Shown: one piece after another, positions 1 to 64,000 of the stretch | Layout: each line of letters begins with the position of its first letter | How positions within the stretch are numbered: position 1 is the stretch's first letter | The notes under the pieces: generated by a model | What the model was told of the DNA's origin: nothing | Database searches by the model: none | What the model saw: the letters and a program-made list of their open reading frames with translations, nothing else | Origin: Pseudomonadota bacterium | GTDB lineage: Bacteria; Pseudomonadota; Alphaproteobacteria; Rhizobiales; MH13 | Assembly (NCBI GenBank): GCA_039814945.1 | Contig: JBCCAF010000004.1 | Span: forward strand, 258,380 to 322,379 | DNA length: 64,000 bases | Direction: 5' to 3' | Position numbers and translations under genes: made by a program

Positions 1-298
1 CGCCCGCTAAGGGCGATTCATTAAACGATGTGCCGCCAAAACAGTGGCTGCTTTGCGGCGCATCATTGCATTGTGGGCGTTGTGTCTCACAAAGGTTCGA
101 CCGGGGCAATTGATTGAAAGGCCCGAAAAGCCTTTGTTTGGTATTGCCGCAAAGGCGCATGACCTATGCAAGATGCGATCTTGTCATTGTACAGGCTGCT
201 AGAGCATGGTGAATGAAGCGTTAAGGGAACAAGGGTGCAAACCCGGTTTGGCGGTGATCGTCACCTTGGCTGGCGGGACATAAGGAAACGATCTGGCG

Positions 299-2506
299 AT
301 GGCGCAGACAGGCGACAGCACACCTTCAAAAGGCCGAGCGGCAAAAACAGCGCAGGCCAAGCGTGGCACAACCAAACGCGCGCCAGCTAGAAAGGCTGCA
401 ACTGGCAAAGCCGCCGAGTCGTCGGAGCCGAAGACCCGAACACGTTCGACACGCGCGGCCCAAACGACTCGAAAGCCCGCCACAAAGGCTTCAACAACAG
501 CGTCAAAAGCAGCAAATCCAAAAACTGCTGCACCTAAAGCCACCAAAGCGCCAGCACGGAAGACCACAGCAAAGGTTGCGGTTCGCGCCTCAACTAAGTC
601 GTCCGCCGCCAAAACCGCCAAGCCTATGCAAGCGGTGGTAACACCGGACAAGCCTGTCACACCGCCGACACCGGAAGCGCCTGCTCAAACCAAACGGCGC
701 GCCGCCGAACCTGACGAACGGCCACTGGAAGACTATTCCATCAACGACCCGGAAGCGTTTGCTGAGAACCTTGGTAAGTTCGTTGAGCAATCAGGCCGGG
801 TGTGGGCAGCCTATCTAAAGCCACGCGAAGAAGGCGAAGTGCGCGCCGTGCAGGCTGACGAGATGGGTGAGGTTGTTAAGACCTTGAGTCAGGTTTCTGA
901 ATATTGGCTCTCTGATCCCAAGCGCCTTTTGGAAGCGCAAACAAGGCTTTGGTCCGGTTTCTTTGATCTCTGGACAGGGTCGATGGCACGCGTGTCGGGT
1001 GAAGAAACAACACCGGTGGTTGAGCCGGATTCGCGCGACCGCCGGTTTAAAGACCCTGAATGGTCGCGCAATCAGTTCTTCGACACGCTGAAGCAGGCCT
1101 ATCTGCTGATTTCCAACTGGGCCGACGATCTGGTGGACGAGGCGAGCGACCTTGATCCGCACACCAAGCATAAAGCGCAGTTTTATGTGAAGCAGATCGC
1201 CAGTGCGCTGGCACCAACCAATTTTGTCGGCACCAACCCAGAGCTCATCAAAGAGACGCTCGCCAGCAATGGCGAGAACCTGGTGCGCGGCCTTTCTATG
1301 CTCGCGGAAGACCTTCAAGAGGGTCATGGCGACCTGAAAGTGCGCATGACCGATACGCGCAAATTCAAGGTCGGCGAGAATATGGCCACCACGCCCGGCA
1401 AGGTGGTGATGCGCAATGATGTGTGCGAGCTGATCCAGTACACGCCGACCACCGACACCGTGCTGAAGCGACCCTTGCTGATGGTGCCGCCCTGGATCAA
1501 CAAATTCTATATTCTCGATCTCAACCCGCAAAAGAGCTTTATCAAATGGGCGGTAGCGCAGGGACACACCGTTTTTGTGGTCTCCTGGATAAACCCAGAC
1601 GCGACGCAGGCCCAAAAGGGCTTTGAGAACTATATGCGCGAGGGGATTATGGAATCCCTGACCGCCATAGAAGACATCACCGGCGAGCGACAGGTGAATG
1701 CCGCTGGTTACTGTGTTGGCGGCACGCTGCTCTCTGTGACCTTGGCCTATATGGCGGCGACCAATGATGATCGCATTGCCTCCGCCACGCTGTTCACCAC
1801 GCAGGTGGATTTCACCCATGCTGGCGACTTGAAGGTATTCGTGGACGAAGAGCAGTTGAAAGTCATGGAAGAGCAGATGGCCCGCAAAGGCTATCTGGAC
1901 GGCAAGAAAATGTCGTCGGCTTTCAACATGCTGCGCGCCAATGATCTGATCTGGCCATACGTCATCAACAACTACCTAAAGGGCAAGGACCCGCTGCCCT
2001 TCGATCTGCTTTACTGGAACTCTGATTCCACGCGCATGCCGGCAGCCAACCATCTGTTTTATCTGCGTAATTGCTATCTGGAAAACACGCTGTCGCGTGG
2101 CAAGATGGTGCTGGATGATGTGAAGCTGGACTTGGCCGATGTCACCGTACCGGTCTACAATCTGGCAACGCGCGAGGACCATATCGCGCCACCGCAATCG
2201 GTCTTTCTTGGCTCGCAATTCTTTGGCGGCGATGTGCGTTTTGTGCTTTCAGGCTCAGGGCATATTGCCGGTGTGATCAACCCGCCCGACAAGAACAAGT
2301 ATCAGTTTTGGACCGGCGCTGAACCACGCGGGCGCTACGAGGATTGGGTTGCCAAGGCTGGCGAAACGCCCGGCTCGTGGTGGCCGGATTGGCAAGCGTG
2401 GACCGAAGCCTTGGACGGTGAGCGCGTGAAACCACCGAAAACGGGTTCCAAGTCCTATCCTGAACTGATGGATGCGCCAGGCAGCTATGTGCTGATCAAG
2501 GCCTAG
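299..2506 (+). CDS. phaC: Class I poly(3-hydroxyalkanoate) synthase with long basic low-complexity N-terminal extension
   Basis: Lipase-like box GYCVGG (catalytic Cys), [23 protein letters not shown] (Asp), SGHIAG (His), GSWWPDW; AAGGA at 282-286 upstream of ATG 299. Confidence 0.96.
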
Positions 2507-2559
2507 AGGCACCCCCTACAAGAAGGCTTTATCGGTACCAATTGACCTCGGGACCCGAG

Positions 2560-5500
2560 TTATTTGGCAGTCGCCTCGCGACGGGCCGTCTTGGTGGACG
2601 TGTCAGACGCTGTGGGCTCGGCATCGTCACTGTTGGACGCAGTGTCTTTGTCTTTGCTGGCAGCACCGTTTGTCCCTGCCGATTGCCACGCTGGAAGAAG
2701 CGGTTTTGGTGTGCCAATGGGATCACGCCCACTGCCGCTGCGATAACGGTCCAAGGCGCTGGGGCGTGGTCTGCCCAGCGGCTTTTTCTCTTCATCAGCC
2801 TTTGGCTCTGTCTTCGTGTCAGTCGCGTCTTCGTCCTTGGATGCGGACGACTTGCTTGCAGTGGCACTGTTGGCGCGCGACGGCGCATCAGCAGGATCTT
2901 TGGTCGGCTTGTCTTTGATGCTGTCTTTGCTCGCGTCTTGGTCGCCATCCTTGGTTACCGCGCTCTTCTCATCCGCCCCCGTTTCATTGGCGTCATGTTC
3001 GATGACAACAGCCTCGTCCTCTTTTGGCTGCTCGGACGCCTTTTTGGTGCGCAAAGGCTCTGCCGGTTTGATCGTTGGTTTTTCAACGCGGTCAGAGCCC
3101 TTGGTCGATGAAGCAGCACGCGCCGCTGACGGCGTTGCAGCAGGGCGAGCACGCGGACGTTCAGGACGGGCGGCAGGCTGAGGAGGTGGTGACGGCGAGG
3201 CTTCGGTGGCCGCAGGTTGAGCAGGCCGGGCTGGCGGCTGCGCACTGACCGAGGGGGGTGGCGACGCAGGCTCTGGTGCAGCGATGGCTGGTTGTTCAGC
3301 CACTGCAATCGCTGAAGCTTGCTCTTTCAACGCAATTTCCTGGCCAAACGAGCGTAAGAACGTCGGCACGCCAGAGGCTGGGATTGGATGGCCAAACTGG
3401 AAGCCTTGACCGTATTCGCAGCCAAGCTTGGCGAGTTCCACTGCAACCTCTTCGCTCTCGATGCCCTCAGCAACGATGTCCATTTCTAGATCATGACCAA
3501 GCGCGACGATGGCGGCGAGCACCACAGCCGGTTCCCCAGGAACCATGTCGGTGACGAAGGATTGGTCGATCTTGATCGTGTCGAACGGGAAGCGCTGGAG
3601 ATAGGCAAGCGACGAATAGCCGGTGCCGAAATCATCCAGAGACAAACCGATGCCCAGTTCGCGACACCGCGCCAAAACCTGTGAGGCGTATTCTGGGTTC
3701 TCCATGACCAGAGATTCGGTCAACTCCAGCTTCAGGGCTGAACCAGGCAGATCAGCCCGGGCGAGAATGGCACGCAGATCGTTCAACAAATCGTGGCGCA
3801 GAAGCTGCCGGGAGGAAATGTTGACGCTGGTGAAAAGGCCAGCGGCGTTGGGATCGTTGCGCATCCAGCGGTTGAGGTCGCGTGCTGCGCGTTCCAGCAC
3901 AAAAAGGCCGACGGGAATGATAAGCCCCGAGCGCTCCGCAATTGGCACGAATTCAGCCGGCGCCATGCGACCATGGCGCGGATGATCCCAGCGTAGCAGC
4001 GCTTCAAAGCCAGCAAGCTTGCGATCTTCCAGGCGAATGATCGGCTGGTAAAAGACGGTCAGTTCATCATTGTCGAGCGCCTTACGGAGATCAGCTTCAA
4101 CCGCCGCGATGGAGCGACCGTGCTCACGCAAAGAGGGCCGGAACGCCTCACAGCGGTCGCCACCAAGGCGCTTGGCATGGGCCATCGCGATTTCAGCGTC
4201 GCGCAGGCAGTCCTCAGCACCGTCAGCATTGGGATCGTAGGTGGCAACACCAATGGAAACGGTGAGATTGACCTCATCATCTCCGAACACCACCGGTGTT
4301 TTCAGCGCCCGTCGGATCTGCTCGGTGAGCCGGGCAACGGAAGCTGGCTTCTGTTCTGACAACAGCAGAATGCCGAATTGATCGCCACTGAAACGCGCCA
4401 AGGTGTCATTGGGTTTGAGCAGCCGATCAATGCGGCGCGCCACCATAGTGAGCAACGAGTCAGCCGCGCTGGTGCCAACAGCGTCATTGTGCTGGGAAAA
4501 ATGGTCGATGTTCACGACGACAAGGGTTGGGCGCGCAATCTCTTCAGCGCGCGCACGTTCGAGCGCTGTCTGCGTGCGGTCAAGGAAAAGCTCACGATTG
4601 GGCAGGCCGGTCAAGCTGTCGTGGATGGCATCGCGCAGCAGTCGTTCCTGCGTTGTCTTCATCTCGGTGACATCGAGCATGGTGCCGATCAGGCGGAACA
4701 CCCCTTCATCGGCGACCACAGGACGGGCGCGCAGTCGGAACCATTTGAAGTGCCCGTCTTCGGCGCGCATACGCAGCGTCTGATCGATACGGCCACGACC
4801 GGTTGCAACCACGGTCTCCACCACATGGCGGAAATGGTCACGCTCGCCCGGGTGGATAGCACTGATCCAGTCTTGAAACGGGCCAGCTAACGAGCCGCGT
4901 TTAAGGCCCAGAATATCTTCGGTGGCAGGTGAGGAATACACGCGATCCTTGGCCAAATCCCAATCCCAGACCAGGTCGCCGGACCCACTAAGCGCCAGCA
5001 CTTTGCGTTCAGAGTCCGACACCAACCCTTCGGCCAGCGTGCCGCCCGCAAAGGCGTGTTGCATCACCGTGAAGCCAAGCAGAAGGACGAGCAGAACCAA
5101 TCCACCGGCAAGCGCTGGCGAGACCAGATCGTTGACGATGTAGCCGGAGACGGCAAGCCATGCGGCCAGCAGCCAGGCCATAAAAACCGTCCAGCTCGGG
5201 ATCAAATGCACGGCCCGGTCATAACCCTGTAAGGACATCGGCACGATGACAAGCAGCCCACCAATGCCAATCACACCCAGGCCCATGCGCGCGATGCCTG
5301 AGGCGATTTGCGGATCGAAAACAGCCAAGCCAATCAGCGAGGAAAAGAAAGCCGCCCAAACAAGGCCAATGCGGAAGAAGACGTTGTGGACCGCACCAAG
5401 GCTCAAATAGGCGTAGATCAGAAGCACCAAAGCTGCAGCCAGAACCACTTCAGCAATGGCACGGCTAACCTGCTCATCGCCCGGTTGCAGGTCGAAGATC

Positions 5501-6192
5501 TGGTTCCAGAAGCCAAACTCAATGGCGAGATAGGCTAGCACCGCCCAGGCCACGCCTGCCACAGCAGGGAACATGGCGGAGCGTTTGACGATGAAAAGGA
5601 TTGTCAGGAACAGCGCAAGCAGACCAGCGATGCCAAGGACGATGCCCTTGTAAAGCGTGGTGGCGTTGACGCTGTCGCGATAGGCATCATCCTCCCAGAG
5701 AATAAGCTGCGGCAGGCCCGGCGTGCGTAGTTCGACAACGTAGGTAACAACGGCGCCAGGATCGAGCGTGATGCGGAAAACATCGGCCTCCTGGCTTTCC
5801 AATCGCTCTGGCGCAAGGCCTTGGCTGGGCGAAATGGCCACCAAACGCGAGGCGCCAAGATCCGGCCAGATGATCTGGCTGTTGGCAAGCCGGAAGTGCG
5901 GCGCAACCAAAAGGCGGTCGATCTGTTCGTTGGACGTGTTTGTGAGCGCAAAGACGATCCAGCTTCCATTGCCATCGCCTTCGCGTGCCCGCACCTCAAT
6001 GCGGCGCACAATGCCATCAAGGCCCGGGGCCGTAGAAACCTGAATGCGGTCACCGACATCTACAAAGCGGTCGACAGCGCGGGTTAGATCCAGGGCCTCG
6101 ACATCCAGCGGCACATTGATCGCATCAAGGGCAGCGGCCGGTGTCGTGACCAGGCAAATGAGGCTCAATAAAAGGGCATGCAGCAGGCGCAA
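2560..6192 (-). CDS. Membrane sensor c-di-GMP phosphodiesterase (periplasmic sensor + multi-TM + PAS + degenerate GGDEF + EAL) with disordered C-terminal tail
   Basis: Signal-like N-terminus after TTG start, about 7 hydrophobic segments, PAS-like WDWD..., SGDQF at the GGDEF position, EALLRW and DDFGTGYSSL EAL motifs. Confidence 0.92.
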   Translation of the reverse strand: MRLLHALLLSLICLVTTPAAALDAINVPLDVEALDLTRAVDRFVDVGDRIQVSTAPGLDGIVRRIEVRAREGDGNGSWIVFALTNTSNEQIDRLLVAPHFRLANSQIIWPDLGASRLVAISPSQGLAPERLESQEADVFRITLDPGAVVTYVVELRTPGLPQLILWEDDAYRDSVNATTLYKGIVLGIAGLLALFLTILFIVKRSAMFPAVAGVAWAVLAYLAIEFGFWNQIFDLQPGDEQVSRAIAEVVLAAALVLLIYAYLSLGAVHNVFFRIGLVWAAFFSSLIGLAVFDPQIASGIARMGLGVIGIGGLLVIVPMSLQGYDRAVHLIPSWTVFMAWLLAAWLAVSGYIVNDLVSPALAGGLVLLVLLLGFTVMQHAFAGGTLAEGLVSDSERKVLALSGSGDLVWDWDLAKDRVYSSPATEDILGLKRGSLAGPFQDWISAIHPGERDHFRHVVETVVATGRGRIDQTLRMRAEDGHFKWFRLRARPVVADEGVFRLIGTMLDVTEMKTTQERLLRDAIHDSLTGLPNRELFLDRTQTALERARAEEIARPTLVVVNIDHFSQHNDAVGTSAADSLLTMVARRIDRLLKPNDTLARFSGDQFGILLLSEQKPASVARLTEQIRRALKTPVVFGDDEVNLTVSIGVATYDPNADGAEDCLRDAEIAMAHAKRLGGDRCEAFRPSLREHGRSIAAVEADLRKALDNDELTVFYQPIIRLEDRKLAGFEALLRWDHPRHGRMAPAEFVPIAERSGLIIPVGLFVLERAARDLNRWMRNDPNAAGLFTSVNISSRQLLRHDLLNDLRAILARADLPGSALKLELTESLVMENPEYASQVLARCRELGIGLSLDDFGTGYSSLAYLQRFPFDTIKIDQSFVTDMVPGEPAVVLAAIVALGHDLEMDIVAEGIESEEVAVELAKLGCEYGQGFQFGHPIPASGVPTFLRSFGQEIALKEQASAIAVAEQPAIAAPEPASPPPSVSAQPPARPAQPAATEASPSPPPQPAARPERPRARPAATPSAARAASSTKGSDRVEKPTIKPAEPLRTKKASEQPKEDEAVVIEHDANETGADEKSAVTKDGDQDASKDSIKDKPTKDPADAPSRANSATASKSSASKDEDATDTKTEPKADEEKKPLGRPRPSALDRYRSGSGRDPIGTPKPLLPAWQSAGTNGAASKDKDTASNSDDAEPTASDTSTKTARREATAK

Positions 6193-6362
6193 AGAGCGGC
6201 TTCTCCCGATGGCGGTCTGATTACGTTATTGATTCAGACAAGCGCGAGTCATCATGGCGCGAAAAGACGTTCGTACCAAGGCCTGGTTCCCTATCGTTTC
6301 AAGGCCTTGTGCACAAGCGGTGTCAGTTGCCGAACATCGGCCTTTCGCCGCAGGCTGCCCGG

Positions 6363-6938
6363 TCAAAGCGGAGAGATTTTGGCAAAAAGACGGTGATCCT
6401 GCCAGCGCCCATCGATCTTGAGGTAGGCTTTGGCCAGCCCTTCTTCGTGAAAACCAACGCGCTGCAACAGGTTGATAGACGCCTGATTGTCGGGAAGACA
6501 GGCAGCTTCAATGCGATGCATGCCGAGCTCTCCGAACAAAAAAGGGAACATGGCGGGCAAGACTTCGCTCATATAGCCTTTGCCAGCATGGGAATGCCCC
6601 ATCCAATAGCCCAAACTGCACGACTGGCTGACGCCATAGCGAATGTTGGAGATAGTCAAACCACCCAAAAGGTTCACGCCATCCTGATCAAACACAAAGA
6701 ACGCATAGCCCTGCTTGTCACGGGCATCCTGAGCGTAGCGACGTAAACGACGCCGGAAAGAGGGTCGTGTGAGTTCACCGACCGGCCAGCGCGGCTCAAA
6801 GGGTTGCAAAAACGTCTGGCTTTGTGATCGCAACGCGGCCCAACGTTCAAAATCAGCCTCTTCAGGCGCTCGAACCGAGCAGCGTTCGCTCTCAAAGACT
6901 GGAGGCGATGGTTGCGAAAGAGAACGAAAGAACGTCAC
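6363..6938 (-). CDS. RimJ/RimL-family GNAT N-acetyltransferase
   Basis: FLQPFEPRW, CSLGYWMG...GKGYMSE, HRIEAACLPDNQASINLLQRVGF, WQDHRLFA. Confidence 0.9.
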   Translation of the reverse strand: MTFFRSLSQPSPPVFESERCSVRAPEEADFERWAALRSQSQTFLQPFEPRWPVGELTRPSFRRRLRRYAQDARDKQGYAFFVFDQDGVNLLGGLTISNIRYGVSQSCSLGYWMGHSHAGKGYMSEVLPAMFPFLFGELGMHRIEAACLPDNQASINLLQRVGFHEEGLAKAYLKIDGRWQDHRLFAKISPL

Positions 6939-6988
6939 AGGCAGTCAGCGTGTTGGAGTATCAAAAGCACAGTTTAGGCGTAGAAAAC

Positions 6989-8257
6989 TTACACCGGCTG
7001 TTTTTCCATTACCATCGACCAATCGGCCCAAAGGTCAAGGGCTTTGGCATCGCCCACGGCAGCCTTGGCAAACGTGCCTTGCTGCATGATCGCCAGCCAC
7101 ACGGTTTTCACATCCTGAAGACTTGTGGCTTCGATCTCTTGCTCCAGTCGTTTGCGGGGACGAAGCTCACCCAGAATGGCCAACTGACGAGCATGCCGCG
7201 CCGCAATGCCAGACAAGTTTTCAGACGCCATGGCCAGCGAGGCGCGGAACTGGCGCTTTGCTGCGATGAGCTCTTCCTCTTGCATATCATCGCCAAAGCG
7301 CAGGAGTTCTTTTTGCAGGCGTTCGATCATCAGGCCAACCGTGTCGGCAGACGTGGCGGTTTGTATGACGCCCAAGCCGCAATCACTGTAGATCATCTGA
7401 TAGGCATCGACGGCATAGGCGAGGCCCGCTTCCTCGCGGATCGACTGGAAAAGCCGGGATGTCATACCGCCACCGAGCATCTGTACCGCAAAGGCGTGCG
7501 CCATCGACCCATCTGCGCCGAACGCAGGTGCAGGCCAGGCCAGTGCCAGATGGGTGTCGAAGGTATCGCGTTTTTCAAAAAAGCGGCCCGGTGCGAACTT
7601 TGGTGCGGTGCGGGTGGTTGATTGCAAGGCGGGAAAAGCCGGTGCCAGCTCTTCAAGAGCTTGCACCAAATCGGCATGCTGCAAGGCTCCGGCGGCAGAA
7701 ATGATGATGTTTTGGGGCGCGTAGGTCCGCGCTTGAAACCCTTGTAAGCCCTCCGGACGCAGTGCCCTCACCTTCTCTTCGGTGCCCAGGATCGGCTGGC
7801 CAATGGCGTGGCCGTCAAAAGCGGCCAACCCGATACCATCGATCAGGCGATCGTCGGGCACATCCATGGCACCAGCGATCTCTTGAACCACCACATCCTG
7901 CTCCAGCGTAATATCAGCCTGGCGATAGCTCGGTGCGCACACGATATCGAGCAACACATCGAGTCCAATGCGCCAATCCTCAGCTAGCATACGCACGGTG
8001 TAGCTGGTCGCTTCGGGACTGGTCTCAGCGTTGATCTCACCACCGAGCGCTTCGATATCGGCGACCGTCTGGTAGGCCGAACGCCGCTTGGTGCCCTTGA
8101 AAGCCATGTGCTCCAGGAAGTGCGCAAGGCCATGTTCGTCAGGACGTTCATCGCGCGTTCCAGCATTGACGAACACGCCAAGCGCGACCGTTTCAACGCT
8201 GGGGCGCGTCTCGGTGACGACCGTTAAACCGGAGGCAAGCCGGGAGATATCGGTCAA
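6989..8257 (-). CDS. M16 (pitrilysin/MPP-like) zinc peptidase
   Basis: HFLEH inverted zinc motif, GGEINAETS, SRLFQSIREEAGLAYAV; TTG start overlaps thrC stop. Confidence 0.93.
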   Translation of the reverse strand: MTDISRLASGLTVVTETRPSVETVALGVFVNAGTRDERPDEHGLAHFLEHMAFKGTKRRSAYQTVADIEALGGEINAETSPEATSYTVRMLAEDWRIGLDVLLDIVCAPSYRQADITLEQDVVVQEIAGAMDVPDDRLIDGIGLAAFDGHAIGQPILGTEEKVRALRPEGLQGFQARTYAPQNIIISAAGALQHADLVQALEELAPAFPALQSTTRTAPKFAPGRFFEKRDTFDTHLALAWPAPAFGADGSMAHAFAVQMLGGGMTSRLFQSIREEAGLAYAVDAYQMIYSDCGLGVIQTATSADTVGLMIERLQKELLRFGDDMQEEELIAAKRQFRASLAMASENLSGIAARHARQLAILGELRPRKRLEQEIEATSLQDVKTVWLAIMQQGTFAKAAVGDAKALDLWADWSMVMEKQPV

Positions 8258-9675
8258 GCAGTGCCCGCCGCAATACGCGCTTTGGAGACAACAAACGCTT
8301 CAACCGCCTCTTGATCGTTTGGCACCTTCTCCATGTGCTCCTGCCGGTCCATGAGATCGGCAAGGTGCGGCGGAAGTGATGGTGCTACCCCTGTTGCGGC
8401 TTCAACAGCGGCAGGAAACTTTGCCGGATGAGCGGTGGCCAGCGTGATGATCGGTGTCGATGGATCGAGATTCTCTTCGTCGGCAACATGATGAGCGACG
8501 GCGACACCAACCGCTGTGTGCGGATCAAGCAGATAGCCCTGTTCGCCAAGAACACGTTTCATGGTGGTGGCAACGTCATCCTCACTGGCGCGGGAGGCGG
8601 AGAAATCGGCGCGCATAGCTGCCAACGCTTCACCCGGCACTGTGAACGCGCCTGACTGCTTCAAGCTGCTCATCAGGCCGCCAAGCGCGTCACTGTCTTT
8701 GCCCATGGCAGCGTGAAGCAACCGCTCGAAATTGGACGACACCTGGATATCCATTGACGGTGATGTGGTCTGGACGACGCCATCAGCCTCGTAGCGACCT
8801 GTTTCCAGGGTGCGGGCCAAAATGTCATTGGTGTTGGTGGCGATGATCAGTCGATCAATCGGCAGGCCCATCTGCTTGGCAACCCAGCCAGCAAGAATGT
8901 CGCCAAAATTGCCGGTCGGCACGCAGAAAGACACTTTGCGGTCCGGCGCACCCAAAGCCACAGCAGAAGTAAAATAGTAGACGATCTGCGCCACGATACG
9001 CGCCCAATTGATCGAGTTCACGCCAGACAGCGCAACCTGCTCACGAAACGCGGTGTGCGTGAACATGGTTTTCACGATGCGCTGGCAATCATCAAACGTG
9101 CCGTCAACGGCAAGCGCATGGACATTGCCATCGGCAGATGTGGTCATCTGGCGGCGCTGAACATCCGAAACCCGGCCATCTGGATAGAGGATGAACATGT
9201 CCGTGCGCTCACGACCCAAAAACGCATCAATTGCCGCCCCGCCAGTATCACCGGATGTCGCGCCAACGATGGTCGCACGCTGGTCACGCTCGGCAAGCAC
9301 ATGGTCCATGGCGCGGGCCAAGAACTGCATGGCAACGTCTTTGAACGCCAATGTGCGGCCGTGGAAAAGCTCCATCACCATATGGCGCTCATCAAGCTGC
9401 ACCAGCGGTGTGACAGCGGTGTGCCGGAAGGTGCCATACGCGCCATCAATGATGGTTCTTAGCGTATCATCATCTATTGTGCCGCCGACAAAAGGTTGAA
9501 TGACCTCAAAGGCAACAGCCGCATAGGGCTTGCCCCGCATGGCGCGGATTTGGTCCTGCGACAGCGTAGGGATGCTTTGCGGCATGTAGAGCCCGCTATC
9601 GGGCGCAAGGCCTGCTAGCAAGGCGTCGGCAAAGGTCAGGCGCTCAGAACCGCCACGGGTGGAGTGATACAGCAA
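8254..9675 (-). CDS. thrC: Threonine synthase
   Basis: YHSTRG N-terminus (TTG start at 9675 preferred over the longer ORF), ELFHGRTLAFKD PLP lysine, GATSGDTG, NSINWARI, PTGNFG, TAHPAKF. Confidence 0.95.
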   Translation of the reverse strand: MLYHSTRGGSERLTFADALLAGLAPDSGLYMPQSIPTLSQDQIRAMRGKPYAAVAFEVIQPFVGGTIDDDTLRTIIDGAYGTFRHTAVTPLVQLDERHMVMELFHGRTLAFKDVAMQFLARAMDHVLAERDQRATIVGATSGDTGGAAIDAFLGRERTDMFILYPDGRVSDVQRRQMTTSADGNVHALAVDGTFDDCQRIVKTMFTHTAFREQVALSGVNSINWARIVAQIVYYFTSAVALGAPDRKVSFCVPTGNFGDILAGWVAKQMGLPIDRLIIATNTNDILARTLETGRYEADGVVQTTSPSMDIQVSSNFERLLHAAMGKDSDALGGLMSSLKQSGAFTVPGEALAAMRADFSASRASEDDVATTMKRVLGEQGYLLDPHTAVGVAVAHHVADEENLDPSTPIITLATAHPAKFPAAVEAATGVAPSLPPHLADLMDRQEHMEKVPNDQEAVEAFVVSKARIAAGTA

Positions 9676-9778
9676 GGGGTGCTCGACAGATCGTAAATCA
9701 GGGGCTTCGGGATGGTGCGCGCATCTGTTACGCCACCGACGGCGCATCGTCCAGCGACCACTGAAAGAGCGAAATGGT

Positions 9779-10432
9779 ATGAACGATTTCATCGATGCGT
9801 ATTGTGAGCGTTTGGATGCCGGATTTTGGGCCGAACCCGTGAACGCGCTGACCAATGCGGCGTTTTTCATCGCAGCCTATCTCTTGTATCGACAGCTTCG
9901 GGGCACCGGCGACCACGCAGCGCTGGCGCTCACCGCCCTTGTCGCACTTATAGGCGTTGGCTCGTTTTTGTTTCACATCTTTGCCACGCGCTGGGCAGCA
10001 ATCGCCGATGTTCTGCCCATCATGCTGTTTATGCTGGCATCGGTGGCCATTGGCTTGCAAAGGCGCTTCGGCTTGTCAGGCCAGTATGGGGCGCTGGGCG
10101 CGATTGTGTTCTTCCTGTCTGGTGTGATGATAGGTTTCTCCCCGCTCGTAACCGTCATACCAGGGGGCTCCGCTGGCTACTTGCCAGCACTTGTTACGCT
10201 GGGGCTGTTTGCTTTGTTTCTGGCGCGACGGGGCGATGCGTTTGCGCGCTTCTTCCTGCTTGCCGCGCCGGTTTTTGCACTCTCCCTCACCCTGCGAACA
10301 TTGGATATGCCGCTGTGCGAAGCACTATCCCTTGGCACGCACTTCACATGGCATATGCTCAACGCCGTAACGCTCTACCTGGTAACGCGCGGGCTGATGC
10401 GTGACGGCGCTATCGGCGCGCGAGCTGAATAG
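9779..10432 (+). CDS. Ceramidase-domain (CREST superfamily) membrane hydrolase
   Basis: YCER...WAEPVNALTN N-terminus, SFLFH (SxxxH) and HFTWH (HxxxH) metal motifs, about 7 TM. Confidence 0.8.
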   Translation: MNDFIDAYCERLDAGFWAEPVNALTNAAFFIAAYLLYRQLRGTGDHAALALTALVALIGVGSFLFHIFATRWAAIADVLPIMLFMLASVAIGLQRRFGLSGQYGALGAIVFFLSGVMIGFSPLVTVIPGGSAGYLPALVTLGLFALFLARRGDAFARFFLLAAPVFALSLTLRTLDMPLCEALSLGTHFTWHMLNAVTLYLVTRGLMRDGAIGARAE

Positions 10433-11741
10433 CGCTGTGGAAGGAGCCGCCAGATCCGCCGAAGCGCTTGACTAGCCAGCCCGCCAGCTTGCGCACCCCA
10501 AGCCCCGAACGGATTTCAAAAGCTTCAAAGGCAAAATGGCGCCGTTTCAGCCCTTTAGCGATCAGACCCTTGCGCAGCGTTTCTAGCCCGCAATAGGCTA
10601 CACGCGCCTGGCGCCAATCAACATCAACACGCTCAGCGAGACTATCGGCGGTCAGGCGCTGACATTTGCTGCTTTCAAACACATGCAGCGTGAAGCCTGA
10701 ATGGTTTTGCGCGGCCTCGCGTAACTCATCCAAATGCGCGGCATCTGACGCATCGCGAACACAGTAAACCAGGTGCACTGGCCCCTTGTGCTTCTCCAGC
10801 TCGGCGGCAAATGCGGCAAACGGCGTGATGCCAACGCCAGCGGCGATCCAAACGGAAGGCTTTTCGCCTTTGTAAGCGCGAAAGTGCCCATAGGCGCGCG
10901 AAACTTTTGCACTCTGGCCGACTGCTAGGCGTCTTGCGAAGTTGCGCGTGTCGTCACCTAAAGCCTTCACCGTAAAGCGCAGCGCGCGATCTTTTTGCGG
11001 TGCTCCGGAGATGGTGAAGGGGTGAATTTCCGAAACGCCATCATGGCCAAAGCGCACAAACGCAAACTGACCGGCCTGGTGCCCAATGCCCCTGCCCTTG
11101 GGTTCAAGCGTGACGGCAACAGAGGAGCCTTCCTTGTCGATATCGGCGATGCGATAGGCTGCCCGCCCTTGAAAGAGGCCATAAGGCAGGAGCGCGTAGA
11201 TCCAGGAAACAACACCGAGACCGCAGATGATAAGAATGCCCAGACCCACCGGATCAGTGTTGGCGATCGGTTTCATAATCAGCGCGAAGTGCGCCACCGA
11301 GGCGACGAAGAACGCCCCCATCAATTTGTGAGTCCAGCGCCAGAGATTGTAGGGGATGAACGTCACGATGGTGATGAGCACCAGCGCCACAAGGCCGTAG
11401 AGGCTCACCTCACCGAGAGTTTCTGCGAAATCGTGCAAGCGCGTTTCACGACCCAACGCTGGCAGATCGGCATCGATTGTGTCGTGGATGAGCACAGCCG
11501 CAAGCCCTCCAATGCCGAGCCATTTGTGCAGCACGTAGATGCGATCCAGCCCGCCAAAAATCATTTCCAGACCGGCCAGCCGGGTGGCAAGTATCTGCGC
11601 AAAAGCCATCGCAACCAGGGCTACGATGCCAATATATTGGCTGATGAGCGGGATCACATCGTAGCGCGCAACCAACGGAATGTAGCCGATGAGCGGCGAA
11701 AGAAGTGCGAGCACTATGATCAACAGGCCAAGTGGGCGCAT
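10410..11741 (-). CDS. Ferric reductase-like transmembrane domain + FAD/NAD(P)H-binding oxidoreductase
   Basis: TM His pairs (LHKWLG..LIH; THKLMG..AH), HPFTIS FAD motif, IAAGVGITPF NAD motif. Confidence 0.88.
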   Translation of the reverse strand: MRPLGLLIIVLALLSPLIGYIPLVARYDVIPLISQYIGIVALVAMAFAQILATRLAGLEMIFGGLDRIYVLHKWLGIGGLAAVLIHDTIDADLPALGRETRLHDFAETLGEVSLYGLVALVLITIVTFIPYNLWRWTHKLMGAFFVASVAHFALIMKPIANTDPVGLGILIICGLGVVSWIYALLPYGLFQGRAAYRIADIDKEGSSVAVTLEPKGRGIGHQAGQFAFVRFGHDGVSEIHPFTISGAPQKDRALRFTVKALGDDTRNFARRLAVGQSAKVSRAYGHFRAYKGEKPSVWIAAGVGITPFAAFAAELEKHKGPVHLVYCVRDASDAAHLDELREAAQNHSGFTLHVFESSKCQRLTADSLAERVDVDWRQARVAYCGLETLRKGLIAKGLKRRHFAFEAFEIRSGLGVRKLAGWLVKRFGGSGGSFHSAIQLARR

Positions 11742-11783
11742 TGTTTTGATCCTTTAAAAAGGTCGATCGATGGGGTGTTTGAG

Positions 11784-12299
11784 CTAGCTGGTCGCTAGAC
11801 CATCGGCCATGAGTTCTTCGATGAAGACGCTCAGCAGTTGCGGACGTCCGGTGACACCGGCCTTACGATAGACAGCATTGCACTGCGCTTTGATCGTGCC
11901 GTCCCTCGTCTCACGAAGCCGCGCCATATCGGCAATCGAGAGGCCTTTGATGGCCATTAACGCCACATCCCTTTCTGAAGGCGTCAGCGCCCAGGCATCG
12001 AAGTGAGCTTCAAGAAGTTCGGCAAATGCGCCAGAGGCAATCTGCATTTGCTGTTCCAATCGTTTTTGCCGATCCAGCAGCGCAAAAAGCTGCCGACCGG
12101 TGAAAAGGAGACTGACGACCAAAACGCCGGTGATGAGATACTCCATCACGTCGGACTCGCCCCAATGGGCCAGGCTTTGGTTCCCGATAAGGTCACCCAC
12201 TGCATCGAGCCCAAAGAACAGCGCGCACATGGCCTGCAGAACAAAGAGAATCCACAGGCCCGGATTTTGGCGAATGAGCGTATAAAAGTCGGTTGGCAT
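11784..12299 (-). CDS. Membrane-anchored LuxR-type HTH transcriptional regulator
   Basis: Two N-terminal hydrophobic helices; LTPSERDVALMAIKGLSIADMA...GTIKAQCNAVYRKAGV HTH. Confidence 0.87.
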   Translation of the reverse strand: MPTDFYTLIRQNPGLWILFVLQAMCALFFGLDAVGDLIGNQSLAHWGESDVMEYLITGVLVVSLLFTGRQLFALLDRQKRLEQQMQIASGAFAELLEAHFDAWALTPSERDVALMAIKGLSIADMARLRETRDGTIKAQCNAVYRKAGVTGRPQLLSVFIEELMADGLATS

Positions 12300-12320
12300 C
12301 AGTATTTCCGTTGCAGGTGA

Positions 12321-12348
12321 ACCGGCTGCACTGGTGAACGCAGCCGGT
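12321..12348 (-). other. Intergenic stem-loop between PepSY and luxR genes
   Basis: Perfect 9-bp inverted repeat ACCGGCTGC/GCAGCCGGT; no U-tract. Confidence 0.5.
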
Positions 12349-12357
12349 CGTTAGAGC

Positions 12358-12666
12358 TTAGTTGCCCATATCCTCGTCATCATCATCCTCATCGTCGTCC
12401 TCTTCGAGTTCGACCGAGAGGATCATGCCGGTTTCTGGCGAAATCTCCAACTCAAGAAGCTGCCCATCGGTCAGGACGACTGCTTCCAGCTCATCGTTTT
12501 CAGCCTCGATTTCGCGCACCTCATAGCCTGCATTAGCGAGGTTGTTCATGACCTCCTCCAAATTGGTGCCGACAGCATCGCTAACGGTCGGCGCCGCAAG
12601 CGCGACAACGGGGGCAATGAGAACTCCGGCAGAGGCGGCGATCAGCGTTTTCTTCAACAGGGTCAT
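12358..12666 (-). CDS. Secreted PepSY-domain protein with acidic tail
   Basis: Signal peptide MTLLKKTLIAASAGVLIAPVVALA; LANAGYEVREIEAENDELEA...LEISPETGMIL; GAAAGGA SD upstream. Confidence 0.82.
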   Translation of the reverse strand: MTLLKKTLIAASAGVLIAPVVALAAPTVSDAVGTNLEEVMNNLANAGYEVREIEAENDELEAVVLTDGQLLELEISPETGMILSVELEEDDDEDDDDEDMGN

Positions 12667-12921
12667 TTTCAAAGTTCCTTTCAACAACACGCCGGGCGGG
12701 GGTGCCCGTCGCTGTCCAGGAAGTGGGCTGTGCCTGTCGCGGTTCCCATTGCGCTGAGGTTGATCCTTGGCACAATAAACTTGGGTTTATGGCCCGGTTT
12801 GCTGGGGTTTTGAGGTTGGGCACCCTAGGGAAAGGCTGTTTTTCCTCAAGCAGCGCGATGACGGCAGCAAGGAGTGTGCTACGCCTGCCTCAACACTGAT
12901 TTGGATGTCTGGGAGCAAACG

Positions 12922-15246
12922 ATGGATGAAGATACGCCGGTGAAAGCCGATAGCGCGCAGAGCGACAAGGATCAGCTCAGCCAAGCGGCGCTGTTTTATC
13001 ACGAGTATCCTCGGCCCGGTAAGCTTCAGATTTCAGCCACCAAACCACTTGGCAACCAGCGTGACTTGGCGCTCGCCTATTCTCCCGGCGTTGCGGCTCC
13101 CTGCCTTGAAATTGAAAAAGACCCGCTAACAGCAGCCAAATACACCGCGCGCTCCAACCTTGTGGGCGTTATCTCCAACGGCACGGCGGTTCTCGGCCTG
13201 GGCGCTATTGGTGCGCTGGCCTCAAAGCCGGTGATGGAGGGCAAAGCGGTCCTGTTCAAGAAATTCGCAGGGATCGATGTTTTTGACATTGAGGTGGATG
13301 AGCTCGATCCGCAGAAATTCATCGACACCGTAGCCGCTCTCGAGCCAACGTTCGGCGGCATCAACCTAGAGGATATCAAGGCGCCAGAGTGCTTCATCAT
13401 CGAGGAAGCGCTGAAAGCCCGAATGGACATTCCGGTTTTCCATGACGATCAGCACGGCACGGCCATCATCGTCTCGGCGGCCGTGCGCAACGCGCTGGAA
13501 CTCTCGGGCAAAGACATCAAACAGATCAAGCTGGTCACGGCCGGCGCTGGTGCCGCGGCGCTTGCCTGTCTGGGATTGCTGGAAGAAGCTGGCCTGCCGC
13601 GCGAGAACATCTGGATCACCGATCTTGAAGGCTGTGTCTACGAAGGCCGCAAGGAACTGATGGACCCGTACAAGGATCGCTACGCTCAGGCGACGGACCT
13701 ACGCACGCTTGGTCAGGTCATTGAAGGTGCGGACGTTTTCCTCGGACTTTCGGCTGGCGGTGTTCTGAAAGCAGAGATGCTGGAGAAGATGGCCGACAAC
13801 CCGCTGATTATGGCGCTGGCGAACCCGAACCCAGAAATTGATCCACAGTCGGCTCGCGACGTTCGCCCTGATGCGATCATCTGCACCGGGCGTTCGGATT
13901 ACCCCAACCAGGTGAACAATGTTCTGTGCTTCCCCTACATTTTCCGAGGTGCTTTGGACGTTGGTGCGCGCACCATCAACACAGAAATGAAGCTTGCGGC
14001 GGTGGAAGCCATTGCGGCGCTGGCGCGCGAAGAGCCGTCAGAGGTCGCTGCACGCGCTTATGGTGGGCAGTCGTCAACCTTTGGCCCAGAGTTTTTGATC
14101 CCCTCGCCTTTTGACAACCGGTTGATCCTGCGGATTGCTCCGGCGGTGGCCAAAGCGGCGATGGAGACTGGCGTCGCTAACCAGCCGATCGCCGATTTCG
14201 ATGCCTATATGGATCGGCTGAACCGCTTCGTGTTCCGCTCCGGCCTCATCATGAAGCCGGTGATCGCGCAGGCCAAAGCTAATCCCAAACGCGTCATCTA
14301 CGCCGAGGGCGAGGATGAACGCTCGCTGCGGGCGGCTCAAATTGCGATGGAAGACGGTATCGATGTGCCGATCCTGATCGGTCGCCCCACGGTGATGCTC
14401 GACCGGGCCAAACGCTTTGGGCTCAAGCTGAAGCCGGGCGTGGACTGTGAGATCATCAACCCAGAAGATGATCCACGCTACCGCGACTATGTGGATGCCT
14501 ACTTTGAGAGTGTTGGTCGCTCTGGCATCACGCCGGATGCGGCGCGCACCGTGGTGCGCACCAACACCACCGTCATCGGTGCCGTTGCGGTGAAGTTGGG
14601 CGATGCAGATGCCCTGCTATGCGGACTGCAAGGCGGATTTTCCGGCCATATCGGCCATGTGCACGATATTCTTGGCACCAGTCCTGGTGTTGCGGACTAC
14701 TCTACCCTGTCACTGCTCATTATGGACCAGGGCGGTTATTTCATGACCGACACCTATGTGAGCTACGACCCACCAGCACGCGAGATTGCCGAAACCACCA
14801 TCCGCGCCGCGCACCACATTCGCCGCTTCGGCATCGAGCCGAAGGCCGCCTTGGTCTCGCACTCCAATTTCGGCTCACGCCCAACGCCATCTGCGCTGAA
14901 AATGCGCGAAGCTTTTCAGATTTTGCAGGATTCAAGCATCGATTTCGAATGTGATGGGGAGATGCACGCCGATGTGGCACTCAGCCAAGTTCTGCGAGAT
15001 CGTGTGATGCCCGACAGCCATTTGAAAGGCGAAGCCAATTTGCTGGTGCTGCCCAATCTGGATGCTGCCAACATCGCGCTCAACATGACAAAAGTGCTTG
15101 GTGAAGCGTTGCACGTCGGCCCAATCCTGATCGGCCCATCCAAGCCCGCGCACGTGCTGACCCCATCAGTGACCAGCCGCGGCGTGGTGAACATGACGGC
15201 CCTTGCCAGCGTTGATGCACAGGTTGGCGTGGATGGTGCCGGTTAG
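12922..15246 (+). CDS. maeB: NAD(P)-dependent malic enzyme with C-terminal phosphotransacetylase-like domain
   Basis: [46 protein letters not shown]-like domain ([15 protein letters not shown]); start ATG 12922 after GGAG. Confidence 0.95.
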
Positions 15247-15971
15247 ACCAGCCGTGCGATGATCGGCACAAGGATAGCAGTGACCAGGCCATTGAAGGCC
15301 ATCGCGATACCCGCGAACAGACCTGCCACCGGGTTCACCTGAAAGGCGCGCGCTGCACCGATGCCATGGGCCGCCACACCGGCGGCAAAGCCTCGCGCGG
15401 CAGGATCTTTGATGTGCAGGGCGTTCATCGCCGGCGTGACCATGATCGCGCCGAGAATACCGGTCATGATAACGAAGACCGCTGTCAGCGATGCAATGCC
15501 GCCGAACTCCACCGAAATGCCCATGGCGATAGGCGTGGTCACTGATTTGGGCACCAAAGACCAAAGCACCGGCCCGTCGATCCCAAACAGGACCGCCAGT
15601 GTGTAAACGCTGGCAACAGCCGTCACTGCGCCGGCCATAAGCGCCGCGAAGATGGCCACCACATGCCGCTTTACCTCCGGCCAATTGGCGACCAGTGGAA
15701 CAGCAAGCGAAACCGTCGCCGGGCCGAGCAGAAAATGCACAAACTGGGCGCCAGAAAAGTACGTGGTGTAGTTGGTGGAGGTGAGCAGCAACACGCCGGC
15801 AACACAGCCTGCGGCGAGCACAACCGGGTTGGCCAACGGATGGCGATTTGCGCGTTTGGAAAGCCCGTCACCGATGGCATAGGCGACAACGGTCACCGTT
15901 AGCCACAGCAGCGGCGTCGCTTCCAGAAAAACCCAAAGCTCAACAAACTCTTCGACCGGCAGAGCGTCCAT
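15243..15971 (-). CDS. LrgB/CidB family membrane protein
   Basis: LLGPATVSLAVPL, PKSVTTPIAM, AHGIGAARA. Confidence 0.92.
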   Translation of the reverse strand: MDALPVEEFVELWVFLEATPLLWLTVTVVAYAIGDGLSKRANRHPLANPVVLAAGCVAGVLLLTSTNYTTYFSGAQFVHFLLGPATVSLAVPLVANWPEVKRHVVAIFAALMAGAVTAVASVYTLAVLFGIDGPVLWSLVPKSVTTPIAMGISVEFGGIASLTAVFVIMTGILGAIMVTPAMNALHIKDPAARGFAAGVAAHGIGAARAFQVNPVAGLFAGIAMAFNGLVTAILVPIIARLV

Positions 15972-16340
15972 CTAACTGACCTCGTCCGACGCGTTGGCAG
16001 ACCCCATCCATCGGTCCACCAGAACGAACACGGTAGCGGTGACAATAAGCGTCAAAAGTGTCGATAGGCTGAGCGCCAAGATGAGCGGCCAGAAATCGTT
16101 GGCGAACACACCCAGGTGTTGGATCAGGCCAACAGCAGCTGGAACAAACAGCAATGAAAGATGGCCGAGCAGCGTGTTGGCCAGGGGCTCAACAACTTTC
16201 CGCAGACTGGGCAAAACCGCCAACAACACTGCCAGCAGCACCAACCCGATTACTGGGCCTGGAACACTGAACCCAGCAATGCGAGCAATGCCCTCACCTG
16301 TTAATTGCATGCCCAAAACAAGGGCGATAGCGTGGATCAT
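15972..16340 (-). CDS. CidA/LrgA family holin-like protein
   Basis: QLTGE, PGPVIGLVLL, HLSLLFVPAAVG; directly upstream of lrgB. Confidence 0.9.
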   Translation of the reverse strand: MIHAIALVLGMQLTGEGIARIAGFSVPGPVIGLVLLAVLLAVLPSLRKVVEPLANTLLGHLSLLFVPAAVGLIQHLGVFANDFWPLILALSLSTLLTLIVTATVFVLVDRWMGSANASDEVS

Positions 16341-16416
16341 CGAGGACTCCAAGGAAACAATGCGTTGGACGGCGACCCCAATAGCGCACCGATCGGCTGG
16401 ACCCAACGTCTATTTG

Positions 16417-18120
16417 CTAGGCAGCGTTGGCTTCCTCATTTGCTTGTTCAGCTGGCTTGGCCTCGTCTTCGGCCTCAATCTCGGCCTTGGCCTCGTCAAT
16501 TTGCTCAGTTGCGGCACGAATTGTAGCGGCCTTGCGCTTGGCTTCCTGTGCCCGGTTGGACGCGAGCTTACCGGTTTCAGCCACGCCCAGTTTTTTGACC
16601 AAGGCCAAATACTGGTTGGCCGGCAGCGCCGGAGCAAACAAGAAGCCCTGAGCCTGGCGGATGCCATAGCGACGCAAGTGCGCGACTTGTTCGATGCGCT
16701 CAACGCCCTCGGCCACCACATCCATATCCAGCTCATGTGCCAGATCGGTCAGTGTGTGCGTGATTGACTCACCAGTTCGGCTCTTACCAAGCTGGTCGAT
16801 AAACATCTTGTCGATCTTCACGATATCCAACCCAAGCTCTTGCAGGTAAGCTAGACCGCCATGGCCCGTTCCCGCATCATCCAGCGCCAATCGGCAGCCA
16901 AGCCGTTGCAGCTTGCGCATGATAACTTTGGCTTGGGCCAAGCTCTCCAGCGGTGCGCGCTCGGTGATTTCCAGAACCACTTGATTGTAGGCAATCGTTG
17001 AAGGGCCGAAGATATCTTCCAGATCGTGAATGATATCCAGATCGGTGAAATGTTGATTGAAGAGATTGATCGCCACCTTCAAACCGGGGCGCTCTGCATA
17101 GTCTTTCTGAAGATCCTCAACGACCGTTTGCATGAGATGGCGCGTCATAGGGATGGCAAGACCGGTTTGTTCGGCCAAACCAATAAAGGCACCGGGCGAG
17201 ACGGTTGTCCCATCCGGTTTGACCCACCGCACAAGCACCTCACAACCCACCAACTTGCCGCTGTCGATATCGATAACCGGCTGATAAAATGGTACAAATT
17301 CGCCGTGATTGATGGCCCGTTCAATCTGATTCACCCGGGCCGGCGTGTGGTGAATAAGGCGGGTGATAAGGATGACGATCAACGCGCCAATGATGATCGA
17401 TCCAACCATGGCCCAGTTGCGGATGGGCGCTAAGCTTGCCTCGACAAGGTTGCGATCAATCGACACCTGAAGCCGCATGGAACCACCGGCCAGCGGCAAG
17501 GATTTTGCTTCAATATCGGCCCGGCTGGCACCTTCATAAGTGGTTGCGTCGCGCGAGAAGAGCACGGTGTCGCCGAGCGACAGAGTAACACCGGTTGTTG
17601 CTTCGGCTGGATCGAAGAAATGCGGAAGCATCTGGCGCGGAACAAACACAGCGTGCAGAGCAGTCTCGGTCCTAAGTTCCAAAAGAATCCCGGTCAAGCG
17701 GGTGTCGAGGATACGCACTTGAGCAAGTGTAACGGCGTCTTCGAACACCGGCGTGGGTTCACGGAACAGTTGGAATGCCTCTGCGCCCAAATCCGGTGAT
17801 ATGCAAAGGATCTGGCGATCAAAATCGAGCATCGCAATGGCGGAAATCGCAGGCGTCTCGAGCGTTACTGCTTGCATCCGTGCGATATCGAGGTTGCTGC
17901 AGCCACTGCCGGCTGCATCAGCAAGCCGCTCCAATTGGTCCGTTAGCGCCAAAAACTCCGCTTCCACGCTTTGGCTGGCCAGTGTTGCTTGACGATCAAG
18001 GTGCTCATCGGCGCTCAGTTCAGCTCGCTTGCCAGTAAGCCAATGGGTTCCAAGGACCGGAGCAAGGGCTAGAATGCAACCGAATGCAAAAAGACAAAGT
18101 TGGCGAACATCAAACTTCAA
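16417..18120 (-). CDS. Membrane EAL-domain protein with CSS-motif-like periplasmic domain (start uncertain)
   Basis: TM, periplasmic region with two Cys, TM, then EVLVRW, EITER, DDAGTGHGGL, KIDK, VAEGVE. Confidence 0.85.
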   Translation of the reverse strand: MKFDVRQLCLFAFGCILALAPVLGTHWLTGKRAELSADEHLDRQATLASQSVEAEFLALTDQLERLADAAGSGCSNLDIARMQAVTLETPAISAIAMLDFDRQILCISPDLGAEAFQLFREPTPVFEDAVTLAQVRILDTRLTGILLELRTETALHAVFVPRQMLPHFFDPAEATTGVTLSLGDTVLFSRDATTYEGASRADIEAKSLPLAGGSMRLQVSIDRNLVEASLAPIRNWAMVGSIIIGALIVILITRLIHHTPARVNQIERAINHGEFVPFYQPVIDIDSGKLVGCEVLVRWVKPDGTTVSPGAFIGLAEQTGLAIPMTRHLMQTVVEDLQKDYAERPGLKVAINLFNQHFTDLDIIHDLEDIFGPSTIAYNQVVLEITERAPLESLAQAKVIMRKLQRLGCRLALDDAGTGHGGLAYLQELGLDIVKIDKMFIDQLGKSRTGESITHTLTDLAHELDMDVVAEGVERIEQVAHLRRYGIRQAQGFLFAPALPANQYLALVKKLGVAETGKLASNRAQEAKRKAATIRAATEQIDEAKAEIEAEDEAKPAEQANEEANAA

Positions 18121-18388
18121 AGGGAACCTTTGGGCTTTGCGCCACACTTTCTGGTGCAAACGGGGGGCGAGGCACGCACGAGGTGCCGACAGGGGCAACT
18201 TGCATTGATGCACTTGCCATCTGGTAAACAAGGCGCACCCAATTGCACGAACCATGTCCATCCTCTGGCAGGATTGCAAACTTTCAAAGTATCGTGCGAC
18301 ATCAATCACATCGGACGCCAGTTGCTCTGCGCTTCGTTAAGTGCCATGCAACGCAACGACCAACAGACCCCTGCACATGGAGCTGCTC

Positions 18389-19285
18389 ATGGAAGCGCTT
18401 TTCATCGGCCACGCCTATATCGATGTAACCTTTCTTACAGACACGCTTCCCACGGGCGACGATAAGACGATTGCCGATGATTATGCGGTGTCTTACGGTG
18501 GCAACGCGGTAACGGCTGCCTTTGCAGCGGCCAAGCTTGGCGTTCGCCCTGATCTGCTGTGCACATCCGGCGATGATTGGCTGTCGTTGATGTTCCGCGA
18601 AATGGCGCGCTCTTCAGGTGTACGTATTCACGAGCGCAAAGTGTCGGAAGCCTCCCTGTCGTTCATCATGCCCAAAGATGGCAAGCGGGCCATCGTGCGC
18701 TGCCGCGATGATGCCTATCTGCATCCGTTTCCCAGTCTCAATCTGGATGGCTGCAAGGTCCTGCATGTCGATGGTCACCAAGGTGATGCCGCCCTGCACT
18801 ACGCCAAGGCTTGCCGCGAACGCGGTATTGCAACCTCCTTGGACGGGGGCGCAGTGCGCGAGAACACCGATGAACTGCTGAAATACATTGATGTTGCGGT
18901 GGTGTCAGAGCTGTTCTGCGAGACCTGGGGTTTGGAGCCGAAAGATGCGCTTGAGAAGCTGAAAACCTATGGCTGCCGCGTTGGCGCTGTGACCATGGGC
19001 GCAGACGGTGTCATTTTCTATAGCCAGGATGGCGAGCACCAGCATGTTAACGCCTTGCCCGTTCCGATGGACCGCATTGTCGACACCAACGGCGCTGGCG
19101 ACATTTTCCATGGCGCGTACATCGTCTCAATGCTGCAATTCCCCAGCCGAACCTGGACAGAGCATTTCCGCTTCGCACGCGCAGCGTCAGCTTACGCCAT
19201 CCAGCATCTGGGCAATGAAGACAGCGTGCCGACGCACGAGAACATCGACGTTACGCGCAAAGAATTTGAGCGCATTTCTGTTTAG
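18389..19285 (+). CDS. PfkB-family carbohydrate kinase
   Basis: GGNAVTAA, DTNGAGDIFHGA PfkB signature; GGAG SD before ATG 18389. Confidence 0.92.
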   Translation: MEALFIGHAYIDVTFLTDTLPTGDDKTIADDYAVSYGGNAVTAAFAAAKLGVRPDLLCTSGDDWLSLMFREMARSSGVRIHERKVSEASLSFIMPKDGKRAIVRCRDDAYLHPFPSLNLDGCKVLHVDGHQGDAALHYAKACRERGIATSLDGGAVRENTDELLKYIDVAVVSELFCETWGLEPKDALEKLKTYGCRVGAVTMGADGVIFYSQDGEHQHVNALPVPMDRIVDTNGAGDIFHGAYIVSMLQFPSRTWTEHFRFARAASAYAIQHLGNEDSVPTHENIDVTRKEFERISV

Positions 19286-19295
19286 GGCAGGCCGC

Positions 19296-21116
19296 TTAGC
19301 TGGTTGCAGGTGGCGGATTGACTCGAATGTTCAGCTCGCGCAGCTGCTCTGCTGGGGCTGTTGCAGGTGAGCCCATCATTAGATCCACCGCTTGCTGGTT
19401 CATCGGGAACAGCGCCACTTCACGCACCGACTTGGCACCACAAAGCAGCATCACGATGCGATCGACGCCTGCTGCCATACCGCCATGGGGTGGCGCGCCA
19501 TATTGGAACGCACGGTAAAGGCCGCCGAACTGCTCTTCGACCTCTTCGCGGGTTTTGCCAGTGATCTCAAAGGCTTTGACCATGACGTCAGGCAATTGGT
19601 TACGGATTGAGCCAGAGGCAATTTCATAGCCGTTGCAGACCAAATCGTACTGGTAAGCTTTCAAGTTGATGAGGGCATCATCGCCGGTGACTTGCGCAGC
19701 TTCCAACGCTTCGAAACCACCTTGTGGCATGGAGAAAGGGTTGTGCGAGAAATCAACGCGTTTGTTCTCTTCGTCCCACTCGTAGAATGGGAAATCGACG
19801 ATCCAACAAAGCTCGTAGCGATCTTCGTCCACCAGCTTCAATTCGGTGCCAACCTGAATGCGCGCGTTGCCCGCAAAGGTGGCAAACGTTTTGGGATTGC
19901 CTGCCACGAAGAACGCGGCATCGCCTGCTTCCAAACCCAGTTGCTGGCGGATGGCTTCGGTGCGCTCTGGCCCAATGTTTTTTGCAAGCGGTCCAGCGCC
20001 AGCAACTGCGCCCTCTTCTTCACGCCAGAAAATGTAGCCAAGGCCAGGCTGACCTTCACCTTGCGCCCAACTGTTCATACGGTCGCAAAAGGCTCGCGAT
20101 CCGCCGGTTTTGGCAGGGATCGCCCAAACAGCGTTGGCGTCATCTTCCAGCATGCGAGCAAAGACCTTGAAACCCGAGCCACGGAAGTGTTCTGACGCGT
20201 CCTGCATCTCAATCGGGTTGCGCAGATCAGGTTTGTCGGTGCCGTAGAGACGGATCGCATCGGCATACGGGATGCGGCGGAACGTCTGCGAGACCGGCTT
20301 GTCCTCGGCATAGGCTTCGAACACATCGCGCAGGATTGGCTCCATCGTGTCCCAGACTTCTTCCTGAGTGACGAAGCTCATTTCCACATCAAGCTGGTAG
20401 AATTCGCCAGGCAGGCGGTCAGCGCGTGGGTCCTCATCACGGAAACAAGGCGCGATCTGGAAGTAGCGATCAAAGCCCGCCACCATCAACAGCTGCTTGT
20501 ACTGCTGTGGGGCCTGCGGCAGCGCATAGAACTGGCCGTGATGAATGCGGCTTGGCACCAAGAAGTCGCGCGCGCCCTCTGGTGACGAGGCGGTCAAGAT
20601 CGGCGTCTGGAATTCGTTGAAGCCCGCATCTTCCATGCGGCGGCGCATATCGCGCACCACTTGGGTGCGTGTCATGATGTTGGCGTGAAGTGTCTCGCGG
20701 CGCAGATCAAGGAAGCGGTAGCGCAGGCGTGTATCCTCTGGAAACTCCGGCTCGCCAAACACCTGCAAGGGCAACTCAGCGGAGGGGCCAAGTACTTCGA
20801 TGTCTGTGGCGAACACTTCGATCTCGCCGGTCGGCAAACTATCATTGACGGTCTCGGGCGTGCGCGCCTTCACTTTGCCATCGATGCGCAAACACCATTC
20901 AGAACGCACGGTCTCGGCCAGTGAGAAAGCGGGTGAGTCCGGATCGATAACGATCTGGGTCATGCCATAGTGATCACGAAAATCGATAAAAAGCAGACCG
21001 CCATGATCGCGCACACGGTGCACCCAGCCGGAAAGGCGTGCGGTGTTGCCCACATCCTCGGCGCGCAGAGCGCCACAGGTGTGCGAGCGGTAGCGATGCA
21101 GACCATTGTCCGACAT
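19296..21116 (-). CDS. aspS: Aspartate-tRNA ligase, probably non-discriminating (Asp/Asn)
   Basis: [31 protein letters not shown]; RDHGG rather than RDLGG is the known ND-type His signature. Confidence 0.96.
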
Positions 21117-21263
21117 GAAAATCATCCTCGAAGGCAAAAAGAAAAAGCGCAAACGAGCCGTTTGCGTGGTTGGGCAGCGGCTTAGCGCCGTTGGCGCTGG
21201 TGCGTCAACCATGGGAAGGCTACCGCATCGCCATCGACGACCAAAGCAGCTAAGACGGCAGCT

Positions 21264-22430
21264 ATGAAACTACTCAACGATACCGATTCCCTGGCGCAGC
21301 TTTGCGCGCGCCTCGCTGACGAGCCCTACATCACCATCGACACCGAGTTTCTTCGTGAGACGACGTTCTGGCCGCAACTGTGTCTGGTTCAGGTGGCGGG
21401 CGTGGAAGAATTTGCTCTTATCGACCCGTTGGCTGAAGGGCTGGACCTTGCACCGCTCTTCACCTTGCTGGCCGATGAAAGCGTGCTGAAAGTGTTCCAT
21501 GCCGGACGGCAGGACATTGAAATCTTTCACTATCTCACCGGTGCCATCCCGCAAAATGTGTTCGATACGCAAATCGCGGCGATGGTGTGCGGCTATGGCG
21601 ATCAGGTTGGTTACGACCAGATTGTGCGGCAGACGGTCGGTGCGACCATCGACAAGAGCCATCGGTTCACCGATTGGTCGCGGCGGCCCCTCAACGATGC
21701 GCAGCTTGCCTACGCGGCAGCCGATGTAACCCATTTGCGCGATGTGTATGAGCATTTGGCGGACATTCTGGACAAGAAAAGCCGAACGGGCTGGGTGGCC
21801 GAAGAAATGGCGACCCTGCTTGCGCCACAAACCTATTCGGTTGATCCAGGCGAGGCTTGGCAGCGGCTAAAACTTCGTGCGCGCAAGCCGATTGAGTTTG
21901 CCGCCCTTAAAGCGGTGGCCAAATGGCGTGAAGAAGTGGCCCAGGCGCGCGATGTGCCCCGGCGGCGCATCCTGAAAGACGACGCTATCTATGAGCTTGC
22001 GCAGCAGCGCCCTTTATCGGTGGAGGCATTGGGCCGTTTGCGCGCTGTGCCACGTGGGTTTGAAAAGCAGCCTTATGCGCGTGGTTTGGTGGAAGCGTTG
22101 CAGGGCGTATCAGCCCTTGCGATTGACGAATTGCCCAAACTGCCAAAATCCAAGCGCAACCCGGAAAGCGCGCCTGCGATTGCTGAGCTTTTGAAGGTGG
22201 CCTTGAAACTTGTTGCTGAGCGCGAAGGCGTTGCGCCACGCATCATCGCCAACGCCGAGGACCTTGAGACCATCGCGATCCATGGCGACACAGATGTGAA
22301 AGCGATGCGCGGTTGGCGGCGTGATTTGTTCGGCGAGATGGCCTTGCAAATTCGCTCTGGCGAGATGGCGCTGGGCGTGCGCGGCAAACGCGCTGTTCTG
22401 GTGCCGATGCTGCCGGAAGACGACGACTAG
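21264..22430 (+). CDS. rnd: Ribonuclease D
   Basis: DTEF exo I motif, [22 protein letters not shown]-terminal HRDC domains. Confidence 0.95.
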
Positions 22431-23995
22431 CGAACGGCCACCACAGCTTCGTCTTTGCCAATCAAACGACCAAGCGCATTCAGGCGCTTGGTAAGACGCT
22501 CGCCCTGCAGGCCGGAAAGGTGGCTCGGCAAGAAAAGCGCAAGCCGATCGGGCTCTGAGCCGTCCAACCGGGTTTCCGGCAACACACCTGCCATGGATGC
22601 TGTAAGCGCGTAAGCAACACGAAACAGCGCACCTAAAAGGCGTGCTCGCTCGGCCAAACGTTCTGAGAGAATGTCAGCTTCTGCGTCGCTGAAGGCACCA
22701 TTGGACAGGCCCTGGTGACGATAGTAATTGGCCATCGCCAAATACAACCGACCAGAATGATCAACACCACTAAAGGCGGCGTGAGCAATGATGTTGTGGC
22801 TTTGAATGCCACGATAATCAGGATGCGCACGCCAGCCAATATCGGCAAGCAAGCTGGCGGCTTTGCGAAGCCGCGCCTCACCTTCGGTTTCATCAACCCC
22901 GAGCGCTTCAAACGCAGCGCCGGTCCAATCGGCCAGTTCGCGGGCATGTTGGGGTGAACGCGAGCGCAGAACCGCCAGTTCATAGGCAGCATCCAGCAAG
23001 GGATCGCGCTGTTTTTCAGCCTCTTCAAGATCATCAAACAACAGGCCCTCGCGCACACCAAGAGCAGAAAGCACCACTTGGTTGGGCTTACCGACCTCAA
23101 AGAGTGCGCGCAACACGGCAGCGCCGAAGGGCAGCAGCGCCTTACGGCTGCGCGAAACGGCGCGCATCGCCTCGTGTCCCTCATACTTACCGCGCGCAAC
23201 ATCTTGGCAGAAGTCAGAGAACACATTGGCCTCAACGGCGTACCCATGCATCACCGAAAGTGGATACTGCGTGATTTCCATGTGCAACTTGGCCAGGTTC
23301 CGCCACGTACCACCAACCAGATAAAGGGTTCGATCAGCGAGGCTTGCAGCCGTTTCATCACCGGTGAGCCGTTCCAACGCGAGCTTGTAGGCACGCTTAG
23401 CATCGCCACCCGCCTCTTCCTGTGTGCGGATGACGCCAAGCTTGTGCGAGACGCCTTCGCCAATATGGCCAGGTTTGACTTCCACAAGCTCCAAGCTACC
23501 GCCGCCCAGATCACCAACGATGCCATCTGGCTTGTAGAAACCAGATTGCACGCCGAGTGCGGCGGCACGCGCTTCTTCATCGCCCGATAAAATGGTCAGC
23601 GGCGCTGAGAGAATGCGTTCAGCGTTTTGCATAAACGCATCACCGTTGCTTGCTTCGCGCACGGCAGCCGTTGCGATAACCCGCAGACTCTTGATCTGCA
23701 TCTGATCGGAAAGATGACGAAACCGCGCCAGAGTTGCCAACGTCAGTTGCACCGAGTCGTCAGAAAGCTGGCCGGTTTTGGCCAAGCCGCGACCCAAGCC
23801 GCACAGAACCTTTTCGTTGTACAGCGGGGTAAGCGCGCGAGACAGGCGTTCATATGCCACCAAACGCACCGAGTTGGAGCCGATGTCGATGACGGCTATC
23901 GGGCCATAGCCCCCCAGCCGTCCTTGCCCTTCGCTTGGATCAGGGCGCGCGGCGCGTGAAAAAACGCGGTTGGTTCGCTTGAAGAGATTTTCCAC
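22427..23995 (-). CDS. ppx: Exopolyphosphatase Ppx/GppA (start codon uncertain)
   Basis: [39 protein letters not shown]. Confidence 0.93.
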
Positions 23996-26171
23996 GGCCC
24001 GACAGACTCGGATTGGTCATAAAATAACGATGCGCGTTGAACGGTTCTTCGCCCTGCACGGGGTTTACCCGCTTGTGACGTCCGTCGGCCAACAGCTCCC
24101 AGCTTTGCTGGTTGTCTTTCAAACTTGCAACCATGATTTGGTCGAGTATCTGCGTATGAACGGTTTCGTTGTGGATGGGCACCATCGCTTCGACCCGTCG
24201 ATCCAAATTGCGCGGCATCAGATCGGCTGAGCCCATGTAGATGATCGCCTCTTCGCTGGGCAAACCAGCTCCGTTGCCAAAGCAGACAATGCGCGAGTGC
24301 TCCAAGAAGCGGCCAACAATCGACTTCACCTCAATGTTGTCTGACAGGCCAGGAACGCCCGGCCGCAGGCAACAGATGCCGCGAATGATGAGGTTCACCT
24401 TCACACCCGCTTGGCTCGCTTCATAAAGCGCATCGATGAGCTGGGCGTCGACCAGCGAATTCATCTTGATCCATATCGCCGCCGGACGGTCGTTGCGGGC
24501 ATGCTCGATTTCGGCACGGATGTGGTCCAATAGGCGCTGGCGCATGCGGGTCGGCGAAACCACCATCCGGTCCAGCTCAGCCGGTTCGGCGTAGCCGGTG
24601 ATGAAATTGAAGATGCGCGCCACATCGCGAGCAATCACCTGATCAGCGGTGAAGAAGGACAAATCGGTATAAATCTTGGCCGTGATCGGGTGATAATTAC
24701 CAGTGCCGATGTGGCAGAAGCTCATCAGATTGCCTGCCTCGCGGCGCACAACCAGGGAAAGCTTGGCGTGGGTTTTAAGCTCCAAGAACCCGAAGACGAC
24801 CTGCACGCCTGCGCGTTCCAGATCACGCGCCCAGCGGATGTTGGCCTCTTCATCAAAGCGTGCTTTGAGCTCCACCAAAGCGGTAACGGATTTGCCAGCT
24901 TCAGCCGCCTCTATCAGAGCCCGCACAATGGGAGAGTTGTTGGAGGTGCGGTAAAGCGTTTGCTTGATGGCAACGACATCGGGGTCGGAGGCTGCCTGGC
25001 GCAAAAACTGCACCACCGCATCGAAGCTTTCGTAGGGGTGATGGACCACCAAATCCTTCTGGCGGATCGCGGCAAAACAATCCCCGCCATGCTCACGGAT
25101 ACGCTCTGGGAAGCGCGGTGTGTAAGGAATAAATTTGAGATCATCGCGGTCGATATCGACCAGCTCAGACAGCTCGTTTAGCGCCAATGCGCCCTCAACC
25201 TTGAAGACCTCATTGTCCTCGACATCCAGTTCCTTGGCGACGAGTTCAAGCAGCGAATGCGGCGTCGTTGCCTCGATTTCCAAGCGGATCACAGAACCAC
25301 GGCGACGGCGCTTCAGAGCGCTCTCAAACAAGCGTACCAGGTCTTCAGCTTCTTCTTCGATCTCAAGATCAGAATCGCGAATAACCCGGAATGCGCCTGT
25401 GCCGGTGACTTTGTAGCCGGGGAACAGACGCGAGATGAACATACGCACCACCTGCTCCAGCATGATGGTGCGGTGGCCGGTGCCTGCTTCATCAAAGCGC
25501 GGCAGCTTTACAAAGCGCGCAATCTTGGACGGCACGCGGATCAGCGCGGTCATCGCATCATTGGCGCTGGTGGTTTTGCTTTCGCTCTCTTGGATCCGCT
25601 CCAATTGAAGGGCGATGGAGAAGCCAAGGTTTGGGATGAACGGGAAAGGATGCGCCGGATCCACAGCCAGTGGCGTCAGCACAGGGAAGACGTGGCTTAA
25701 GAAATAGCCGTCGAGCCAATCACGTTCACGCGGGTCAAGGTCATCTGGCTCAATGATGGTGATACCGGCATCAGAAAGTTCAGAGCGCAATCCATTGAAG
25801 GCTTGCTGCTGGTGACGCGCCAGATCAGCAACCTCTTCACCAATCGCTTCGAGCTGCTCGGCAGGGGTCAGCCCATCATCGGAGCGTTTGGTGATGTTCT
25901 CGTTGACCTGACCGACAAGACCGGCCACGCGCACCATGAAAAACTCATCCAAGTTGTTGGCTGAGATCGACAGGAACCGCAGGCGCTCAAGCAGCGGGTG
26001 GCGCGTGTTATCCGCCTCCTCAAGCACACGCCGATTGAACCCGAGCCACGACAATTCTCGATTGATGAACCGCTCCGGCGAGGCCATCAGATGATCGTAG
26101 ATGGGCGTGTCGTCGTTGGCGCTGATGTTTTCAGCTTCGGTCGTGGCAACTGAGTTTGTCGGTTCGGTCAT
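23940..26171 (-). CDS. ppk1: Polyphosphate kinase 1
   Basis: [37 protein letters not shown] (phospho-His), [24 protein letters not shown]. Confidence 0.96.
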
Positions 26172-26189
26172 CGGTGTCCTGTTGGTTCC

Positions 26190-26879
26190 TTATCCTGATG
26201 GGGTAGATGAGTTCTGTGACAGTTCATAGGCGGCCAGCACTTCGCGGGCCAGCGGCTTGGTGATGGAGCGCCCGGCAGCAAGCGAACGTTCATCGATCAG
26301 CGCGATGAGCTTGGAGAGATTGGCATAGGATCGCTCCATGCGTTGCAGAAGATAATCGGCAATTGCCGGATCAACCATGAGCTGGCGATCCGTGAAAAGT
26401 TTCACGGCGATGGCCAAAAACAGAGCATCATCAGGCTGGCCAACCGTGGCACGCGACCCAGCACGAAGGCGCGACACGGTGTCGGGTCGTTTCAAGCCTA
26501 GATTCTCCGGAGCTTCGCGGCTGGTCACCAGCACAGGCATCTGCGCAGCACGCGCGGCTTCCAGTGTGTGAAACAGCGCATCTTCATTTTCGCCCGTCCA
26601 ACGCTCCAAGCCATCGATGATGACACCAGTGTGGGTATCAAGGTCGGCAGGCACTGAACCGTCAAACCAGCGAACCACCTCGAAACGCTCGGCAAACAGA
26701 TGCGCCAAATGGCTCTTGCCTGACCCAGCCTCACCAAGCAGCACACCAATTGGTGTTGGCCATGCAAGCTTAGACGTTAGCGCACGCGCCTCGGCATTGG
26801 CCTCACCCGGCACATAGTCCTCGCTGGCAAACGAAGGTGCAGGAACAATATCCAGAACCAGTTGATCGGCTGTTGCCAT
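26190..26879 (-). CDS. hdaA: DnaA regulatory inactivator HdaA (Hda homolog)
   Basis: QL-LD-like clamp motif at N-terminus (DQLVLD), GEAGSGKSHLA Walker A, PDTVSRL, RMERS; TGATG coupling to the upstream gene. Confidence 0.85.
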   Translation of the reverse strand: MATADQLVLDIVPAPSFASEDYVPGEANAEARALTSKLAWPTPIGVLLGEAGSGKSHLAHLFAERFEVVRWFDGSVPADLDTHTGVIIDGLERWTGENEDALFHTLEAARAAQMPVLVTSREAPENLGLKRPDTVSRLRAGSRATVGQPDDALFLAIAVKLFTDRQLMVDPAIADYLLQRMERSYANLSKLIALIDERSLAAGRSITKPLAREVLAAYELSQNSSTPSG

Positions 26880-28054
26880 CACCCGCTCTCGTCTGACGAG
26901 GCCGAACGGCCGTTCAGGCCCTTGTAGAAAACGCTCTGCTGATAGTGGGCCACACCAAACCGGGTGAGAACGCCCAGCGAGGCTGCGACCGGTACAGCGA
27001 TCAGCAGGCCGAGGAAGCCGTACAGCGACCCAAAGGCCAGCATGGCAAAAAACAGCACAACCGGGTGCAAACCAACGGCATCGCCGACGATCTTGGGCTG
27101 AAGAAAGTTGCCTTCCACAAACTGGCCGAAGACGAAGATGCCCGCCACGACCACGATCCACAGCGGCTCTGACCAGAACTGCACCATCGCCACCCCGACG
27201 GATGTGCCGAAACCAACAATCGATCCGATGTAGGGGATAAAGCTCAGCAACCCGGCGCCCAGACCAATCAACAGGCCGAAGTTGAGGCCAACAAGTGTCA
27301 GCGCGGTGGCATAAAACGTACCAAGAATGACCGCCAAAATGAACTGGCCGCGGATAAACCCAGCCATGACATTATCGATCTTCTTAGCAAGATCGCGGAT
27401 CGTGTCGGCGTGGTCGCGCGGAAGCAGTCCGTCGACACGGGCTACCAGATTGTCCCAATCGTAGAGCATGTAGACAGCCACGATAGGTGTGATGATGAGC
27501 GTGGACAGCACGCCAACAACAGCCGCACCCTGATCAAGAACCCGGCTGGCAAGCGCTGCCATTGTGCCCGCATTGGCTTCAATAAAATCGCGGATCAGAT
27601 CTAGGTTGAGGGTTCCAAGCCAACTCATGATGGCATCGAACGTCATCTCGGAGGGGAAAAACGATTGGCGTGTGACCAAGTCCTGCTCGCTTGCGGGCGC
27701 CATAATCGCATTGATCGCCTGGAAGTCCTCGTCCGCTAAACCGAAGATGGTGCGTAGCGTTTCGGGAATGAACGGCCGCAGCGCTTCAATCAGACCGATT
27801 GTCTGCTCAATCAGCAACGGCACCAGCAGAAGCAGGCCAACGACCACGATGACAAGGGCCAACGCGGTTATGGACAATGTCGCCCAAAGCCTTGAAAAGC
27901 CGCGCCGCTCAAACCAATCGGCTGCCGGATCAAGCAGATAGGCAATCGCCATGCCTGCCACGAAGGGCAGAAGGATGCTGGAGAAGACATAAATGAACGC
28001 GATCAGCGCCGCTGCCGCGAGGGCCCAGAAAATTGCCTGCCGTTGAATGGTCAT
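26879..28054 (-). CDS. AI-2E (PerM-like) family transporter
   Basis: ILLPFVAGMAIAYLLDP, FIRGQ, SFIPYIGS, QFVEGNFLQPKIVG, GLHPV. Confidence 0.92.
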   Translation of the reverse strand: MTIQRQAIFWALAAAALIAFIYVFSSILLPFVAGMAIAYLLDPAADWFERRGFSRLWATLSITALALVIVVVGLLLLVPLLIEQTIGLIEALRPFIPETLRTIFGLADEDFQAINAIMAPASEQDLVTRQSFFPSEMTFDAIMSWLGTLNLDLIRDFIEANAGTMAALASRVLDQGAAVVGVLSTLIITPIVAVYMLYDWDNLVARVDGLLPRDHADTIRDLAKKIDNVMAGFIRGQFILAVILGTFYATALTLVGLNFGLLIGLGAGLLSFIPYIGSIVGFGTSVGVAMVQFWSEPLWIVVVAGIFVFGQFVEGNFLQPKIVGDAVGLHPVVLFFAMLAFGSLYGFLGLLIAVPVAASLGVLTRFGVAHYQQSVFYKGLNGRSASSDESG

Positions 28055-28211
28055 AGATGATGCGTGCTCATGTATTGGGCTGATTGGTTCGGTGTGATTG
28101 CAGACATAAGACCTCTGGTCCACAGGTTCCAGACGTACAGTGCTTGTTTTGCCAGTTGTTTTCGCGCCTGGAATACGGCACCCAGTGGCCAAAGCTGAAA
28201 GAGGAATGCTT

Positions 28212-29267
28212 ATGAGCGGGTCGGACGCGTACAAAGCGGCAGGCGTTGATACTGATGCGGGGGCTGCGCTGGTTGAGCGCATCAAGCCTGCGGTTCGCTC
28301 CACACGGCGCCCGGGAGCGGATGCTGACCTAGGCGGTTTTGGCGGACTGTTTGACCTCGCCGCCTGCGGCTATCGCGATCCGGTTCTGGTGGCCGCCAAT
28401 GATGGCGTTGGCACCAAGGTGAAAATCGCCATTGAAAGCGGCATTCATAACACGGTCGGCATCGATCTGGTGGCCATGTGCGTGAACGATCTGGTTGTTC
28501 AGGGCGCGGAGCCACTGTTTTTTCTCGATTATTTCGCCTCCGGCGCGCTCGATGTGGATGTGGCGGCAAAGGTGGTCGAGAGCATTGCGGAAGGCTGCAA
28601 GCTTGCCGGGTGCGCATTGATCGGCGGGGAAACCGCTGAGATGCCCTCCCTCTATACGGGGAAGGACTATGATCTGGCTGGCTTCAGCGTCGGCGCTGTG
28701 GAGCGCGATGGAATCCTGCCGCGCAAGACCATCGCAGCGGGCGATATTGTGCTGGGTCTTGCCTCATCCGGTTTCCATTCCAACGGCTATTCTCTGATCC
28801 GAAAGATCGTTGCGGATGCCGGCCTGCCCTACGATGCCGCCGCCCCCTTCGATACCATCAGATCATTGGGCGATGTGTTGCTCACACCAACGCGCATTTA
28901 TGTGAAAAGCCTGCTCGCAGCGCAGCGTGAAACCTGCGCCATCAAAGGTTTGGCGCATATCACCGGCGGTGGGCTGCTAGAAAATATTCCGCGTGTTTTG
29001 CCTGATGATTTGGCCGTTTCTCTTGATCTATCAGACGTTAGCGTGCCGCCAGAGATGGTCTGGGCGGCGCATACGGCCAGCCTTTCTGCCCATGACATGC
29101 TTGCCACGTTTAACTGCGGCGTCGGCATGATTGTGATCGTGGCAGCAGAGGATACCAGCGCCGTTTCAGCGAAACTCTCTGGGATGGGCGAGAGCGTTCT
29201 GGCTCTCGGCGCAGTGACCTCACGAACCGACGCACCTGTGACTATCGAGAAACCCCTGCCTCTATGA
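28212..29267 (+). CDS. purM: Phosphoribosylformylglycinamidine cyclo-ligase
   Basis: [51 protein letters not shown]. Confidence 0.96.
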
Positions 29268-29893
29268 AACGGCGTGTCGCCATTATGATTTCCGGGCGCG
29301 GCTCCAACATGCAGGCGCTTGTTGAGGCCGCCAAAGCGCCTGACTATCCCGCAGAAATCGTTCTTGTCCTCGCCAACCGGCCCGATGCAGCCGGACTGGA
29401 TTGGGCAGAGGGCTTAGGCATCGCAACCGCCATTGTCGATCACAAACGTTTCAAGAAGGATCGCCAAGCTTTCGAGCAAGCCATCCAGCTTGAGCTAGAC
29501 AAAGTGCGCGTCGAACTCGTCTGCCTGGCCGGTTTCATGCGGCTGCTGACGTCTTGGTTTATCGACCAATGGCACAACCGTCTGATCAACATCCACCCAT
29601 CGCTTTTGCCCTCGTTCAAAGGTCTTGATACCCACGCGCGGGCGCTGGAAGCTGGGGTGAAGCTTCATGGCTGCACTGTGCATTTCGTGCGTCCAGACAT
29701 GGATGCCGGGCCCATCATCGCCCAAAAAGCCGTACCGGTGATGGACGATGATGACCCCGACAGTTTGGCAGAGCGCGTCCTGGCGGAGGAACACGCGCTC
29801 TACCCGCACGCGCTGGCTGAGATAGTCCGGGGACTAGAGGGCAATCTGACAATCAAAGATGAGCGCGTGATTGGGATCCTTCCTATCGAATAG
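29264..29893 (+). CDS. purN: Phosphoribosylglycinamide formyltransferase
   Basis: [38 protein letters not shown]. Confidence 0.96.
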
Positions 29894-30935
29894 GAGGATG
29901 CTCGCGCGGTGGCCGGCGCAATCCGCCCCCTTCCCCATCCGGACGACGGCGTGGCTGCTGGGCAGAACCAGAGCGCGCATTCTGTTTAGAGAAGCTATCA
30001 TCGGGCGTTCCGGCAAAGCAGCGTGGCACAAACGGAAATGCGTCGGTGATCACATAGTGATAGGTGCCTTCGGGATATTCCGGCGTAACCCCAATGCGGC
30101 CATTGCAGGCATCCAGCGTACCCGTGCCTGGCACATACTCCCAATCAGCGGTGAAAGTGCCATCATAAGCCCCACCAGGCCCAGATGAGCGTGTACCAGG
30201 GCGCAGCGCGTAGCTTGAGGTCATCTCCTCAAGGCCAGATAAAGGGTCATCGGAGTCGGCATAGCCGAGCGGCCCGTAAATCGGGAAGCCATCGGCGGCA
30301 TAGCCAATCAGGGTCGGTGCGCCAGCGCTTGCCAACCGGTCGTAAAGGCCATCAGGGATGCCATGATAGTGGTAGGCGCCGTTGGGCTGCACATGGGCGT
30401 TGTTTGAGTCCAGACCCAGCGAGCGGGTCTGCGGTCCAAAGGCTTCATAATTCCAGCCTGAGGAGCGGTCATTGTTCCAAAATTCCGCCGTAGCGGGGTC
30501 GAAGATCACGCCGTTCAGAGCGACACCGAACACATAGCGATCGCCACTGGTTGGTGAACCGCCGGTGCTTGGATTGGTTGGCATATCAAAGCGGTAGCTT
30601 TGGGTGGATATGCTGTTGGGATTGTTGGTATTGGGAAACTGACCCGGCGCGTGGTCTGGCAAGCCGTCGGCAACAATGGTGCGCACAGCGCCGTTGGATG
30701 AGATCGAGATGTTGGCTGCGGCCTCGACTGAACCAAGCAGCAACTCTGCCAGAAGCTCGTCCAACCAACTCGTGTCTTCTTCTACCAGCGCTTGGCCCGT
30801 GGCAGCTACCTCTTCATCATGGGTGCCGTGGGCAAACACATCGCTTGGCAAGGCGGTGGTCGCGAGCAGCACGGCGACCATGGAGGCCATACCAAGGCGT
30901 TTGAGTAAGACATTCTTGGGGTGGGTATCTGTCAT
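29883..30935 (-). CDS. Secreted YHYH-domain protein
   Basis: Signal peptide followed by AHGTH; GVALNGV, NNAHVQPNGAYHYHG, IGYAADGFPIYGP, LDACNGR, YHYVIT. Confidence 0.88.
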   Translation of the reverse strand: MTDTHPKNVLLKRLGMASMVAVLLATTALPSDVFAHGTHDEEVAATGQALVEEDTSWLDELLAELLLGSVEAAANISISSNGAVRTIVADGLPDHAPGQFPNTNNPNSISTQSYRFDMPTNPSTGGSPTSGDRYVFGVALNGVIFDPATAEFWNNDRSSGWNYEAFGPQTRSLGLDSNNAHVQPNGAYHYHGIPDGLYDRLASAGAPTLIGYAADGFPIYGPLGYADSDDPLSGLEEMTSSYALRPGTRSSGPGGAYDGTFTADWEYVPGTGTLDACNGRIGVTPEYPEGTYHYVITDAFPFVPRCFAGTPDDSFSKQNARSGSAQQPRRRPDGEGGGLRRPPREHPPIR

Positions 30936-31161
30936 AACGTTCGCCCTTTTTATCGGCTCGCTCACGGGTTTGTGAGCACACCGTGAACGTGAGCGAGACG
31001 CAGGCTTTGCACCAGTTAAGGCTGCGTCATGTTCCCAGTTTGTCCGTTACAAGTGCGTCATGACATTTTGGACAGGTTTGGGCGTGGAGATGCTTGGGTT
31101 GGAAGAGAGGTCTTGCGGTCGAGGAGGTGAGCAATGAGCGGCTTGGAGCCAAAATTGACTG

Positions 31162-31575
31162 TCATGCGGTCTTGAAAAACTGCTCAGGATCGCCGTCGTC
31201 GAGGCCGCTTAGTTCACCACAATAGCGCCAACCCGCCTTTGTGAGCAACTTGTGCATCGCGGAATTCGAGCGGTTGGTGGACGTCCAAACCTCTGGGAAC
31301 ATGCGTGAATTGTGCAAAAGCAAGCCCGCCCCAAGGCCCAGTCTCCTCGAATCGGCAGTGACGATGAGCAGCGAAATGAACGGCTTTTCAAAGAAGTAAT
31401 TGTGGTCAAGGCAGCAGAAGGCCTGGATCCCATTTTGCAACACGGCCACGCTCAGGCCACCGCTTTCGGCCACTGACGTGATGTAGTCGGCCCTTTCTTT
31501 CGAACCCATGTGAGCTTCGTCTATTGCGACCGCGCTGGCGATCTCATTTGGCGCAAACGTTTTCCTGGTCTCCAA
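31162..31575 (-). CDS. GNAT-family N-acetyltransferase
   Basis: AAGGAGG 5 nt before TTG 31575; FISLLIV...RRLGLGAGLL, STNRSNSAMHKLL..GW..CG...LDDGDPE. Confidence 0.78.
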   Translation of the reverse strand: METRKTFAPNEIASAVAIDEAHMGSKERADYITSVAESGGLSVAVLQNGIQAFCCLDHNYFFEKPFISLLIVTADSRRLGLGAGLLLHNSRMFPEVWTSTNRSNSAMHKLLTKAGWRYCGELSGLDDGDPEQFFKTA

Positions 31576-31676
31576 GGTGGCCTCCTTAAAACCGGCAAGG
31601 CTCTGACAGTAACGTGTGTCATCGCCAATGCCAGGTTCATCCGCACAATTGCTGCTGAACAAACTTTGAAGGCAAC

Positions 31677-31711
31677 AAAAAGGGCGGCCACCGATAGGTC
31701 AAACCGCCCTT
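31677..31711 (-). terminator. Probable intrinsic terminator downstream of ndk
   Basis: 8-bp IR AAGGGCGG/CCGCCCTT followed by a T-run on the minus strand. Confidence 0.65.
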
Positions 31712-31734
31712 CAAACTGTTAGTATCGTTCGGCT

Positions 31735-32157
31735 TTAGCCAACGATTTCCAGCTCAGAGAACCAGTAGGCGATCTCTTCAGCTGCTGTTTCAGCGGCGTC
31801 GGAGCCGTGTACCGAGTTCTCACCAATCGACAGCGCGAACTCTTTGCGGATGGTGCCTTCATCGGCGTCTTCAGGGTTGGTGGCACCCATCACTTCGCGG
31901 TTGCGCAGAACAGCGTTTTCGCCTTCGAGCACCTGAACCACCGTTGGCGCAGACGACATGAAATCGACCAGTTCATCAAAGAAAGGGCGCTCGCGGTGCA
32001 CGGCGTAAAAGCCTTCAGCGTCTTTGCGGCTCATCCACACGCGCTTGGCGGCGACGACGCGCAGGCCAGCGGCTTCAAGTTTGGCGGTGATCTGACCGGT
32101 CAGATTGCGGCGCGTCGCGTCCGGCTTGATCATGGAGAATGTGCGTTCGATGGCCAT
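31735..32157 (-). CDS. ndk: Nucleoside-diphosphate kinase
   Basis: [32 protein letters not shown]. Confidence 0.97.
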
Positions 32158-32268
32158 TGCGGCGATCCTATCTTGTATTGGGGGTGAAACTAGAAACCCG
32201 CGTGCACAAACCAGACGACCCCAGCGGCACAGCGAGTGCGCGGGCTATAGCCGCTGCGCTCCCCTGCA

Positions 32269-32955
32269 TCAAGTCGCCAGTTTCAGCGCTTGTGTCTGGT
32301 TGCAAGTTGCCAGCACACGGTCGAACCAGTCTTGCAGCACCTCATCGCCGTCCATCGTGTCATAAGGCGAGGTTGCTTTGGCCCAGCAGAAGGATGCCGC
32401 CAACGCAATATCGGCAAAAAGCAGGCGCTCGCCGCCCAGGAATGGTGCGTCAGCTAGTCGCCGCTGATAGGGTTTGAGGAAGGTGGCGAACTTCTGGCGC
32501 TCTTTGTCGCGCCCACGCTGCACATCCTCCAACGACATGCCAAAGCGCTTTTCGCGGCTTTGCCGGAAATAGTCGGCGTCTTGCGGTGCCAGCTGATTAT
32601 GGATGTCGAGAATGATCATGCGGCTGATGGTTGGATAGAGCCCAGTCACAATCAAATTGTCGATGAGCGCTGCGTTTTCCACGCCACCATCACCACCAAA
32701 CACGCCTGGTGTGTCCGCGTATGTGGTTTCCAGATAGCGGCAAATCTCAAAGCTCTCGGTGACGGTTGTCTCGCCATCAACCAGCACCGGGACAGTTTTG
32801 TGGATGCCCTCAAGCGCTTTTGGTATCTGCGTGAAGGAGGTGGGTCTGCTTTCGAAATCCAACCCCTTGTAACCGAGCGTTAGGCGGGCGCGCCAAGAAT
32901 AGGCCGAGAACAGCCGATCAGGTTCGGCCCCGCAAAGTTCATAGAGTGATCGCAT
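32269..32955 (-). CDS. Glutathione S-transferase family protein (LigE-like N-terminus)
   Basis: LYELCG...FSAYSWRARLTLGYKGL, TVPVLVDG, ESFEICRYLETTY, FLGGERLLFADI. Confidence 0.85.
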   Translation of the reverse strand: MRSLYELCGAEPDRLFSAYSWRARLTLGYKGLDFESRPTSFTQIPKALEGIHKTVPVLVDGETTVTESFEICRYLETTYADTPGVFGGDGGVENAALIDNLIVTGLYPTISRMIILDIHNQLAPQDADYFRQSREKRFGMSLEDVQRGRDKERQKFATFLKPYQRRLADAPFLGGERLLFADIALAASFCWAKATSPYDTMDGDEVLQDWFDRVLATCNQTQALKLAT

Positions 32956-33032
32956 CGCCCCAGCTCCTCTTTTGTGCATGTGTTGTCGATATGCCGCTAG
33001 ACCATGCGGCGGCACAATGCTAGCTCGGCGCT

Positions 33033-34931
33033 ATGCTAGAAATTTCCAATCTCACCTATCGGCTGGGCGACCGGCTTTTGTTCGATGGCGCGTCAGCGAC
33101 CATCCAGCGCGGCGCAAAGGTCGGCTTTGTTGGTCGCAACGGGTCGGGCAAGACAACGCTGTTTAAGCTGATCCGCGGCGAAATCGCGCCAGAGAGCGGC
33201 GAAATTCGCTTGCCGTCGCGCATGCGCCTTGGTGGTGTGGACCAGGAAGTGCCTGCCGGACCGCAGGCGCTGCTGGAGATCGTGCTTGCTGCTGATACCG
33301 AGCGTGCCTCGCTTTTGGCCGAGGCTGAAACCGCGAGCGACCCGACGCGCATCAGCGACATCCAGCTTCGGTTGGCCGATATCGATGCGCATTCGGCAGA
33401 ATCACGTGCTGCGCGTATTCTCCAAGGCTTGGGCTTTGACCATGTGGCGCAGCAACGTCCAGCCTCGGATTTCTCCGGCGGTTGGCGCATGCGCGTGGCA
33501 CTGGCGGCGGTGCTCTTTTCGGCGCCAGACCTTTTGTTGCTCGATGAGCCGACCAACTATCTGGATCTTGAAGGCGCGCTTTGGCTGGAGAGCTATCTGG
33601 CCAAATACCCCTACACGTTGATGGTGATTTCCCATGACCGCGACTTGCTCAACAGTGCTGTGAACCAAACGCTGCACTTGGATCAGCGTCGGTTGCAACT
33701 GTATGGCGGCGCTTTCGATACGTTCGATAAGCAGCGGCGCATTCAGCTTGCCGTTGAAGAGAAGGCACAGGCCAAGCAGGCCGCGCGTCGCGCGCACATG
33801 CAATCGTTTGTGGACCGGTTTAAAGCCAAGGCCTCCAAAGCCAAGCAGGCGCAAAGCCGCGTGAAAATGCTGGAAAAGATGGAGCCAATGGCGCTGCGCC
33901 AAGATGAGCGCGTGGCTCCGTTTCATTTCCAAGGGCCGGAAAAACCCAAAGCACCGCCGCTCATCAATGGGCGTGATTTGGCGGTTGGATATGAAGACGA
34001 CAAAGCCATTCTCTCACGCATGACGTTCCGCATCGATCCGGATGATCGCATCGCGCTGCTCGGGCAAAACGGCAACGGTAAGTCGACCTTCGCCAAGATG
34101 ATTGCTGGACGTCTCACCCGGCAAGCCGGTGACCTGACGTTTCCGGGCAAGATGAAGGTGGCGTTTTTTACGCAACACCAGCTTGATGATCTCAACCCCA
34201 AAGAGTCGCCCGTCGATACCGTGCGCAAACGCATGCCGGAAGCTGGCGAAGCCAAAGTGCGCGGCAAAGCTGCCCAAATGGGTTTCGATCGGCTGCGCAT
34301 GGATACGCCTGCTGGTCAGCTTTCCGGTGGCGAACGCGCCAGGCTTCTGCTGGGTTTGATCACGTTTGATGGCTCAGACATTCTGATCCTCGATGAGCCA
34401 ACCAACCACCTTGATATGGAAAGCCGCGAGGCGCTGGTTGAAGCTCTATCGCAGTATGATGGTGCGGTGATCATCATCTCGCATGACCGTCACCTGATAG
34501 AGGCCACAGCTGACCGGCTGTGGGTGGTCGGCGATGGCACTGTGAAGCCATACGAGGATGATCTTTCGGCCTATCGCACAGCTATTCTGCGCGGCGTTGA
34601 TGGCGGCAAGCAGAAAGCGGGCAAAACGTCCGGCAAGGTGAAGAAAGCTGCTCCCAAGGCAGAACCAGCGACGGCGAAACCCGCTCGATCAGGCAATGTA
34701 TCACTGCTCAAAAAGCAGGTGGCGGAGGCCGATAGTCGCTTGAAAACGATCCGCGCTGAGTTGGCCAAGATCGATAAGGATCTGGCCAACCCGAAGCTTT
34801 ATGCAATGAACCCGCAAAAAGGCGCCAAACTCTCCGCCCGACGTGCCAAAGGCGCCGAAGCGCTCGACAGTTGGGAAGCACGCTGGTTGGATCTCAATGC
34901 GGCTTTGGAAGAAGCTGGTGAGAGCGTTTAG
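33033..34931 (+). CDS. ABC-F family ribosome-associated ATPase
   Basis: Two ABC domains (GRNGSGKTT / FSGGWRMR / LLDEPTNYLD; GQNGNGKST / LSGGERAR / ILDEPTNHLD), helical linker, C-terminal coiled coil, no TM. Confidence 0.95.
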   Translation: MLEISNLTYRLGDRLLFDGASATIQRGAKVGFVGRNGSGKTTLFKLIRGEIAPESGEIRLPSRMRLGGVDQEVPAGPQALLEIVLAADTERASLLAEAETASDPTRISDIQLRLADIDAHSAESRAARILQGLGFDHVAQQRPASDFSGGWRMRVALAAVLFSAPDLLLLDEPTNYLDLEGALWLESYLAKYPYTLMVISHDRDLLNSAVNQTLHLDQRRLQLYGGAFDTFDKQRRIQLAVEEKAQAKQAARRAHMQSFVDRFKAKASKAKQAQSRVKMLEKMEPMALRQDERVAPFHFQGPEKPKAPPLINGRDLAVGYEDDKAILSRMTFRIDPDDRIALLGQNGNGKSTFAKMIAGRLTRQAGDLTFPGKMKVAFFTQHQLDDLNPKESPVDTVRKRMPEAGEAKVRGKAAQMGFDRLRMDTPAGQLSGGERARLLLGLITFDGSDILILDEPTNHLDMESREALVEALSQYDGAVIIISHDRHLIEATADRLWVVGDGTVKPYEDDLSAYRTAILRGVDGGKQKAGKTSGKVKKAAPKAEPATAKPARSGNVSLLKKQVAEADSRLKTIRAELAKIDKDLANPKLYAMNPQKGAKLSARRAKGAEALDSWEARWLDLNAALEEAGESV

Positions 34932-35134
34932 CTCTTTTCCGGCGGAACGATCAAAAAGGCTTACTTGGCTCTGTTCCTTCGGAACAACCAAGGGCTTTCT
35001 TGGCTCTGTTCCTACGGAACGACCAAAGGCTTACTTGGCTCCGTTCCTTCAGAACAACCAAAGGTTTACTTGGCTCTGTTCCTTCGGAACAACCAAAGGT
35101 TTACTTGGCTCTGTTCCTTCGGAACAACCGCTAG
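34930..35134. repeat. Tandem array of 35-bp imperfect hairpin units (about 5.7 copies), no unique spacers
   Basis: Units start at 34967, 35002, 35037, 35072 and 35107 (partial); consensus GGCTCTGTTCCTTCGGAACAACCAAAGG(C/T)TTACTT; degenerate 37-nt copy at 34930-34966. Confidence 0.97.
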
Positions 35135-35713
35135 TTACCGAAAACCGATAAACTCCACATAGTCTTGCAGCACAGTTTCCCACCACACCAAATCATCGCG
35201 GAACGTTTCCAACGCAACACCGTGGCGGGTGTTTATGGCGATCTGGATCACTGCATCGCCATCATCACGGATATAGGCTTTGCCAAAACGGCGCGTGGAA
35301 TTCCACTCGTTCATCAAGGCGACCGTTAGGCCTTCCATCTCAAAGGATGCGGTGAAAGAGAGATCGGCGCAATCTGGCTCGCAATTGTAAACATCGACAG
35401 CGAAGTTGATGCCATCAAGCGTCGCAGCGATGTATTGCTCGCCATTGCCATCGCGATCCAGCCGCGCCGTGCCAACCTCAGCAATCAGCGGGCAAATCTC
35501 AGAGATGTTGGCAAAGACCAGCCCGGATGGCGCCGATCCGCTGCATGACGTTGCCGGGGCCGCGGTTGGGGCTTTTTGCGCAACAGGCGCCGCCTCGGAT
35601 GGCTTTTCGTCGGATATCGGCGCCGCAGCGCCAACGCTTGCCGGCAAGAGACACGCACACGCTATCCCTGTTGCTGCGATTGCCTGCTGAAACGTGCGCA
35701 ATGGTTTTGCCAT
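35135..35713 (-). CDS. YbjN-domain protein with N-terminal signal peptide
   Basis: Signal-like N-terminus; DGINFAVDVYNC...CADLSFTASF...MNEWNSTRRFGKAYIRDDGDAV. Confidence 0.8.
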   Translation of the reverse strand: MAKPLRTFQQAIAATGIACACLLPASVGAAAPISDEKPSEAAPVAQKAPTAAPATSCSGSAPSGLVFANISEICPLIAEVGTARLDRDGNGEQYIAATLDGINFAVDVYNCEPDCADLSFTASFEMEGLTVALMNEWNSTRRFGKAYIRDDGDAVIQIAINTRHGVALETFRDDLVWWETVLQDYVEFIGFR

Positions 35714-35819
35714 GGATACTCTCCCTATGCCGACCCTTGGAGGGCCTCTTACCCCATGGCTAAAACGAGCATGCCAAAGGCCTGCTCGTCAAACGTGTTT
35801 CTGGCAAAAGTGTGGGAAC

Positions 35820-36281
35820 TTACTGATCAGCGCGTTGCCATGCACCGGTATCTGACTGGCGCCAATAGGAAAGGGCATGACTCGCATCACGCAATGTCTT
35901 CCAAACGCCGCGGGCATCCTGAACGGCTGATGGGTTGCCGCCATCAAACATCATGATGGCGCGTTCGTAATCGCTCAGAGTGTGTTGTTCATCGGGCAAA
36001 GCGCCCTCAACAAAAAACCGAACCGCCGCGCCGTTGGGGTTGGCCGATGTTGCCGACAACCAGATGGGTTGCCGCTCTGGATCGCCAGCGCCTTCACCTG
36101 CATGCGGCAGAAAACTGGCCTCGCTAAACGTCCACAGATGTTCGTCTAAGTCTTTGATACGGCTGGGTTCACCAACCTCCACAACCACCCGCCAATTGCG
36201 CTCAAGGCATTTGGCAAGCAGTTGCGGCAAGGCGGTTTCCAAGCTGATGGTCTGCAAGTGATAGAACGCAACATCAGCCAT
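35820..36281 (-). CDS. holC: DNA polymerase III chi subunit
   Basis: VAFYHL, LLAKCL..NWRVVV, LDEHLWTF..ASFLPH, QPIWL, YWRQSDTGAW. Confidence 0.92.
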   Translation of the reverse strand: MADVAFYHLQTISLETALPQLLAKCLERNWRVVVEVGEPSRIKDLDEHLWTFSEASFLPHAGEGAGDPERQPIWLSATSANPNGAAVRFFVEGALPDEQHTLSDYERAIMMFDGGNPSAVQDARGVWKTLRDASHALSYWRQSDTGAWQRADQ

Positions 36282-36292
36282 TGCTTAGAAGC

Positions 36293-37807
36293 CTAGCTTT
36301 CTTCATGTACGGCGCGGATGTAGTCGTTGAGCAATCGCACGCCAAAACCAGACCCGAACGACTGATTGATCGCCGATTTGGGTGCTGACATCGCCGTGCC
36401 GGCAACATCAAGGTGCGCCCATGGTGTGTCGCCAACAAAGCGCTTCAAAAACTGCGCTGCGGTGATGGAGCCAGCAAACCGGCCGCCAGTATTTTTCATA
36501 TCGGCAAAACTGGAATTGATCATCTTGTCATAGGCTGGGCCGATTGGCAGACGCCAGACTTTTTCGCCTGTGCGCTGGCCTGCCTTATGCAGGTCTGTCG
36601 CCAAATCGTCATCGTTTGAGAAAAGACCAGCATACTCTTTGCCCAGCGCCACCAAAATGGCGCCAGTGAGCGTTGCCAGGTCGATTATGACTTTGGGCTC
36701 GTAGGTTGTCCGCGTGTAGTGCAGTGCATCGGCAAGCACCAAACGGCCCTCAGCATCGGTGTTGATGATCTCGATGGTCTTGCCAGCCATTGATGTCACG
36801 ATATCACCCGGACGCTGGGCGTTACCGTCTGGCATGTTTTCGACAAGGCCGATCACACCGACTGCATTGACCTTGGCTTTACGGGCCGCAAGCGCATGCA
36901 TGAGCCCGACAACGCAGGCTGCGCCGCCCATATCGCCCTTCATATCTTCCATGCCGCCAGATGGCTTAATGGAAATGCCGCCAGTGTCAAAAACAACACC
37001 CTTGCCGACAATGGCCACGGGCTTGTCGTTGGTGCCGCCCTTCCATTCCATGATGGCCATGCGCGCGGGCTTTGCCGAGCCTTGGGCCACGCCGAGCAAC
37101 GCGCCCATGCCGAGCTCTTCCATGGCCGCATCGTCAAGAACGGTTACCTCAACACCCAGCTCATCGAGGGCCTGGGCGACGCCAGCAAACTCTTCTGGTC
37201 CAAGAACGTTTGGCGGTTCGTTGACAAGGTCGCGAGCCAAGAGCGTGCCTGATGCTATGGCATCAGCCTCATGGAACGCAGCTTCAAGCGCTTCTTTGTC
37301 GGTGGTCAGAACCGTGACTGCCAGAGCCTGTGGCGGCGTTTCTTCTTCGCTGTTTTCCTCGCCATTCTCCGGACGGCTCTTGTAGCGATCGAAGCGGTAA
37401 GCACCCAGTTTCAGTCCAGCCAGAATGGTGGCGGCTTCATCCGCTGCCATATCGTCGACGACAATGGTTGCCTCCGTGGCTTTGGACAGTGCCGACGCCA
37501 CCTTGCCACCAAGCATGAGATGGGGTTCAGGGTCTTTGGCCTTATCGGGGTTGGCGCCAACAAGGATCGTTTTATCCGATGGTGCCCCAGGCAAAGCGTA
37601 CAGACTGACCGTTTCACCCCAGCCAGCCTTAAAGCCTGCCGCTTTGGCGCCAGCCGTCAGCGCTCCATCTCCCGCCTCATCGAGCTTGGCAGCAGAGCCG
37701 GAAAAAGACTCAGCGCTCATTGCAAAAAGAACCAGAGGACCTTTTGGCAGGTCATTGAGATTGGCGTCGGTCGCATGTGCAACAAAAGTGAAGGAAAGCT
37801 GGGACAT
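36293..37807 (-). CDS. pepA: Leucyl aminopeptidase (M17)
   Basis: [42 protein letters not shown]. Confidence 0.95.
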
Positions 37808-38144
37808 TGAATCCTCATGGCGGGTAAAGCGTTTGGTGCCCGGTTGGACACGCTGTGTTGCATCCTGAGGTGGCCCATGATGCACGTTTTGGCAAGCGTT
37901 GCCCAAAAGGTTTGCCGTATTTGCCCATTCAAGCCAATGAGGTGGCTGGGCATCGCGGACGATCTTGTTTACAAAGACTTAACCCACTTTCTTGGTCGAA
38001 CTTTAGCCATTGTGAGTGGCAATGAAGGTTGGGGATTTTTTAGGCCACCGCGTTCAACGGTTCAGTGGCCGGGCGCGCAGCGGCAGACTGAATGATAGGT
38101 TTGCGCATTTGGGCTGTGGCGTAGGGAGTGATCAACGTTTGAAG

Positions 38145-39317
38145 GTGTTTCGCGTCAGCTTGTTTGACCGCTACCTGTTTCGCCAGGTGGTGCTGACCTT
38201 CGTCGGCATGCTCATCGCCATAACGGCGGTGATTGTTTGTGTGGTTGCTCTGCAAGAATTGGACGTTGTCACCAACCAAGGGGCGGCGCTGGCGACTTTT
38301 GCGCTGCTGACGATTCTCAACTTGCCGCAAATGCTCAGCGTGGTCGCTCCGATAGCGCTGTTCTTGTCGTTGTTGATGACGCTCAACCGGCTAAGTGCCG
38401 AAAGCGAAATCGTCGTGGTGAACGCCTCTGGCGGCAGTTCGGCAAGTTTGCTGCGCCCGGTGATGGCTGGCGCTTTGGTGGTCAGCCTGATGGTGGCTGT
38501 TCTTGGCCATTTGATCGCCCCACCAGCGCAAAAAGCCTGGCGTTTCATGATCAGCGATGTGCGTGCCGATCTGTTGGCAACGGTCGTGCGCGAGGGCGCG
38601 TTTTCCTCGCTCCAGGAGGGTTTGACGTTTCATATGCGGGCACGCGAACCTGGTGGCGTTCTTGCTGACATCATGATCGCCGACACGCGGGATTATCCCC
38701 AAGAGGTCATTTATTTTGCCCAGCGCGGCACGATTGTGCGTGGCGAAGAAGGTGCTTTTTTGTCGGTCGAAGACGGGGTTATCCAAAATCGATCCCAGTC
38801 TGAGTCAGGTCGCGTCAACACCGCGTATCTTTATTTCGACAACTATTCGATTGACCTAAGCTTTGCTGATCGCTCGACCAACCCAGGCTATTTCAAACCG
38901 TCTGAACAATCGACCGCTTATCTGCTCAACCCAGACCCCGACGACCCAATTCTGCTCAATCAGCGCGGACGGTTTGTCACTGAATTGCACAACCGAATGG
39001 CGTTGCCGATCTACCCGCTTGCCTTTGCGATGGTGGTTGCGCTTGCCCTTGGCACCCCGCATTCAGGGCGTGCGGGACGTGCCAAACGCGTGCTGGCCGC
39101 CATCGGCGGCGGTGCGGCTCTGCTCGGCTCTCAATTTGGTGCATCGGGGCTCATCTCAGCAGCGCCTTTCACCTGGCCTGTGCTCTATCTCATCCCTATA
39201 GCAGTCCTGATTGTTGGATGGCTATCGATCTCGCAACGCGTTGATCTGAAACAGCTTGTTCTGGCCAAACTTCCACATAGGAGGAAGGGCACCACCCTTC
39301 CTCACGCGGCGGAGTAG
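38145..39317 (+). CDS. lptF: LPS export ABC transporter permease LptF
   Basis: LFDRYLFRQ, LNRLSAESEIVV..ASG, ELHNRMALP. Confidence 0.9.
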   Translation: MFRVSLFDRYLFRQVVLTFVGMLIAITAVIVCVVALQELDVVTNQGAALATFALLTILNLPQMLSVVAPIALFLSLLMTLNRLSAESEIVVVNASGGSSASLLRPVMAGALVVSLMVAVLGHLIAPPAQKAWRFMISDVRADLLATVVREGAFSSLQEGLTFHMRAREPGGVLADIMIADTRDYPQEVIYFAQRGTIVRGEEGAFLSVEDGVIQNRSQSESGRVNTAYLYFDNYSIDLSFADRSTNPGYFKPSEQSTAYLLNPDPDDPILLNQRGRFVTELHNRMALPIYPLAFAMVVALALGTPHSGRAGRAKRVLAAIGGGAALLGSQFGASGLISAAPFTWPVLYLIPIAVLIVGWLSISQRVDLKQLVLAKLPHRRKGTTLPHAAE

Positions 39318-39320
39318 GCT

Positions 39321-40409
39321 ATGCGTTTGTCTGCGTCCCTCAACCGCTATCTCGCCCTGGCCTTTGTCAGGCATGTGGGCTTTGTCTTCCTCGGTGCATT
39401 CGCGTTGATGTTCATGGTTGATATCATGGAGTTGTCGCGTCGCGGTGGCGATTTGGATGTGCCCATCGCCGCCATTGTCGCCATCTCGGCGATGCGCTTG
39501 CCAGCGCTTGCTGAACAACTGGTGCCCTTTGCGGTGTTGATTGGTGCGTTGATGACTCTGGTTGCGCTTTCACGGCGCTCTGAACTCATTATCGCACGCG
39601 CGTCGGGCTTGTCGGCTTGGCAGTTTTTGGTGCCATTGATCATCGTCGCTGCAATGGTCGGAGTTGCTGCGTCGCTGCTTTACAATCCGCTTTCGGCCAC
39701 CATGAAAGTGCACTCTGACGCCATTTTGACCGAACGGTTTGCAGGCAGCACAACCAACGTCGATCCTGATCGTGAAATTTGGTTCCGGCAGTCGACAGGT
39801 AATATCATGACGTTGGTGCGTGCCGCTTCTGCAACAGATGGCGGTCAAACACTGAACCAAGTCAGCGCTATGTTGTTTGATGAAAATGGTGACTTCAACC
39901 AGCGGGTCGATGCCCAGCGCGCAGTGCTGCAAGATGGCGCCTGGCACATGGAAAATGTGAGCATGACCAACACGCTGGGAGAATCACGCGCCGTTGATGT
40001 TTTCACGCTTGCCACACCGCTAACGGCCGATGATGTCCTAGGACGGTTCACACCAGCCACTTCTGTGCCAATTTGGAGCCTTCCCAGCCTTGCAAATAAG
40101 GCACAACAGGCTGGCATCGCTTCTGATCGCTATAGATTCCAATTTCAGGCCTTGCTCGCACGGCCCATGCTGCTTATGGCCATGGTGTTGGTGGCTGCAA
40201 CAGTGTCTTTGCGGTTCTCTCGGCATGGGGGAACGACAAAGCTGGTTGTGGCTGGATTGAGTGCTGGATTTATCGTGTTTGTGATCAACGAAATTGCAGG
40301 CGACCTGGGCGGGGCGGGATTGGTCAATCCGATCCTGGCTGCATGGGTGCCCCCGATCGCAGCAGGCCTGTTCGGTATCACCGCCCTGCTTCACCTGGAG
40401 GACGGGTAA
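39321..40409 (+). CDS. lptG: LPS export ABC transporter permease LptG
   Basis: LNRYLA, LSRRSELIIARASGLS, LAAWVP; follows lptF. Confidence 0.9.
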   Translation: MRLSASLNRYLALAFVRHVGFVFLGAFALMFMVDIMELSRRGGDLDVPIAAIVAISAMRLPALAEQLVPFAVLIGALMTLVALSRRSELIIARASGLSAWQFLVPLIIVAAMVGVAASLLYNPLSATMKVHSDAILTERFAGSTTNVDPDREIWFRQSTGNIMTLVRAASATDGGQTLNQVSAMLFDENGDFNQRVDAQRAVLQDGAWHMENVSMTNTLGESRAVDVFTLATPLTADDVLGRFTPATSVPIWSLPSLANKAQQAGIASDRYRFQFQALLARPMLLMAMVLVAATVSLRFSRHGGTTKLVVAGLSAGFIVFVINEIAGDLGGAGLVNPILAAWVPPIAAGLFGITALLHLEDG

Positions 40410-40420
40410 GTTTGGCCGGT

Positions 40421-42808
40421 ATGATGCGCACATCTTTGGCAACGCGACTGCGCCAGGGCACAATGCTCGCCTTGGCGGGCACCCTCGTGCTAACGGGTGT
40501 CAGCGCGGGCTTGACGTTAGGCGTTAGCAATACAGCTCAGGCGCAGACTCAGAACGTACCTGGGTTCACACAGCCAAATGCCGACGCACAGATGTTCTTG
40601 GAAGCCGATGAGCTTCTCTACAACGAAGGTGCAAACACGGTCACAGCACTCGGCACGGTCACCATCTTTTATGACGGCTACACCGTGGAAGCCGATGAAG
40701 TCATCTACAATCGCGCTGAAGGCCGGGTGCTGGCACGCGGCAATGTTGTTTTGGTTGAGCCAAGTGGTTCGGTCCTGCGGGCAACGTCAGCCGATCTCAG
40801 TGACACGCTGACCGACGGGTTTGTTGATGCGTTGAGCGTTGAAACCCCTGAACGTGGTTTCTTCACGGCTCGCAACGCCACCCGCCGTGACGAAGGCACG
40901 GTGACAGAGTTTGAAGAGGGCACCTACACAGCCTGCGAAGCTTGCCCAGAAGGTTCAGGTCGACCACTGGCTTGGAAGTTTCATGCCGATACCATAACTT
41001 ACGATGAAGAAGACCAGATGGTGTATTACGAAAATGTCCGATTGGACTTTTTCGGCATACCCATTGTCTGGCTGCCCTTCTTTGCCCACACCGACCCGAC
41101 CGTTGAGCGCAAAAGCGGGTTTCTGCGTCCTGAATACCTCCATGATACTCGGGTGGGGTTCGGCGTTTCAACGCCCTACTATTTCGCGCTTGACCCTAGC
41201 TATGACCTGACGATCACGCCAACTGCCTACACCGGCCAAGGCTTGCACCTTGAAGCAGAGTGGCGGCAGCGACTGGAGAATGGCGGATTCAGTGTTCGCG
41301 CCTCTGGCATCCGGCAATTCGACAGAGATCAATTTGACAATCAGCCTGGCGATCAGGATTGGCGCGGTGGCCTGGCCAGCAATGGTGACTTTTCTCTGAA
41401 TTCTCGCTGGAACTTCGGTTGGAATCTCTACTGGCAATCCGACCGACGCTATTTCCGCGACTATGCGATTGAATCTGAAGGCGCGAGCCAAGTCATTTCA
41501 GACATCTATCTGACTGGGCTTCACGACCGCAGCTACTTCGATGCGCGTGTTGAGCGCATTCAAGTCGCCACGATTTCTGAGGGCGATCAAAATCAGCCAT
41601 GGACACTTCCAGTGGTCGACTACGACCGACGCTTCACGCCCGACCATGTCGGTGGCGAGCTGCAAGTGTTGGCCAACCTTACGACCACGGTTCGTGAGGA
41701 TGTCTATTTCGAAAACGATGTTACGGTCGGCGGCATCAACAATGTCGATATTTACGAAGGTCTTGATGGCCAGATGAGCCGTGCGACCCTGGATGTTTCC
41801 TGGCGTCGCGAATTCATTGGCCCGCTTGGTCAGGTGTTCACACCGCAAGTTGGTTTTCGGGGCGATGTGATCGGCTACAATCTTGGCAATGAGTCCAATG
41901 TTGTCTTTGATGACGGGGAAAACTCGTTTGCGCGCGGTATGGCATCGGCAGGGCTGGAATGGCGCTGGCCATTCCTGATCACGGCGCCTGGCAGCAGTCA
42001 TGTTTTAGAACCGGTAGCGCAACTCATCGTGCGACCTGACACAAGCCATGTGGGTGAAGTTCCCATTGAGGATTCACAAAGCCTGGTCTTCGACGCATCC
42101 AATCTTTTCGATTGGGACAAATATTCCGGTTACGATCAGATGGAAGGCGGCACCCGCGCCAATGTCGGTGTGCGTTACTCCAGTACGTTCGACAACGGCC
42201 TCTCGTTGAACGCTGTTATTGGTCAATCCTTTCACCTCGCCGGTGAGAACCCCTATGCTTGGACTCAAACTGGGACCAATATCCTTACACCCAATGGCGC
42301 TGACAGCGGTCTTGAAACCGACCAGTCGGACTATGTCGCGATGCTCACGGCGCGGCTGCAAAACCGACTTGCACTGACGGGCTCAGGTCGCTTTGATGAG
42401 GATGATTTCAGTCTGGAGCGTGGTGAGTTGATTGCATCAGCGTCGCATGGCCGTGTGGCAGGCTCGGCGACCTACGCTTATCAGGCAGCACAGCCCAACC
42501 GCGGCATCAATGAAGACCAGCATCAAATAGCAGGCGCTGCCTCACTGCAAGTGAACAGCAGTTGGCGCGTGGCAGGCAGCGTCCAATATGATTTGGAAGA
42601 GAGCCATATTCTAGGGTACGGCGCTGGCATTCAATATGTCTGTGATTGTTTTGGGTTCGGTGTGAATTACACCTACACCGCACCTGAGGCTAACGACGGC
42701 GTTTCGGACAGCCGCGTGACGTTGAACATCTCTCTGCGCACAATTGGCGGCGTAGAAACGCAAGTGCTCAACAACGACCAGTTCAACAGCGTGTTCGGAA
42801 CAGAATAG
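40421..42808 (+). CDS. lptD: LPS-assembly outer-membrane protein LptD
   Basis: Signal peptide, LEADEL.Y, YTACEAC, RKSGFLRP, beta-barrel-like body, YVCDCF. Confidence 0.92.
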   Translation: MMRTSLATRLRQGTMLALAGTLVLTGVSAGLTLGVSNTAQAQTQNVPGFTQPNADAQMFLEADELLYNEGANTVTALGTVTIFYDGYTVEADEVIYNRAEGRVLARGNVVLVEPSGSVLRATSADLSDTLTDGFVDALSVETPERGFFTARNATRRDEGTVTEFEEGTYTACEACPEGSGRPLAWKFHADTITYDEEDQMVYYENVRLDFFGIPIVWLPFFAHTDPTVERKSGFLRPEYLHDTRVGFGVSTPYYFALDPSYDLTITPTAYTGQGLHLEAEWRQRLENGGFSVRASGIRQFDRDQFDNQPGDQDWRGGLASNGDFSLNSRWNFGWNLYWQSDRRYFRDYAIESEGASQVISDIYLTGLHDRSYFDARVERIQVATISEGDQNQPWTLPVVDYDRRFTPDHVGGELQVLANLTTTVREDVYFENDVTVGGINNVDIYEGLDGQMSRATLDVSWRREFIGPLGQVFTPQVGFRGDVIGYNLGNESNVVFDDGENSFARGMASAGLEWRWPFLITAPGSSHVLEPVAQLIVRPDTSHVGEVPIEDSQSLVFDASNLFDWDKYSGYDQMEGGTRANVGVRYSSTFDNGLSLNAVIGQSFHLAGENPYAWTQTGTNILTPNGADSGLETDQSDYVAMLTARLQNRLALTGSGRFDEDDFSLERGELIASASHGRVAGSATYAYQAAQPNRGINEDQHQIAGAASLQVNSSWRVAGSVQYDLEESHILGYGAGIQYVCDCFGFGVNYTYTAPEANDGVSDSRVTLNISLRTIGGVETQVLNNDQFNSVFGTE

Positions 42809-42933
42809 AGCCTTACGGGCCGAATTTGGGCACATTTGGCAGGCACGGGCGTTTCAGGGCGGCGCAAGACCGTCGTTGGCTGGCGCATTTGCTTATTTTA
42901 GCGTTCAGCGTGCGAGTTTAGAAGGATTGCAGA

Positions 42934-43929
42934 ATGACGGGTGCAGAGACAAAGCGCAAAGCGCGCCAAACGATGGGCGTAGGACTTGGTGCATTGGTTC
43001 TTAGTGGCGCGGTGTTGTTTGCCGCGCCGAGTTTCTTACCATCCCTAACGTCACCTGCCGCGGCGCAGTCGGTTTATACAGCGGTTCTCGTCAACGATGT
43101 GCCCATCAGCAACTATGACATCAACGCCCGGACGGCATTGCTGCGTCTGCAGGGTGCTTCCAGTGCGCAAGCATCATCGGGCGCCGAGAACGAACTGATC
43201 GACGAAGCTTTGCAGCGCGCTGAAGCAAGGCGTCTTGGCATCTCAGTCACGCAAGCTGAGCTTGATCAAGCACTACAAACCATTGCTTCACGCAGCGGCC
43301 TTAGCGTCTCGCAGCTTGGGCAGGCACTTGGCCAGCGCGGGGTCAATCTCGCAACTTTGCGCTCGAGTATCGAAGCGCAGATCCTTTGGGACCAAGTGAT
43401 CCGCGCTCGTTTTCAAGCAACTGTACGCGTTGACGAACAAGACGTTCTGGCTGCGCTCGACAACCGGTCTGGCGACGAGGCCGGGTCAGAATTGACAACC
43501 ACAGAGTACACGTTGCGCCAAGTAGTGTTCATTGTCCCAGAAGGGTCAGGGTCGAACACGCGCGACCAACGCCGCCGCGAAGCTACCGCGTTTCGCTCTC
43601 GTTTTGAATCCTGTGCAGCAGGCATTCCCGCCGCTCGCGCGCTCAATGGCGTGGTCGTCCAGAGCGAAGCTCGACGTTTTTCTGCCGATCTTTCTCCTGA
43701 GCTTGATGGGCTGTTGCAGGAAACCGCCGTCGGTCGCCTCACCCCTCCAGAAGACGGACCTGAAGGAGTGGTGATGTTTGCGGTCTGCAACAAGCGCGAT
43801 GTACGTTCAGATGCCGAAGCACGCCGCGATGTGGAAAGTGAACTGCGCAACGAGGAGGGCCTTTTGCTCTCGCGCGGTTATCTGCGCGATTTGCGCGCCT
43901 CAGCCACCATTCTTCGCCCCAACAACTGA
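42934..43929 (+). CDS. surA: SurA-like periplasmic chaperone
   Basis: VLVNDVPISNYDINAR, ELIDEAL; lptD-surA-pdxA-rsmA order. Confidence 0.82.
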   Translation: MTGAETKRKARQTMGVGLGALVLSGAVLFAAPSFLPSLTSPAAAQSVYTAVLVNDVPISNYDINARTALLRLQGASSAQASSGAENELIDEALQRAEARRLGISVTQAELDQALQTIASRSGLSVSQLGQALGQRGVNLATLRSSIEAQILWDQVIRARFQATVRVDEQDVLAALDNRSGDEAGSELTTTEYTLRQVVFIVPEGSGSNTRDQRRREATAFRSRFESCAAGIPAARALNGVVVQSEARRFSADLSPELDGLLQETAVGRLTPPEDGPEGVVMFAVCNKRDVRSDAEARRDVESELRNEEGLLLSRGYLRDLRASATILRPNN

Positions 43930-43941
43930 TTGCCATCAATA

Positions 43942-44976
43942 ATGACGACGCCCTCTGACGGTCGCCCGCTTGCCGTTTCCATGGGCGAACCGGCAGGCAT
44001 CGGGCCGGATATCATTCTGCAAGCTTTTCAGCAGCTACAAAACGAGGCCTCAGCTCCTCACCTCATTGTTTTTGGCGACCCAGCGCTGCTCCAAAGCCGT
44101 GCAAAGCGCATGGACTTTCACGTGGAGATTTCTGCGCTTGATTCCATCGAGGATGCCAAGGAGCCATCAGACAACACCCTGTCCGTTGTCGATGTCGGCA
44201 CTATAGCCGATAAACCTGGTGAACTTGATCAAAGCACAGGCGCCGTAACAGTGGCCGCGCTGCACGGCGCTCTAGAAGCGGTGAAGGCTGAACTATGCGC
44301 TGGACTGGTCACGGCGCCTATCCACAAAGCCAATCTCTATGCCACCGGCTTTGGCTTTCCCGGACACACCGAATTTCTCCAAGCATTTGCACAAGAGCAT
44401 TGGCCTGACACACATCCGATAGCTGTGATGATGCTGGCGGGGCCAGAGCTGCGCACCGTGCCCGTAACAGTGCACATCCCACTCAATGACGTTGCGGGGT
44501 CGCTTACCACGCAGCGGATCATCGATGTCGGCATTGCAACGGCTCGTGATCTAACCAAACGTTTCGGCATCGCTGAACCGAGGCTTGCCATTGCCGGGCT
44601 TAACCCGCACGCCGGGGAAGATAGAACGCTGGGCAGTGAAGACGATGCAGTGATTGCTCCAGCGGTGGCAGCCTTGCGCCAAGCAGGCATTGATGCTGAA
44701 GGCCCCCTGCCCGCTGACACGATGTTTCATGCCGAGGCGCGCCAGACCTTTGATGCAGCGCTGTGCATGTATCACGACCAAGCATTGATCCCCGTGAAGG
44801 CGCTCGACTTCCATAACACTGTCAATGTAACGCTTGGCTTGCCGTTTGTGCGCACATCGCCAGACCATGGCACGGCGCTGTCGCTGGCTGGAACAGGCAA
44901 AGCGTCGCCTGCCAGCATGATTGCGGCGATCAGACTTGCCGATCAAATGAGCCAGCGTGCGCGAGACGCTGCGTGA
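43942..44976 (+). CDS. pdxA: 4-hydroxythreonine-4-phosphate dehydrogenase
   Basis: [48 protein letters not shown]. Confidence 0.96.
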
Positions 44977-45848
44977 GCCTAGATAACCTACCGAGCGTCC
45001 GCGCCGAAGTGGAAAGCCTGGGGCCAAGCGGATCGCGGCTGGGGGCAAAAAAGTCCCTTGGACAGAATTTTCTCTTCGACCTCAACCTCACCCGTAAAAT
45101 CGCACGATCTGGTCTACCGCTTAGCGAAGGTACCGTCGTCGAAGTTGGACCAGGACCTGGCGGGCTCACCCGCGCATTGCTTCTGGAAGGCGCCAAACGC
45201 GTGATCGCCATTGAACGCGATGAGCGCTTTCGACCTATCCTTGATCGGCTGACGGAAGCCAGTGAGGGCCGCCTGGAGGTGATCTATGGCGATGCCACAA
45301 AGGTGGAACTCACAGGCCACATCAACCCCTCTGATGGTCCAGCTCAGATCATTGCGAACCTACCTTATAATGTCGGCACGCCGCTGCTCGTTGGTTGGTT
45401 GCTCAGCGAACCATGGCCGCCATGGTTTGCGGGACTGACGCTGATGTTCCAACGCGAGGTTGCCCAGCGCATCGTGGCGCAGGCAAATGATAAGCATTAT
45501 GGCAGATTGGGCGTTCTGGCAGGCTGGCGTTGCCAAACACACTTGATGTTTGACGTGCCGCCATCAGCCTTTGTGCCGCCGCCTAAAGTAACCTCCAGCG
45601 TGGTGCATTTGCGACCGCGTGCCGAGCCTCTGCCCTGTCAGGGGAAGGATCTGGAGAAGGTTGCAGCGGCTGCGTTTGGTCAGCGGCGCAAGATGGTGCG
45701 TCAGTCATTGAAAAGCTTAGGGCTTGGCCAAGACGGCTTGGCTGACCTTATGGCGCGCGTTGGCTTGGGAGGCACCGAACGGGCAGAAACGCTGCCGATC
45801 GAAACGTTTGCGGCGTTGGCCCAAACCTACCGTGACCTAGTCAGCTGA
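44973..45848 (+). CDS. rsmA: 16S rRNA dimethyltransferase RsmA/KsgA
   Basis: [43 protein letters not shown]. Confidence 0.96.
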
Positions 45849-46469
45849 GATCAACTCACCGACAAAATCTTCAAGCCCTGGCTGACGACCACGTCGCACC
45901 GTTTCAGCCACATAGATCGCGCGAAGCTGCTCGTAGGCTTCACCCAGGTCAGTGTTGGTGATGACATAGTCATAGTCACGCCAATGGGTCATCTCATCAC
46001 GGGCGTTTTCTAAGCGCTTTTCGATCACATCTGGCTTGTCTTCAGCGCGGCGGATGATGCGGGCGCGCAGCTCTTCAAAGCTTGGGGGCAGCACAAACAC
46101 CGTCACCGTGTCCTCCGGCATAGCAGCACGCACCTGTTCGGTGCCCTGCCAGTCGATGTCGAACAGCATGATATGGCCCTGGCCTAGCGCCCGCTCCACC
46201 GGCTCACGTGGCGTGCCGTAAAAGTTGCCATGCACCTCGGCCCATTCCAGCAATGCGCCCTGGTCGCGACGCTGCAAAAACGAGACTTCATCGATAAAGT
46301 GATAGTGCGTGCCCTCGATCTCCGAAGGCCGCCGCTGGCGTGTTGTGACGGAAACCGAAAGCTTGGGCGTTGGTAGCCCCTCATCCTGAAGCAACTGGCG
46401 CGCAAGGGTCGATTTGCCGGCACCAGAAGGTGAGGAGAGAACCAGAATATATCCGCGCTTGCTGCTCAT
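45837..46469 (-). CDS. gmk: Guanylate kinase
   Basis: [43 protein letters not shown]. Confidence 0.96.
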
Positions 46470-46487
46470 GCTTGCCCCATCAAACGA

Positions 46488-47381
46488 CTACTCGACGTTT
46501 TGAACCTGCTCTTTGACCTGATCGATCAACGCCTTCAAAGCCAGCCCATGCTGAGTGACGGTGATCGTCGAAGCCTTCGAACAGATTGTATTGGCTTCGC
46601 GGTTAAATTCCTGTGCAAGAAAATCAAGTTTGCGTCCAACCGGTTCGCTGACCTTCAGCAAAGCACGCGCAGCATCGATATGGGCCCGCAAGCGGGCCAG
46701 TTCTTCTTCAATGTCGGCCTTGGTGGCCAACACCGCCGCTTCTTGATGAAGACGCTGTTCATCAAGCGGGTTGGCGTCTTCCAGTAGCCTATCAACTTGG
46801 CCTTTTAGCCGCGCCATCAAATGCTCACCGCGCGCATCGGGATGCTCGGCTAGCGCCTGAGTCTCGCGTTCAATCTCGGCAACAAGCCCGTCCAGAACAG
46901 CCAGCATCGCCTCGCCTTCGGCGGCACGTGCTTTGCCAAGCTCGGTGGCGCAGGCTTTAGCGCAGGCCAGAAGTGCTGCATCACGCGCTTGGCTTGCTTC
47001 CTCGCTGGTATCGGCTGCGGCAGGGTCCACCATCTCAACAACACCTGGCAGCGCCAACAGGTCGGATAACGTCGGCGCAGGATCGCCCCAAACGTTCGCA
47101 CGCTCAGTAAGTGTTGCCCGTAGGCTGTCCAAAGTTTCGACATTGATGTGCGGCTGGCGCTCGGCATCGCGCTGCAAAGACATAGTCACATTGGCATTGC
47201 CGCGTCGGATAACGCCTTGAAACAGCGCCCGGATCGGCTTGTCGAGGTGATCGAATCCAGAGGGCAGACGCAGCTTGATATCGCTGGAGCGTCCGTTGAC
47301 GCAGCGCGCTTCAATCTGGACCGAGAGTGAGCCGTGGATCGCTTCGGCACGCGCAAAGCCAGTCATGGAGTTCAGTGACAT
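46488..47381 (-). CDS. yicC: YicC/YloC-family endoribonuclease
   Basis: SMTGFAR, VNGRSSD, KADIEEELARLRAH, GRKLDFLAQEFNREANT, EQVQNVE. Confidence 0.93.
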   Translation of the reverse strand: MSLNSMTGFARAEAIHGSLSVQIEARCVNGRSSDIKLRLPSGFDHLDKPIRALFQGVIRRGNANVTMSLQRDAERQPHINVETLDSLRATLTERANVWGDPAPTLSDLLALPGVVEMVDPAAADTSEEASQARDAALLACAKACATELGKARAAEGEAMLAVLDGLVAEIERETQALAEHPDARGEHLMARLKGQVDRLLEDANPLDEQRLHQEAAVLATKADIEEELARLRAHIDAARALLKVSEPVGRKLDFLAQEFNREANTICSKASTITVTQHGLALKALIDQVKEQVQNVE

Positions 47382-47389
47382 GGCAAGCG

Positions 47390-48619
47390 CTACTGTTCGG
47401 TGGCGGGCGCTTCGGTGGCTTCGCCGTCCTCGCTGCCCCCCTCAGCGGTCTCGTCAGCTTCTATGGTTTCTGCTTCGGCGGCTTCAGCCTCAGCAGCTTC
47501 ACGTGCAGCCTCTCGCTGCCGCTCAATCTCACGCCATCGCTCGACGTTGCGATTGTGCTCTTCATACGTTTCAGCGAAGGCATGACCACCCGTGCCATCG
47601 GCGACAAAGAACAGATCGTCGGTGCGCGAGGGGTTGGCGACCGCTTCCAGCGATGCACGGCCCGGATTGGCAATGGGGCCAGGTGGCAGGGCTGGAATGG
47701 TGTAGGTGTTGTAGGGGTTGCTCTCATCGCGCAATTGACTGCGATAGATAGGGCGCGCCTCCATCCAGGCTTCACCACCAAAGATGCCATAGAGGATCGT
47801 TGGATCAGACTGGATGCGCATGCCCTGGTCCAAACGGTTGATGAAAACACCAGCGACACGCGTACGCTCATCAGCGCGCCCAGTCTCTTTTTCAACAATC
47901 GATGCCAACGTCACCAATTCTTCGATCGACTCTATCGGCAAATCGTCCACGCGACGTTCCCAAATGTCAGCAACGGCGGATTCTTGCGCAGCGAGCATCC
48001 GGTCAAGCACGCTCTGGCGTGTTGCGTCACGGTTGAACGCGTAGGTGTTGGGCAGAAGCGCGCCTTCAGCCGGAATGTCAGCGATCTCACCGGTCAAAAA
48101 TTCAGTGGCGTTGAGACGGTTCACCATCTGTTGGCTGGTCCAACCTTCTGGGAAGGTCACCGAGTACACAACCGTGCGGCCCTCGACCATCATATCAAGA
48201 ATGTCGGACATGGAGGCGTTGGCTTCAATGGCATACTCGCCAGCTTGAAGCCGAGACCGAGCCTGACGCGCAAGCACTCCAGCTGTGAAAATATGTTCGT
48301 TGGAAATCACGCCACGCGCTTCCAACATACCAGCGATCTGGCGGGTCGCCATGCCACGCTCAACGCTGATGTTGCGGTCAGTGCTATGCGGGCCCTCAGC
48401 GTTGAAACGCACATTGGCGAAATACGCCAAGCCGCCAAGGATCACGACCCCGAGCAGCGCCACGGAGAACAGGCCATTGAGCATCACCACGAAAGGTGAA
48501 CGAGCACGCTTGGCATGCTTAGCATTGGGCCGCGCCACGGCTTCGGGCTTGATCGCTTGCGCTGCGCTGCGCGGCGTTTGGCTCACACGTGTGGCATCAG
48601 AGCTGTTGGAATCGTTCAT
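47390..48619 (-). CDS. mltG: Endolytic transglycosylase MltG
   Basis: N-terminal TM, LQAGEY, TFPEG, LASIVEKETG (catalytic Glu), FINRL, PYNTY...LPPGPIANPG, LFFVADGTGGHAF. Confidence 0.95.
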   Translation of the reverse strand: MNDSNSSDATRVSQTPRSAAQAIKPEAVARPNAKHAKRARSPFVVMLNGLFSVALLGVVILGGLAYFANVRFNAEGPHSTDRNISVERGMATRQIAGMLEARGVISNEHIFTAGVLARQARSRLQAGEYAIEANASMSDILDMMVEGRTVVYSVTFPEGWTSQQMVNRLNATEFLTGEIADIPAEGALLPNTYAFNRDATRQSVLDRMLAAQESAVADIWERRVDDLPIESIEELVTLASIVEKETGRADERTRVAGVFINRLDQGMRIQSDPTILYGIFGGEAWMEARPIYRSQLRDESNPYNTYTIPALPPGPIANPGRASLEAVANPSRTDDLFFVADGTGGHAFAETYEEHNRNVERWREIERQREAAREAAEAEAAEAETIEADETAEGGSEDGEATEAPATEQ

Positions 48620-48898
48620 GGAATCAATCCTGGCATCGCTTCTTGACTGGGTGTTGCGCCCAATATCATCATTTCGCCGCCACGCTTTTCCTTCGCACAG
48701 GCCTTGAGGCAAGGCAGTTATCAGGATGGCCGTCCAAAGCGGCATAATGTGGCGATTCCAAGGGAACCGTTTGTGTTTTGGTCGCGTCAGTTTGGCCTGA
48801 CGGCCCGCCCGATGGCAGGTCCCGACTTAACCTCATCCACAGCTTATACGCACTCAATCCGCTGCATAAGCTGGAAACAACGGTGATCGCGATTTGGC

Positions 48899-50170
48899 TT
48901 AGTCGACCGCGCGAAGAACAAGCGAAGCGTTTGTGCCGCCAAACCCGAATGAGTTGGAAAGCGCCGTGCGGATCGGCTTCTGCTTGGCCGTGTGAGGCAC
49001 CAGATCAATCGGTGTCTCCACCGATGGATTATCCAGATTCAGCGTTGGTGGTGCGACGCCGTGCTTGATGGCAAGGGTTGTGAAAATGGCTTCCACTGCG
49101 CCCGCAGCGCCAAGCAGGTGGCCAATGGCCGACTTGGTGGACGACATGGTGAGGCCCGAAGCGGCATCACCCATCAAGCGCTCGACCGCGCCAAGCTCAA
49201 TCTCATCGCCCAGCGGCGTGGAGGTGCCGTGCGCGTTCACATAATCCAGCTCAGACGGGCTGATGTCAGCACGTTTCAAGGCGGCTGTCATACAGCGGAA
49301 CGCGCCATCGCCATCCATAGAAGGAGCAGTGATGTGGTATGCATCGCCTGACAGACCGTAACCGATCACTTCAGCGTAGATCGTCGCGCCACGCGCTTTG
49401 GCATGCTCAAGTTCTTCAAGCACCACAACGCCAGCGCCCTCGCCCATCACAAAACCGTCGCGGTCTTTGTCATAGGGGCGTGAGCCTTTTTCCGGCGCAT
49501 CGTTGAAGCCAGTGGAAAGCGCCTTACAGGCGGCAAACCCGGCAAGTGCGATGCGGCCAAGCGGCGATTCGGTGCCACCAGCAACCATCACATCGGCATC
49601 GTCGAGCGCTACCAGTCGGGCAGCATCACCAATGGCATGCGCACCTGTGGAGCAGGCAGTCACAACAGCGTGGTTGGGACCCTTAAGGCCATGTTTGATC
49701 GACACATAGCCACCGGCCAGATTGATCAAGCGACCTGGAATAAAGAACGGGCTGAGGCGGCGTGGCCCCTTTTCGTTCAAGGTCATGGTGCCTGCAGCGA
49801 TGCCGTTCAGCCCGCCAATGCCCGATCCAATCAGAACACCAGTGCGGGTCTGATCTTCATAGCTTTCAGGTTGCCAGTTGGCGTCGGCCAACGCCTCATC
49901 AGAGGCCGCCATCGCATAGACGATGAAATCATCAACCTTGCGCTGCTCTTTGGGCACCATAACGCTGTCGGCATTGAACGTGCCGTTAGAGCCATCGCCA
50001 CGCGGGATTTGGCAGGCGATCTGGCACGCCAGATCGTCCACCTCAAAACCCTCAGGACGGCCCGCGCCGGACCGTCCAGCTATAAGGTGATCCCAGGTGG
50101 TCTTGGTGTTCGCGCCAAGAGGCGTGACCATGCCAAGCCCGGTGATCACAACACGCCGAAGCTTGGTCAT
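48899..50170 (-). CDS. fabF: Beta-ketoacyl-ACP synthase II
   Basis: RRVVITGLG, VVTACSTGAH, NAHGTST, TKSAIGHLLGAAG, SNSFGFGG. Confidence 0.96.
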   Translation of the reverse strand: MTKLRRVVITGLGMVTPLGANTKTTWDHLIAGRSGAGRPEGFEVDDLACQIACQIPRGDGSNGTFNADSVMVPKEQRKVDDFIVYAMAASDEALADANWQPESYEDQTRTGVLIGSGIGGLNGIAAGTMTLNEKGPRRLSPFFIPGRLINLAGGYVSIKHGLKGPNHAVVTACSTGAHAIGDAARLVALDDADVMVAGGTESPLGRIALAGFAACKALSTGFNDAPEKGSRPYDKDRDGFVMGEGAGVVVLEELEHAKARGATIYAEVIGYGLSGDAYHITAPSMDGDGAFRCMTAALKRADISPSELDYVNAHGTSTPLGDEIELGAVERLMGDAASGLTMSSTKSAIGHLLGAAGAVEAIFTTLAIKHGVAPPTLNLDNPSVETPIDLVPHTAKQKPIRTALSNSFGFGGTNASLVLRAVD

Positions 50171-50250
50171 TGTCATGCGCGGGTTCCTGCATCCATCGTA
50201 AAAAAGGTCCTGCGAGAGCGCCGTGGCGCTCAGCGCTTAGTAGACGGCGT

Positions 50251-50487
50251 CTACTTGGAAGCGCCTTCGAGGAACTTCACTGCATCACCAACGGTGAGGA
50301 TGGTTTCAGCCATGTCGTCAGGGATTTCGACGTTGAACTCTTCTTCAAACGCCATCACCAGCTCAACGGTGTCGAGGCTGTCTGCGCCAAGGTCATCGAT
50401 GAACGATGCTTTTTGCTCCACCTTGTCGGCTTCAACGCCGAGGTGCTCGACAACAATTTTCTTAACGCGGTCAGCGACATCGCTCAT
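50251..50487 (-). CDS. acpP: Acyl carrier protein
   Basis: [20 protein letters not shown]. Confidence 0.97.
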
Positions 50488-50712
50488 GGGTACATCCTTT
50501 CATGATGTGGACTGTGACGTACCAGGCAGGGACGCCCAAGGCACGTAGGTTTTTCGTGTTTCGCTCGCGGCGCAACGGGTTTCGCGGCAGAACGCTTGGC
50601 GGCCCCATATCAACCTTGATGCCGTTCAGCAAGTCAGGCCGGTGCTATGGGTACAGGTTGGAGCCAGATAATTGTGGGTTGGGTGGCGATCAAATACCTT
50701 GTGCCACCCGGC

Positions 50713-51453
50713 TTAGATCATCGCCATGCCGCCATTTACGTGCAGCGTTTGACCAGTGATATAGCCCGCCTCATCGCTGGCAAGATACACAACAGCGCCT
50801 GCAACTTCAGTTGGGCTGCCTAGGCGACCAGCGGGAACTTTGGTCAAGATACCTTCGCGCTGCGCATCGTTGAGCACGTCGGTCATTGGCGTTTCGATGA
50901 AACCGGGGGCGACACAATTGACGGTGATGCCGCGCGTTGCAACTTCCTGCGCCAAGGCCTTGGACATGCCGGTGAGGCCCGCTTTTGCAGCGACATAGTT
51001 GCCTTGGCCAGGATTACCCATGGTGCCGACAACAGAGGTGATCTGCACGATACGGCCAAAGCGGCGCTTCATCATGCCTTTGACGGCGGCGCGCGACAGC
51101 TTGAAAGCGGCTGTGAGATTCACCTGAATGACCGCATCCCAGTCTTCATCTTTCATGCGCATGAAAAGCTGATCACGGGTGATGCCGGCATTGTTGACCA
51201 AAACATCAATGGGATTGCCGGCAGCCTCTTCGGCGCGGGCGATCAACCCTTCCACATCATCATTGTCAGAAAGATTGGCGGTCAGCGGGATTGCCAATTC
51301 ACCCAGTTCAGCGGCCTTCTCAGCCAGCACGGCTTCGCGGGTACCAGTGATGATGGTTTTTGCGCCCGCAGCCACAAGCGCCTTGGCGATTTCGCCACCA
51401 ATGCCGCCCGAGGCGCCGGTAACCAGGGCTGTGCGCCCTTCCAATGAAAACAT
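50713..51453 (-). CDS. fabG: 3-oxoacyl-ACP reductase
   Basis: TGASGGIG, NNAGITRD, NYVAAK, VAPGFIETPMT, HVNGGM. Confidence 0.96.
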   Translation of the reverse strand: MFSLEGRTALVTGASGGIGGEIAKALVAAGAKTIITGTREAVLAEKAAELGELAIPLTANLSDNDDVEGLIARAEEAAGNPIDVLVNNAGITRDQLFMRMKDEDWDAVIQVNLTAAFKLSRAAVKGMMKRRFGRIVQITSVVGTMGNPGQGNYVAAKAGLTGMSKALAQEVATRGITVNCVAPGFIETPMTDVLNDAQREGILTKVPAGRLGSPTEVAGAVVYLASDEAGYITGQTLHVNGGMAMI

Positions 51454-51474
51454 GCTTTTCCCCATAGGCTTTTG

Positions 51475-52431
51475 TTAGTGCGCCAAATGATCGGCGACGC
51501 GATCAACATCATCGGGTGTGGCGACATTCATGATGGTCGCACCGTCAACCATGCGCTTGATCATGCCCGACAGCGCTTTGCCAGCGCCAATCTCAATGAA
51601 AGTGTCCACGCCATTGGCCGCCATCCACTCCACGCTTTCGCGCCAGCGCACACGGCCTGTCACCTGTTCCACCAGACGGGCGCGGATCGCATCGGGTTCA
51701 GTGATTGGGCTGGCAAGAACGTTTGCAACAACAGGTTTGACCGGTTGTTGGATCGCCGCGCTGGCCAGCGCACCGCGCATCACATCCGCGGCGGGCGCCA
51801 TGAGTGCGCAATGGAAGGGTGCGGACACTGGCAGAAGAATGGCGCGGCGGGCACCAGCTTCTTTGGCCAATTCAATCGCACGCTCCACAGCAGCTTTGCT
51901 GCCAGAAATCACCACCTGGCCCGGTGCATTGTCGTTGGCCGCCTGGCAGACATCACCAGGCTCCCCCATCTGGGCGGCTTTGGAAGCAATCTCTTCAACA
52001 GCGTCCAGATCGAGGTTGAGAACAGCGGCCATCGCGCCCTCGCCCACCGGCACGGCAGACTGCATAGCATCACCGCGTGTGCGCAGGAGCTTGGCAGCTG
52101 TTGGGATATCAAACGCGCCACCGGCAGCCAGCGCTGAGTATTCGCCCAGCGAGTGCCCCGCCAGATAGTCAGCGTGCTTTGCGACGGTGACGCCTTTGGA
52201 TGCCAGCGCTTTGGTTGCCGCCAACGAAACAGCCATCAAGGCAGGCTGGGTGTTGGCTGTCAGGGTCAGTTGATCTTCCGGCCCCTCGAACATCAGTGTT
52301 GAAAGATCTTGGCCGAGGGCCGCATCAACATCCTGGAAAACAGCCCGCGCTTCGGCAAACCCATCAGCAAGCGCCTTGCCCATGCCAACGGCTTGACTGC
52401 CCTGGCCAGGAAAAAGAAAGGCTGTCGCCAT
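51475..52431 (-). CDS. fabD: Malonyl-CoA:ACP transacylase
   Basis: FPGQGSQ, GHSLGEY, SAPFHC. Confidence 0.96.
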   Translation of the reverse strand: MATAFLFPGQGSQAVGMGKALADGFAEARAVFQDVDAALGQDLSTLMFEGPEDQLTLTANTQPALMAVSLAATKALASKGVTVAKHADYLAGHSLGEYSALAAGGAFDIPTAAKLLRTRGDAMQSAVPVGEGAMAAVLNLDLDAVEEIASKAAQMGEPGDVCQAANDNAPGQVVISGSKAAVERAIELAKEAGARRAILLPVSAPFHCALMAPAADVMRGALASAAIQQPVKPVVANVLASPITEPDAIRARLVEQVTGRVRWRESVEWMAANGVDTFIEIGAGKALSGMIKRMVDGATIMNVATPDDVDRVADHLAH

Positions 52432-52748
52432 AGGTCGTCGTCCTTGCATTATCGATGTGCGGATAAGTCGAGCCGCACCGTTTGGCCGCTTAGGGCCTGT
52501 AGGTCAAGATGTGGGAGACTTGTCTCTCTTTGCAAACTGGCGTATGTCCTGCCGGTCTTTCACGATGAAAGGCTCCGGCCGGGGGTTGAACGGAAGGTCA
52601 GTGTAAGCTGGCAGATGGTGGAAGAACCATCGGCTTCCCGTGTTCCCGCTCTCGAACTTTTCTTGCCACGCTCCTCTCCCGATTGGGATGGATCATTGGT
52701 TTGAAGAGGCTTTGCGCCGGATGATCCAATGTTTGAGGAGTTTAGTGC

Positions 52749-53180
52749 ATGGCACTTTACGAACATGTGTTCCTCGCCCGCCAGGATGTGTCGCAGCAAC
52801 AGGTCGACGCTCTTGTGGAACAGTACACCGGGCTGATCACTGAAATGGGCGGCTCTGTCGCCAAGAACGAATATTGGGGCATGAAAAGCCTCTCGTTCCG
52901 CATCAAAAAGAACCGCAAGGCGCATTACACACTGATGAACATCGACGCTCCGTCCGATGCTGTCAGCGAAATGGAACGCCAGATGGGCATCAACGAAGAT
53001 GTGCTGCGCTTCATGACCATCCGCGTGGATGCGTTTGAAGAAGGCCCTTCGGCCATGATGCGCAAATCCGACCGTGATGACCGTCGTCCTGGTGGTCGTG
53101 GTGACCGTCCTGATCGTGGCGAGCGCCGCCCGCGTCGTGACGAGGAATCCAAACCTGCTAGCGAAGAGGAGAAATCCTAA
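52749..53180 (+). CDS. rpsF: 30S ribosomal protein S6
   Basis: [31 protein letters not shown]; GAGGAG SD. Confidence 0.97.
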
Positions 53181-53416
53181 TGGCTGCTCCAGCACGTCGT
53201 CCGTTTTTCCGCCGTCGCAAAACCTGCCCGTTCTCTGGCGATAACGCGCCGAAGATTGATTACAAAGATGTGCGCTTGATGCAGCGCTACATTTCTGAGC
53301 GCGGCAAGATCGTTCCTTCGCGTATCACCGCCGTTTCGGCGAAGAAGCAACGTGAACTGGCCAAGGCCATCAAACGCGCACGCTTCCTGGGCCTTCTGCC
53401 CTACGTCGTGAAATAA
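53180..53416 (+). CDS. rpsR: 30S ribosomal protein S18
   Basis: [39 protein letters not shown]. Confidence 0.97.
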
Positions 53417-53435
53417 GCGACATACACCCCATGCT

Positions 53436-53457
53436 GGTGGCGCGGTGACGCGCCACC
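53436..53457 (+). other. GNRA-tetraloop stem-loop after rpsR
   Basis: GGTGGCGCG-GTGA-CGCGCCACC, perfect 9-bp stem, no U-tract. Confidence 0.6.
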
Positions 53458-53598
53458 TAACCGCCCCTTCAACCACAGGGTCGCGGGACAGCAAGCAGGA
53501 TGAAGACCCCTGCGTTTCGTGACGGCCAGTCCTTTTAGGGACCCAAACGCCGCACACGCTGCTCCATCGCGATCCGCACCATATAAGGATCCACTTCG

Positions 53599-54240
53599 AT
53601 GGACGTTATTCTTCTTGAGCGCGTGGCCAAGCTTGGCCAGATGGGCGAAACCGTCAAAGTCAAAGACGGTTATGCCCGCAACTTCCTGCTGCCGCAGGGC
53701 AAAGCGCTGCGTGCCAACAAAGCCAACCTTGCCAAGTTTGAAGCTGAGCGCGCTCAGCTGGAAGCCCGCAACCTTGAGCGCAAGAGCGAAGCTGAAGGCG
53801 TTTCAACCACGCTGGACGGCGCAACCTACGTCATCATCCGCTCGGCTGGTGAAACCGGCCAGCTCTACGGTTCTGTGGCCGCCCGTGACATTGCTGAGGC
53901 AGCAACCGCTGAAGGCGTGAGCGTTTCGCGCTCCCAGGTTCGCTTGGAACGCCCGATTAAGAGCATCGGTCTGCATCCGGTCATCATTCAGCTCCACCCA
54001 GAAGTGGAAGTTTCGGTGACGATGAACGTTGCCCGCTCTGAAGACGAAGCTGAACGTCAGGCAGCCGGTGAAGACCTCACCGTGCAGGACTTTGACGGCT
54101 TTGAGTTTGAAGAAGAGGTCGATGAAGACGCGCCAGACGCCGATGACATCTTTGAGGTCGCACCTGAAGATGATGAGCTGGCAGGCGATGATGCCGGTGA
54201 TTCAGCTGAAAATGACACGGATGACGAGTTGAATACATAG
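53599..54240 (+). CDS. rplI: 50S ribosomal protein L9 with acidic tail
   Basis: [33 protein letters not shown]. Confidence 0.97.
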
Positions 54241-54259
54241 TACACAACTCAAACGTGCA

Positions 54260-54288
54260 AGAAAGCCAGGCCAAAACCCTGGCTTTCT
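54260..54288 (+). terminator. Probable terminator hairpin of the rpsF-rpsR-rplI operon
   Basis: 11-bp IR AGAAAGCCAGG/CCTGGCTTTCT. Confidence 0.65.
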
Positions 54289-54339
54289 ACTGCTCTACCT
54301 AAAAATACCTGCCAACTTCCTTACGGTGAATACTTAACT

Positions 54340-54356
54340 TTCACGTCACGTTAACC
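54340..54356 (+). promoter_or_regulatory. Candidate CtrA box upstream of the chemoreceptor gene
   Basis: TTCA-N7-TTAACC, one mismatch to TTAA-N7-TTAAC; extra TTAAC half-site at 54334. Confidence 0.45.
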
Positions 54357-54415
54357 AGAAACCTCATATTTTTTGGAGTGCAGGGCCGTGTGCCCTGCCT
54401 TTCCGGAGGTTTTTC

Positions 54416-56590
54416 ATGTTCAATAACGTACCCATTTCCACTAAACTGGCGGGTGGAATTGTTGCCCTGTCGACATTCGGGTTGGTGTCAGGTGTCGTTG
54501 GCGTCGTCATGCTCAATGGCATTGAAGATAAAATAAACCAGATCACCGACTACGCAGCGCCGGTGGTCGAAACCACCGATGATCTGATTTACGCCGTTGC
54601 GGAATCGCACAAGGTCGCTGTCGAGATTCTCGCCGATGAAGATGTGTCGGATATCCAGTTGCGTTTGGGCGAATTTCAGACCGCTGTTGCCAGCTTTGAT
54701 ACGAACTACGAAACGCTCGACCATTTGCTGGTAGAAGCGGACATGCAAACCCTTCTGGAGAATGCCGCAGCCACCCGCCAACTTTACCTAGAGACTGTTG
54801 GATTGATGGTCGATCAGCACTCGCTGGAACTGGCCGAGGAAGCCGAAGCACGCCTTTTGGCGGATCGCTTTGATGAAGCCGGCGATGGCTTGCTTAGTCA
54901 GCTTGAAGGCCTTGCGGTCGCCAACGAGGCCGAGATGCAGCGCGCCGAGGACCAAGGTGACAGGCTGGTTGCTTCGGGAAGCGCCACGGCAGGGCAAGTG
55001 AACGATTTGCTTGGGCTGGTGTTTGAGCAGGACTATCCAGCCGTTGAAGCAGCTAAGAACATCCAAATCCGTGTTGAGCAACTTGAAGGGATCGCTACAC
55101 GCTACCTGTCAGTTGAGAATCCAGATGCACTGGAGCCACTGCGCCAGGAGTTTATTGCTGTGGCGCAAGGCGCTGCACCGGCTTTTGACATATTGGAAAC
55201 TCTCGCAGAAACTGAAGCTAACAGGGCCGAAGTCGATCAAATTCGCAGCCTCTTCAACAATTGGGTGGCGCGGGCGCTAGAACCAGAGCAGGTTTTTGAC
55301 ACTCACAATGACATGATCTTAGCCGAAGCACAGGCCGACATATCCGCTGAACAAATGGATGATTTGGCCGACGCTTTGATTGCTGAACTCAATCTGATTG
55401 CCTCACGCGGTGATGCGATCTCCTCCAGCATGGATGAACGGGCAGCAGAGCAAGTGCATTCCGCCACTTTGGTCGTTGGTGCGCTCTCTGCGATGATCCT
55501 TGCCTTCTCCGTGGTGCTCTTCATCATCATTCGCCAAACGATCACTGCGCCGCTGGTTCGGATGATCAGTGCGATGAATGGGCTTGCAAAAGGTGACCTT
55601 TCTATCGAGGTGGATGAAAGCCTGCGTCGCGATGAGATTGGCCAGCTGAACAAGGCCTTTGGATTTTTCCGCCTTCAATTGGAAGAAAACAAAGCGTTGG
55701 AGCGTGAGCAGGAGGCAGCGAAGGCTCGTGCGGAAGCTGATCGCAAAGCCACGCTTGCTGGCTTTGTTGACCAGTTTGAAACCGCAGTTGGCTCGGTGGT
55801 CGATTCTGTCTCCGACGCCTCACAAAGCCTGCAAGGCTCTGCCAACACTATGACGTCATTGGCTGAGCAGACCAGCGAACGTTCGGTGCGCGTGGCCCAC
55901 GCCTCTGAGGAAGCGTCCAACAACGTGCAAACAGTGGCATCGGCGGCTGAAGAGATTTCAGCGTCCGTCTCCGAGATTGGGCGTCAAGCAAGCGATTCCT
56001 CCGATCGCGCAAGCGCTGCTGAGCGTGAAGCGGAACAAACCATGGAGAAGGTTCGTACGCTCTCACACGCGGCCCAGAGCATCGGTGATGTGGTCACGTT
56101 GATCAAAGAGATCGCCGAGCAAACCAACTTGCTGGCGCTCAATGCGACCATCGAAGCGGCACGCGCGGGTGAAGCTGGCAAAGGGTTTGCAGTTGTGGCC
56201 AGTGAGGTGAAAAGCCTTGCTGAACAAACAGCCAAGGCGACTGCTGATATCTCCGAACAAGTGGGCGATATCCAGGATGCCACCGAGTCTTCGGCCGTTG
56301 CCATTGCCGGGATCAGTGAAACGATCCAGGGGCTGAGCGTTATCTCCACATCCATTGCCGCGGCCGTTGAAGAACAGTCTTTTGCTGTTCAGGAGATCGC
56401 CAGCAATGTGAGTATGGCCGCACAGGGCACAACCGATGTAACGACCAACATTGAAACGGTCAGTGCATCAGCCGGTGAGTCGCAAGAATCAGCCAAAAAC
56501 GTTCTTGGTGCTGCCAGCCAGTTGGCTGACCAAGCCGATGCATTGAAGCGCGAAGTATCAACGTTTGTAGAGAATGTGCGCGCCGCATAG
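54416..56590 (+). CDS. Methyl-accepting chemotaxis protein (TM-helical sensor-TM-HAMP-MCP signal)
   Basis: Two TMs, HAMP (RRDEIGQL), [37 protein letters not shown]. Confidence 0.96.
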
Positions 56591-56633
56591 GGCGGTCTAT
56601 CCACACCCATCCCCAATCCCCACAGGATGAATC

Positions 56634-56663
56634 AAGCGCCGGGTACGCCCGGCGCTTTTTTTT
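56634..56663 (+). terminator. Intrinsic terminator after the MCP gene
   Basis: AAGCGCCGGG-TACG-CCCGGCGCTT followed by a T-run. Confidence 0.88.
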
Positions 56664-56737
56664 ATCGCTCTGGCACGTGGGCCACACAAGAGCAGCAGAC
56701 TCAGCTATGGTGAGCGCCTGACGACATTGAGGCCCCT

Positions 56738-58231
56738 ATGAATGACTTAGCCCCCCTGGCCCCCTCGGCTATGAAAGGCGCAGAAGCGCTGCGCTCGGCA
56801 CCCCATAACGCCGAAGCTGAAGCAGGCCTTTTGGGCGCTATCTTGGTGAACAATGAAGCGTACTATCGCGTCGTTGATTTTCTTGAACCGCACCACTTTT
56901 ATCTCGCGCCGCACCAAAAGCTCTTTGCCACGATTTCTGAGCTGATCCGCGGCGGCAAAGTTGCCACCCCCATCACCGTGAAGACCTATTTCACCGAGGC
57001 CGAAACCATCGGTGAGATGAGTGTGCCGGCCTACCTGCTACGCCTGCACGCCGATGCCACCAGCATCATCAACGTGGTCGATTATGCCGGGATGGTTTAC
57101 GAGTTGGCGCTACGCCGCATGTTGATTGGCATTGGCGAGGACATGGTCAATGTTGCCTATGATGCGACGGTGGACACGTCGGCTGACGCGCAGATTGAGA
57201 CGGCGGAAAAGCAGCTTTTCTCACTGGCTGAAAAGGGCCGCGCCGAGCAGGGCTTCATCGGCTTTGACAACGCGTTGGAGCAGGCCATTCATCTGGCAAC
57301 CGCCGCCTATCAGCGCGATGGTCACCTGTCTGGCCTGCCGAGCTATTTTAACAATCTTGATGGGCGGATGGGTGGCCTTCAGCGCTCTGACCTCATCATC
57401 CTTGCGGGTCGTCCAGCGATGGGCAAAACCTCGCTGGCCACCAACATCGCCTACAATGTCGCCAAGCATTGGCGTGGCGGTGTCGGCCCCAACAATGAGG
57501 TTGAAACCGAGGCCGGTGGCATTGTCGGTTTCTTCTCTTTGGAGATGTCATCGGAGCAGTTGGCCACGCGTATTTTGGCTGAGCAGTCGGGCGTCTCGTC
57601 CTCACGCATCCGTCGCGGCGACATCAAGGCCAATGAGTTTGAACAGGTGGTGATGGCAAGCCAGGAGATGCACTCCATCCCGCTTTACATTGATCAGACC
57701 GGTGGCCTGTCGGTGGGCCAGTTGGCCGCCCGTGCACGCCGATTGAAGCGGCAAAAGGGACTTGATCTTCTGATTCTGGATTACCTGCAATTGCTGACCG
57801 GTTCGTCGCGTCGCTCCAGCGAAAATCGCGTCCAAGAAATTACTGAAATTACCACTGGTCTCAAGGCGTTAGCGAAAGAACTGGATGTTCCGATTCTGGC
57901 TCTATCTCAGCTATCACGTCAAGTCGAAGCGCGTGAAGATAAGCGCCCGCAACTCTCTGATCTGCGTGAATCAGGATCCATTGAGCAGGACGCCGATGTG
58001 GTGCTGTTTGTGTATCGCGAGGAGTACTATCTGCAGAGCAAGGAACCTAAGCCGAACACCGAGGAGCACCTTGCCTGGCAGGAGGAAATGGATCGTGTGC
58101 ATGGCTTGGCCGAGGTGATCATCGGCAAGCAGCGTCACGGCCCAACGGGTACGGCCAAGCTGACCTTCGAGGCGGAGCTGACGCGCTTTGGCGACTACAT
58201 TGAAGATGATCATGTGCCCGATCATTTCTGA
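56738..58231 (+). CDS. dnaB: Replicative DNA helicase
   Basis: PHNAEAE, LAGRPAMGKTS, FFSLEMS, DYLQL, LSQLSR, DLRESGSIEQDAD, KQRHGPTG. Confidence 0.97.
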   Translation: MNDLAPLAPSAMKGAEALRSAPHNAEAEAGLLGAILVNNEAYYRVVDFLEPHHFYLAPHQKLFATISELIRGGKVATPITVKTYFTEAETIGEMSVPAYLLRLHADATSIINVVDYAGMVYELALRRMLIGIGEDMVNVAYDATVDTSADAQIETAEKQLFSLAEKGRAEQGFIGFDNALEQAIHLATAAYQRDGHLSGLPSYFNNLDGRMGGLQRSDLIILAGRPAMGKTSLATNIAYNVAKHWRGGVGPNNEVETEAGGIVGFFSLEMSSEQLATRILAEQSGVSSSRIRRGDIKANEFEQVVMASQEMHSIPLYIDQTGGLSVGQLAARARRLKRQKGLDLLILDYLQLLTGSSRRSSENRVQEITEITTGLKALAKELDVPILALSQLSRQVEAREDKRPQLSDLRESGSIEQDADVVLFVYREEYYLQSKEPKPNTEEHLAWQEEMDRVHGLAEVIIGKQRHGPTGTAKLTFEAELTRFGDYIEDDHVPDHF

Positions 58232-58246
58232 TCTGGAGATCAGCAT

Positions 58247-59338
58247 ATGAGCGCTGATCACAGCGGCGGACGCCTGACGGTCAATCTTGGCGCGCTGGTC
58301 GACAATTGGCGGATGTTGGCTGAGCTTGCGAGCCCTGGCGAATGTGCAGGCGTGGTGAAGGGCAATGCCTATGGGCTTGGCCTCGAGCCGGTATCGCGCG
58401 CGCTTTGGAAGGCGGGGTGCCGAACCTTTTTCGTGGCACTGCCGCAGGAAGCGTTTGAACTGCGAACCTACCTGCCAGAGGCCGCGATTTATTGCCTTGG
58501 CGGGCTAACGCCAACCGGTGCAGTTGACTTTGCCGGCCGTGCGGTGCGCCCTGTTCTCAACACCATGGATGAAGTGCACGAGTGGGCCGTTCTGGAGGGT
58601 GACCATCAAGCCGCGCTGCACATCGATACCGGCATGACACGGCTCGGCCTAACGATGGAGGAAGCCAAAGCGCTGGCTGCTGACACTGCTCTGCTCGAAC
58701 GGCTGAACCTCGGCCATGTGATGAGCCATCTTGCCTGCGCCGACACGCCTGATCATCCGCTCAACGATGCACAGATTGCCAGTTTTGCGCAGGTGCGCGC
58801 GCTCTTCCCAGGCTTGCCCGGATCGCTGGCCAATTCCGCCGGCACGCTGCAAAGCGAACGATTTCGGTATGACCTCGCCCGCCCCGGTATCGCGCTTTAT
58901 GGCGGCCAGTCGGTTGTTCCCGCACAGGTGGATTTGCACCCGGTCATCACGCTAGAAGCGCGCATCATGCAAATACGGCCCGCCAAGGTCGGCGATGTCG
59001 TTGGCTACGGCGCGACGAAAACCCTTGAGCGCGACAGCCGCATCGCGATTTTGGGCGTTGGCTATGCTGACGGCTACCACCGGCTTGTCGGCAATGATTC
59101 GGGCGCGCATGCCATGATCAACGATCAGCCCGCGCCGATGCTGGGCCGCGTGTCGATGGACCTCATGGCCGCTGACATCACCGAAGCGCATTTCGATGAC
59201 GTTCGCGCAGGCATGTTCGTGGAACTGATCAATTCGCAACTCACCGTCGATGTGGTTGCCGGGTGGGCGCGCACCATCGGCTATGAGGTGCTCACCGGCC
59301 TTGGCCCACGCTATGCCAGAACCTATCTCGGCGGCTAG
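58247..59338 (+). CDS. alr: Alanine racemase
   Basis: VVKGNAYG (PLP Lys), IDTGMTRLG, SHLACAD, RPGIALYG, GYADG, GRVSMD, TIGYEVL. Confidence 0.95.
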   Translation: MSADHSGGRLTVNLGALVDNWRMLAELASPGECAGVVKGNAYGLGLEPVSRALWKAGCRTFFVALPQEAFELRTYLPEAAIYCLGGLTPTGAVDFAGRAVRPVLNTMDEVHEWAVLEGDHQAALHIDTGMTRLGLTMEEAKALAADTALLERLNLGHVMSHLACADTPDHPLNDAQIASFAQVRALFPGLPGSLANSAGTLQSERFRYDLARPGIALYGGQSVVPAQVDLHPVITLEARIMQIRPAKVGDVVGYGATKTLERDSRIAILGVGYADGYHRLVGNDSGAHAMINDQPAPMLGRVSMDLMAADITEAHFDDVRAGMFVELINSQLTVDVVAGWARTIGYEVLTGLGPRYARTYLGG

Positions 59339-59349
59339 CCACGCAATTT

Positions 59350-59364
59350 GATCTTGTTTTGTTC
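59350..59364 (+). promoter_or_regulatory. Candidate alphaproteobacterial LexA (SOS) box upstream of radA
   Basis: GATC-TTGTTTT-GTTC, one mismatch to GTTC-N7-GTTC, 64 nt before the radA ATG. Confidence 0.5.
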
Positions 59365-59427
59365 TCATTGATGGGCTATGTCAAGCCAGCAGAGCAAACG
59401 CCTTTAAAAACATAAACCCGAGTGAGT

Positions 59428-60846
59428 ATGGCCAAGCGACGATCCACTTTCATTTGCCAGAACTGCGGCACCGAGCATCCGCGTTGGATTGGCAAATGCG
59501 ATGGCTGCGGCGCTTGGAATTCGCTGGTTGAAGAAAGCGCATCGGGCGGCGGCGGCGCCCTTGGTGGCCCAGCCAAAGGATCAGCCGTTAAAGGGCGTGC
59601 TGTTGGGCTTTCCTCGCTTGATCATGTCGAAGAACCCCTGCCCCGCCTGGCTTCTGGCATCACCGAGCTGGACCGCGTTACCGGTGGCGGCTTTGTGCGC
59701 GGATCAGCCCTTCTGGTGGGTGGTGATCCCGGCATCGGCAAATCCACGCTTTTGATGCAAGTGACGGCGGCGTTGGCGCAAAAAAACGCGCGCGTGATCT
59801 ACATTTCTGGCGAGGAAGCGCTGGGCCAAGTGCGGCTGCGCGCAGAGCGATTGGGTGTCAGTCAAGCACCGGTCGCCATCGCATCAGAAACCAATCTGGA
59901 AGACATTTTGGCCACTCTGGAAGACGGGCCTCAGCCCGATCTTGTGGTGCTTGATTCCATCCAAACGTTGTGGAGTGCCAGTGTGGACAGCGCACCGGGC
60001 ACGGTGACCCAGGTTCGCTCCTGCGCGCAGCAAGTCGTCCGCTACGCCAAACGCACTGGGGCCAGCGTTATTCTGGTGGGGCATGTCACCAAGGACGGTC
60101 AAATTGCCGGGCCGCGCGTGGTGGAACATATGGTCGATGCGGTGCTCTATTTTGAAGGCGACCGCACCCATCATTTCCGTGTGCTGCGCGGCGTGAAGAA
60201 CCGTTTTGGTGCGACGGACGAGATCGGCGTCTTTGAGATGACCGGCACCGGCCTTCAGGAAGTTCAAAACCCGTCAGAACTGTTTCTGGGCGACCGGCTG
60301 GTGGAAACGCCAGGATCGGTGGTGTTTGCGGGGCTTGAGGGCACACGGCCCATCCTGGTGGAAATCCAGGCTCTGGTAGCGCCCTCTTCGCTTGGTACGC
60401 CGCGCCGTGCCGTTGTGGGCTGGGATTCCAACAGGCTCGCGATGGTGCTCGCCGTCTTGGAAGCGCGTTGTGGCGTGCGGTTTTCCGGCCATGATGTTTA
60501 TTTGGCGGTGGCAGGAGGGCTGCGCCTCAACGAACCTGCTGCCGATTTGGCTGTGGCAGCAGCCTTGGTCGCTTCGCTTACCGGGCTCTCATTGCCCTCC
60601 AAGCAGGTCTATTTCGGCGAGATCGGTCTTTCTGGCGCCATTCGCTCAGCGCCTCAGGCAGTCTTGCGCATGAAAGAAGCCTCACGACTTGGCTTTGAAG
60701 AGGCGATCACGGCGCCGCTGGCTAAAGAACGTGATGCCAAAACGGGCCTGCGGCTCAATGCTCACACGCGACTGGAGTCTTTGGTGGCTGACCTCGCGGC
60801 TGCGGCGGCCTCGTCAGGAAATGCACTTCAACAGGCCGCGGAGTAG
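59428..60846 (+). CDS. radA: DNA repair protein RadA/Sms
   Basis: C4 zinc finger (CQNCG...CDGC), GDPGIGKSTLL, DSIQT, KNRFG, Lon-like C-terminal domain. Confidence 0.97.
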   Translation: MAKRRSTFICQNCGTEHPRWIGKCDGCGAWNSLVEESASGGGGALGGPAKGSAVKGRAVGLSSLDHVEEPLPRLASGITELDRVTGGGFVRGSALLVGGDPGIGKSTLLMQVTAALAQKNARVIYISGEEALGQVRLRAERLGVSQAPVAIASETNLEDILATLEDGPQPDLVVLDSIQTLWSASVDSAPGTVTQVRSCAQQVVRYAKRTGASVILVGHVTKDGQIAGPRVVEHMVDAVLYFEGDRTHHFRVLRGVKNRFGATDEIGVFEMTGTGLQEVQNPSELFLGDRLVETPGSVVFAGLEGTRPILVEIQALVAPSSLGTPRRAVVGWDSNRLAMVLAVLEARCGVRFSGHDVYLAVAGGLRLNEPAADLAVAAALVASLTGLSLPSKQVYFGEIGLSGAIRSAPQAVLRMKEASRLGFEEAITAPLAKERDAKTGLRLNAHTRLESLVADLAAAAASSGNALQQAAE

Positions 60847-61113
60847 GCCAACATCGCGACTTGGCTGCGCCTTGATCTGGCGCTTTGAAAGCCTCTGAAT
60901 GCGTTACTCGCGTAAAGTGAAGACCAAACTGATAGCCTGACCTTAGGTCATTTGGTTATTTGTGACGCCGCCGTGACGCTCTTGCACTTGAACGGCGTGC
61001 GGGATCGTGAAAAGGACGGTGCGGCTGTTGGCCTTCGCACCTTGGATTGCTTGAGCGTGCGTGAGGTTGCTCCCCCGTTTTTGCCGCGACCATCATTTAA
61101 GAGGCCTGATTCT

Positions 61114-61665
61114 ATGACGCTCACCATTCTTGATGGGATCGTTTTGGCGGTCGTATTGCTTTCCGCTATTTTGGCCATGATGCGCGGCTTCTTGCGCGAA
61201 GTGCTGTCCATTGGCTCATGGGCGGCCGCCGCTGCAGGTGCTTACTTCCTCTACCCAACGCTTTTGCCGTTCGCCAAACAGTACATCACCGAAGACGTGT
61301 TCGCGACGGCTGCCGTCATCGGCATTTTGTTCTTCCTTATTTTGATCATCGTCTCCTACCTCACGATGAAACTCTCAGATGTTGTGGCCGACTCGGCCAT
61401 TGGGCCGCTCGACCGCACACTCGGCTTTCTCTACGGCGCCGCACGCGCAGTTCTTCTATTCGTCATCGCGGCGCTGTTTTTCAATTTCTTCATTCCGGAA
61501 AATCCTCCCCAGTGGGTGGCCGATTCACGTTCCAAGCCGTTCTTGGATGAGTTGGGGGCAGAGCTGCTTGCCATCTTGCCAGATGATCCTGAAGGGCAGA
61601 TCATCGACCGTATTCGTGGCAATGACGATGAAGATGAAACGGCTGTCCCCAGCACCGGCACGTGA
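61114..61665 (+). CDS. cvpA: CvpA (colicin V production) family protein
   Basis: RGFLREVLSIGSW, LDRTLGFLYGAAR; upstream of purF. Confidence 0.92.
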   Translation: MTLTILDGIVLAVVLLSAILAMMRGFLREVLSIGSWAAAAAGAYFLYPTLLPFAKQYITEDVFATAAVIGILFFLILIIVSYLTMKLSDVVADSAIGPLDRTLGFLYGAARAVLLFVIAALFFNFFIPENPPQWVADSRSKPFLDELGAELLAILPDDPEGQIIDRIRGNDDEDETAVPSTGT

Positions 61666-61751
61666 TGATCGGGTGCCGCTGCTTTGTGGATTGTGTGACC
61701 GCCGCTAACCTCATCACGCCACACGACGCCATCGCTGAAAGGGCCTGACCC

Positions 61752-63197
61752 ATGGTCGCCTACACTGCGCACGATGATCACTTTCATGATGAGTGCGGCG
61801 TTTTTGGTGTTTTTGGACATCCCGATGCCGCCGCGCTGACAGCCCTTGGGCTTCACGCTTTGCAACATCGCGGCCAAGAAGCAGCTGGCATCGTGTCGTT
61901 CGATGGCCTGCAATTTTTCTCCGAACGCCATATTGGCCTGGTCGGTGATCGGTTTTCCAAACCGGACGTTCTCGGACGCCTGAAGGGCGACCGCACCATT
62001 GGTCATGTGCGCTACTCCACAGCGGGTGGCGCAGGCCTGCGCAACGTGCAGCCGCTGTTTGCTGAGTTCGCTGGTGGTGGGTTCGCGGTGGCGCATAATG
62101 GCAACCTCACCAACGCGCACAAGCTGCAAATCAAACTGCGCCAGCGCGGCTCTATCTTCCAGTCAACCTCGGACACGGAGCCGATCATTCACCTGATCGC
62201 CACCAGCCAGGAAAAGAAGATTGTGTCGCGCCTTACTGATGCTCTGAGCCAGGTGGAAGGTGCTTATTCGCTGATCGCGCTGACGGAAAAGAAGTTAATC
62301 GGTGTGCGCGACCCTCTGGGTGTGCGCCCACTGGTTCTCGGCATGATTGATGATGCCCCAGTGCTGACGTCAGAAACCTGCGCGCTTGATATTATTGGTG
62401 CGGATTTCGTGCGTGACATCGAGCCAGGCGAGATGGTGGTGATCACTGAGGATGGCGTGGAAAGCTACCGACCGTTCGATCCCAAGCCATCGCGCTTCTG
62501 TGTGTTTGAATATGTCTATTTCGCCCGCCCGGATTCCATGGTTGAGGGCCGCAATGTTTATGCGGTGCGCAAGGAGATCGGCGCGGAGCTTTCTCGCGAA
62601 GCACCGGCTGACGTTGATCTGGTGATCCCCGTGCCGGATTCCGGCACGCCAGCGGCTATCGGTTTTGCTGAAGCCTCGGGCATCCCGTTCGATCTGGGCA
62701 TTGTGCGCAACCACTATGTTGGGCGCACGTTTATTGAGCCGACCGATGCTATTCGCAATATGGGCGTCAAGCTGAAGCTGAACCCCAACCGGCTGCTGCT
62801 CGAGGGCAGACGCGTTGTGCTTGTGGATGATTCCATCGTGCGCGGCACCACCTCAAAAAAGATCGTGCAGATGGTGCGCGATGCCGGTGCGCGCGAGGTG
62901 CATATGCGCGTTGCCAGTCCGCCAACGCGCGATGCTTGCTACTATGGGGTCGATACGCCCGAGCGTGATCAACTGATCGCCTCTAGCCAAACGATTGATG
63001 AGATCGGCAGTTCCATTGGCGTGGACAGTTTGGGTTTCCTCACCATCGATGGGCTTTATCGCGCCCTTGGCGAAGCGCGCCGCAATGGCGATGCACCGCA
63101 ATTTTGCGATGCGTGCTTCACCGGCGACTACCCAACCCCCCTCACCGACCGCACAGAAAAGACCGCAAACCGCTTGCGGCTTGTCGAAGCTGACTGA
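61752..63197 (+). CDS. purF: Amidophosphoribosyltransferase
   Basis: ECGVFG, LQHRGQE, GHVRYST, AHNGNL, PVPDSG, VDDSIVRGTT. Confidence 0.97.
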   Translation: MVAYTAHDDHFHDECGVFGVFGHPDAAALTALGLHALQHRGQEAAGIVSFDGLQFFSERHIGLVGDRFSKPDVLGRLKGDRTIGHVRYSTAGGAGLRNVQPLFAEFAGGGFAVAHNGNLTNAHKLQIKLRQRGSIFQSTSDTEPIIHLIATSQEKKIVSRLTDALSQVEGAYSLIALTEKKLIGVRDPLGVRPLVLGMIDDAPVLTSETCALDIIGADFVRDIEPGEMVVITEDGVESYRPFDPKPSRFCVFEYVYFARPDSMVEGRNVYAVRKEIGAELSREAPADVDLVIPVPDSGTPAAIGFAEASGIPFDLGIVRNHYVGRTFIEPTDAIRNMGVKLKLNPNRLLLEGRRVVLVDDSIVRGTTSKKIVQMVRDAGAREVHMRVASPPTRDACYYGVDTPERDQLIASSQTIDEIGSSIGVDSLGFLTIDGLYRALGEARRNGDAPQFCDACFTGDYPTPLTDRTEKTANRLRLVEAD

Positions 63198-63211
63198 CAC
63201 TCGGACCTTTC

Positions 63212-63961
63212 ATGAACCAGCCTGCCAATGATGATGCTCAGCCGATGATCCAGCCCGGCTCCTCTGACGCGCGTGTTGTTGTGGTCACCGGCGCCTCTCG
63301 CGGGATCGGATACGCCATCGCCAAAGCGTTCGGCGCGACCGGTGCTCACGTTGTTGCGGTGGCCCGCACCACCGGCGGGTTGGAAGAGCTGGATGATGCA
63401 ATCACAGCCTCGGGCGGCTCCACAACGCTGGTTCCGCTGGACTTGAAGGATCATGACGCCATCGACCGGATGGGCCTGGCGCTTTACGAACGCTTTGGCC
63501 GGGTTGATGTGCTGATCAGCAATGCCGCCGCTCTCGGTGTCATCACGCCGCTTGGTCATTTGAAGCCGAAGGAATTTGAGACGCTGATGGCCGTCAACGT
63601 CACGGCCAACTATCGCTTGATCCGCTCGATGGATCCGCTTCTACGGCAATCGCAGGCGGGACGGGCGGTGTTTCTCACTTGTGAGGCCGGGCAGTCGGCC
63701 AAGCCGTTCTGGGGCGGATACGCAGCCAGCAAGGCAGCGCTTGAGTCCATGGTGCGAACCTATGCGGCGGAGATGATCAACACGCCAGTTCGGGTGAACC
63801 TGTTTGACCCCGGCCCCGTGCGCACGGCACTGCGCGGCAAAGCGGTGCCGGGCGAAGATCAGGCGGCGCTGCCGCTGCCAGAGGACGTCATCGCGCCGGT
63901 TATGGAGCTCACCAGCCCCACCTATGCTGAAACAGGTCTGCTTTACCAAGGCGCCAACTGA
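63212..63961 (+). CDS. SDR-family oxidoreductase
   Basis: TGASRGIG, YAASK, PGPVRTALR; typical position after purF. Confidence 0.9.
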   Translation: MNQPANDDAQPMIQPGSSDARVVVVTGASRGIGYAIAKAFGATGAHVVAVARTTGGLEELDDAITASGGSTTLVPLDLKDHDAIDRMGLALYERFGRVDVLISNAAALGVITPLGHLKPKEFETLMAVNVTANYRLIRSMDPLLRQSQAGRAVFLTCEAGQSAKPFWGGYAASKAALESMVRTYAAEMINTPVRVNLFDPGPVRTALRGKAVPGEDQAALPLPEDVIAPVMELTSPTYAETGLLYQGAN

Positions 63962-64000
63962 TCGGTTGCACTTTTGTTTTGTCGCGTTTTCGGACGCAAA
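63960..64000 (+). repeat. Possible start of a Hyphomicrobiales dispersed palindromic repeat (truncated by the window end)
   Basis: CTTTTGTTTTGTCGCGTTTTCGGACGCAAA resembles, from memory, the Bru-RS/CIR/RIME-like repeats; only 41 bp are visible. Confidence 0.4.

Follow-up and report, generated by a model that had tools for sequence, protein, structure and literature searches.

An N-terminal polycationic disordered tail on the class I PHA synthase of an Ahrensia-type bacterium and its possible role in granule positioning

The phaC gene in the stretch of DNA analyzed here (64,000 nucleotides, the window) encodes a 735-aa class I PHA synthase (ORF 299..2506, + strand). Comparison with orthologs shows that translation is to be placed at ATG 299, so that the enzyme begins with a polycationic disordered tail. 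The tail is hidden in RefSeq because the protein start was placed there at the internal ATG 626. It is a real feature of the protein; the idea of an anchor carried on the synthase is already known, and the N-terminal form described here is new. With a chance that we put slightly below even, the tail tethers PHB granules to the nucleoid in cis, without a separate adaptor. How bacteria place and pass on storage granules has been worked out only for three adaptors, namely PhaM, PhaF and PhaH. Were the anchor part of the synthase, one gene would combine polymerization and positioning, which would explain how lineages without a recognized PhaM/PhaF-type adaptor might organize their granules and would give PHA production strains a minimal module by which granule number and size could be engineered.

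The synthase and the start of its reading frame

HMM searches place the phaC product among the class I PHA synthases. The TIGR01838 model matches aa 205-732 with 777.8 bits (cut-off 622.65), PF07167 and PF00561 cover aa 246-418 and aa 419-658, respectively, and the class II and class III PHA synthase models score below their cut-offs. The gene is the sole PhaC match in the genome. Its neighbors are an aminotransferase gene (divergent) and a gene for a GGDEF/EAL protein (convergent), and no PhaE or PhaR partner gene adjoins it, as befits a single-subunit enzyme. The core, with a pI of about 5.1, is made up of a helical N-domain followed by PhaC_N (aa 246-418) and an alpha/beta hydrolase domain. 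Residues G470, Y471, C472, V473, G474, G475, D627 and H655 are all invariant in the 46 sequences aligned, and C472, D627 and H655 are by homology the catalytic triad. The host is a marine Ahrensia-type bacterium in which the enzyme makes PHB storage granules.

Table 1. Features of the phaC gene, in window coordinates
Feature	Position	Strand	Basis
Shine-Dalgarno-like AAGGA, 12 nt before the start codon	282..286	+	read directly; AGGAAAC and spacing kept in orthologs L001-L005
True start codon, M1 of a conserved 12-residue N-terminal peptide	299..301	+	similar start in 12 orthologs
Polycationic disordered tail, aa 1-109	299..625	+	composition; pLDDT; mismatch periodicity; dN/dS
Internal in-frame ATG (M110), NCBI/RefSeq start, no SD	626..628	+	kept only in 6 closest relatives
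Pro-rich, charge-balanced linker, aa 110-145	626..733	+	composition; pLDDT
Class I PHA synthase core, aa 146-735 and stop codon	734..2506	+	TIGR01838, PF07167, PF00561; confident AF2 fold
Lipase box G-Y-C-V-G-G, aa 470-475, with catalytic Cys472	1706..1723	+	invariant columns in 46 sequences; codons read

A first-pass annotation, made from the DNA letters, had already placed the start at ATG 299, and what it read in this region is borne out: ATG 299 is preceded by an AAGGA Shine-Dalgarno (SD) sequence, the 20 nt upstream of ATG 626 hold no SD-like purine run, and the tail codons are more often A-ending than those of the gene body (35% vs. 12%). For the same amino acids the difference is 36% vs. 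19% (Fisher p=3e-4), a bias common to most orthologs. The + frame from ATG 299 is the only one that is stop-free in 12 of 12 intact orthologs, every other frame having stops in some of them, and open phaC frames of 718-991 aa are found in all 15 evaluable species of the genus. In codons 1-109 the mismatches are distributed over the three codon positions as 15/3/33, 23/6/55 and 15/3/49 (three comparisons), the 3-periodicity upstream of ATG 626 reaches p=1.5e-6 to 8.5e-12, and the dN/dS of the tail is 0.08-0.37. Tail length differences among the 12 intact orthologs are all whole codons, and the same is true of the two indels that were followed nucleotide by nucleotide, one of 21 nt between L001 and L013 and the other a 3-nt offset in L009/L011. 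Met110 is absent in L006-L011 and L014, seven orthologs without any internal ATG. The frame, the periodicity, the dN/dS values and the orthologs lacking an internal start therefore assign the tail to the protein, and they contradict translation from ATG 626 or later, the case that the first-pass annotation had set against its own reading. The phaC sequence itself occurs in no RNA run searched; RNA contigs of relatives cover the start region and reach upstream of position 609, which gives weak support.

That the tail is not made, translation starting at ATG 626 as in RefSeq/PGAP and the upstream open frame being a 5' leader, is highly improbable: NCBI annotates both the Ahrensia marina protein WP_375569949.1 and the protein of this contig as 626 aa, Met110 is kept in the closest relatives, the SD spacing of ATG 299 is rather long and the tail codons are atypical, but against this stand the substitution pattern with its dN/dS of 0.08-0.2 upstream of ATG 626, the open frames and the seven orthologs just described, the missing SD before ATG 626, the lack of any promoter-like site on the + strand within window positions 1-800, and the fact that other short 626-aa calls trace to frameshifted assemblies. 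Two sequences of the genus look like natural tail-less variants, the JGI protein P0006 of 626 aa and the MAG L005, but their tails are intact except for one or two single-base frameshifts, in all likelihood errors of assembly. The antisense ORF 199..660 and the +1-frame ORF 363..641 were rejected as by-products of low-complexity codons; both have stops in several orthologs, and the substitution ratio between codon positions 1 and 2 agrees with the + frame. The RefSeq start in the Ahrensia-clade proteins drops 109 residues under purifying selection, and the annotation should be corrected.

Composition and conservation of the tail

Residues 1-109 (A29 T20 K18 S10 R10 P8; 87% AKTRSP) have a pI of 12, a mass of 11 kDa and a net charge of +25, with K/R occurring every 1-8 residues, typically every 3-5. 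The counts of 28 K/R, 3 D/E and no F/W/Y in the first-pass annotation prove exact, and the motifs it pointed out are present (a 13-residue stretch at aa 76-88 and RAPARKAA at aa 27-34), as is the Pro-rich linker following the tail (7 Pro in 32 residues, aa 110-141), in which 5 K/R are set against 5 D/E. The 109-aa tail segment has the highest AKTRSP content (0.87) of all 6,954 genomic open frames with a length of 150 aa or more, the next having 0.79, and the composition is far from chance. AlphaFold2 gives a pLDDT below 50 for aa 1-140 and of 27-33 for the tail, which is modeled without secondary structure, and the first helix spans aa 151-177; the disordered extension, polycation plus linker, totals about 145 residues. 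Disorder, positive charge, absence of aromatics and the keeping of composition over sequence make it an intrinsically disordered polycationic tail, which is a functional class and not a homology family.

No sequence family could be assigned. The motifs PAKKA, PAKK and AKKA are not found in aa 1-145, nor AAKP or KPAA repeats in the tail, and SPKK-type minor-groove motifs ([ST]P[KR][KR]) are missing, the only sites of the looser form [ST]PxK being TPSK (8-11) and TPDK (115-118). TRF detected no DNA tandem repeats in 250-800. The Pfam search of aa 1-146 yielded no match at E<=1, and thus none to H1/HC2 (PF07382), and NCBIfam yielded for the tail only matches at E 2.4-7.2 (tails of adenylate kinase and StpX), in both cases with the HMMER composition correction disfavoring such sequences. 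The tails of three relatives likewise have no Pfam/NCBIfam match. The tail was therefore not accepted as a member of H1/HC2, PhaF or another HMM family.

When PhaC orthologs are aligned to see how far the tail has spread, a check put forward in the first-pass annotation, the tail turns out to be present throughout the genus and conserved in composition, not in sequence. In 13 genus members its length varies from 124 to 378 aa while the net charge per residue stays between +0.14 and +0.21, and aa identity drops to 51%, the first 12 residues being far better conserved than the remainder. The comparison shows that selection keeps the reading frame, the positive charge density and the lack of hydrophobics, and keeps neither sequence nor length; judged by a density that is near constant while identity falls, the charge itself is under selection.

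Basic N-terminal tails are also found on PhaC proteins of Phreatobacter, where they consist of (AKTPA)n repeats and are PhaF/AlgP-like, of Salinarimonadaceae, and of the family f15 and G243 (Hyphomicrobiales). In the four other lineages examined the tails are net positive and weaker, with +0.06 to +0.13 per residue. The core tree requires at least five gains or losses of the tail. Some other N-terminal extensions of PhaC are nearly neutral and Pro-rich (P0096, P0081), and the long PhaC open frames in G135, G149, G111, G222, G178, G204 and G272 are spurious upstream open frames, not tails. Phreatobacter is a freshwater or groundwater genus, and since it carries the tail, a link to salinity (Ahrensia, Salinarimonas, Cobetia) was dropped. 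The cores of tail-bearing enzymes have a mean net charge of -15, compared with -9.6 in the others. Compensation of an acidic core by the tail was nevertheless rejected because the difference is confounded by phylogeny: 13 of the 21 tail-bearing cores come from one genus, and the Phreatobacter cores have charges of -9 to 0.

A nucleoid tether and the alternatives

The proposal that this PhaC fuses synthase and nucleoid anchor was modeled in the first-pass annotation on established systems, and the literature indeed describes PhaM and PhaF (as well as AlgP) as tethering granules to the nucleoid via H1-like tails. The part of the proposal that stands is that the tail is translated, disordered, polycationic and conserved in composition; the kinship with H1/HC2 is unsupported, and none of the characteristic PAKKA, AAKP, KPAA or SPKK motifs is there. 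As a mechanism, PhaC would remain bound to the growing PHB chain at the granule surface, so that each granule, with many tails projecting from it, would bind polyanions multivalently and without regard to sequence, most probably chromosomal DNA. Nucleation of the synthase and of nascent granules would then take place on the nucleoid, along which they would stay spaced, and granules anchored in this way would be inherited by both daughter cells. The tail would thereby take over in cis the task performed in trans by PhaM (Cupriavidus), PhaF (Pseudomonas) and PhaH (Caulobacter).

The tether is supported by the translation, disorder and charge selection of the tail and by its recurrence in other lineages, as well as by the precedents of PhaM, PhaF and AlgP, the proposed contact of PhaM with the N-terminal region of PhaC, and the proposal made for Cobetia PhaC2. 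Further support comes from the genome, where roughly every second protein with a K-rich tail has nucleic acids as its target (TopA, UvrB, RNase R, an rRNA methyltransferase, Pth, ABC-F and L21), no match to the PhaF-type phasin (PF05597) is found anywhere, PhaC included, and the three Phasin_2 phasins are all without basic tails. It is weakened by the lack of PAKKA, AAKP, KPAA, AKKA and SPKK motifs, tandem repeats and an H1/HC2 match, by the Thr/Ser-rich make-up of the tail and a charge density lower than in classical H1-type tails, and by similar basic tails on proteins unrelated to DNA, namely TatB, a KefC-like protein, ClpA and NuoE. The absence of other tethers, also considered in the first-pass annotation, holds for the phasins but not beyond them: four proteins of the genome carry an H3TH (PhaH-type) domain behind low-complexity linkers, K/A/P-rich in three, so the argument from absence fails and there is no obvious gap that a built-in tether would be needed to fill. 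A homolog search with one of these, a candidate PhaH ortholog encoded in the nuo operon, returned no phasin names, and its full-length relatives are mostly from the same genus. Neither PhaM nor PhaF is known to occur in this order, and their absence may therefore carry little weight.

An unlikely competitor is an entropic bristle or solubility tag, i.e., a hydrated brush that would keep apo-PhaC soluble and stop granule coalescence or non-specific adsorption without binding any polyanion. Such a role would suit a tail that is fully disordered in the AF2 model, is conserved in composition alone with its length left free (124-378 aa), has no DNA-binding motif or HMM match, resembles the tails of TatB, the KefC-like protein and ClpA, and has nearly neutral, Pro-rich counterparts on P0096 and P0081. 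A pure spacer could, however, be neutral or acidic, whereas the positive charge density is near constant in 13 of 13 genus members and the four other lineages are also net positive; moreover, three phasins, the usual anti-coalescence proteins, are already encoded in the genome.

Quite unlikely is a tether to some other polyanion or surface, such as polyP granules, RNA/ribosomes or the anionic inner membrane, by which PHB granule initiation would be coupled to that site and not to DNA. Because binding would be purely electrostatic, the specificity of the tail cannot be read from its sequence, and the H1-like AlgP localizes to and spaces polyP granules. K-rich tails occur in this genome both on RNA/ribosome binders (RNase R, L21, ABC-F, Pth and the rRNA methyltransferase) and on membrane proteins (TatB, KefC-like). 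Nothing, however, connects this PhaC with polyP, the tail offers no hydrophobic or aromatic residues for membrane insertion, and all three characterized PHB tethers use DNA.

Regulation in cis appears improbable. In this reading the tail (pI 12) would interact with the acidic core, whose pI is 5.1, or else the 12-residue N-terminal peptide would be bound by a partner; dimerization, lag phase or turnover could be controlled in this way, the tail imitating PhaM activation in cis or serving as a degron. The strong conservation of the first 12 residues fits this, as do the activation of PhaC1 by PhaM and the effect of the class I PhaC N-terminal region, a proposed site of PhaM interaction, on dimerization and granule morphology. 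The somewhat more acidic tail-bearing cores would also fit, but that difference is confounded by phylogeny (see the Phreatobacter cores above), AF2 predicts no docking of tail and core, and tails of up to 378 aa are hard to explain by regulation alone.

Returning to the nucleoid tether, a wider and more doubtful extension of it is that adaptor-free positioning is a recurrent design. PHA synthases might repeatedly have gained their own polycationic disordered DNA anchor, N-terminal in at least four to five Hyphomicrobiales lineages (Ahrensia, Phreatobacter, Salinarimonadaceae, f15 and G243) and C-terminal in Halomonadaceae, so that the granule-nucleating enzyme would also fix the granule to the chromosome. 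With charge density constant, the length of the tail (124-378 aa) might tune granule number and spacing, and the choice of start in annotation would have hidden part of this design. The tether can be tested in cultured Ahrensia marina, Phreatobacter cathodiphilus and Salinarimonas.

Comparison with known granule tethers

The PhaC proteins of Phreatobacter cathodiphilus (WP_106748510.1, 837 aa) and of Salinarimonadaceae are likewise class I enzymes from the same order with the same core, and their disordered tails of 200-250 residues are, as here, basic and N-terminal. The tail sequences (MAKRDSGKPK…(AKTPA)n in Phreatobacter and MADNRTSRSD… in Salinarimonadaceae) are unlike that of the PhaC studied here, and the core tree places the proteins on separate branches. 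Literature searches found no publication describing these tailed PhaCs.

A further parallel is the PhaC2 of Cobetia/Halomonas, a class I PhaC with an extended, histone-like C-terminus, for which a role as nucleoid anchor in place of PhaM was proposed in silico (Christensen et al., 2021; PMC8686332). In both cases the class I synthase carries a covalently attached extension that is long, basic and of low complexity. That of PhaC2 is, however, C-terminal, predicted to be coiled, matched by HC2 and in some copies provided with AAKP, whereas the tail described here is N-terminal, has no match and lacks such motifs. PhaC2 comes from Gammaproteobacteria (Halomonadaceae), and the two extensions are not homologous.

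In Cupriavidus necator (Ralstonia eutropha) H16, the adaptor PhaM uses a Lys-rich, H1-like disordered tail to connect the PhaC/PHB initiation complex with the nucleoid, controls granule number and inheritance, and acts with PhaC1, which it activates. PhaM is a separate protein of 32 kDa, according to a review, with a C-terminal tail containing PAKKA, whereas here the tail is part of PhaC, N-terminal and without PAKKA. PhaF of Pseudomonas putida and AlgP of P. aeruginosa connect PHA or polyP granules to the nucleoid through a natively unfolded, K/A/P-rich tail that binds DNA non-specifically. PhaF combines a PF05597 phasin domain with AAKP tandem repeats, while in the genome described here PF05597 is lacking and the tail is non-repetitive and Thr/Ser-rich; the Phreatobacter tail with its (AKTPA)n repeats is much nearer to the PhaF/AlgP type. 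PhaH of Caulobacter crescentus (Salinas et al., 2023) is, according to reviews, an alphaproteobacterial granule-to-nucleoid tether without a phasin domain. It binds DNA via a folded H3TH helix-hairpin-helix domain, a domain that the PhaC described here does not have.

The synthase and the anatomy of its N-terminal tail

The phaC gene at the window's opening is monocistronic. Residues 205-732 of its product constitute a class I PHA synthase (TIGR01838, 777.8 bits against a cut-off of 622.65), PF07167 and PF00561 span residues 246-658, and the lipase box GYCVGG (residues 470-475), D627 and H655 are invariant in an alignment of 46 sequences. According to a genome-wide search this is the sole PhaC of the source genome, a 4.2-Mb, 99.9% complete assembly out of a marine metagenome. 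Ahrensia marina is the nearest named relative, with a PhaC core 97% identical. The convergent neighbor is a PAS/GGDEF/EAL membrane protein of 1,210 aa with a disordered C-terminal tail of ~260 aa, Pro/Ala-rich and then of mixed charges; it adjoins phaC in relatives too (locus L101).

The first-pass annotation had described a histone-like tail followed by a Pro-rich linker, and its counts were borne out: residues 1-109 comprise 28 K/R, 3 D/E and no aromatics. A/K/T/R/S/P make up 87% of this stretch, and residues 110-141 include 7 Pro in 32. The first-pass reading of the start region also holds, as AAGGA lies 12 nt 5' of ATG 299 while no SD-like sequence precedes ATG 626, and so does the excess of A-ending codons (36% vs. 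19% in the gene body, amino acids matched, p = 3e-4), which is shared by most orthologues. Downstream of ATG 299, only ATG 626 and GTG 635 are in-frame ATG or GTG codons ahead of the PhaC fold. The tail has a pI of 12 and raises that of PhaC from 5.05 (626-aa form) to 8.6. The tail's A/K/T/R/S/P content over 109 aa exceeds that of every other open frame of 150 aa or more in the genome (0.87, runner-up 0.79; 6,954 frames). AlphaFold2, given the 46-sequence alignment, predicted residues 1-140 with a pLDDT of 27-33 and no secondary structure, the confident fold starting from approximately residues 144-151.

K/R residues are evenly spaced along the tail, typically 3-5 residues apart. No tandem repeats were found in the tail DNA, and the motifs PAKKA, AAKP, KPAA, AKKA and SPKK were sought in the tail without success. 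No Pfam or NCBIfam model matched the window tail or the tails of relatives. The only weak NCBIfam resemblances were to the low-complexity tails of an extended adenylate kinase (NF010381, 335 aa; aligned with residues 3-109 of PhaC) and of the Caulobacter stalk protein StpX. This hints that assorted alphaproteobacterial enzymes may gain such tails.

Features of the source genome and of Phreatobacter cathodiphilus (locations without a contig prefix are window positions)
Feature	Location	Strand	Remarks
phaC	299..2506	+	735 aa; ORF at window's opening
N-terminal dodecapeptide	299-334		aa 1-12 of PhaC
PAS/GGDEF/EAL membrane protein	2560-6192	-	convergent to phaC
695-aa protein	C25:247246-249333	-	~9 kb upstream of window
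Phasin_2 gene	C2:79590-79877	+	directly upstream of clpA
clpA	frame from ~C2:80658	+	
H3TH protein	C42:91011-91778	-	downstream of nuoE; W/M-rich hydrophobic N-terminus, K/A/P linker, C-terminal H3TH
H3TH on NuoE	C42:93116-94273	-	K/A/P-rich linker
H3TH within ribosomal protein L21	C31:169644-169832	-	K/A/P-rich linker
H3TH on membrane-anchored protein	C25:62772-62972	-	acidic linker
P. cathodiphilus phaC (L084)	G038:C1:1815174-1818357		repeat tail

Translation of the tail and its database annotation

At NCBI/RefSeq the PhaC of A. marina (WP_375569949.1) is 626 aa long and starts at Met110 (window 626-628), as does that of the window's own 334,664-bp contig at NCBI, while other, Prodigal-type gene callers give 735-744 aa for the Ahrensia clade. 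If the Met110 start were correct, the tail would never be made; comparative evidence contradicts this model, and several independent lines of sequence comparison indicate translation from ATG 299. An in-frame tail of 124-259 aa is present in 12/12 intact orthologues (at least 82% core identity), all opened by the conserved N-terminal peptide or variants of it, and seven of them (L006-L011 and L014) lack any internal ATG. In the GTDB genus, PhaC open frames are 718-991 aa long in all 15 evaluable species, the sixteenth being left out as its PhaC is truncated by a contig end. Across the tail the phaC frame alone is stop-free in all 12 orthologues, each other frame being stopped in some, and length differences are whole codons (e.g., a 7-aa indel between cores 98% identical). 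Mismatches 5' of ATG 626 numbered 15/3/33, 23/6/55 and 15/3/49 by codon position (chi-square p = 1.5e-6 to 8.5e-12). With a dN/dS of 0.08-0.37 the tail is under constraint, though 4-10 times more loosely than the core (0.02-0.04). The Met110 start drops 109 codons with 3-periodic substitution and a dN/dS of 0.08-0.2.

No promoter-like site was found on the + strand at positions 1-800, and a search of RNA runs for the window organism gave no match. RNA contigs of relatives span positions 211-361 and reach 352 nt upstream of position 609.

Two seemingly tail-less loci were dismissed. L005 (MAG JBKAGN010000005) carries one single-base frameshift and L101 (JGI Ga0612058_2357, protein P0006) two compensating ones in otherwise intact tails, and gene callers consequently begin at the internal Met. 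An intact twin (protein P0004) exists, so these frameshifts, which fall in low-complexity DNA, probably arose during assembly.

Conservation and distribution of tailed synthases

Within the genus the tails are 124-378 aa long with sequence identity down to ~50%, while net charge per residue is held at +0.14 to +0.21 and hydrophobic residues make up less than 4%. Charge and composition are kept as sequence and length drift, and selection therefore acts on bulk physical properties and on a short N-terminal peptide. The N-terminal dodecapeptide is kept genus-wide as the remaining tail drifts, which may mark a short linear motif or the demands of translation initiation. L094 (same genus, G006:C3) has a basic tail of ~380 aa with 66 K, 27 R and a net charge of +80, three times the window tail in length at equal charge density. 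Three genomes (G006, G010 and G014) encode an additional PhaC paralogue that has no tail (504-543 bits).

PhaCs of Hyphomicrobiales are mostly ~600 aa long, those of Stappia, Roseibium and Pannonibacter being 601 aa (65-69% identity), and in 401 sampled genomes of the order the open frames are mostly 600-650 aa. Consistently long frames were found in three genera: the window's own, Phreatobacter (g24) and g16 of family f15. The P. cathodiphilus protein (WP_106748510.1), annotated full-length at NCBI with 837 aa, carries ~12 units of perfect (AKTPA)n/AKTP repeats in its N-terminal tail, whereas the g16 extension is mixed and R/K/P/E-rich. The P. cathodiphilus tail resembles the repeat tails of PhaF and AlgP far more than the Ahrensia tail does. 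K-rich tails occur also in Salinarimonadaceae and in one f32 genome (G243). A further seven long frames among the sampled genomes proved to be spurious upstream open frames and were rejected. Tailed PhaCs form several separate clades in the core tree, whose well-supported branches cannot be reconciled with fewer than five gains or losses, and N-terminal peptides are unlike between the groups.

A possible nucleoid tether and comparison with known systems

The basic tail of PhaC is a real feature; its function is predicted from sequence. In PhaM, PhaF and AlgP it is a lysine-rich, natively unfolded tail that holds granules on the nucleoid, in PhaH an H3TH domain. PhaM has been proposed to interact at the N-terminal region of PhaC, which remains on the granule surface. 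Given this location and these precedents, a granule studded with tails of net charge +23 to +80 would be a multivalent DNA binder. We regard such binding as the best-supported mechanism, at slightly less than even confidence. In its favor, positive charge density is constant in every lineage, Phreatobacter converged on PhaF/AlgP-like repeats, and about half of the genome's K-rich-tailed proteins handle nucleic acids (TopA, UvrB, RNase R, an rRNA methyltransferase, Pth, ABC-F and L21). However, TatB, a KefC-like antiporter, ClpA and NuoE of the same genome carry such tails, canonical motifs are absent from the PhaC tail, and this tail is probably less densely charged than H1-type tails, all of which cautions against over-reading DNA tethering. 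The tail might instead form an entropic brush, bind granules to polyP, RNA or membrane, or regulate the synthase in cis.

The argument that the tail makes up for a missing adaptor is weak: PF05597 is absent, but an H3TH-type helix-hairpin-helix domain occurs on four different proteins in copies 50-60% identical, and PhaM and PhaF are, as far as we know, not found in Hyphomicrobiales in any case. The standalone H3TH proteins share the architecture reported for PhaH, the granule tether of Caulobacter. Nothing unusual marks the three Phasin_2 phasins or PhaR. The tail of ClpA is C-terminal and K-rich (…KAKRKAPAKKKAAPAKATASKTTGRKKPG…), and the 695-aa protein carries an N-terminal extension that is basic and rich in Pro/Lys/Arg (MAKPPKDNNPSPDTPPKSPRKPRARTAP…).

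Basic tails at the N-terminus of PhaC were not described in any of the literature searched. The concept of a synthase-borne anchor is not new, since an in silico study had suggested that Cobetia PhaC2 might be anchored to the nucleoid by its HC2-like C-terminal extension in place of PhaM (Christensen et al., 2021; PMC8686332). What appears new is an N-terminal, non-repetitive tail, genus-wide in a cultured marine lineage, the demonstration that the RefSeq start site hides it, and the recurrence of such tails across several Hyphomicrobiales lineages.

What the first reader, a model, noticed from the sequence alone, without database searches (positions are those of the whole stretch)
34930..35134. 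Spacer-less tandem array of 35-nt hairpin units filling the ABC-F / YbjN convergent gap: candidate repeat-encoded RNA or DNA element
Seen: copies start at 34967, 35002, 35037, 35072 and 35107 (the last is cut after ...GGAACAACC), with an exact 35-bp period and consensus GGCTCTGTTCCTTCGGAACAACCAAAGGYTTACTT. A decayed 37-nt copy lies at 34930-34966. The array runs from the ABC-F stop (TAG 34929-34931) to the YbjN stop (35135), so the whole intergenic space is repeat. The period is not a multiple of 3, so it is non-coding. The 12-nt linkers are near-identical, so it is not CRISPR. Each unit folds as TGTTCC-TTC-GGAACA, extended by (C)TTGG/CCAA(G) pairing across the unit junction into a ~30-nt hairpin. 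The copies near YbjN are the most homogeneous and those near ABC-F the most diverged, suggesting polar expansion. I found no other copy by eye in the window. Established: type III antitoxin RNAs (ToxI, AbiQ antitoxin) are arrays of a few ~35-36-nt tandem units processed to monomers, and REP/BIME elements are intergenic palindromes. Inference: this could be (i) an orphan repeat RNA processed into 35-nt monomers or acting as a multivalent protein sponge from the 3' UTR of either gene, (ii) a REP-like cluster, or (iii) an amplified bidirectional terminator or RNA-stability element (VNTR). No toxin, cas or HUH transposase gene is adjacent.
Basis: partly seen in the sequence, partly recalled or inferred. 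Interest (0 to 1): 0.82.

Follow-up and report, generated by a model that had tools for sequence, protein, structure and literature searches.

The report
Amplified conserved hairpin between convergent genes
The 200-bp gap between two convergent housekeeping genes is filled by five head-to-tail copies of a 35-bp hairpin unit: an old, sequence-conserved REP-like stem-loop that varies from 0 to 5 copies among relatives and most likely acts as a two-way mRNA 3'-end barrier or terminator rather than a new kind of RNA gene.

Summary
There are five 35-bp units plus a decayed sixth, with an exact period. They fill the 203-nt gap between the ABC-F and YbjN stop codons and occur nowhere else in the 64-kb window.

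The array is not a new insertion. The same hairpin (GGCTCYGTTCC-NNN-GGAACRACC) sits in this gap in every relative examined back to a lineage whose four-fold synonymous sites are only 49% identical to the window. Copy numbers there are 3 (irregular spacing), 2, 1, 3 and 5. One inner clade has lost it by a clean deletion between the two TTAG stop contexts. More distant relatives never had it.

Hairpin cores are 21-23 of 23 identical across that depth, and the basal stem pair covaries (U-A with C-G). Loops and linkers drift.

The same hairpin occurs at unrelated intergenic sites in other Hyphomicrobiales: upstream of rpsO (again as a 35-nt-period array), near tuf and tRNA genes, after gyrB, and beside an IS110-like gene.

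Best reading: a REP-like stem-loop locally amplified into a VNTR, probably a bidirectional 3'-end stabiliser or terminator. ToxI-like, CRISPR and canonical intrinsic-terminator readings fail. REP membership is unproven. Interest is modest.

The parts
33033..34931 (+). ABC-F ATPase gene (YheS-like), converging on the array; stop TAG at 34929-34931
   Evidence: ORF list. Pfam ABC_tran x2, ABC_tran_Xtn and ABC_tran_CTD. NCBIfam ribo_prot_ABC_F above its cut-off; PRK10636 scores 527 bits, below its cut-off.
34930..34966 (.). Decayed unit u0 (37 nt), with weakened stem TTTTCC/GGAACG; also present in relative L018, so older than the window/L018 split
   Evidence: 29 of 35 matches plus a 2-nt insertion against the consensus. 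The same left end, CTCTTTTCCGGCGGAAC, is seen in L018.
34967..35001 (.). Unit u1 (23-nt hairpin core plus 12-nt linker)
   Evidence: 0 mismatches; covariance model 52.3 bits.
35002..35036 (.). Unit u2; its core GGCTCTGTTCCTACGGAACGACC is identical to a unit in distant relative L031
   Evidence: 23 of 23 identical to L031 unit b.
35037..35071 (.). Unit u3; its two substitutions are C-A mismatches on the + strand and G-U wobbles on the - strand
35072..35106 (.). Unit u4
   Evidence: 51.5 bits.
35107..35134 (.). Terminal unit u5 (core 35107-35129) plus the conserved flank GCTAG (35130-35134). The same end, GGAACAACCGCTAGTTA, is shared with L018, L019, L001 and L029. The core ends 5 nt from the YbjN stop.
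   Evidence: The flank CCGCTAG also follows single copies in L025.
34932..35134 (.). Whole intergenic gap, equal to the array (6 units); the shared 3' region of two convergent genes
35135..35713 (-). YbjN-domain protein gene, converging on the array; stop TAA (TTA at 35135-35137)
   Evidence: ORF list; Pfam YbjN; no defence-system match.

Best explanation
The array is a locus-resident cluster of a REP-like stem-loop. Its core is GG-CTC-YGTTCC-loop-GGAACR-A-CC, often followed by GCTAG. It lies in the shared 3' region of the convergent ABC-F and ybjN genes. The hairpin entered this gap in the ancestor of a clade of marine Hyphomicrobiales and has been kept since. In the window's lineage a 35-bp module (23-nt hairpin plus 12-nt linker) was multiplied head-to-tail to 5 copies plus 1 decayed copy, presumably by slipped-strand mispairing or unequal recombination (inferred). 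That makes the locus a copy-number-variable minisatellite. How it most likely works (inferred by analogy with E. coli REP elements, not shown here): the array is transcribed as the 3' end of one or both convergent mRNAs. The stem-loops would then block 3'-to-5' exonucleases and impede read-through into the antisense of the facing gene, insulating the two genes. Extra copies would add redundancy or dose but are not essential. Shown: the anatomy, the ancestry, the copy-number variation, the conservation and covariation of the hairpin, and its presence at other loci in other genomes. Inferred: the amplification mechanism, transcription in this organism and the stabiliser/terminator role.
For: The array and its fold are real. 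Orthologous gaps show 3 units in L031 (irregular spacing), 2 in L029/L030, 1 in L021, 3 in L018 and 5+1 in the window. L009, L017 and L020 have none: their stops overlap as GTTTAGCGG, as expected from a deletion between the two TTAG stop contexts. Outgroups L032, L034, L035 and L036 have 11-97-nt gaps without the hairpin. The neighbour-joining tree of the flanking genes places the empty clade inside the hairpin-bearing clade. Four-fold degenerate sites of ABC-F are 49-50% identical between the window and L031/L029, yet hairpin cores are 21-23 of 23 identical. The inner helix is 93% paired over 22 distinct units. The basal pair occurs as U-A (9), C-G (6) and U-G (2), and a second pair changes from U-A to G-C. 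The covariation score beat all 500 shuffles and all slid controls. Loops (TTC, TAC, GAC, TGT, TTGA) and linkers are free to vary. The same hairpin lies in intergenic DNA elsewhere: L008 upstream of rpsO as a 3-unit array also of period 35, L025 upstream of tuf and between tRNA-Tyr and tRNA-Gly, L026 15 nt after the gyrB stop, and L023 next to an IS110-like gene. RNA-seq-derived contigs from a ~92% relative contain the array at depths similar to neighbouring genes. In E. coli, REPs between convergent genes correlate with higher expression of both genes, act as partial terminators and decay blocks, usually lack a U tract, and carry a conserved mismatched bulge (bioRxiv 10.64898/2026.03.23.713779).
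Against: There is no direct evidence for RNA 3' ends or stabilisation here. The RNA-seq evidence consists of unstranded assembled contigs from a relative and could be DNA carry-over; the array is not enriched over its flanks. The hairpins are modest (-9 to -11 kcal/mol) and lack a U tract, so they are not canonical intrinsic terminators. One clade lost the whole element and fused the stop codons without damage to either gene, so any function is dispensable. Conservation of the stem sequence itself, not only of pairing, is more than a simple exonuclease barrier needs. It hints at sequence-specific recognition or homogenisation by a wider family.
Confidence: 0.6

Rival explanations
1. The array is a true REP/BIME-type mobile family. 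The hairpin would be one of many dispersed copies maintained and spread by a RAYT (Y1/HUH) transposase, and the array would be a BIME-like cluster.
For: The same 23-28-nt hairpin with the same flank (CTAGCGG on the opposite strand) is found at unrelated intergenic loci in other Hyphomicrobiales genomes, including 2-3 copies within 7 kb of L025. L008 has a second array with the same 35-nt period but neighbouring units of different stem type, which looks like a mosaic rather than fresh slippage. One copy abuts an IS110-like transposase; from memory, IS110/IS1111 elements often target REPs. Sequence-level conservation across saturated divergence fits a family that is continually homogenised.
Against: The remaining 63.8 kb of the window holds no other copy, even with filters off, and no other repeat family. 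The relatives' loci carry it only at this site. All units are head-to-tail, not alternating as in BIMEs. Exact-pattern scans of 185,579 species genomes and of JGI metagenomes returned only 7 stretches each, mostly chance hits in coding DNA, although my genome pattern required ...CCAA and would miss single copies ending ...CCGC. No transposase is adjacent.
Confidence: 0.2
2. The array is a neutral VNTR: a functionless slippage-prone minisatellite in a tolerant gap.
For: Copy number runs from 0 to 5 among close relatives. The element was cleanly lost in one clade. Words of units 2-3 are missing from the only run that carries this strain, which suggests polymorphism among near-identical strains.
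Against: Cores are 21-23 of 23 identical where four-fold sites are 49% identical. There are compensatory stem changes. The hairpin has been retained at the same site through the whole clade, and the same hairpin recurs at other loci in other genomes.
Confidence: 0.12
3. The array is a repeat-encoded RNA: it would be transcribed and cut into ~35-nt monomers (like the type III antitoxins ToxI and antiQ) or act as a multivalent protein sponge.
For: The unit size and number resemble ToxI (36 nt x 5.5; from memory). The array is present in RNA-seq-derived contigs. The stem sequence is conserved.
Against: No toxin gene is present. Both neighbours are conserved ABC-F and YbjN genes that converge on the array and keep this order in relatives with no array. 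No promoter-like site was found and Rfam gave no match. Linker sequence and even the period are not conserved in L031. Copy numbers of 0 and 1 are tolerated. The array is not enriched over its flanks in RNA contigs.
Confidence: 0.04
4. The array is a double-stranded DNA protein-binding site, with the palindrome TGTTCC-N3-GGAACA as an operator for a dimeric regulator or a nucleoid protein.
For: The stem sequence, not only its pairing, is conserved. The element lies near the promoters or leaders of rpsO and tuf in other genomes.
Against: The two half-sites covary to keep pairing (U-A to C-G), which a dimeric dsDNA site does not require but also does not exclude. At this locus it sits between two 3' ends, far from any promoter. 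It does not fit the alphaproteobacterial LexA box (GTTC-N7-GTTC), EcfG promoter (GGAAC-N16-17-CGTT), NifA UAS (TGT-N10-ACA) or parS consensus, all recalled from memory and checked by eye only.
Confidence: 0.04

Closest known systems
REP / BIME elements of Enterobacteria and Pseudomonas (e.g. E. coli REP325, a 12-hairpin cluster)
   Same: A short imperfect palindrome with a conserved mismatched bulge. Strictly extragenic, mostly just after stop codons, and often between convergent genes. It lacks a U tract. It occurs singly or in clusters whose copy number differs between strains. Its sequence is conserved within a taxon. REP elements have been shown to act as a decay block and partial terminator.
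   Different: The units here are all head-to-tail with a fixed 35-nt period, whereas BIMEs alternate orientation. No high-copy dispersion was seen (0 other copies in 64 kb) and no RAYT was seen. The stem is shorter and less G+C-rich.
MIRU-type VNTR / bacterial minisatellites
   Same: Head-to-tail intergenic units of tens of bp, copy-number polymorphism between close relatives, and occurrence at more than one locus type (the L008 array).
   Different: MIRUs are 40-100 bp, lie between co-directional genes of operons and carry short coupled ORFs. Here the unit is a hairpin, the genes are convergent, the period is not a multiple of 3, and the core is under clear constraint.
Type III toxin-antitoxin antitoxin RNAs (ToxI, antiQ, CptI)
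   Same: Direct tandem repeats of about 35-36 nt, a few copies, with no spacers.
   Different: There is no adjacent endoribonuclease toxin gene, no promoter-plus-terminator layout, the array lies between two 3' ends, and the period and linkers are not conserved in relatives.
Bidirectional intrinsic terminators between convergent genes
   Same: The same position, a palindromic stem-loop usable on both strands, and the expected insulating effect.
   Different: No U or A tracts flank the stem. The stem sequence is conserved across loci and genomes, which ordinary terminators are not.

Membership tests
REP/BIME | Short (20-40 nt) imperfect palindrome confined to extragenic DNA | tested here: met
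   A 23-nt core with a 6-bp stem, a 3x1 internal loop and a GG/CC clamp. All convincing copies are intergenic.
REP/BIME | Many dispersed copies per genome | tested here: inconclusive
   There are 0 other copies in the window's remaining 63.8 kb. This excludes only families above roughly 190 loci in a genome of about 4 Mb (the genome size is assumed, not measured). Another genome (L025) has 2-3 copies in 7 kb.
REP/BIME | Clusters built of units in alternating orientation with defined linkers | tested here: not met
   All units in the window, L018, L029, L031 and L008 are in the same orientation.
REP/BIME | Cognate RAYT (Y1/HUH) transposase in the genome | not testable with these tools
   Only 64 kb of the genome is available, and the adjacent genes are housekeeping.
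Type III TA antitoxin RNA (ToxI-like) | Tandem direct repeats of about 34-36 nt | tested here: met
   Period 35, 5.0 copies.
Type III TA antitoxin RNA (ToxI-like) | Array immediately upstream of, and co-directional with, a ToxN/AbiQ/CptN/TenpN endoribonuclease gene | tested here: not met
   The neighbours are ABC-F and YbjN, both converging on the array. YbjN has no PADLOC hit, and the ABC-F hits are generic ABC ATPase similarity. The same gene pair exists without the array in relatives.
Type III TA antitoxin RNA (ToxI-like) | Own promoter upstream of the repeats | tested here: not met
   There are 0 promoter-like sites in 34500-35600 on either strand. This was a sigma-70 consensus scan only.
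CRISPR array | Repeats separated by unique spacers of similar length | tested here: not met
   The 12-nt linkers are near-identical between units, and no cas gene is adjacent.
VNTR / minisatellite | Head-to-tail units of 10-100 bp | tested here: met
VNTR / minisatellite | Copy number differs between related genomes at the same locus | tested here: met
   0, 1, 2, 3, 3 and 5(+1) units at the orthologous gap.
Intrinsic (Rho-independent) terminator | G+C-rich stem followed by a U tract | tested here: not met
   The terminator scan finds none in the gap on either strand. The tails are AACCAAAGG on the + strand and GAGCCAAGU on the - strand.
Any Rfam family | Covariance-model match | tested here: not met
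   No match at gathering score in the window. Only chance-level hits (E 3.8-8.1) appear in 34600-35500.

The most novel reading that the evidence does not exclude
The 23-28-nt hairpin would be a sequence-specific recognition element for an as yet unknown Hyphomicrobiales factor that binds RNA or single-stranded DNA. This would explain why the stem sequence, the 3x1 internal loop and the GCTAG flank are conserved across saturated divergence, and why the hairpin recurs near translation-related genes (rpsO, tuf, tRNA-Tyr/Gly, an ABC-F). The 35-nt-period direct arrays, seen independently at two unrelated loci in two genomes, would then be multivalent platforms built by a dedicated copy-adding mechanism rather than by random slippage.
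Probability: 0.12. Interest if true: 0.6.

Novelty: new member of a known kind. Interest (0 to 1): 0.3.

Why it matters
The locus offers a natural allelic series of 0, 1, 2, 3 and 5 hairpins between the same convergent gene pair. That series could be used to test how stem-loop number tunes 3'-end formation, mRNA stability and transcriptional interference outside E. coli. The analysis also defines a previously undescribed conserved hairpin motif of marine Hyphomicrobiales: it has no Rfam match, and the core strings were not found in the paper library. On present evidence it does not open a new class of element.

Tried and rejected
- **Rfam:** gathering and permissive thresholds gave nothing.
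- **CRISPR:** rejected, because the linkers are near-identical.
- **ToxI-like antitoxin:** rejected on gene context.
- **Coding:** ORFs 34843-35151 and 34965-35162 (+) run through the array. I rejected them because the period is 35 and copy number varies, so no frame can be conserved.
- **Recent insertion with a target duplication:** I first favoured this when the 92% relatives showed overlapping stops. I rejected it after deeper relatives showed the hairpin at the same site and the tree put the empty clade inside them. The flanking TTAG repeats are simply the two stop contexts.
- **Strand of function from wobble pairs:** in the inner helix I counted by eye, from the alignment, about 7 C-A cells (G-U on the - strand) against 2 U-G cells. 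This is not significant and the units are not independent.
- **Known alphaproteobacterial DNA motifs:** LexA box, EcfG promoter, NifA UAS, parS and sigma-54, recalled from memory and checked by eye; none fits.
- **Genome-collection scan:** pattern CYGTTCCTWCRGAACRACCAA gave 7 stretches, of which only L008 is relevant. In hindsight the trailing CCAA made it blind to single copies ending CCGC.
- **Metagenome scan:** pattern GGTNGTNCCGAAGGNACNGAGCC gave 7 stretches, 3 of them non-coding and informative.
- **Viral scan:** 0 hits.
- **Plasmid collection:** no match.
- **RNA runs:** only assembled contigs from a relative, unstranded, with no enrichment.
- **Literature:** string searches for the core found no paper.
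Full report
**1. Checking the observation**

The sequence at 34932-35134 is a spacer-less head-to-tail array. Tandem Repeats Finder gives period 35, 5.0 copies, 90% matches and no indels, with score 294. No other array in the 64-kb window scores above 59.

The 23-nt core GGCTCTGTTCCTTCGGAACAACC matches at 34967, 35002, 35037, 35072 and 35107 with 0, 2, 2, 0 and 0 mismatches. None were found in 100 dinucleotide-preserving shuffles. Self-match is 91% at lag 35 and 15-37% at neighbouring lags. The stretch 34930-34966 is a decayed sixth unit, with 29 of 35 matches and a 2-nt insertion.

The flanking ORFs are an ABC-F ATPase (33033-34931, +) and a YbjN-domain protein (35135-35713, -). The array therefore fills the whole 203-nt gap between two convergent stop codons.

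A single unit folds into a 6-bp stem with a 3-nt loop. A 3x1 internal loop and a 4-bp outer stem extend it, at -9.3 kcal/mol on the + strand and -11.4 on the - strand. The whole array folds better than shuffles on both strands.

I built a covariance model from 13 units (R1) and ran it over the window with filters off. It finds the five units at 46-52 bits and nothing else above 12 bits. A general repeat search finds no other repeat family in the window.

**2. What the relatives show**

Its closest relatives come from marine, algal and protist metagenomes and are labelled Hyphomicrobiales, Devosiaceae or Cohaesibacteraceae.

I fetched the orthologous locus from relatives through their YbjN proteins. 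The gene order rsmA-pdxA-surA-lptD-lptG-lptF | pepA-holC-ybjN | ABC-F | GST-ndk is conserved throughout. The gap between ABC-F and ybjN differs as follows:

| Locus | Flank identity to window (nt) | Hairpin units | Notes |
|---|---|---|---|
| window | 100% | 5 + 1 decayed | period 35 |
| L018 | 92% | 3 | period 35; same left and right ends as the window |
| L021 | 90% | 1 | enclosed in an outer GGGCC/GGCCC stem |
| L009, L017, L020 | 90-91% | 0 | the two stops overlap (GTTTAGCGG) |
| L029, L030 | 81% | 2 | period 35; same right end GGAACAACCGCTAGTTA |
| L031 (CP121339.1) | 77% | 3 | irregular spacing of 36 and 46 nt |
| L032 | 73% | 0 | 11-nt gap, no hairpin |
| L034, L035, L036 | not computed (YbjN 62-66% aa identity) | 0 | 97-, 50- and 23-nt gaps, no hairpin |

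A neighbour-joining tree of ABC-F, ybjN and holC gives L032,(L031,(L029,(L021,(L009,(L017,L020)),(window,L018)))). The hairpin therefore arrived once, in the ancestor of the L031-to-window clade, and the empty state is a later loss.

That loss is exactly what a deletion between the two TTAG tetranucleotides would give. One is the "T TAG" end of ABC-F and the other is the "TTA G" end of ybjN. Both flank the cluster in L029, and they flank the 11-nt spacer in the outgroup L032. Such a deletion leaves both proteins intact.

My first idea was a recent insertion with a target duplication, formed. It was wrong.

**3. Evidence for constraint**

Between the window and L031 or L029, four-fold degenerate sites of ABC-F are only 49-50% identical. 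The 23-nt hairpin cores are 21-23 of 23 identical; window unit 2 equals L031 unit b at all 23 positions.

I aligned 23 units (22 distinct) from the window, the relatives and other genomes to the model. The inner helix is 93% paired. Its basal pair occurs as U-A (9), C-G (6) and U-G (2), and a second pair changes from U-A to G-C in two units. The covariation score exceeded all 500 column shuffles and all slid-partner controls.

The caveats are that the alignment was fitted to the model and that units within one array are not independent. The outer helix is weak apart from the GG/CC clamp.

Loops (TTC, TAC, GAC, TGT, TTGA) and linkers vary freely. The hairpin, including much of its stem sequence and the CTC/A internal loop, is therefore maintained. 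The 35-nt repeat as such is not: period and linker are lineage-specific.

**4. The hairpin elsewhere**

An exact-pattern scan of one genome per species (185,579 species) gave 7 stretches, 6 of which look like chance hits. The seventh, L008, is a Hyphomicrobiales MAG (OZ271835.1). It has three tandem units, again with a 35-nt period, between an unnamed ORF and rpsO. The neighbouring stems there are of different type (CGTGCC/GGCACG, TGTTCC/GGAACA, GTGCC/GGCAC), and the array ends ...ACCGCTTAA, like the window's ...ACCGCTAG.

A looser pattern on JGI metagenomes gave 7 stretches, of which 4 lie inside coding DNA and are probably chance. The three informative ones are:

- **L025:** one copy upstream of tuf, one between tRNA-Tyr and tRNA-Gly and one weak third copy. 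The first two carry the flank CTAGCGG.
- **L026:** a copy 15 nt after the gyrB stop.
- **L023:** a copy abutting a frame-shifted IS110-like transposase.

No copy was found in viral contigs or in the plasmid collection.

My genome pattern ended in CCAA, which only array-internal units have. It would have missed single copies ending CCGC, so the true spread of the family is under-sampled.

Within the window's own lineage I could examine only one 64-kb territory. Zero extra copies there excludes a family of more than roughly 190 loci (for an assumed genome of about 4 Mb), not a low-copy one.

**5. Transcription**

No RNA data exist for this strain. One DNA metagenome run carries the strain. Its contigs break inside the array, and the u4/u5 unitig has 1.9 times the flank depth, as the window's sequence predicts. 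Words of units 2-3 are missing, which may mean array polymorphism.

Several RNA-seq runs of three coded organisms contain a 65-nt cyclic unitig of the array from a relative about 92% identical. One 101-nt contig joins the ABC-F 3' end to the array with one unit fewer. Depths (3.6-5.5) are like those of neighbouring genes, so there is no sign of accumulation, and DNA carry-over cannot be excluded.

**6. Mechanism**

The position is between two 3' ends, abutting the ABC-F stop and ending 5 nt from the YbjN stop. The hairpins have a conserved bulge and lack a U tract. Copy number is variable, and the element can be lost. All of this parallels E. coli REP elements.

For E. coli REPs, a recent study reports partial Rho-dependent termination, protection of the upstream mRNA, ladder-like transcripts from a 12-hairpin REP, and higher expression of convergent gene pairs that carry a REP (bioRxiv 10.64898/2026.03.23.713779).

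I therefore commit to this model: the array is a bidirectional 3'-end element, acting as a decay block and read-through brake for both convergent mRNAs, and its unit was amplified by slippage or unequal exchange. The anatomy, ancestry and constraint are shown. The RNA-level role and the amplification mechanism are inferred.

The conservation of stem sequence, and the recurrence of the 35-nt period at an unrelated locus (L008), are not fully explained by this model. They keep two alternatives open: a REP/RAYT-type family, and a specific binding factor.

**7. Comparison with known systems and novelty**

It works like a REP/BIME cluster and behaves like a VNTR. It is not shown to be a REP family member. 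Dispersion is unproven, the units are direct rather than alternating, and a RAYT could not be sought.

It is not a CRISPR array, not a type III antitoxin array, not a canonical intrinsic terminator, and not any Rfam family. The core strings appear in no paper of the library.

I rate it a new member of a known kind: intergenic hairpin repeats with local tandem amplification.

**8. Verdict**

The element is real, old and constrained, but ordinary in kind. Interest is 0.3.

The most novel reading still open is a dedicated recognition hairpin with purpose-built 35-nt arrays. I give it a probability of about 0.12.

Noticed in passing
L008:1367-1470 (Hyphomicrobiales MAG OZ271835.1): A second tandem array of the same hairpin, also with a 35-nt period (3 units). 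It lies between an unnamed 195-aa ORF and rpsO and ends 73 nt upstream of the S15 start codon. Neighbouring units have different, mutually compensated stems. Recurrence of the 35-nt period at an unrelated locus is not explained by simple local slippage.
   Followed up: partly
L025:3382-3414, 5690-5722, 6019-6050 (Ga0189287_100030): Two to three single copies of the hairpin within 7 kb: upstream of tuf, between tRNA-Tyr and tRNA-Gly, and one weak copy. With rpsO (L008) and the ABC-F here, several contexts are translation-related. The sample is too small to judge.
   Followed up: partly
L025:5604-5680 and 5918-5995: A separate ~60-nt module (AGCCAATCGC..GATTGGCGGAAC.AGCGGCAGG..TTTGC..GCAAATGC) is repeated directly after both tRNA-Tyr and tRNA-Gly. 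It looks like a shared double stem-loop terminator or processing module.
   Followed up: no
L023:326-348: One hairpin copy lies about 25 nt upstream of the start of an IS110-like transposase (motif KTDRRDA) whose reading frame is broken by stops. The hairpin may be an insertion target or part of the element's non-coding end.
   Followed up: no
L026:1-220: The hairpin lies 15 nt after the gyrB stop. About 100 nt further on there is a second, partial hairpin preceded by a degenerate copy of the last ~50 nt of gyrB, so gene end and hairpin were duplicated together.
   Followed up: no
L009:4576-4579, L017 and L020 (orthologous to window 34928-35137): In one clade the ABC-F and ybjN reading frames overlap by 4 nt on opposite strands (TTAG: TAG on one strand, TTA = TAA on the other). 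The convergent genes then share no intergenic DNA and can have no terminator between them.
   Followed up: yes
window:34843-35151 and 34965-35162 (+): Two mechanical ORFs (102 and 65 aa) stay open through the whole array. With a 35-nt period and variable copy number they cannot be conserved and are taken as non-coding.
   Followed up: partly
window:35003-35064: In the only public run that carries this strain (X1, flanks 100% identical), no contig covers units 2-3 and only 47% of the array's sampled words are present.
   Followed up: partly
window:40200-41100: This is the stretch of the 20-kb neighbourhood best covered by RNA-seq-derived contigs of a relative in runs X23 and X25 (depth 4-7), so it is probably a well-expressed gene. 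I did not identify it.
   Followed up: no
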